Of a stretch of DNA of 10,809 nucleotides, positions 1 to 10,809 are shown in pieces. How positions within the stretch are numbered: position 1 is the stretch's first letter; each line of letters opens with the position of its first letter. The translations under genes were made by a program, and so were the position numbers. The DNA is from a virus. Lineage: Duplodnaviria > Heunggongvirae > Uroviricota > Caudoviricetes. The DNA is taken from the IMG/VR virus record IMGVR_UViG_2648501437_000027; one strand, given 5' to 3'. Below the pieces are notes generated by a model, which saw only the letters and a list, made by a program, of their open reading frames with translations, ran no database searches and was not told the origin of the DNA.

Positions 1-141
1 TTACTGCTTACACTGTAAGAACGCCGCAAACTCCGCTCCCCAGAAGCTCATCCGTATTTCGCACAGCGAACCGTGCAGCATCCAGATGATGAGGATTGCC
101 GTCACGCAGAACGTGATGGCCGTAAGCGATTTTTGCGACAT
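1..141 (-). CDS. Hok/Gef-family type I toxin (small membrane peptide), 46 aa
   Basis: Reverse-strand translation from ATG at 141 to TAA at 3-1 gives MSQKSLTAITFCVTAILIIWMLHGSLCEIRMSFWGAEFAAFLQCKQ. It has a single hydrophobic helix followed by SLCEI and a C-terminal AAFLxCK, matching the Hok family pattern as I recall it (e.g. HokA SLCEL...ELAAFLACK). Identity rests on memory, not a search. Confidence 0.6.
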   Translation of the reverse strand: MSQKSLTAITFCVTAILIIWMLHGSLCEIRMSFWGAEFAAFLQCKQ

Positions 142-322
142 AGCACTTGCTCCTTTTCCGGAGAGGCGCTAACCTTTCACTTGTCAAGGTAATGCGGTTA
201 GGGCCTCGGTTAAACAGAGATGTTTTCCGGGGCCTTTCCACATCTGGCCTTCGGGTATTCCCTTCGACCATCAGCCGAAAGGCACCCGCGCGTAATCTAT
301 CGCTTTTTTGTTGCTCCGGCAA
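8..322 (-). CDS. mok-like overlapping reading frame (translational coupling frame of the hok locus); true start uncertain (ORF opens with TTG at 322, first ATG at 271)
   Basis: A 104-codon frame overlaps the whole hok CDS in a different frame and stops at 10-8, seven nt from the hok stop, which is the hok/mok arrangement known from plasmid R1. No sequence similarity was checked. Confidence 0.3.
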   Translation of the reverse strand: MPEQQKSDRLRAGAFRLMVEGNTRRPDVERPRKTSLFNRGPNRITLTSERLAPLRKRSKCYVAKIAYGHHVLRDGNPHHLDAARFAVRNTDELLGSGVCGVLTV

Positions 323-331
323 TTCTGCCTG

Positions 332-592
332 TTAATTCTGAGGTAAAGGCAAACTCATCTGATTGTTTCCCCTGTGTGAAGCTGGCAGCTCATGCCACGG
401 GATACCATCTGAAGAGTGAACGCCGGAGGCGTGTTTCGATGTGAATTTATGGAAAGCTTCCAGTGTTGAGAAGCATACGCCGCATTCCAGGTTGTTACAC
501 TGGTAATACTTTTGCCGCACGGTGTTTGAATCATTTTCCGGACGACTGGTGCGGATACGGGCAGATGCGCCACAAAGCGGACAACGGAACAT
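332..592 (-). CDS. ogr: Ogr/Delta-family zinc-finger late-gene transcriptional activator
   Basis: Translation begins MFRCPLCGASARIRTSR...YYQCNNLECGVCF, i.e. a C-x2-C...C-x4-C zinc finger and N-terminus that strongly resemble P2 Ogr (MFHCPLC...). A strong SD (GGGAGG) sits 5 nt upstream of the ATG at 592 on the minus strand. Confidence 0.85.
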   Translation of the reverse strand: MFRCPLCGASARIRTSRPENDSNTVRQKYYQCNNLECGVCFSTLEAFHKFTSKHASGVHSSDGIPWHELPASHRGNNQMSLPLPQN

Positions 593-793
593 AGGGACCT
601 CCCTTAACGTGGTGCTGGTTCTATTTTAAGTTGTACTGGCTCAGACTCCAACAGCCACTCCGCCTTGAGCAAAAAGTTAGCGCAGGAGTGCATGTTTAAA
701 CCTAATTGCTTTAAATATAGTGATTCGGATAACCAGATGACTTGTGTTTATATATGATAACGGTAAAAATCTACTCTCTATGAGAATGTTGAT
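593..793. promoter_or_regulatory. AT-rich divergent intergenic region between ogr and the orphan gene; presumably carries promoter(s) for one or both
   Basis: About 200 bp of non-coding, AT-rich sequence between divergently oriented genes. No confident -35/-10 assignment could be made by eye. Confidence 0.3.
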
Positions 794-1954
794 GTGAAAA
801 TGGTCACCATGAAGATAACTAAGACAAATTTTGGTATAACTATTAATGATACTTTAATAACGGATTTTCGCGATGTAGTTAATGAAAGAGATTTTGTTTA
901 TAGTTACTTCATAAACAGAAATGGTAAAAATCAGTTCAGCCCTATTTGTTCATGCATGGATTGGATTACTGTTTCTGTACGCTATCTTATGAACATCCCT
1001 GAAATATCTGAAGACATTGATATTAAAGCTATGCAGATTTATACTATTATATCATCAATCGATATAATAGTGGAAGCGGTGCGGCAACTCCATCGTATTA
1101 TTGAAAGTGACAATAATTTTATGAAATGGCCCTTTAAAGGCTCTGTTGATATTTTTAAGGGTAAAATACATTATCTTTCGCATGAGGATGATGACTCTTA
1201 TTTTAAGAGTATTCGCGCTATTTTTGGTGCTCACCCTACGAATCTTAAAAATAACTACGGGGAGAGATTGTTTGCGAGTTGGCCTCATTTTTATGCACTT
1301 AATAATAATGATTTTACTATAAGTCTTTATAATAACAAACCCGGTGTGGATGATGTTATTTTTGGTATTAAATTTAACGAGCTTATCTCATATGTTGAAA
1401 GTAGGTATAAATATCTAGAAAAACTAATGGACTCTATAGTGGTAATTCGTAACAACCATTACGATGTTTTGTCCGCGCAAGTTATATCATCCACCGATAA
1501 CATTTATGATGAGTTGAGGCTGCTTCTTTCAGAAGTCGCTATACGAGGTAATAATGATTATTACCGAATGCAATTGGAAGAGTTAATTCATTTGTTTGAT
1601 GGTTGTGTTAAAGAGAAGCATCTTCAAGATGAAGTAAATGAGTTTTTGAGTAAACTCTATCCGATCGTTTTAGAGATTAGAAATAATCTTCAGAAAATGA
1701 ATATTGAAGATTTAACAACTACTTGTGATGTGATTATTTCGAGGCTTCCTACAGGTGAATTAAATTATATTCTTCAGAAGATGTTTTCTTGTCTCCACTC
1801 AGATAGGGATGATCCATTGAAGGATTATTACTTTGATACTTTAAATAAATATACTGAAGGTTGGTATAATTTTTGCTCTGCAGATAATGATAGTACAACC
1901 TTGCTAAAACTTAGAATGATGCTGTATCGGTATCATCAGCAAAAACTTGATTAA
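794..1954 (+). CDS. Hypothetical protein, 386 aa, AT-rich orphan/cargo gene inserted between D and ogr; candidate anti-phage defence (abortive-infection-like) or other moron; family unknown
   Basis: Long uninterrupted ORF (GTG at 794; in-frame ATGs at 800 and 809 are plausible true starts) ending TAA at 1952-1954. GC content by eye is roughly 30% versus well over 50% in the flanking phage genes. N/I/K/Y/D-rich protein with no signal peptide, TM segment or P-loop seen. One weak R-x5-H match (SIRAIFGAHP). Confidence 0.75.
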   Translation: MKMVTMKITKTNFGITINDTLITDFRDVVNERDFVYSYFINRNGKNQFSPICSCMDWITVSVRYLMNIPEISEDIDIKAMQIYTIISSIDIIVEAVRQLHRIIESDNNFMKWPFKGSVDIFKGKIHYLSHEDDDSYFKSIRAIFGAHPTNLKNNYGERLFASWPHFYALNNNDFTISLYNNKPGVDDVIFGIKFNELISYVESRYKYLEKLMDSIVVIRNNHYDVLSAQVISSTDNIYDELRLLLSEVAIRGNNDYYRMQLEELIHLFDGCVKEKHLQDEVNEFLSKLYPIVLEIRNNLQKMNIEDLTTTCDVIISRLPTGELNYILQKMFSCLHSDRDDPLKDYYFDTLNKYTEGWYNFCSADNDSTTLLKLRMMLYRYHQQKLD

Positions 1955-2030
1955 CGATGAGAAATAATGTCAGCGGATTTTTTATAATCTTGCATATCAA
2001 TTCATCGTTAGGTTTATGATGCCTATTTCG

Positions 2031-2069
2031 GGCACAGAGCAAACAGGTATATTATGTTGGCTCTGTGCT
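2031..2069. repeat. Inverted repeat (9-bp stem GCACAGAGC/GCTCTGTGC, about 19-nt loop) in the convergent gap between the orphan gene and gene D; possible D 3' stem-loop or insertion scar
   Basis: Seen directly: 2032-2040 pairs with 2060-2068. No adjacent U-tract on either strand, so not a canonical intrinsic terminator. Confidence 0.35.
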
Positions 2070-2084
2070 GTATCTTCCCACCAT

Positions 2085-3191
2085 TTAGGTCTGCGCAATC
2101 CATTCAGGGATTTTTGTTTCAAGTTCAAGCTGCGTGGTATAACCGCTGTTATCAATGGTGTGCTCGGCTTTTGCAATAATCCAGTCCTGATTATCAATCT
2201 CGCTTTTAAATCCTGTTACCGTGCCATGCATTTCGGGGTAGAGTTCTGCACGTCCACGCGCCAGCGTGATGGAAAATGATGCGGCTCCGCGTTGTAGTTG
2301 CTGCCACTTTGCCGCCGCTGCGCGTCTTGCTGCCTGCTCGTTCTGATAAGTCTTGCGTAACACAAACACATTGCCTTCCGCGCCTTCCATATAATCACCT
2401 TCACGGCTGCTGCTTTTCTCCTTTTTGGGTTTTGGCGGTTTGCGGCGTTTCACGCTGACTTTTTTCTTTTTCCCGTAATTAAGATCAAGCCAGTAAGCGC
2501 GTACCCCCGTATACGCCTCGCGGTCAGCAATGCGGAACTGATGGCGATCGCCGCTGCTGCGTGTGATGGCGAACGATGGCAACGGCTGGCCCTGTGCGTT
2601 CACGCCACCGCCTGGCATGATGAATAACAGATTGCCGCTTTTTACCGTGGTGATTGCGCCCAGCATTTCCGCCATGCGCGTAAGGAAGGACATGTCGCTT
2701 TCTTCGGTCTGGTCGGCGTGGTCGATTTCGATATCCATCAGCATTTCGCTGATTTGCGGTTTCAGACCATACCGATGAGCGATGGCGGATACCACACGCT
2801 CAACGGTCACATCATGCCAGGACACCTCACGTTTAACGTTAAATTCATCCCGAAAATCTGCGCTTCTGGCCGAAACAGTCAGCCTGTCCGGCGGTCCTTC
2901 GTGAGCGATTTCATCAACAATGTAAGTGCCTTTTTCTGTCAGCGGTTCTCCTTTCCAGCCAATGAGAACCGTCAGGCGCGCGCCCCGTGGCGGTAGCTGC
3001 AACTGACCATCCGCATCATCCAGCGTGATGGTGAGCTGGTCCGCTTCAAATCCCCGGTTGTCGGTCAGTGACAGACTCATCAGGCGCTCTGCCACGCCGG
3101 ACAGCGTTTCCCCCTCCGCGAGAATATCAAAATCCGGCATTTTCACGGGGTCTGTGCTCTGACTGAGCAATTGCATGGTGGTGTCGGTCAT
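2085..3191 (-). CDS. D: P2 gpD-like tail/baseplate hub protein (late control gene D), 368 aa
   Basis: Translation (…LSLTDNRGFEADQLTITLDDADGQLQLPPRGARLTVLIGWKG…) resembles P2 gpD. Start placed at ATG 3191 (MTDTTMQLL…), which has a GGGAGGG SD about 7 nt upstream on the minus strand; the longer ORF to 3323 lacks an RBS. Confidence 0.85.
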   Translation of the reverse strand: MTDTTMQLLSQSTDPVKMPDFDILAEGETLSGVAERLMSLSLTDNRGFEADQLTITLDDADGQLQLPPRGARLTVLIGWKGEPLTEKGTYIVDEIAHEGPPDRLTVSARSADFRDEFNVKREVSWHDVTVERVVSAIAHRYGLKPQISEMLMDIEIDHADQTEESDMSFLTRMAEMLGAITTVKSGNLLFIMPGGGVNAQGQPLPSFAITRSSGDRHQFRIADREAYTGVRAYWLDLNYGKKKKVSVKRRKPPKPKKEKSSSREGDYMEGAEGNVFVLRKTYQNEQAARRAAAAKWQQLQRGAASFSITLARGRAELYPEMHGTVTGFKSEIDNQDWIIAKAEHTIDNSGYTTQLELETKIPEWIAQT

Positions 3192-3348
3192 CTGTTCCCT
3201 CCCTGTGCGGCATGGTCGCATGTGCGTGCGGAGGGGGTTACTGCTTTTTGTTGTCGCCGTGGCGGGAGAACGGCGCAGGGGTGAGATTACGCGCGTGGTG
3301 GGTGATGATTGTTGCCGAATCATTTAACGGATACAAGGGGCTGAAGCT

Positions 3349-4533
3349 ATGAGTGAAACTCGTTTTCATGGTGCCCGTGTTACGGAAAATACCGACCTGG
3401 TAACAGCGATTAATGATGTTGATTCCAGTGTTATCGGTATCGTGGCAACGGCGGATGATGCGGACGCGAAGCTGTTCCCGCTGAACAAGCCCACACTGCT
3501 GACCCGCGTCAATGACGTGCTGGGAAAATGCGGGACAACGGGGACGCTTTATCGTGCGCTTAAGGCCATCGCAGACCAGGTGAGCACAAAGGTGATCGTC
3601 GTTCGCGTGGCTGAACACAAAGAAGAAGGCGGTAAGACGCAGGATCAACTGGTTATCGGTGGTTCTGAATCTGACGGCAGCTATACGGGGATGTATGCGC
3701 TGCTTGTTGCAGAGCAGGATGAAAGCATCGGATACCGTCCGCGTATTCTGGCCGCGCCGGAGCTGGACACGGAGGCGGTGACAAAATCCCTGTGCGTGAT
3801 TGCGGGTAAGCTGCGCGCGTTTGTGTATGCCTCATGTCACGGCTGTAACACGATGGCTGAGGCGATTACCTACCGCCAGAAATTCAACGAACGTGAAGTG
3901 ATGCTCTTATGGCCGGACTTCATCGCCTACAACCCAAAAAGTGGCGAAAACGAAACGTTCCCCGCGCCTGCCTATGCGTGCGGCCTTCGTGCGTACATTG
4001 ACCATGAGCAGGGATGGCACAAATCACTGTCCAACGTTCCGGTCAAAAATGTGCTGGGAATGTCCAGGCATGTGTTCTGGTCGTTGCAGGCCGAAGACAG
4101 TGATGCCAACAGCCTCAATAACAAAGAAATCACGACCATTATTCGTCGCAACGGGTTCCGCTTCTGGGGCAACCGCACACCGGAAACGAACGCCTACATC
4201 TTTGAGGTGTATACCCGAACCGCACAGGTGCTGGCTGATTCAATTGCGGAAGCGCAGTTTGAAACCATCGACAGTCCACTGACGCCTGCGAACGTGAAAG
4301 ATGTTATCAGTGCCATCAGGGCAAAACTGGATTCGCTGGTGACAGCCGGGAAACTGATTGGGGCGTCGTGCTGGTATGACGTGGTGGATAACGGCACCAC
4401 GGATTTACGTCAGGGGCGTGTGCGTATTCGCTACAAATATACGCCCGTTCCGCCACTGGAAGACATGGAGCTTTACCAGACGTTTACTGATGAATACTTT
4501 GGCCCCGCATTTGCGGTGCTGGGAGGTGCCTGA
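3349..4533 (+). CDS. FI: Contractile tail sheath protein (P2 FI-like), 394 aa
   Basis: Length and multiple conserved blocks (FPLNKP, KLRAF, WPDF, EQGWHK-LSNV, RRNGFRFWGNRT, YTRTAQV, YTPVPPLE) match the P2 FI sheath family. RBS upstream of ATG 3349. Confidence 0.9.
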   Translation: MSETRFHGARVTENTDLVTAINDVDSSVIGIVATADDADAKLFPLNKPTLLTRVNDVLGKCGTTGTLYRALKAIADQVSTKVIVVRVAEHKEEGGKTQDQLVIGGSESDGSYTGMYALLVAEQDESIGYRPRILAAPELDTEAVTKSLCVIAGKLRAFVYASCHGCNTMAEAITYRQKFNEREVMLLWPDFIAYNPKSGENETFPAPAYACGLRAYIDHEQGWHKSLSNVPVKNVLGMSRHVFWSLQAEDSDANSLNNKEITTIIRRNGFRFWGNRTPETNAYIFEVYTRTAQVLADSIAEAQFETIDSPLTPANVKDVISAIRAKLDSLVTAGKLIGASCWYDVVDNGTTDLRQGRVRIRYKYTPVPPLEDMELYQTFTDEYFGPAFAVLGGA

Positions 4534-5045
4534 TGGCTGTGCCAAAACATCTTCGCTTTTTTACGCTGTTTGTGGATGGTGAAAACGAAGTGGGTAAGGT
4601 GACGTCCGTCACTCTGCCTAAACTGACGCGCAAAACCGACAGCTACCGGGGTGGTGGCATGATGGGTGCGGTAAGTATTGATCTCGGTCTGGACGACTCC
4701 GCGCTTGATGCGAGCTTTGTCATGGGGGGCGCAGTTCGTGCGCTGTTCCTTAAGTATGGCGGCACGATTGACGGCACGCTGCTGCGTTTTGCGGGTGAAT
4801 ACTACACCGATGCAGAAAGCGACCTGTATGAAGCCGAAATGCGCGGACGTGTGACGGAAATTGATATGGGGGAAGCCAAACAGGGCGAAGCCACATCACA
4901 CACTTACGCTGTCAAAAACACCTACTACAAGCTGAGCGTTAACGATCGCCCGCTGTGGGAAATCGACCTGTTGAACCACATCTACCGGAAGGACGGCAAG
5001 GACATTGTGCCTGACCGTATCCGTTCCGCGCTTGGGCTTGGCTGA
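4533..5045 (+). CDS. FII: Tail tube protein (P2 FII-like), 170 aa
   Basis: ATG overlaps the FI stop (TGATG) and is preceded by GGAGGT. Size and position immediately after the sheath gene are as in P2 FII. Confidence 0.88.
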   Translation: MAVPKHLRFFTLFVDGENEVGKVTSVTLPKLTRKTDSYRGGGMMGAVSIDLGLDDSALDASFVMGGAVRALFLKYGGTIDGTLLRFAGEYYTDAESDLYEAEMRGRVTEIDMGEAKQGEATSHTYAVKNTYYKLSVNDRPLWEIDLLNHIYRKDGKDIVPDRIRSALGLG

Positions 5046-5100
5046 TAAGTAATATGCAGGCGGCGCAGTGCGTCGCCTCTGACTGAAAAGGAGACAACTG

Positions 5101-5475
5101 ATGAAAGACATCGATACTGAAACCCGGAATAACACCGTGGCGGATGATGTGACGGCAGGTGAGGATATGGCTGTCGAACGTGGCGTAAAACTGACCCGAC
5201 CAATTGAGCGTGGTGGCGAAAAAATCACGTATGTGGAGATCACCGGGGCTATTGAGCAGGCTGGATCCCTGCGTGGTCTGTCGCTGTCTGATGTGCTGAA
5301 TCTGAAAGCGGATACCATGTTCACGCTGTTGCCTCGCGTGACCTCGCCACGACTGGATGAAGTGATGATTAAAAAAATGTCGTCACGCGATTTTATTCAG
5401 TTGTGCGCTGTGGCTGTAAATTTTATGAGCGAGCCAGACTCTGGCGCGAAGAGCGTGCAGGAGACGGCAGCGTAA
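5101..5475 (+). CDS. E: Tail assembly chaperone gpE (zero-frame product), 124 aa
   Basis: ORF preceded by AAGGAG, positioned between tube and tape-measure genes, with an overlapping downstream -1 frame exactly as in the P2 E/E' and lambda G/GT paradigm. Confidence 0.8.
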   Translation: MKDIDTETRNNTVADDVTAGEDMAVERGVKLTRPIERGGEKITYVEITGAIEQAGSLRGLSLSDVLNLKADTMFTLLPRVTSPRLDEVMIKKMSSRDFIQLCAVAVNFMSEPDSGAKSVQETAA

Positions 5476-5639
5476 TCACCCTGGTGTGCTTTGAGCACAT
5501 CGAAGATCTGGTGGCGGATATTGCCGCCATTTTTAACTGGTCGCCCGCCGAAATCTTCATGATGACGCCCGGCGAAGTGGTTAGCTGGCGTGAGCGGGCG
5601 GCACTTCGCAGCGGGAATGCAGACAATGAAGACTCTTGA
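5373..5639 (+). CDS. E' extension: -1 frame read after a programmed frameshift in E, giving an E+E' fusion of about 179 aa
   Basis: The -1 frame is closed by TAA at 5370-5372 and open from 5373 to TGA 5637-5639, so any shift must occur within the A7 run at 5371-5377. The E' frame ends 12 nt after the likely T start. Confidence 0.65.
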   Translation, partial: KNVVTRFYSVVRCGCKFYERARLWREERAGDGSVITLVCFEHIEDLVADIAAIFNWSPAEIFMMTPGEVVSWRERAALRSGNADNEDS

Positions 5640-8439
5640 TATCCGGGTCGCTTTCAGCGCCGTTGACAGGCTGACCCGGCCTGCCGAAAACGCCCGCCGC
5701 CTGATGGGGCAGTTTGGTGACTCCATCCAGCGAACGCAGGGGGCGATCAAAAATCTCGAGCGTCAGGCGCGTTCATTTGAGCGCGCCCGTGACGCTGTCA
5801 GTAAAGCGGATGCTGGCATATTGAAAGCGCGACGCCAGCTTAACGCCCTTAATCAGTTACAACACACGGGTACAGTGCTCAGCGAAAAACAACAAAAGCT
5901 GATGCAGCAGTTAAGCACCCGGCTTGAACGCCTGAATGAATCGCGCACACGGGAGATTCAGAAAATGCGGGAGCTTGGCGGAGAGCTGAAACGCCACGGC
6001 ATTTCCCTGACAGGCAGCGATAACACCATTCAACAGGCCATCAGACGCACCGAACAGTACAACAACCAGCTTGAACGCGAACGGCAGGCGCTTGCGCGTG
6101 TAACGCGGGCGCGTGAGCGGTATTCGCGCGCGCAGGAAACCGCGGGAAAACTGAAAACAGGTGGTGCACTGGCAACAGGTGCGGCAGCGGCGGGCGGCTA
6201 TGCTGCCGGGCGTTTTTTGCAGCCCGCGATTGGGTTCGGGAAAGAGATGTCCCGCGTTCAGGCACTGACGCGAATCGACAAAAACAGCCCACAGTTTAAG
6301 GCGCTGCGTGAGCAGGCGTTAAAACTTGGCTCTGAAACGCAGTTCACCGCTGGAGATGCCGCCAGTGGACAGGCATTTCTTGCAATGGCTGGTTTTACTC
6401 CGCAGGCCATTCAGGCTGCGCTTCCCGGCGTGCTGAGCATGGCAACGGCTGGCGGTATGGATCTCGGCGAGACGGCGGATATTGGCTCAAATATCCTGAC
6501 GCAGTTCGGCCTCTCTGCTGACCAGATGGACCGGGTTGGCGACACGCTTACAGCGGCGTTTACCCGTACCAACACTGACCTTCGCGCGCTGGGCGAAACC
6601 ATGAAATATGCAGGTCCGGTGGCGGGTAAGCTGGGAATATCGCTGGAGCAGGCCGCTGCGATGGCGGGCGTGCTGGCGAATATGGGCATCAGAGGGAGTG
6701 ATGCCGGGACGGCAATGCGCGCCAGCCTGGCTCGTCTGGCATCACCGCCAAAGGCGGCAGCAGAGGCGCTGAAAGAGCTGGGTGTGGCTGTCTCTGACGC
6801 GAACGGCAAAATGCGCCCGATGGAGGATGTACTGGCCGACCTTTATAAAGCCACCCGCAAATACGGGGAAGTTGACCGGGTATCGTTCTTTAAGGACATT
6901 GCCGGAGAAGAGGCTTTCACATCGTTTATGGCGCTCGTTGATGCAGCGGGTGACGGCTCCTTACCCAAACTGAGAAAAGAACTTGAAGGCGCGCGCGGTG
7001 AGGCTGAACGCACAGCAAAGGTTATGGCCAACAACCTTGACGGTGATCTGAAATCACTCGGCAGTGCATGGGAAGGGTTGCGCATCCGCATTGCAGATCT
7101 GATTGACGGTCCGCTGCGTTCTGTCACGCAGTGGCTCACGCGGGTGGTATCAAAGGTGACGGCGCTGGCGCAGGCCCATCCGGCACTGACGCGCCAGCTA
7201 CTGATTGCAGGTGGGGCATTGCTGGCGATGACTGCAACGGTCGGCTCGTTGTCGTTGGCTATTGGTGTGCTTGCTGGCCCGCTGGCAAAACTGCGTCTTG
7301 GCTTTTCCCTCCTGACCGGATCAATGAATGCTGTCAGGCTCCTGCCAGCACTATGGGGAATGGTGACGGGTTCCGTTTCGTTACTGGGGGGCGCTATCGG
7401 GGCGCTGTTCAGCCCGGTCGGATTGATTGCTGCTGCGTTTGTGGCTGCGGCGGTTCTCATCTGGAAATACTGGGAACCCATCAAGGCGTTTTATGCAGGG
7501 GTGTTCAGTGGGATTATGGAACGGCTGGCTCCGTTGCGCGAAACCTTTGAACGGTTCGGTCCAGTTTTTGATGTCGTGCGCGATGGGATTATTCAGGTCT
7601 TTAACTGGTTTAAATCGCTGCTGTCACCGATGGAGTCCAGCAAGGAAACGCTGGATAAATGTACCAGTGCTGGCGAGGTATTCGGCAGGGTACTCGGTGG
7701 AGCGATAGAGCTTGTCCTGACGCCAACAAAAGCATTGATGGATTCACTGGCGTGGATACTTGAAAAGCTCGGAGTGCTTCCGGATGAAGCGGAACGGGCG
7801 AGAAAGAAAATAGAGAACGCTTCAAAGGCTCCTGTAATGTGGGAATGGGATCCGGTTCTCAAGAAAATGGTTCAGAAACCATGGACTCCCGGCCCGGCCC
7901 CGTCAGATAAGGTCGACGACAAAAAAGGCGATAAACCCAGAGACAACAAACCGCTCACAGACAACAATACCGGTACGCTACGCAGACTCAGCAAAATTGC
8001 TGATAACACAGGTAAGCTGGTTGATGAGACGAAAAAACGCATTGGCCCCGGCGATATTGTCTTTAAGAACCTGCCCCGCGCACTTGCTGTTCGTGGGGAG
8101 TGGCAGGAGCGGAAGATTGCGCAGGTCAGTAAGCCTGCCCCCGCAATTACTATCACACCCGTGGTTCCGGCTCCGCTGCCTCCGGCGCTGGTCCCTGTTG
8201 TTGCGGCCAGCTCCCGCCCGGTGGCGGAGGCTATACGATCGCCAGTGGCATCAGTTCCTGCAACTTCCCGTAACCGGGAGCCTGTTGCCTCCGGATTTGG
8301 CGGTGAAATTCATGTTCATCTGCATAACGTTGTTACACAGAATCCCCGCGAACTGGCGAAACTGGTTGGCGAAATGGTCAGGGCAGAAATGGAACGGCGC
8401 GCCCGTGCCGGGCGTGGCAGTTTTTACGATAAAGATTGA
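5626..8439 (+). CDS. T: Tail tape measure protein (P2 gpT-like), about 937-949 aa depending on start
   Basis: Very long ORF following E/E', with a coiled-coil-like N-terminal part, a central Ala/Gly-rich region, hydrophobic segments (LLIAGGALLAMTATVGSLSLAIGVLAG) and a Pro/Ala-rich C-terminal region, typical of tape measure proteins. Start ambiguous among GTG 5590, ATG 5617 and ATG 5626. Confidence 0.88.
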   Translation: MKTLDIRVAFSAVDRLTRPAENARRLMGQFGDSIQRTQGAIKNLERQARSFERARDAVSKADAGILKARRQLNALNQLQHTGTVLSEKQQKLMQQLSTRLERLNESRTREIQKMRELGGELKRHGISLTGSDNTIQQAIRRTEQYNNQLERERQALARVTRARERYSRAQETAGKLKTGGALATGAAAAGGYAAGRFLQPAIGFGKEMSRVQALTRIDKNSPQFKALREQALKLGSETQFTAGDAASGQAFLAMAGFTPQAIQAALPGVLSMATAGGMDLGETADIGSNILTQFGLSADQMDRVGDTLTAAFTRTNTDLRALGETMKYAGPVAGKLGISLEQAAAMAGVLANMGIRGSDAGTAMRASLARLASPPKAAAEALKELGVAVSDANGKMRPMEDVLADLYKATRKYGEVDRVSFFKDIAGEEAFTSFMALVDAAGDGSLPKLRKELEGARGEAERTAKVMANNLDGDLKSLGSAWEGLRIRIADLIDGPLRSVTQWLTRVVSKVTALAQAHPALTRQLLIAGGALLAMTATVGSLSLAIGVLAGPLAKLRLGFSLLTGSMNAVRLLPALWGMVTGSVSLLGGAIGALFSPVGLIAAAFVAAAVLIWKYWEPIKAFYAGVFSGIMERLAPLRETFERFGPVFDVVRDGIIQVFNWFKSLLSPMESSKETLDKCTSAGEVFGRVLGGAIELVLTPTKALMDSLAWILEKLGVLPDEAERARKKIENASKAPVMWEWDPVLKKMVQKPWTPGPAPSDKVDDKKGDKPRDNKPLTDNNTGTLRRLSKIADNTGKLVDETKKRIGPGDIVFKNLPRALAVRGEWQERKIAQVSKPAPAITITPVVPAPLPPALVPVVAASSRPVAEAIRSPVASVPATSRNREPVASGFGGEIHVHLHNVVTQNPRELAKLVGEMVRAEMERRARAGRGSFYDKD

Positions 8440-8451
8440 GGAGTCATGGCC

Positions 8452-8940
8452 ATGATGATGATCTATGGCATGTTTGTTTTTGAGCTGCGCACGCTGCCGC
8501 ATCAGCAGTTACAGCAAAACAAAAGCTGGCGGCATGTGAAAAATGAACGCGTTAACCGTTCAGCAAGCTGGCAGTATATCGGCGCAGGTGATGATCGCAT
8601 CGTGCTTTCCGGCGTGCTTTATCCTGAAATTACAGGTGGCGAAGTGTCGCTTTCGTTGCTGACCACGCAGGCATATACAGGACGCCCCTGGCCTCTGATT
8701 GATGGTGTCGGGCAGATTTACGGCATGTATGTACTGACTGAAACGAATACGACCCGTTCCGAGTTTGATCGCTACGGCAAGGCGAAAAAGATAGAGTTTT
8801 CACTGACCCTTGAACGCTGTGATGAGGATTTGCGGGAGCGCCTGCAATCCTCATCGTTCAGCGATATGCTGTCCGGCTTCAAAGATAAGGTCACATCATC
8901 CCTTAACAGCGCGGCCAGCTCCGTTAAAGGGCTGTTCTGA
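8452..8940 (+). CDS. U: Tail protein gpU-like (tail terminator/tail completion), about 162 aa
   Basis: Begins MMMIYGMFVFEL…, resembling the P2 gpU N-terminus as I recall it, and sits directly after T. GAGGAG lies 8 nt upstream of ATG 8452; the earlier ATG at 8446 is too close to the SD. Confidence 0.82.
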   Translation: MMMIYGMFVFELRTLPHQQLQQNKSWRHVKNERVNRSASWQYIGAGDDRIVLSGVLYPEITGGEVSLSLLTTQAYTGRPWPLIDGVGQIYGMYVLTETNTTRSEFDRYGKAKKIEFSLTLERCDEDLRERLQSSSFSDMLSGFKDKVTSSLNSAASSVKGLF

Positions 8941-8951
8941 TTTAACACAAA

Positions 8952-8986
8952 AACCGCTAATGGCCAGATTAGCGGTTATTTTGTTT
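8952..8986. terminator. Bidirectional intrinsic terminator between convergent U and the invertase gene
   Basis: Perfect 10-bp stem AACCGCTAAT (8952-8961) / ATTAGCGGTT (8968-8977) with a 6-nt loop, followed by ATTTTGTTT on the plus strand and by TTTTTGTGTT on the minus strand. The invertase stop codon (8971-8969) lies inside the stem. Confidence 0.65.
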
Positions 8987-9559
8987 ACTCTTCTCAATTG
9001 TTCCACTTGATTCTCCTGCGGGGTGGTAACGATAAATTGTCGATATACCAATGCTGTAAATTATTGCCAGTTGTTTTCTGTCGTGACCGTTTTTAATCAG
9101 CCTTGCTATTTGCTCATGCTGTTCTTTTGTCAGCTTCGGTCGACGTCCGCCTGTGCGCCCCCGTGCGCGCGCTGCCGCCAGTCCGGCCAGTGTACGTTCA
9201 ACAATTAATTCACGTTCCATTTCAGCCAGGGCACCCATCACGTGGAAGAAAAAACGCCCCATTGGAGAAGATGTATCTATGCTGTCGGTCAGACTACGAA
9301 AATTAATCCCTCGCTCCCGTAGTTCCCCGACGAGAGAAATCAGATGTTTCATGCTTCGCCCGAGGCGATCCAGTTTCCAGACAACCAGCGTGTCACCTTG
9401 TTGAAGGCGCTTTAAAGCGCGTTTTAATCCCGGTCGGTCAGTCTTTGTCCCGCTTAATTTATCTTCAAATATTTGTTCACATCCTGCACAAACAAGAGCG
9501 TTTCGTTGCAGGTCTGTATTCTGGTCATTTGTTGATACCCTTACATAGCCAATCAGCAC
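8969..9559 (-). CDS. Serine DNA invertase of the Gin/Cin/Pin/Hin family, about 196 aa
   Basis: Translation LIGYVRVSTNDQNTDLQRNAL…VVWKLDRLGRSMKHL… is near-identical in its N-terminal catalytic region to Mu Gin as I recall it, including the catalytic Ser in VRVSTNDQ. Start placed at GTG 9559 (aligns with the Gin N-terminus MLIGYVRVS), with GGGAGA SD upstream; the ORF-track start at 9583 is also GTG. Confidence 0.9.
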   Translation of the reverse strand: MLIGYVRVSTNDQNTDLQRNALVCAGCEQIFEDKLSGTKTDRPGLKRALKRLQQGDTLVVWKLDRLGRSMKHLISLVGELRERGINFRSLTDSIDTSSPMGRFFFHVMGALAEMERELIVERTLAGLAAARARGRTGGRRPKLTKEQHEQIARLIKNGHDRKQLAIIYSIGISTIYRYHPAGESSGTIEKSKQNNR

Positions 9560-9613
9560 GCTGAATCTCCCGTCCAAAAGCACAAATCATGCCATGCAGG
9601 CCAGAAACCGCCA

Positions 9614-9639
9614 TTATCTAAAACCTCGGTTTACAGGAA
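9614..9639. other. gix/cix/hix-like 26-bp crossover site for the invertase (boundary of an invertible tail-fibre segment)
   Basis: TTATCTAAAACC-TC-GGTTTACAGGAA: two imperfectly inverted 12-bp half-sites with identical inner AAACC/GGTTT around a 2-bp core. As I recall it, it differs from the Mu gix sequence by about one base. It lies 55 bp from the invertase start. Confidence 0.75.
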
Positions 9640-10809
9640 ACGGTAAATCAGGCTTCTGGTGCATTACAGAAAAACCAGAACGGCGCAGATATTCCCGATA
9701 AAAAACTATTCCTGCGTAATATCGGCACAACAAATTCAACAACCATGTCTTTTAGTGGTGGTGCTGGATGGTTCAAACTGGCAACTGTAACAATGCCACA
9801 AGCCAGTTCCGTGGTTTACATAAGCCTGATTGGTGGCGCAGGGTATAACGTTGGCTCCTCGCATCAAGCAGGCATCTCTGAGCTGGTTCTGCGTGCAGGA
9901 AATGGGAATCCAAAAGGCATTACTGGTGCATTATGGCGACGGACATCGGTTGGATTTACTAATTTTGCATGGGTGAATACATCCGGTGATACCTATGATG
10001 TTTATGTTGAAATAGGTAATTACGCCACAGGTGTTAATATTCAGTGGGATTATACCAGTAACGCCAGCGTAACGATTCATACATCACCATCTTATACAGC
10101 GAATAAACCAACAGGTCTGACAGATGGAACTGTATATGTAATTTACAGTTCGCACATTAAACCGACTGCTGCTGAGGTTGGGGCGTTGTCATTATCTGGC
10201 GGTCAATTGAATGGTGCACTGGGCATCGGAACATCCAGTGCTCTTGGCGGTAACTCGATTGTTTTAGGAGATAACGATACCGGGTTTAAACAAGGTGGTG
10301 ATGGGGTGCTGGATGCTTATGCTAATGGTTCGCATGTATTCAGCTTTAGAAGTGGTTCAGCAATATCATTTAAGGGTATTCAGGCTGGGGAAAGTAAGCT
10401 ATTCACTCTTTCAAGTGCAAATAACTCTGCCTGTAATGCATCATTTAACTTGTGGGGAAATTCGTCAAGACCAACTGTTGCAGAGCTTGGTGATGATTCA
10501 GGCTGGCATTTCTATAGTCAGCGAAATACAGATAACTCAGTGATATTTGCTGTAAACGGTCAGATACAACCAAGCAACTGGGGTAACATTGATTCCCGCT
10601 ATGTGAGAGATATCAGACTTGGTTCACAGCAATATTATGGAGTGAACAACTGGCAAACATGGAATTTCCAGTGCCCTTCAGGTCATGTACTGTCTGGTAT
10701 AAATGTTCAGGATACAGGGTCCCACTCTGCCGATAATATAGCTGGCGTTTATTACAGACCTGTTCAAAAGTATATAAATGGCACCTGGTATAATGTAGCG
10801 AGCGTTTAA
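9622..10809 (+). CDS. Tail-fibre variable C-terminal segment (Sv'/H'-like), currently in the silent orientation; no start codon of its own
   Basis: The frame opens immediately after a TAA (9619-9621) inside the gix-like site and runs to TAA at 10807-10809. Gly/Ser/Asn/Thr-rich with a …YYRP…NGTWYNV… C-terminus typical of enterobacterial phage tail-fibre tips. The first ATG (9745) has no RBS, consistent with expression only after fusion to a constant N-terminal part upon inversion. Confidence 0.75.
   Translation, partial: NLGLQETVNQASGALQKNQNGADIPDKKLFLRNIGTTNSTTMSFSGGAGWFKLATVTMPQASSVVYISLIGGAGYNVGSSHQAGISELVLRAGNGNPKGITGALWRRTSVGFTNFAWVNTSGDTYDVYVEIGNYATGVNIQWDYTSNASVTIHTSPSYTANKPTGLTDGTVYVIYSSHIKPTAAEVGALSLSGGQLNGALGIGTSSALGGNSIVLGDNDTGFKQGGDGVLDAYANGSHVFSFRSGSAISFKGIQAGESKLFTLSSANNSACNASFNLWGNSSRPTVAELGDDSGWHFYSQRNTDNSVIFAVNGQIQPSNWGNIDSRYVRDIRLGSQQYYGVNNWQTWNFQCPSGHVLSGINVQDTGSHSADNIAGVYYRPVQKYINGTWYNVASV

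Follow-up and report, generated by a model that had tools for sequence, protein, structure and literature searches.

What role might a single AT-rich gene serve between two late genes of a prophage? This question is raised by the ogr-D junction in the 10,809-nucleotide stretch of viral DNA analyzed here (the window), where a cargo gene that we call X occupies positions 794-1954 on the plus strand. From the genomic context of its relatives, published machine-learning predictions, and a structural model, we propose that X is most likely a stand-alone anti-phage or anti-mobile-element defense protein of an unnamed family (probability about 0.6), and we present below a mechanism by which it could act.

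A foreign cassette in the ogr-D junction

The left border of the insertion is the late-gene activator ogr (positions 332-592, minus strand), an ORF annotated in RefSeq as "ogr/Delta-like zinc finger family protein," and the right border is gene D (tail/late control D, 366 aa, positions 2085-3185, minus strand), which lies in an ORF open to 3323 and is annotated in both locus L094 and phage P88. A reading of this DNA made without database searches (the sequence-only reading) had described an AT-rich single-gene insertion between these genes at 593-2084, and the base composition bears out its foreign character. The cassette (positions 634-2084, 1,451 bp) has a GC content of 0.333 compared with 0.51-0.55 in the flanks, and it contains one intact gene on the opposite strand. 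Every 200-nt interval from about 700 to 2000 has a GC content of 0.29-0.35, compared with 0.50-0.59 on either side. The X ORF itself has a GC content of 0.320 (GC3 0.287), and the values are 0.543 for gene D (GC3 0.58), 0.553 for FI-U, and 0.514 for the left flank.

The left boundary drawn in the sequence-only reading did not hold. When compared with prophages that have an empty junction, the foreign DNA begins at 634, and positions 593-633 (minus strand) are native ogr leader, a set of invariant alignment columns kept whether the junction is filled or not. At an empty site, TATTCTAAGTTG is followed directly by CTCACTCTGTTT, and the window departs from it right after the TAAGTTG that ends at 633. 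At the other border, the last codons of gene D encode EWIAQT and a stop in the window versus EWIAETE and a stop in empty-site prophages.

Alignment with loci that carry other cargoes showed that the cassette ends are shared. The left "handle" (positions 634-680, ∼45 nt, TACTGGCTCAGACTCCAACAGCCAGTCCGCTTTGAGCG-like) aligns with loci containing PIN, YecA, or 201-aa cargo and is thus common to cargoes that are otherwise unrelated at this junction. A hairpin (positions 2032-2068) with 9-bp arms (GCACAGAGC and GCTCTGTGC), a 19-nt loop, and no T-run after it lies in the inner part of the right "handle," which is also shared; this segment has a homologous counterpart in the YecA and PIN cassettes. A TAAGTTG repeat is present on both sides of the PIN cassette, with variants in the YecA and 201-aa cassettes, and is not found at the window cassette, around which no flanking repeats were detected within the window. 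The terminal inverted repeats and target-site duplication expected of a transposon- or MITE-like passenger were not found: the left end matched the reverse-complemented right end at or below shuffle level in three of four cassettes, and flanking repeats are lacking in the window. An apparent CTCAGAC/GTCTGAG and CCGCTTTG/CAAAGCGG symmetry was no better than that of shuffles and was rejected as a sign of such inverted repeats.

The ogr-D junction is variable among related prophages. When 60 evenly sampled E. coli prophage records were compared, D and ogr were ∼45 nt apart in 30 of them and more than 1.27 kb apart in 14, and the slot holds some cargo in roughly a quarter. This survey of the junction, a step suggested by the sequence-only reading, found it empty in about half of the records and occupied elsewhere by genes for a 500-aa PIN-domain protein, a DUF3800 protein (plus an IS), a SEC-C/YecA protein, or a 201-aa ORF. 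The same X insert is present at 98.8-99.7% nucleotide identity in 20 of 5,426 complete E. coli genomes, which is only 20 of the approximately 1,456 that have this D/ogr pair. In the viable phage P88, the slot is empty and X is absent. The earlier identification of X as a horizontally acquired moron agrees with this pattern of empty slots and unrelated single-gene cargoes and with the occurrence of near-identical family copies across genera on integrative and conjugative elements (ICEs), plasmids, and phages. X is the sole gene of a mobile cargo cassette in the variable ogr-D slot of a P88/P2-like prophage.

The element had previously been called P2-like, which we correct to P88-like (Xuanwuvirus), a group whose usual layout has FI-U diverging from D. 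An apparent "inversion" of FI-U was dropped as an anomaly because the same layout is normal in phage P88. A Hok/Gef toxin gene adjoins the X region in this prophage.

The P2 morons old, tin, and fun/Z and the P2/P4 hotspot cargoes (Rousset et al. 2022) are likewise genes of foreign composition that occupy a variable position flanked by conserved phage genes, with a cargo that differs by prophage. Those hotspot slots are A-Q or G-FI, whereas that of X is ogr-D, and the hotspot papers searched make no mention of ogr. X shows no relationship to Old, Tin, or Fun/Z or to any model in PADLOC. The P2 old/tin/fun cargo forms its own transcription unit; X has a foreign composition (GC 0.33, GC3 0.29), lies on the opposite strand, and has no consensus promoter or terminator detectable by scan.

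The X protein and its family

The ORF list gives a 386-aa protein that begins with GTG at 794. The probable start is the ATG at 800, which yields the 384-aa protein found in the identical RefSeq copies WP_231362158.1, WP_001556999.1, and WP_244406420.1. The ORF list and these copies confirm the earlier description of an opposite-strand ORF. Its product, as described there, contains no P-loop, no signal peptide, and no segment hydrophobic enough for a transmembrane helix (maximal 19-aa Kyte-Doolittle mean of 1.36). Simple scans found no sigma-70 consensus promoter or intrinsic terminator for X, so its expression in the lysogen is only assumed, and a search of the whole window against Rfam found no known RNA in or near the insert.

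An AlphaFold2 (AF2) model of X is confident (pLDDT 91.4, pTM 0.85) and has no specific solved relative. Its N-terminal domain (residues 15-232, positions 836-1489, plus strand) consists of five long helices and a three-stranded sheet, contains nearly all of the conserved motifs, and is a putative catalytic or effector domain in this model. A C-terminal helical domain (residues 233-386, positions 1490-1951, plus strand), recognized from secondary structure, pLDDT, and conservation, is more variable, has an invariant R251 and conserved Q300, Y325, and K329, and is a putative sensor or regulatory domain. The motif R141-x5-H147 (RAIFGAH within SIRAIFGAHP, encoded by positions 1214-1234 on the plus strand) is invariant at R141 and H147 in 62 family sequences; among 27 divergent members, all retain H147 and at least 90% retain R141, which is replaced by Lys in two Mycoplasmatota members (L061 and L071). 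D90, D133, and H147 are invariant in the family, as is R251 from the second domain.

Homologs of X fall into 123 clusters, with E-values down to 1e-254, and the family has 688 representatives at 50% clustering; based on these numbers, X is not a chance ORF. Its hosts include Gammaproteobacteria, Campylobacterota, Spirochaetota, Bacillota, Mycoplasmatota, Lentisphaerota, and others. Members also occur in free-living marine bacteria, anaerobic Bacillota, and metagenomes, with no common host niche.

Searches of Pfam, NCBIfam, PADLOC, and PHROGs with the X query gave zero matches. PADLOC-DB v2 yielded 0 families at E ≤ 1, including its 145 embedding-derived candidates (PDC-S/M). Searches with 62 members and with the most divergent members also found nothing, and the lone exception in the curated libraries is a DUF6577 fusion in one lineage. 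Sequence-profile matches to the PDB were limited to spurious ones with a haemagglutinin and a coiled coil, which we rejected, and a literature search with the protein accessions returned no papers. The sequence-only reading could not assign X to a known family, and these library searches, together with the lack of a specific solved structural relative, lead to the same result. As judged by sequence comparison, X belongs to an unnamed family.

Genomic context and alternative functions

Type I restriction operons contain relatives of X in at least five lineages. In Paraclostridium, the gene order is hsdM-hsdS-X-hsdR on the same strand with gaps of 11-19 nt, and type I restriction-modification (R-M) genes are next to or enclose X in four more of the 71 loci analyzed and in TARA contigs. 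Other relatives are found in the order FRG-HsdR-GmrSD-190aa-X, adjacent to genes for a type II REase and a C5-MTase, or in an island that also encodes an AAA_13 ATPase, Mrr, and resolvases. One lies between traN and ssb/bet/exo in an SXT-like ICE, and another immediately precedes the integrase gene in a Pantoea prophage; the homolog on pSC138 has AbiH and PIN genes alongside. The most recurrent neighbor families are restriction-related (GmrSD, ResIII, and HSDR_N), recombinases, and a HAD-type hydrolase. The family thus extends beyond phages to plasmids, ICEs, and chromosomal islets, and copies of the ICE variant from about eight genera share at least 90% identity. Among the 71 species-representative loci, many have housekeeping genes or genes of unknown function as nearest neighbors, only a minority have recognizable defense genes within three genes, and most X copies, including that in the window, lie outside R-M operons. 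Guilt-by-embedding is an experimentally supported predictor of defense, with PrrC cited as the archetype of embedded systems (Payne et al. 2024).

There is no conserved partner gene beside X, as no neighbor recurs in more than 4 of the 71 loci, and no conserved small ORF or antitoxin is found upstream or downstream in these loci. The maximal recurrence of 4 in 71 agrees with the previous view of X as a single-gene unit.

Independent predictions exist for two relatives of X. The 2025/2026 DefensePredictor tables, in the rows listed, place WP_001459672.1 (39% identical to X, log-odds 12.4) and WP_000784327.1 (71% identical, log-odds 8.2) among "predicted novel defense genes"; X's own accessions are absent from these rows. 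Both relatives are listed there among the uncloned predictions, with no HHblits or Foldseek tie to known defense, and for the cloned units the same source gives protection in 14 of 20 at log-odds ≥10 and 14 of 26 at log-odds 8-10. The earlier suggestion that X was undescribed needs correction in that relatives are already in these supplementary tables. Equating X with DS-38/HEP2 was rejected, since that is an unrelated HEPN and zinc-finger protein. REPB/DS-36 (388 aa) and PDP7 (380 aa) are similar in size to X and could in principle be the same protein, although nothing points to kinship.

The embedding in R-M operons, the presence in defense islands, and the machine-learning prediction on two relatives strongly support a defense reading, and we infer that a role in defense is quite likely. 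Several other functions were weighed against this evidence. X could be a counter-defense or inter-element competition factor, such as one that inhibits or modulates restriction or a rival element, that acts for the element's own benefit and not as a host anti-phage system. The family is carried by phages, plasmids, and ICEs, elements that also bear anti-defense genes in variable regions, and its closeness to R-M genes could mean regulation or antagonism instead of cooperation. We consider this function improbable: in Paraclostridium and three other lineages, X lies on the same strand within, or directly next to, an hsd operon that seems intact, as would be expected of a co-expressed partner more than of an inhibitor of the host's own system; the DefensePredictor scores rate relatives as defensive, and X is a ∼370-aa protein with an enzyme-like invariant His/Asp/Arg set. 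Anti-restriction proteins of the DNA-mimic type are small and acidic, and X is unlike these. Little probability is likewise assigned to a selfish toxin or addiction module that stabilizes its element, as the adjacent hok might, and has no part in phage defense; its antidote would be RNA or would lie within X itself. A single-gene, AT-rich, mobile unit with an enzyme-like conserved site, in a prophage that already has a Hok/Gef toxin, has features expected of such a module, and sequence context often fails to distinguish Abi proteins from toxins. However, X has no conserved small ORF or partner and the window has no known RNA family, and many copies are in chromosomal islets and R-M operons and so not on elements that need stabilization.

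Functions outside of conflict have still less in their favor. P2-like prophage morons are not all defense genes, and phage phi458, which has been studied for its effects on biofilm and virulence but not at the level of the X gene, carries a 72% identical copy. A lysogenic-conversion or regulatory role in host physiology, biofilm, or virulence is nevertheless very unlikely in our estimation, given the occurrence of the family in free-living marine and anaerobic hosts, Mycoplasmatota, and metagenomes that have no niche in common and a protein with no signal peptide or transmembrane segment; it also offers no obvious explanation for R-M embedding. That X is a conserved P2-like structural or regulatory component, or a spurious or decaying ORF, has nothing to recommend it beyond the position between two late genes. 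Its rarity among D/ogr-containing genomes, its absence from P88, and its occurrence outside phages effectively refute this idea, and the length and motifs of X are conserved across phyla in a protein with a confident structural model.

Proposed mechanism and comparison with known systems

X is probably a stand-alone, abortive-infection-type candidate defense gene of a new family. The division into effector and sensor domains and the nuclease chemistry proposed below are inferred from the model and from conservation. In this proposal, the AT-rich DNA that precedes the gene would drive expression of X in a lysogen, producing a soluble two-domain protein in which the N-terminal helical bundle is the effector. 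The effector site would be formed by the invariant His147, Asp90, and Asp133 and the near-invariant Arg141, with Arg251 contributed by the second domain, and its activity would most plausibly be that of a nuclease that is inactive until infection. The C-terminal helical domain may act as a sensor of a phage cue or as a gate on the effector, and activation would then either arrest the infected cell or break down the nucleic acid of the phage, following an abortive-infection logic like that of PrrC/RloC or the single-protein HEPN defenses.

A more far-reaching version of the defense proposal is speculative, and we think it rather unlikely to be correct as a whole. It holds that X represents a phylum-spanning, single-protein abortive-infection family of non-HEPN helical-bundle hydrolases of a kind not recognized before, in which the C-terminal domain completes an Asp-Asp-His(-Arg) site, and that ogr-D is a further exchangeable defense slot with largely uncharacterized immune cargoes (X, PIN, DUF3800, and SEC-C). 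If X protects, a widespread new family (688 clusters, from Proteobacteria to Bacillota and Mycoplasmatota) would be added to the bacterial immune repertoire. Lacking a recognizable domain or a close solved structure, this family could be a source of new biochemistry and possibly of tools, and the ogr-D junction would be another place in P2/P88-like prophages to seek immune genes. The family would also offer a clean test of two converging predictors, R-M operon embedding and a protein-language-model score, for both of which X would be a useful counter-example if it has no phenotype.

The sequence-only reading took the R-x5-H motif as a hint of a HEPN-like RNase. The motif itself is conserved family-wide and matches the HEPN Rx4-6H pattern (R141-AIFGA-H147), with Ala or Ser after the Arg versus the usual Asn, Asp, or His, but no HEPN profile similarity was detected. 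X had no match to a HEPN-clan Pfam model at E ≤ 1, 62 members had none at E ≤ 0.1, and X had none in NCBIfam or PADLOC; hhalign of the family alignment against the validated HEPN domain of DS-38 gave a probability of 1.8%. The N-terminal helical bundle is HEPN-compatible, with structural scores no better than those of generic bundles. X also has no profile or hhalign similarity to the single-protein HEPN defenses (HEC-08 (Payne et al. 2024), DS-38, DS-11, DS-29, and PD-T7-4), has no zinc fingers or CBS domain, and differs from typical HEPN proteins in having Asp residues that never vary and a beta-sheet inserted behind the motif. For the metal-independent HEPN RNase chemistry of a dimeric composite site, the invariant D90 and D133 are not expected. 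A HEPN-like RNase is thus possible and, in our view, somewhat doubtful; as an alternative, X may be a metal-dependent hydrolase that uses the Asp/Asp/His set.

Relatives of X share with PrrC and RloC a same-strand position between or beside hsd genes, and embedding in type I R-M, as found for PrrC/RloC, holds for X homologs (the Paraclostridium operon plus L071, L085, L088, and L040/L103) and not for the copy in the window. The two groups have no sequence similarity, and PrrC/RloC have an N-terminal ABC-ATPase/P-loop domain, whereas X has no P-loop and no ATPase Pfam match. A latent nuclease that backs up restriction would nonetheless be the best functional analogy for X.

The lactococcal proteins AbiD/AbiF (Abi_2) and AbiH are soluble, ∼340-370-aa, single-gene Abi proteins encoded by AT-rich genes on mobile elements, and Abi_2 is largely helical. 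No Pfam or PADLOC match to Abi_2, AbiH, or other Abi models was found in any of the 62 X members. AbiD/AbiF and AbiH are similar to X in size and in being single-gene systems, and it is an AbiH-family gene that neighbors the pSC138 homolog.

The gene X cassette and the ogr–D junction

Gene X, the cargo gene between ogr and D, lies in a cassette (634–2084) whose compositional break from the surrounding prophage is real and sharp. The GC content in sliding windows fell from 0.50–0.53 to 0.29–0.35 (positions of about 700–2000) and then rose to 0.54–0.59; the cassette as a whole has a GC content of 0.333, compared with 0.514 in the left flank and 0.553 across the tail genes FI–U. The X ORF (794–1954, plus strand; GC 0.320) has a third-position GC content of 0.287, compared with 0.58 in D (overall GC 0.543) and 0.61 in FI. 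The cassette is bordered on one side by ogr (332–592) and on the other by D (2085–3185, in an ORF open to 3323), both on the minus strand. These data bear out the sequence-only reading of an AT-rich island within GC-rich flanks that carries a single opposite-strand ORF of 386 aa. This length follows from the GTG at 794 in the ORF list, and the RefSeq start for identical copies is the ATG at position 800, which gives 384 aa. The same reading had placed the insert at 593–2084; the foreign segment stood and its left edge did not, as alignment of the cassette ends put the insertion point directly 3' of TAAGTTG, at position 633.

The occupancy of this junction was surveyed with a direct in silico fusion of ogr to D as the query against 5,426 complete Escherichia coli genomes, 1,456 of which contained a D/ogr pair of this type. 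Among 60 records sampled at even intervals, 30 had an empty junction (D and ogr ∼45 nt apart), 14 had one longer than 1.27 kb, and one had a 0.9-kb insert; the remaining records were truncated or IS-disrupted. The X insert occupied the slot in 20 of the 5,426 genomes (98.8–99.7% identity). In annotated examples, unrelated single genes are found at exactly the same point, namely those for a 201-aa hypothetical protein in O157:H7 (L091 1954–2559), a DUF3800 protein accompanied by ISKpn26 in O104:H4 (L092 3724–4893), a 500-aa PIN-domain protein in O111:H8 (L093 3260–4762), and a 379-aa SEC-C/YecA-family protein (L094 3449–4588), the last being a DefensePredictor “predicted novel defense gene” with a log-odds score of 7.1. 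The ogr–D slot looks like an under-explored hotspot. Based on the foreign GC content of the insert and on a slot that is empty or otherwise filled in related E. coli prophages, we conclude that X is, as had been proposed, a horizontally acquired single-gene cargo (a moron), here occupying a truly variable slot in a P88/P2-like prophage.

The ends of the 201-aa, PIN, and SEC-C/YecA cassettes showed that otherwise unrelated cargoes have short flanking sequences, or handles, in common. A left handle of ∼45 nt (window 634–680) and parts of a right handle (2019–2084) recur with different cargoes, a pattern that fits the swapping of cargoes between related prophages by recombination. A second TAAGTTG closes the right handle of the PIN cassette, and the YecA and 201-aa cassettes have variants of it there; the X cassette lacks the last ∼40 nt of this handle, and the window's D terminates one codon early (..EWIAQT*). 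The handles may serve as recombination sites, as the ogr promoter, or as a terminator. A transposon-like reading was rejected (the ends have no significant inverted repeats), and no flanking repeats were found around the window's insert.

Family and genomic neighborhoods of X

Searches of X against Pfam, NCBIfam, PADLOC v2, and PHROGs gave no match at a meaningful E-value, and models of these types likewise found nothing in 62 relatives scanned singly. Neither a P-loop nor a TM-grade hydrophobic stretch was found in the X protein sequence, so the earlier description of a protein that lacks both features and fits no known family holds. The homologs form 123 clusters at 90% identity, every one named “hypothetical,” and the family has 688 representatives at 50% identity, of which 230 have E-values below 1e-30. 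Among species-representative genomes, members occur in Enterobacterales, Vibrionales, Alteromonadales, Psychrobacter, and Marinomonas and also in Campylobacterota, Sphaerochaeta, many Bacillota, Mycoplasmatota, Kiritimatiellota, and Lentisphaerota. A copy 98% identical to X, with ORFs arranged similarly around it, is present on a contig assigned to the Gram-positive “Vagococcus sp. WN89Y” (NZ_JBQPOM010000071.1, L016); the contig probably stems from an Enterobacterial genome, through contamination or mis-binning.

Nearly all family members are 355–445 aa long. Rare fusions carry an N-terminal ∼250-aa domain of unknown family (residues 1–250, MKNQYFGDINDYRKYGLLR...; P0057, P0077, and P0079) or, in a Lentisphaerota protein (P0229, L077 7313–9139), a C-terminal DUF6577 (residues 405–587), and these could hint at a partner activity. 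The N-terminal fusion domain contains a stretch, LDPDNGLEVK, reminiscent of PD-(D/E)xK. Clustering of the flanking genes at 71 family loci, three per side, gave no neighbor common to more than four loci; X therefore travels, and presumably works, alone, in line with the single-gene unit originally suggested.

Many family loci are small islets amid housekeeping genes, and others lie among defense genes. In Paraclostridium, a relative is embedded in a type I restriction-modification (R-M) operon, hsdM-hsdS-X-hsdR, on the same strand and with gaps of 11–19 nt. Relatives are also within or beside type I R-M genes in Acholeplasmataceae, Pseudogracilibacillus, Lachnospiraceae, and Sphaerochaeta loci and on marine TARA contigs, and one is part of an FRG-HsdR-GmrSD-190aa-X array. 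A relative carried by an E. coli plasmid lies beside pinE and the genes for a type II endonuclease and a C5 methyltransferase; IncF/IncI-type plasmids, pSC138 among them, carry one next to AbiH-family and PIN genes. Beside the pSC138 homolog, the AbiH-family gene and the 366-aa PIN-domain gene (L003 3495–5556) make up a small defense island. A Klebsiella island combines a relative with two resolvases, an AAA_13/SMC ATPase, and Mrr. Another relative lies between traN and ssb/bet/exo in a variable region of an SXT-like ICE, and versions of this copy in Edwardsiella, Pasteurella, Vibrio, Proteus, Shewanella, and Enterobacter share at least 90% identity; still others lie at prophage ends or in tail-fiber/invertase regions. 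In bulk Pfam scans, the most recurrent neighbors included recombinases and the restriction-related families GmrSD_N, ResIII, HSDR_N, SWI2_SNF2, and YhcG/DUF1016 (PDC-S02), together with metallo-β-lactamase-fold and HAD-type hydrolases.

Predicted function of X

The X family is large, unnamed, and domain-less, with repeated and diverse defense associations. Payne et al. found by experiment that genes embedded in Hma defense systems are often new defenses, also predicted defense roles for genes lodged in BREX, DISARM, and type I R-M systems, and considered a single embedded instance to warrant follow-up; an HMM scan did not place X among their 145 candidates in PADLOC. DefensePredictor (Science 2026) tabled as “predicted novel defense gene” two X relatives that neither HHblits nor Foldseek connects with known defense proteins: WP_001459672.1 (pSC138 type, 39% identity to X; mean log-odds 12.4, table of 3,000 E. 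coli strains) and WP_000784327.1 (71% identity; mean log-odds 8.2, table of 69 strains). The stringent cutoff of that method is a log-odds of 4, and the pSC138 PIN neighbor, WP_031619804.1, is itself a prediction at 12.6. Neither relative was among the 118 units cloned in that study, in which, by our count from its data, 14 of 20 cloned units with log-odds of at least 10 and 14 of 26 with log-odds of 8–10 were protective. The window's own X accessions were absent from the table entries listed, and a literature search by accession found no paper that names any of these accessions; X relatives are already flagged computationally and not yet described.

We consider it probable (roughly 0.6) that X, the sole gene of a mobile ogr–D cassette, is a stand-alone anti-phage or anti-mobile-element defense protein of an unnamed family; the broader prediction that X is a defense gene of some kind is made with greater confidence. 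It is best described as a probable abortive-infection-type defense protein carried as prophage-hotspot cargo. An anti-defense factor might also be found beside R-M genes, but same-strand embedding in apparently intact hsd operons, together with the size and enzyme-like conservation of X, makes this unlikely. We give an equally low standing to a pure addiction toxin, as X has no partner gene or known RNA and this role would leave the chromosomal and R-M-embedded copies unexplained. A lysogenic-conversion gene is more improbable still, since it would not account for the ecological breadth of the family. A structural, regulatory, or spurious ORF is excluded by distribution: X is present in 20 genomes of the 1,456 with a D/ogr pair, and the junction of phage P88 is empty. 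As a predicted defense protein, X is a well-supported candidate for new immune biochemistry, one among many such predictions.

An AlphaFold2 model of X built from a 62-sequence alignment is confident (pLDDT 91.4, pTM 0.85). Its N-terminal domain (residues 15–232) consists of five long helices, the fourth of which is followed by an inserted three-stranded sheet, and residues 233–386 make up a second helical domain; the N-terminal domain modeled alone folds equally well (pLDDT 93.0, pTM 0.90). Conservation is mostly in this domain, in the motifs CSCMDW (residues 52–57), ISSIDxxxE (86–94), DDxYFxxIRxxFGAHPxN (132–150), and FASWP (160–164). Across 27 divergent members, each only 20–36% identical to X, W57, D90, D133, F144, G145, H147, and R251 are strictly invariant, and conservation is 90% or higher at C52, S53, D56, K138, N150, S162, and Y325. 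The R-x5-H match that had been flagged as a possible hint of a HEPN-like RNase spans residues 141–147, and R141 is replaced by Lys in two Mycoplasmatota sequences. Tentatively, and at less than even odds, we place a HEPN-like RNase first among the candidate chemistries; a metal-dependent hydrolase would fit the invariant Asp pair, His, and second-domain Arg equally well. The conservation pattern suggests that the N-terminal domain could be the effector and the variable C-terminal domain a sensor or gate.

The P88-like host prophage

The tail genes FI-FII-E-T-U (3349–8940, plus strand) run opposite to D (2085–3323, minus strand) and ogr, unlike in the P2 map. This layout is normal for Escherichia phage P88 and is shared by each of the five annotated E. 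coli prophages compared. With this layout and an invertase 97% identical to that of P88, the prophage is P88-like (Peduoviridae, Xuanwuvirus). Phage P88 also has hok beyond ogr, but its D–ogr junction is empty. Since FI–U diverges from D, D must have its own promoter, predicted inside the 163-nt D/FI divergent region.

Just past ogr, the end of the prophage carries a gene for a 46-aa Hok/Gef-family toxin (1–141, minus strand; MSQKSLTAITFCVTAILIIWMLHGSLCEIRMSFWGAEFAAFLQCKQ), an arrangement also seen in P88. In an Rfam scan, no RNA of the hok/sok type attained the gathering score. At the other end of the window, a Pin/Gin-type DNA invertase gene (8969–9583, minus strand) separates U from a tail-fiber segment (9745–10809, plus strand) that continues past the window end, and the two presumably form an invertible host-range switch. 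A hairpin with 23-nt arms between U and the invertase gene (8939–8990) looks like a bidirectional terminator. In many such prophages, RefSeq gives D as a “VgrG/Pvc8 family” CDS of 262–266 aa together with a small pseudo-ORF (L001 7493–8334 and its equivalents in L091–L093 and L095). D has 366 aa in P88 and strain TW08637, and the window's D ORF is open for 412 codons, so the short form is likely a start-site or annotation artifact and not a truncation.

Follow-up and report, generated by a model that had tools for sequence, protein, structure and literature searches.

Genes and strands at the locus

The window analysed here, a whole stretch of 10,809 nucleotides, covers the end of a P88-like (Xuanwuvirus) prophage of the P2 family that carries the tail and late-control genes. 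All genes of a P2-like tail module are present (FI, FII, the E/E′ -1 frameshift pair, T, U, D and ogr), and every one of them has a Pfam match. On the minus strand, ogr (332-592) codes for the late-gene activator with an Ogr/Delta zinc finger (PF04606 Ogr_Delta, E=5e-14) and is 98% identical to an unannotated ogr downstream of D in P88. Gene D, coding for the tail/baseplate hub (2085-3191, minus strand; PF05954 Phage_GPD), is separated from the rest of the F operon. Over residues 1-368 the D protein is 98% identical to the D protein of P884B11; its identity to P2 gpD is 48%. The D reading frame is open as far as 3323 (2085-3323, minus strand), upstream of the presumed start codon; translation most likely starts with the ATG at 3191, preceded by GGGAGGG as ribosome-binding site. 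With this start the gap between D and FI is 157 bp long (3192-3348).

The plus strand carries the genes for the tail sheath, FI (3349-4533; Pfam sheath domains, 98% identity to P88), and the tail tube, FII (4533-5045; PF04985 Phage_tube, E=1e-45), followed by E (5101-5475; Phage_TAC_7). The E+E′ product would be made by a -1 frameshift (5101-5639; Phage_P2_GpE match on the ORF 5403-5639), for which A_AAT_TTT at 5418-5424 is a candidate slippery heptamer; both the heptamer and the frame relation were read from the sequence. The tape measure gene T (5590-8439, plus strand; PF10145 PhageMin_Tail, E=2e-58) probably starts with the ATG at 5626, which overlaps the end of E′ as in the P88 annotation. 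U (8446-8940, plus strand; PF06995 P2_GpU, E=6e-39) is the final gene of this block and is separated by 28 bp (8941-8968) from a convergent gene for a Gin/Hin-type serine DNA invertase (8969-9559, minus strand; Pfam Resolvase and HTH_7), which lies in an ORF from 8969 to 9583 with an ATG at 9559. Between the two genes a terminator scan of both strands found a bidirectional terminator-like hairpin (8952-8977, inverted repeat I7) with an A-run before and a T-run after it, overlapping the stop codon of the invertase gene. The F transcript may now end at this predicted two-way terminator after U. In the window no tRNA genes were found and no Rfam family matched.

These Pfam assignments agree with an earlier note on this DNA, which had placed D, ogr and the invertase on the minus strand and FI-FII-E/E′-T-U (3349-8940) on the plus strand. 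The canonical co-directional order FI-FII-E-T-U-D-ogr is thus absent from the window, and comparison with the P2 record bears out that a conceptual flip of 3349-8940 regains it. Since the departure from the P2 order is common to a whole clade, as described below, it does not exclude membership in the Peduoviridae.

Distribution of the divergent layout and direction of change

The window aligns with P88 in one collinear place at about 95% nucleotide identity (95-96% over 75% of the window); the remaining 25% consists of the cargo insert and the fibre variable region. It differs from P88 in the tail-fibre variable segment and between D and ogr, where a low-GC insert of 1.5 kb takes the place of about 42 bp. 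This insert carries an orphan ORF of 386 amino acids (794-1954). Collinear matches of about 95% identity were obtained with P88, P884B11, Shae_phiSM and 520873, and in nucleotide identity and collinearity with P88 or P884B11 the window agrees with Xuanwuvirus. The ICTV criterion for a genus is at least 70% nucleotide identity over the whole genome, of which the window covers 10.8 kb. The annotations of the matching phages read G, invertase, U-T-E-FII-FI on the opposite strand, and D.

An assembly artefact, which the earlier note had considered, is excluded by the recurrence of the same D-FI junction in complete E. coli genomes and in phages that were isolated and sequenced. Of 1370 complete E. 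coli genomes with a match, 1356 have this junction intact; roughly one in four of all complete E. coli genomes carries it. The U-invertase junction was found in 631. No orientation polymorphism was seen among the matching E. coli genomes, and the small number of partial matches represent truncations. Further genera with this layout are Senquatrovirus (SEN5) and the Klebsiella phage genera Reginaelenavirus and Reipivirus. Among 80 loci taken from GTDB species representatives, the layout is divergent in 59 and canonical in 14; it was divergent in all 59 classifiable loci whose D protein is at least 60% identical to that of the window. The split between the layouts tracks protein identity to the window, with 60-98% for D and 54-98% for FI in divergent loci versus 48-53% and 45-50%, respectively, in canonical ones. 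In IMG/VR, 79 of 80 loci are divergent. The divergent loci come from about 27 genera, and the loci closer to P2 are all co-directional.

A recent rearrangement in this genome, or an error of assembly at 3192-3348 and 8941-8968, has next to nothing in its favour: the one point for it is the departure from the textbook order of P2, and it is already refuted by the universality of the two junctions in the complete genomes and by a layout that independently sequenced phage isolates and loci of about 27 genera have in common. The synteny comparison proposed earlier showed that close relatives universally have the same layout, which the earlier note itself had named as the outcome that would speak for a lineage feature and against a rearrangement. 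The layout is therefore a fixed character of the clade and does not reflect an event in this genome. An ancestral inversion that left D in need of its own promoter and a lineage with a distinct layout, offered as separate explanations, turn out to be one and the same, and this explanation is supported by the relatives as well as by the species-representative and IMG/VR loci.

The ingroup alone gives no direction of change, because only two states exist, and on this ground the divergent layout could be ancestral and the co-directional FETUD order of the P2 type derived. We consider this very improbable. All sampled outgroups are co-directional, namely Pseudomonas phage Dobby (Citexvirus), Mannheimia phage phiMhaA1 (Baylorvirus) and the VHML-like Vibrio phage VP58.5, whose D protein is only 35% identical; P2 is co-directional as well. 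In addition, the divergent state is limited to a single tight identity cluster of D, FI and U. The data point to a single, ancient inversion by which a clade is defined. It would have turned the block PF-FI-FII-E/E′-T-U around once, in the ancestor shared by a large group of Peduoviridae of the Enterobacterales; one breakpoint would lie immediately upstream of the Ogr box belonging to the F promoter and the other between U and D. This clade would comprise Xuanwuvirus, Senquatrovirus, Reginaelenavirus, Reipivirus and many prophages. The comparison shows that the inversion has been fixed in the clade since its origin.

The inversion is not mentioned in the papers on P88, SEN4/5 and the C. rodentium prophages, and literature searches on Xuanwuvirus and on P2-like inversions gave nothing relevant. 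For annotators and prophage-typing tools, D divergent from FI is the normal signature of the large P88/SEN4/Klebsiella-type clade and should not be flagged as a rearrangement or assembly error. A tail module with the inverted block is no new kind of system; it is an unremarkable trait of a lineage, of modest interest for the way in which D would be regulated.

The invertase and the tail-fibre switch

The invertase gene abuts U, and the tail operon would be phase-variable if this enzyme inverted the 5.6-kb FI-U block reversibly, as a programmed switch. The positions of the recombination sites speak against this. The earlier note had found no gix-like site at either junction, which we confirm; the sole gix-like site of the window (TTATCTAAAACCTCGGTTTACAGGAA, 9614-9639, plus strand) lies just past the invertase gene, on its far side, so that the FI-U block is not flanked by such sites. 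This site has one mismatch to the sequence that we take to be Mu gixL and that served as the gix reference, with 0 matches expected by chance. The search for short inverted repeats at both junctions, also suggested earlier, yielded none beyond chance, and no inverted repeat pairs 3192-3348 with 8941-8968. Moreover, the orientation is invariant in all genomes and loci examined, and the same layout occurs without an invertase in SEN5, APEC17, O157:H7 and most IMG/VR loci. A phase-variable tail operon is thus extremely improbable.

Instead, the invertase serves the Mu-type gix/tail-fibre segment to its right. The gix site is followed by an alternative C-terminal tail-fibre segment in the invertible region (9640-10809, plus strand; PHROG tail-fibre families, E down to 1e-82), the frame of which is open from the gix site, and the P88 annotation has the same arrangement. 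A serine invertase, an adjacent gix site and an alternative fibre C-terminus, the components of a tail-fibre switch, are therefore all found within the window; the second gix site would lie beyond it. The invertase gene and its flank are 92-96% identical in nucleotide sequence to gin of Mu and D108, and the match to Mu spans the annotated boundary of the Mu G segment. As in the Gin/G-segment system of Mu (also P1 Cin and e14 Pin), the alternative fibre C-terminus is located on the opposite strand beside the invertase. Unlike in Mu, the switch has been added to a tail-fibre operon of the P2 type; not all members of the clade possess it, and it plays no role in how FI-U is oriented. The invertase gene adjoins U in only 10 of 68 IMG/VR loci, and the presence of the layout in many relatives without the gene shows that the invertase is unrelated to the FI-U block. 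It belongs to an optional Mu-like tail-fibre switch in the cargo slot between U and the tail-fibre genes.

The D-FI gap and its predicted promoters

FI-U lies on the strand opposite to D and ogr, so D cannot be part of the F transcript. The earlier note had reported that the D-FI gap contains no Ogr-type dyad. This holds for the exact pattern TGT-N12-ACA, which is absent from 3192-3348, but relaxation by one base revealed TGT-N12-AGA at 3252-3269. This core, centred at 3261, is part of a predicted Ogr-type activator box TTGTTGT-N12-AGAAC (3248-3271, plus strand), which matches five of the six half-site bases of TGT-N12-ACA and whose position relative to a transcription start is predicted. In late promoters that depend on Ogr/Delta, the dyad is centred near -55. 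The bare 6-base pattern is common, with 5 copies in the window compared to 9.4 expected, and the lone copy in the gap is meaningless without comparative data. Since the bare pattern is not significant alone, we drew on the conserved position of the box and on its 12-base form. Relatives have either the perfect TGT-N12-ACA or the AGA form at the same place, and about 57 of the 65 loci compared contain a single TGT-N12-AC/GA box per gap (loci without an exact match are L026, L030, L031, L047 and L055). Across loci the gap is 145-164 bp long, and the distance between the box centre and the ATG is 78-88 bp for FI and 66-82 bp for D. P88 contains precisely two copies of the 12-base form TTGTTGT-N12-AGAAC, one each in the P-O and FI-D gaps, compared to 0.19 expected; none of 100 shuffled sequences reached two.

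Conserved candidate -10 elements were found on both sides of the box. On the FI side, the predicted -10 hexamer of PF is GATGAT (3304-3309, plus strand) with a predicted transcription start at about 3316. The corresponding motif xAxxAT, at +43 to +48 from the box centre, is conserved in the divergent loci (A in 57/59, A in 58/59, T in 57/59) and in 10/10 canonical loci, and its offset agrees with the annotated P2 promoters pF and pO. On the D side, a predicted extended -10 of PD, TG-c-GACCAT (3212-3220, minus strand), consists of GACCAT at 3217-3212 and TG at 3220-3219, with a predicted start at about 3205. The mirror-image xAxxAT lies at -44 to -49 from the box centre (A in 56/59, A in 46/59, T in 53/59 divergent loci). 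In the 10 loci with canonical layout, which served as a control, the D-side hexamer is not conserved; its conservation is confined to the inverted clade. On each transcribed side, a -10 element that is spaced from the box as in P2 is thus conserved in 46-58 of 59 loci.

Because this mirror-image geometry copies the activator site that pP and pO share in P2, we infer that D has its own late promoter PD, which would share a single Ogr box with PF in a bidirectional late promoter PD/PF. The inversion would have severed D from the FETUD transcript and brought its start to a distance of about 70-80 bp from the Ogr box, which has dyad symmetry. D would now be transcribed from PD, with PF serving the FI side, both from the box centred at 3261. 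The mechanism, which the earlier note had left open, can thereby be replaced by a specific model. P88 and phiSM are reported to be viable and inducible (PMC5285337, PMC6456863), which means that D must be expressed in the inverted layout. PD and its dependence on Ogr are deduced solely from conservation; the PD hexamer GACCAT is weak, and at about 14 nt the predicted leader of D is short. The compared loci are related by descent, and conservation around the box could partly be due to inheritance rather than selection; that the N12 spacer and the flanks of the box are largely randomised among them counts against mere inheritance.

The layout could also be fixed in the clade with D driven by an Ogr-independent promoter in the gap or expressed at a low constitutive level. 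The weak PD hexamer and the non-canonical form of the box in the window would fit this, as would a conserved alternating-GC block at -38 to -31 that could bind another factor; the P2 record, furthermore, annotates -35/-10 signals of ogr separately from the activator sites of the late promoters. We nevertheless regard it as unlikely. The D-side -10 keeps a fixed position of -44 to -49 from the box centre, mirroring PF and the P2 promoters pP and pO, and in about 27 genera the distance between the D ATG and the box is held at 66-82 bp despite diverging surroundings. Late in infection, P2 requires D protein in stoichiometric amounts with its other tail proteins.

A single ancestral FI-U inversion, fixed in the clade, together with a D gene on a late promoter that shares the Ogr box of FI, is very probably the best explanation of the whole. 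With somewhat less confidence, but still as the probable course of events, we propose from these sequence comparisons that the ancient inversion split the essential gene D from its operon and that D was rescued by two-sided use of the dyad-symmetric Ogr site of pF, resulting in a second late promoter that works in both directions (PD/PF), after the pattern of pP/pO. If true, this would be a natural case of an activator site co-opted to drive a stranded gene, and the clade would have five Ogr-dependent transcription units compared to four in P2. An operon gene that was inverted out would have been kept under the same late control, and the bidirectional promoter with a shared activator site is a precise and cheaply testable prediction.

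The closest known systems are the phages of Xuanwuvirus (P88, P884B11, Citrobacter phage Shae_phiSM, 520873 and 500465-2), which are collinear with the window over ogr-D-FI…U-invertase at 93-96% nucleotide identity and identical to it in gene order, strands and the 157-bp D-FI gap with its box. The F operon of P2 (FI FII E E′ T U D) contains the same gene set with 33-48% protein identity, and its promoter pF likewise has an Ogr-type box, with its centre about 83 bp before the FI start codon, and a -10 at +43 to +48. In P2, unlike in the window, the operon finishes with D, which overlaps U at its end, and ogr comes next. The proposed PD/PF pair resembles pP/pO of P2: a single box in a divergent gap of roughly 155-175 bp is flanked by mirror-image -10 hexamers. 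According to the P2 record, one activator site serves both promoters, with starts 56 and 55 bp on either side of the centre, which we placed at 3072; the -10 hexamers at the same offsets are likewise our own reading. Starts about 55 bp on either side of the box centre are thus annotated for pP/pO and predicted for the window. The P-O gap of P88 contains the same TTGTTGT-N12-AGAAC form, including the AGA. The window differs from pP/pO of P2 in that the pair served is D and FI instead of P and O, that the starts are predicted, and that the arrangement would be secondary, brought about by inversion.

Gene order in the window and among its relatives

The gene map of the window was drawn from the ORF listing and Pfam scans. 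The minus strand carries ogr (332-592), D (2085-3191) and a serine invertase gene (8969-9559), and the plus strand FI (3349-4533), FII (4533-5045), E (5101-5475), E' (to 5639; Pfam GpE ORF 5403-5639), T (5590/5626-8439), U (8446-8940) and a tail-fibre C-terminal segment (9640/9745-10809). An earlier note on this DNA was right in all its coordinates and strands, in the 157-bp gap between D and FI (3192-3348) and in the convergent U/invertase pair. Judged against the P2 record and the protein matches, exactly the block from FI to U has changed orientation with respect to D and ogr, as proposed there. The E frame contains a candidate -1 slippery heptamer, A_AAT_TTT (5418-5424), at which slippage would join E to the GpE-domain frame ending at 5639 (E+E'), as in P2. 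Since the D frame is open for 44 codons 5' of its probable start, to an ATG at 3323 (3192-3323, minus strand), spanning the promoter region, gene callers may over-extend D to 412 amino acids. The P88 annotation places a 43-aa "hypothetical protein" (gp50) within the D-FI gap.

The window matches Escherichia phage P88, Xuanwuvirus P884B11, Citrobacter phage Shae_phiSM, 520873 and 500465-2 with 93-96% identity, in single collinear places. The annotations of these phages have the same order as the window: V W J I H G, an invertible fibre segment and the invertase, followed by U T E' E FII FI on the opposite strand, D and then ogr. With a 451-bp probe, the D-FI junction was found whole in 1356 of the 1370 matching complete E. 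coli genomes (collection of 5426 genomes). A probe across the U/invertase junction was whole in 631 E. coli genomes; in approximately 700 more the match ends just past the U stop codon, because another gene (e.g., an acetyltransferase gene) occupies that place. The collinear phage matches and the whole junctions across E. coli therefore exclude both a misassembly at the junctions and a rearrangement private to the window's genome. Synteny thus has the outcome which the earlier note had set against a rearrangement: the inverted layout is common to the close relatives.

Many E. coli genomes carry the element as a decayed remnant. D is cut down to a 789-nt fragment in APEC17 (L005 11085-11926), and in O157:H7 strain 2149 IS3-family elements stand in place of D and ogr (L006 2043-3620) and also break the fibre region; T carries a frameshift there. 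A copy of the prophage region with 96-98% identity is present on a contig of 226 kb (NZ_JBQPOM010000071.1) that is labelled as the Firmicute Vagococcus sp. WN89Y; contamination or a mislabelled assembly probably accounts for this copy of an enterobacterial prophage region.

Ranked by D-protein similarity, the next relatives belong to the genera Reginaelenavirus and Reipivirus (Klebsiella phages, 70-72% identity) and Senquatrovirus (Salmonella phage SEN5, 62%). The FI-U block is inverted in all three. To survey the layout, one genome per GTDB species was scanned with a D alignment and the 80 best loci were classified by tblastn. FI and D are divergent in 59 of these 80 loci, with three more partial contigs being consistent, and the canonical order of U then D was found in 14, plus four partial ones. 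The divergent loci span approximately 27 genera of Enterobacterales, including Salmonella, Klebsiella, Enterobacter, Citrobacter, Serratia, Erwinia, Pantoea, Pectobacterium, Brenneria, Yersinia, Xenorhabdus, Photorhabdus, Providencia and Morganella. Protein identity to the window separates the two classes completely, with 60-98% (divergent) versus 48-53% (canonical) for D, 54-98% versus 45-50% for FI and 52-99% versus 38-49% for U. Among the nearest 80 IMG/VR loci 79 are divergent, and the 80th has the same orientation with a bigger gap. The outgroups Pseudomonas phage Dobby, Mannheimia phiMhaA1 and Vibrio VP58.5 are co-directional, as is P2. The clade-wide divergent layout and the co-directional outgroups bear out the ancestral inversion or distinct lineage layout considered earlier, the simplest reading being one inversion in the clade ancestor, fixed ever since.

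An Ogr-type box and paired predicted -10 hexamers in the D-FI gap

The earlier note had reported that the D-FI gap contains no Ogr-type dyad. An exact TGT-N12-ACA is indeed absent from the gap, but TTGTTGT-N12-AGAAC is present at 3248-3271 (box centre 3261). The 6-base core alone is not significant, with five copies in the window and 9.4 expected. P88 (35.8 kb) has just two copies of the 12-base form, one within the divergent P-O gap and the other within the FI-D gap; 0.19 copies are expected, and two or more were found in 0 of 100 shuffles. Exactly one TGT-N12-ACA or -AGA per gap is found in approximately 57 of 65 divergent-layout loci. In such loci the gap is confined to 145-164 bp and the distance from the box centre is 78-88 bp to the FI ATG and 66-82 bp to the D ATG; the N12 spacer varies freely.

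The 59 unique gaps of divergent loci were stacked on the box centre, with 10 canonical-layout loci as control. On the FI side the stack shows xAxxAT at +43 to +48 (A 57/59, A 58/59, T 57/59), and on the D strand its mirror image at -44 to -49 (A 56/59, A 46/59, T 53/59), with a conserved TG ahead of it at extended -10 spacing. All 10 canonical loci have the identical FI-side hexamer, and their far side is without conservation; therefore, the second -10 is present only where D sits. Two further blocks are conserved in the stack: CA.GCGCGCG.G on the D side (window 3219-3231), the CA of which gives the TG of the extended -10, and GCGTGA on the FI side (3279-3284). Three lines of evidence, the 12-base counts in P88, the positional conservation and the flanking hexamers, make the 6-base core meaningful.

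In the window, the predicted FI-side late promoter (PF) has the -10 GATGAT at 3304-3309 and a predicted start at approximately 3316; its D-side counterpart (PD) has GACCAT at 3217-3212 and a predicted start at approximately 3205. The predicted D leader is approximately 14 nt long, with GGGAGGG ahead of the D ATG at 3191. Box and hexamers are conserved in sequence and geometry, from which we infer that PD is a real promoter activated by Ogr. One Ogr-type box would then serve both PF and PD.

The slot beyond U and the accessory genes

A search for short inverted repeats, as suggested in the earlier note, found none in the window that pair the two junctions of the FI-U block. Likewise, no gix site was found there: the single gix-like site of the window (9614-9639; no match expected by chance) lies beyond the invertase, on the side away from the block. 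It is one base off the Mu gixL sequence. An open frame runs from this site into the plus-strand tail-fibre segment. Fibre segment and invertase are arranged as S' and gin are in Mu; identity to Mu and D108 across the region is 92-96%. Many relatives have the inverted layout without any invertase, and in IMG/VR just 10 of 68 loci have it beside U. The space from U to the fibre genes is a slot with several alternative occupants, of which the invertase is one. The slot up to the tail-fibre assembly gene is variable clade-wide (window 8941-9640; APEC17, L005 17926-18623; O157:H7 strain 2149, L006 9192-9964), and in E. coli contains a Gin-like invertase in 631 genomes and, e.g., a transferase or serine O-acetyltransferase in approximately 700 others. 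Between the convergent U and invertase genes the terminator scan found a hairpin (8952-8977) with a 10-bp stem, an A-run before and a T-run after it, terminator-like on both strands, which overlaps the invertase stop codon (8969-8971).

P88 has approximately 42 bp between D and ogr, whereas the window has a 1.5-kb insert filled by a plus-strand ORF (794-1954) of 386 aa with approximately 32% G+C (phage genes approximately 55%). Searches of Pfam, NCBIfam, PADLOC and PHROGs gave no match to its product, the family of which comprises approximately 120 clusters of "hypothetical proteins" in Gammaproteobacteria and beyond. Invariant residues include S53, C54, D56, W57 and R141...H147, and one might conjecture from the R141-x5-H147 spacing a resemblance to the HEPN motif. 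The AlphaFold (AF2) model is confident (pLDDT 88.7) and has no significant neighbour in the PDB. In Edwardsiella a homologue occupies a variable site within an SXT/R391-type conjugative element, and one in Photobacterium adjoins a Card1-type nuclease gene. The ORF is a candidate for an accessory or defence function. At the end of the prophage, on the downstream side of ogr, lies a 46-aa Hok/Gef-family toxin ORF (1-141, minus strand; MSQKSLTAITFCVTAILIIWMLHGSLCEIRMSFWGAEFAAFLQCKQ), for which P88 and APEC17 have the same annotation; Rfam gave no hok/sok RNA match there.

Comparison with P88 and P2

The element belongs to the P88-like phages. P88 and phiSM have been reported to be inducible or spontaneously active (PMC5285337, PMC6456863); the inverted layout is therefore functional. 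The layout is already public in annotated genomes, and no publication discussing it was found in the literature searched. The sole new element is the shared-box promoter predicted for PD and PF. The tail module of the window is P2-family in content, not in order, and the slot between U and the fibre genes holds the position of the Z/fun cargo slot of P2. The P2 record gives the divergent pP and pO promoters a single activator site. With its box centre placed by us at 3072, the mapped starts (3016 and 3127) are at distances of 56 and 55 bp, and the pP and pO -10s, as we read them, have the same offsets as those of the window. The geometry matches, and the D-FI gap may work like the pP/pO region of P2.

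Follow-up and report, generated by a model that had tools for sequence, protein, structure and literature searches.

Invertase-proximal end of a probable Mu G-type tail-fibre inversion switch in a P88-like Escherichia coli prophage, with IS5 in the assembly gene of the silent segment

The prophage arm and its invertase gene

The DNA analysed here (the window, 10,809 nucleotides) represents the right arm of a P2-family prophage of the P88-like (Xuanwuvirus) type, inserted beside ihfA in E. coli. It corresponds to positions 257-11065 of locus L070 and originates from contig JHSO01000007.1 of assembly GCA_001266005.1. The P2-type tail genes follow the P88 order and include Pfam matches to GpU and GPD, and the DNA is 94-97% identical to P88 over positions 1-632, 2094-7811 and 7926-9695. 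The gene order is common to the window, phage P88 and E. coli TUM14668. In both P88 and TUM14668, the region beyond the fibre segment contains a tfa gene, followed on the minus strand by another tfa gene, a full tail-fibre gene H and baseplate genes. A secondary inversion of the FI-U tail operon relative to D was considered and rejected, as the arrangement is the standard gene order of P88 and of all relatives. The features from the left end of the window up to the crossover site are as follows.

1-141, minus strand: hok, prophage right arm
332-592, minus strand: ogr, prophage right arm
800-1954, plus strand: cargo ORF, prophage right arm
2085-3191, minus strand: gpD, prophage right arm
3349-8940, plus strand: sheath, tube, E/E', tape measure and gpU genes, prophage right arm
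8952-8977, no strand assigned: bidirectional terminator-like hairpin between the convergent gpU and invertase genes (10-pair stem, T-runs on both strands)
8969-9559, minus strand: serine DNA invertase gene of the Gin/Cin/Pin/Hin family, 196 aa, GTG start (Pfam, PDB and comparison with Mu)
9200-9559, minus strand: 5' 360 nt of the invertase gene, the expected place of a Fis-dependent recombinational enhancer (DNA identity to Mu gin and analogy)
9560-9613, minus strand: leader or upstream region of the invertase gene, 54 nt (read from the sequence, conserved with Mu)
within 9560-9613, minus strand: ribosome-binding site GGGAG, 7 nt before the invertase GTG
9618-9613, minus strand: GATAAT, a putative -10-like hexamer overlapping the outer half of the crossover site

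The cargo ORF encodes a protein of 384 aa and is low in GC (31-33%). No family match was found for it in Pfam, PADLOC or PHROGs, and its AlphaFold model, although confident (pLDDT 93.6), had no relative among solved structures. Its homologues form 109 clusters in Gammaproteobacteria and Campylobacterota and occupy variable slots of other mobile elements, for instance beside traN in an SXT-like ICE. This gene is the least understood thing in the window and may deserve more attention.

The invertase protein matches the Pfam families Resolvase (2e-50) and HTH_7 (3.5e-13) and the PDB Gin entries 4m6f and 3uj3 (about 1e-100). Ser9 is present, at the position that corresponds to S9A of 3uj3, and residue 114 is the wild-type Met and not the Val of the Fis-independent M114V form; the roles of Gin S9 and M114V are described in PMC3575834. 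An earlier note made from the sequence alone had placed the gene in the Gin/Pin family and credited it with the catalytic serine, and both statements hold. The protein has the small serine recombinase layout of the Gin/Cin/Pin/Hin (Din) systems, with an N-terminal catalytic domain that carries the nucleophilic Ser and a C-terminal helix-turn-helix. The GTG start codon is the same as that of Mu gin. Identity to Mu Gin is very uneven, with 129 of 135 N-terminal residues identical versus 29 of 62 in the C-terminal helix-turn-helix part. The same break is seen in the DNA, which is 94-100% identical to Mu gin over nucleotides 1-360 (232/240 in the first 240) and about 55% identical beyond. The gene thus reads as a mosaic, in which a Gin-type catalytic half is joined to a diverged DNA-binding half. 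Since the C-terminal domain shares just 29/62 residues with Gin, we infer site recognition from the co-occurrence of gene and site and from natural inversions (see below). In Mu, the Fis-dependent enhancer lies within the 5' part of gin, and by analogy the conserved 5' 360 nt would carry the enhancer here. A consensus promoter scan found no promoter for the invertase gene. The identical invertase protein is listed in 152 blocks of a public collection.

The crossover site and the silent tail-fibre segment

Upstream of the invertase gene, and diverging from it, lie the following elements.

9589-9621, plus strand: ten-codon mini-ORF MPCRPETAII in the fibre frame, from ATG 9589, closed by TAA 9619-9621
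9614-9639, plus strand: gix-type crossover site TTATCTAAAACCTCGGTTTACAGGAA, 26 bp, the invertase-proximal (gixR-equivalent) copy (match to Mu gixR), consisting of an outer half (9614-9625), a 2-bp core TC (9626-9627) and an inner half (9628-9639)
9640-9695, plus strand: 56-bp inner extension of the inverted repeat, encoding the start common to both variable segments (TVNQASGALQKNQNGADIP)
9622-10809, plus strand: silent variable tail-fibre C-terminal segment (Sv'-equivalent), 395 codons (PHROG matches, homologues and the fusion protein P0001)

The site is identical to Mu gixR at 25 of 26 bases. The 26-mer occurs once in the window, and by chance no occurrence would be expected, even with up to 3 mismatches allowed. 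As in the sites of Din systems, two imperfectly symmetric 12-bp halves surround a 2-bp core and the whole adjoins the invertase gene. The gix-like site had been correctly located in the earlier note; its distance from the invertase start codon is 54 nt and not 55 bp as given there. Forty invertase-proximal sites were surveyed, and in all of them (40/40) the invertase gene, the site and the segment are linked. A sequence identical to TTATCTAAAACCTCGGTTTACAGGAA adjoins the invertase gene in 24 of the 40.

The single base that differs from Mu within the site changes the CAA of Mu into TAA. All 39 non-Mu sites of the survey have TAA at this place (TTATCTAAAACC or TTATTTAAAACC) and CAA was seen in Mu only, whereas the copies of the site within fibre genes carry TTATCGAATACC or TTATCGAATATC in their outer half. 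The earlier note had drawn attention to this stop codon embedded in the crossover site. The stop is real, but it carries no mechanistic weight. Exchange never involves the outer half-site in which it lies; in either orientation the stop is found next to the invertase gene, so that it closes only the short upstream ORF. In Mu, the frame that matches the mini-ORF has CAA at this place and continues without a stop into S', and a CDS was called there by GeneMark. The TAA marks the opening of the fibre frame and is a family-wide feature with no special mechanism; its conservation may reflect shared ancestry or a weak selection against translation of the parked segment.

The fibre frame is open from 9622, immediately after TAA 9619-9621, to TAA 10807-10809, which gives the 395 codons at the coordinates that had been proposed. 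It matches tail-fibre PHROGs (up to 5e-88) and, over its full length, shares 98% identity with the C-terminal region of E. coli tail-fibre proteins. No Shine-Dalgarno sequence was detected before the first in-frame ATG/GTG/TTG codon (9745) and a consensus scan detected no sigma-70-like site upstream on the plus strand, in agreement with the earlier description of a fibre segment devoid of promoter and ribosome-binding site. The first 24 codons are the inverted-repeat copy common to the partner segment. The same Sv' is found in protein P0001 (L069), fused in frame to the constant part (...AAVIEY followed by LGLQETVNQASGALQKNQNGADIPDKKLFLRN..., LGLQETVNQ). As in Mu G and P1 C, promoterless alternative fibre C-termini are therefore fused in frame to a constant part across the site, and the 354-aa "gene" starting at 9745 is better labelled as an invertible fibre gene's silent half.

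An exact 40-mer search with the last 40 bases of the window gave no match in a genome contig collection holding one genome per species, and 55 loci in viral contigs. In most of these 55 loci the stretch shared with the window is confined to the final ~230 nt of the fibre gene, which form a mosaic module, and only L015 and L023 match the whole fibre segment.

The order of invertase, gix-type site and promoterless fibre segment is that of the Mu G, P1 C and e14 P segments, as had been recognized beforehand. We conclude with high confidence that a tail-fibre inversion switch of the Mu-G type has its invertase-proximal end in this region, and that it is carried by a P88-like (Xuanwuvirus, Peduoviridae) prophage adjoining E. 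coli ihfA.

The second site and the IS5 junction

No second, inverted copy of the site is present in the window, and 135 nt beyond it the source contig stops inside an IS5 element. The visible sequence of this genome therefore reaches neither a second site nor the partner segment nor the constant part. A second site would be expected to be of the TTATCGAATACCTCGGTTTACAGGAA type. In relatives (L001, L002, L015 and L059-L068), a second site is found in inverted orientation 2.9-3.2 kb away, inside the minus-strand gene H, with the same TC core and a different outer half (TTATCGAATACC, read I-E-Y). The earlier note had predicted the second site, the partner segment and the constant part to the right and on the minus strand, and all relatives examined have them there. 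In L015, which is 98.5% identical to window positions 8348-10809, the order is Sc-site-Sv-tfa-tfa'-Sv'-site-invertase, and the site together with the 56-bp extension forms an 82-bp inverted repeat with 3 mismatches. No third site, as expected for shufflon-like multiple inversion, was detected in the window, L015 or L069 with up to 8 mismatches allowed.

The sequence past the window shows what happened to the silent segment in this genome. The tail-fibre assembly gene tfa starts 2 nt past the window (VMHLKNIKAGNAK) and runs for 39 nt (13 codons), after which the IS5 end begins at CTAA; the last 96 nt of the contig are 100% identical to an IS5 end. The junction lies 40 nt beyond the window, in the assembly gene that serves the silent segment. 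The tfa gene that follows the fibre segment is intact in L015 and L069. Each variable segment would normally have its own intact tfa/U gene, and here tfa is split after codon 13; its remainder is expected past the other IS5 end and CTAA (...ACACC(A/G)GAGCAGTATGAG...). The earlier description of the switch as intact and functional consequently fails for this genome. With IS5 in tfa the silent cassette is crippled and this fibre state would probably not assemble. While the recombination parts in the window are intact, the switch has been damaged as a host-range device in this genome. The contig break is best read as an IS5 insertion inside the invertible segment, and one fibre state is probably defective in this strain.

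The IS5 end could also mark a deletion or rearrangement mediated by the element instead of a simple insertion. The switch would then be a fossil, reduced to an orphan invertase, a single site and a fibre fragment fixed in the silent state. The end of the contig in IS5 only 135 nt beyond the window fits this explanation, as does the abundance of the element, which occurs in about 1500 complete E. coli genomes, with up to 28 copies in each, and may promote rearrangements. Moreover, the close relative L023, with one mismatch to window positions 7250-10249, carries an independent IS1A about 25 nt further into the same tfa gene than IS5, indicating that the cassette does decay. However, the IS5 end directly adjoins CTAA, the kind of target typical of IS5, in an otherwise colinear tfa, as expected of a simple insertion. 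Draft contigs break at any IS5 copy, whether rearranged or not, and the tail genes, the invertase gene and the crossover site inside the window are all intact. We therefore regard the fossil explanation as unlikely, although it deserves to be kept in mind, and retain the reading of a switch with IS5 inserted in the assembly gene of its silent side.

A further proposal combines the stop codon with the insertions. The TAA would be a selected insulator that keeps the silent cassette untranslated in both orientations, and the silent chaperone gene would be a recurrent IS target. This proposal seems improbable to us. If it were true, the mini-ORF (9589-9621) would, without its TAA, read into whichever fibre segment is parked silent, and recurrent insertions in the silent chaperone gene could leave one host-range state of lysogens locked or disabled.

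Inversion in related prophages and comparison with known systems

Both orientations of the segment occur in nature with an identical invertase, in relatives of this genome. Ten E. coli prophage loci that encode the exact invertase protein of the window and have flanks 99.9-100% identical were compared. The 2929-bp segment between the cores has one orientation in 6 of them and is exactly flipped in the other 4. In the pair L059 and L063, the invertase is identical, the 3-kb flanks are 100% identical and so is the 2929-bp segment once it is flipped.

The sister strain GCA_001911555.1, from which protein P0001 comes, is 99.5% identical to window positions 1-9695 and has the same ihfA site, the same cargo gene and an identical invertase. 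On one of its contigs, the invertase-side outer half-site is joined to the partner segment SvA. A second contig contains Sc-SvA and terminates in a 548-nt copy of Sc fused to an Sv' of the window type. In each recombinant junction, the outer half from one parent is combined with the segment-specific base 47 of the repeat from the other, which is what reciprocal exchange at the core predicts. These reciprocal junctions are good evidence, at the level of a draft assembly and not of reads, that both coexisted in the sequenced culture.

Gin-family invertases complement each other. The enzyme might thus act mainly in trans on other segments of the host, of the e14 or Mu type, with the adjacent site being incidental; complementation within the family is noted in PMC4272514, and up to 10 matches to this region are found in E. 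coli genomes. We consider this very unlikely as a replacement for local inversion, since the adjacent segment itself is seen flipped and the linkage of invertase gene, site and segment is strict in the 40 sites surveyed; action in trans would be an addition to adjacent inversion and not an alternative to it. That the fibre ORF is a free-standing gene of 354 aa from ATG 9745, as gene callers predict and as the CDS annotated by GeneMark for a similar Mu ORF might suggest, is hardly credible, because position 9745 lacks a Shine-Dalgarno sequence and a plus-strand promoter-like site, the frame is open for 41 codons further upstream, exactly up to the site, its first 24 codons belong to the inverted repeat and the same segment occurs fused in frame to the constant part.

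In an inversion switch of the proposed type, dimers of the Gin-like invertase would bind two inverted 26-bp sites, the one at 9614-9639 and another about 3 kb to the right within the minus-strand tail-fibre gene H. By analogy with Mu, P1 and Hin, Fis would bind at an enhancer in the 5' part of the invertase gene itself, both sites would be cut at the 2-bp core (9626-9627), and the ends would be rotated and religated so that the segment is inverted. The constant N-terminal fibre part would thereby be fused in frame (...IEY joined to LGLQE...) to either of two C-terminal receptor-binding parts, each alternative having its own assembly chaperone gene behind it. The presumed outcome, on the same analogy, would be a switch of host range. 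The window shows the switch in the state in which this segment is on the silent side.

Prophage fibre genes in draft assemblies can thus be chimeras of two orientations, and both fibre states with their chaperones need to be considered jointly in the prediction or engineering of the host range of P88-like phages. Beyond correct annotation, the present case matters little. The system is of a known kind in a well-sampled prophage family, and both this kind of system and this invertase are already in databases.

Among the known systems, P1 Cin/C, e14 Pin/P and Fels-2 have one invertase family and the logic of alternative fibre C-termini in common with the region described here, the Cin and Fels-2 enzymes being 74% identical to the window invertase. 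They differ in being more distant in sequence and in having other phage backbones and other fibre modules. The P2-like prophages of EPEC E2348/69 are likewise E. coli prophages with invertible tail-fibre loci, and phase variation of their fibre segments by Hin-like invertases has been demonstrated experimentally (Goldberg et al. 2014, PMC4272514). Three repeats with four variants are present in one of these prophages, as against two sites only in the relatives of the window.

The P88/Xuanwuvirus prophages share the order hok, D(-), FI-FII-E-E'-T-U(+), invertase(-), Sv'(+), tfa'(+), tfa(-), H(-). Their invertase is 96-97% identical to that of the window, the invertase-proximal site is identical and the second site is 3.07 kb away. 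In the corresponding records a DNA invertase, a pair of fibre segments and a pair of tfa genes are annotated, and the words inversion and invertase are absent from the P88 paper (PMC5285337). In contrast to the window, P88 carries a different Sv' allele, its match ending at 9695. The window has the additional cargo gene between ogr and D, and its source genome has IS5 in tfa'.

The G segment of Mu with its invertase Gin closely resembles the region in its DNA: from the site through the leader and the GTG start codon to nucleotide 180 of the gene, the sequence is nearly that of Mu gixR-gin, in addition to the nearly identical catalytic domain and the high identity over the first 360 nt. The site has the same TC/GA core as gixR, the silent Sv' diverges from the invertase gene across the site as in Mu G, and the partner segment in relatives has a start like that of Mu S'. 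The differences concern the host element, which is a P2-family prophage here and a transposable phage in Mu, and the diverged DNA-binding domain of the enzyme. The repeats of Mu are perfect beyond the 26-bp site. The outer halves here differ from each other (TTATCTAAAACC versus TTATCGAATACC), whereas both Mu sites found read TTATCCAAAACC, with CAA in place of the TAA of the window. Finally, the Sv' of the window encodes a different and longer fibre tip than that of Mu.

Junctions of both orientations and the outer half-site

The single draft assembly GCA_001911555.1, from a sister strain with an identical invertase, contains junctions for both orientations of the fibre segment (L069 1-548 and L075 18814-19548, two loci of that assembly), including both reciprocal recombinant ones. 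Its 553-amino-acid "phage tail protein" P0001, which carries the window-type segment, is an ORF truncated at a contig end because the assembly holds junctions of both orientations.

Next to the invertase gene, the outer half-site carries TAA in all surveyed loci except Mu, which has CAA, and the fibre-gene copy of the site encodes I-E-Y in every surveyed locus. Within window 9613-9621, the hexamer GATAAT (minus strand, 9618-9613) extends into this half-site and could be the -10 element of the invertase promoter.

IS insertions and mosaicism

The tail-fibre assembly (tfa) gene that follows the silent fibre segment was found interrupted by two different IS elements, IS5 in the source contig L070 and IS1A in the near-identical prophage L023.

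L070 11066-11200 (1-135 nt past the window end): IS5 insertion in the tfa gene
L023 1-124 (beyond the window end): IS1A insertion in the same tfa gene
Window 10582-10809: shared mosaic module of ~230 nt at the end of the fibre segment (...YYRPVQKYINGTWYNVASV)

IS5 enters the gene at CTAA, after codon 13, and the draft contig L070 stops within this element; the IS1A insertion of L023 is an independent event, located approximately 25 nt deeper in tfa. The two insertions may reflect a hotspot, the decay of an unexpressed cassette, or a bias arising from contigs that end at IS elements.

Differences between the window and L023 cluster at 6250-7000, in the tape-measure gene, and at 10250-10750, in the distal fibre segment, with almost none between the two clusters; these clusters are recombination patches. 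Also within the tape-measure gene, window 7812-7925 gave no megablast alignment to phage P88 or to E. coli TUM14668. An exact 40-mer from window 10582-10809 was found in 55 viral contigs, the rest of whose fibre genes are unrelated, and this stretch is a mosaic module common to many fibre genes.

The cargo ORF between ogr and gpD

Window 800-1954, plus strand: cargo ORF of 384 amino acids, occupying the ogr-gpD slot

The GC content of this ORF is 31-33%, compared to ~55% in its flanks, and in relatives the slot is either empty or filled differently. No match to the protein was found in Pfam, PADLOC or PHROGs. It has homologues in 109 clusters, in which MDW, D88, D131, R139-x5-H145 (GAHP), ASWP, R249, E292 and Q298 are invariant. 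Its AlphaFold model is confident (pLDDT 93.6), and no related fold was found among solved structures. Distant homologues adjoin traN in an SXT-like ICE and lie close to a Card1 nuclease. Speculatively, the product could act as a single-gene defence or abortive-infection protein.

Prophage end and gene order

Window 1-141, minus strand: hok/mok-type toxin gene, at the prophage end
Window 332-592, minus strand: Ogr/Delta zinc-finger activator gene, at the prophage end

The host genes thrS-infC-rpmI-rplT-pheST-ihfA lie directly upstream of the prophage (L074 1-9000, a locus that includes the host flank), and both ends of the window fall at gene ends. The tail operon FI-FII-E-E'-T-U (window 2085-8940, with gpD) is convergent with the invertase gene and divergent from gpD, whereas P2 itself has the colinear order FI...U D. 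A local rearrangement of the operon relative to gpD was rejected, as the same arrangement is standard in P88-like phages.
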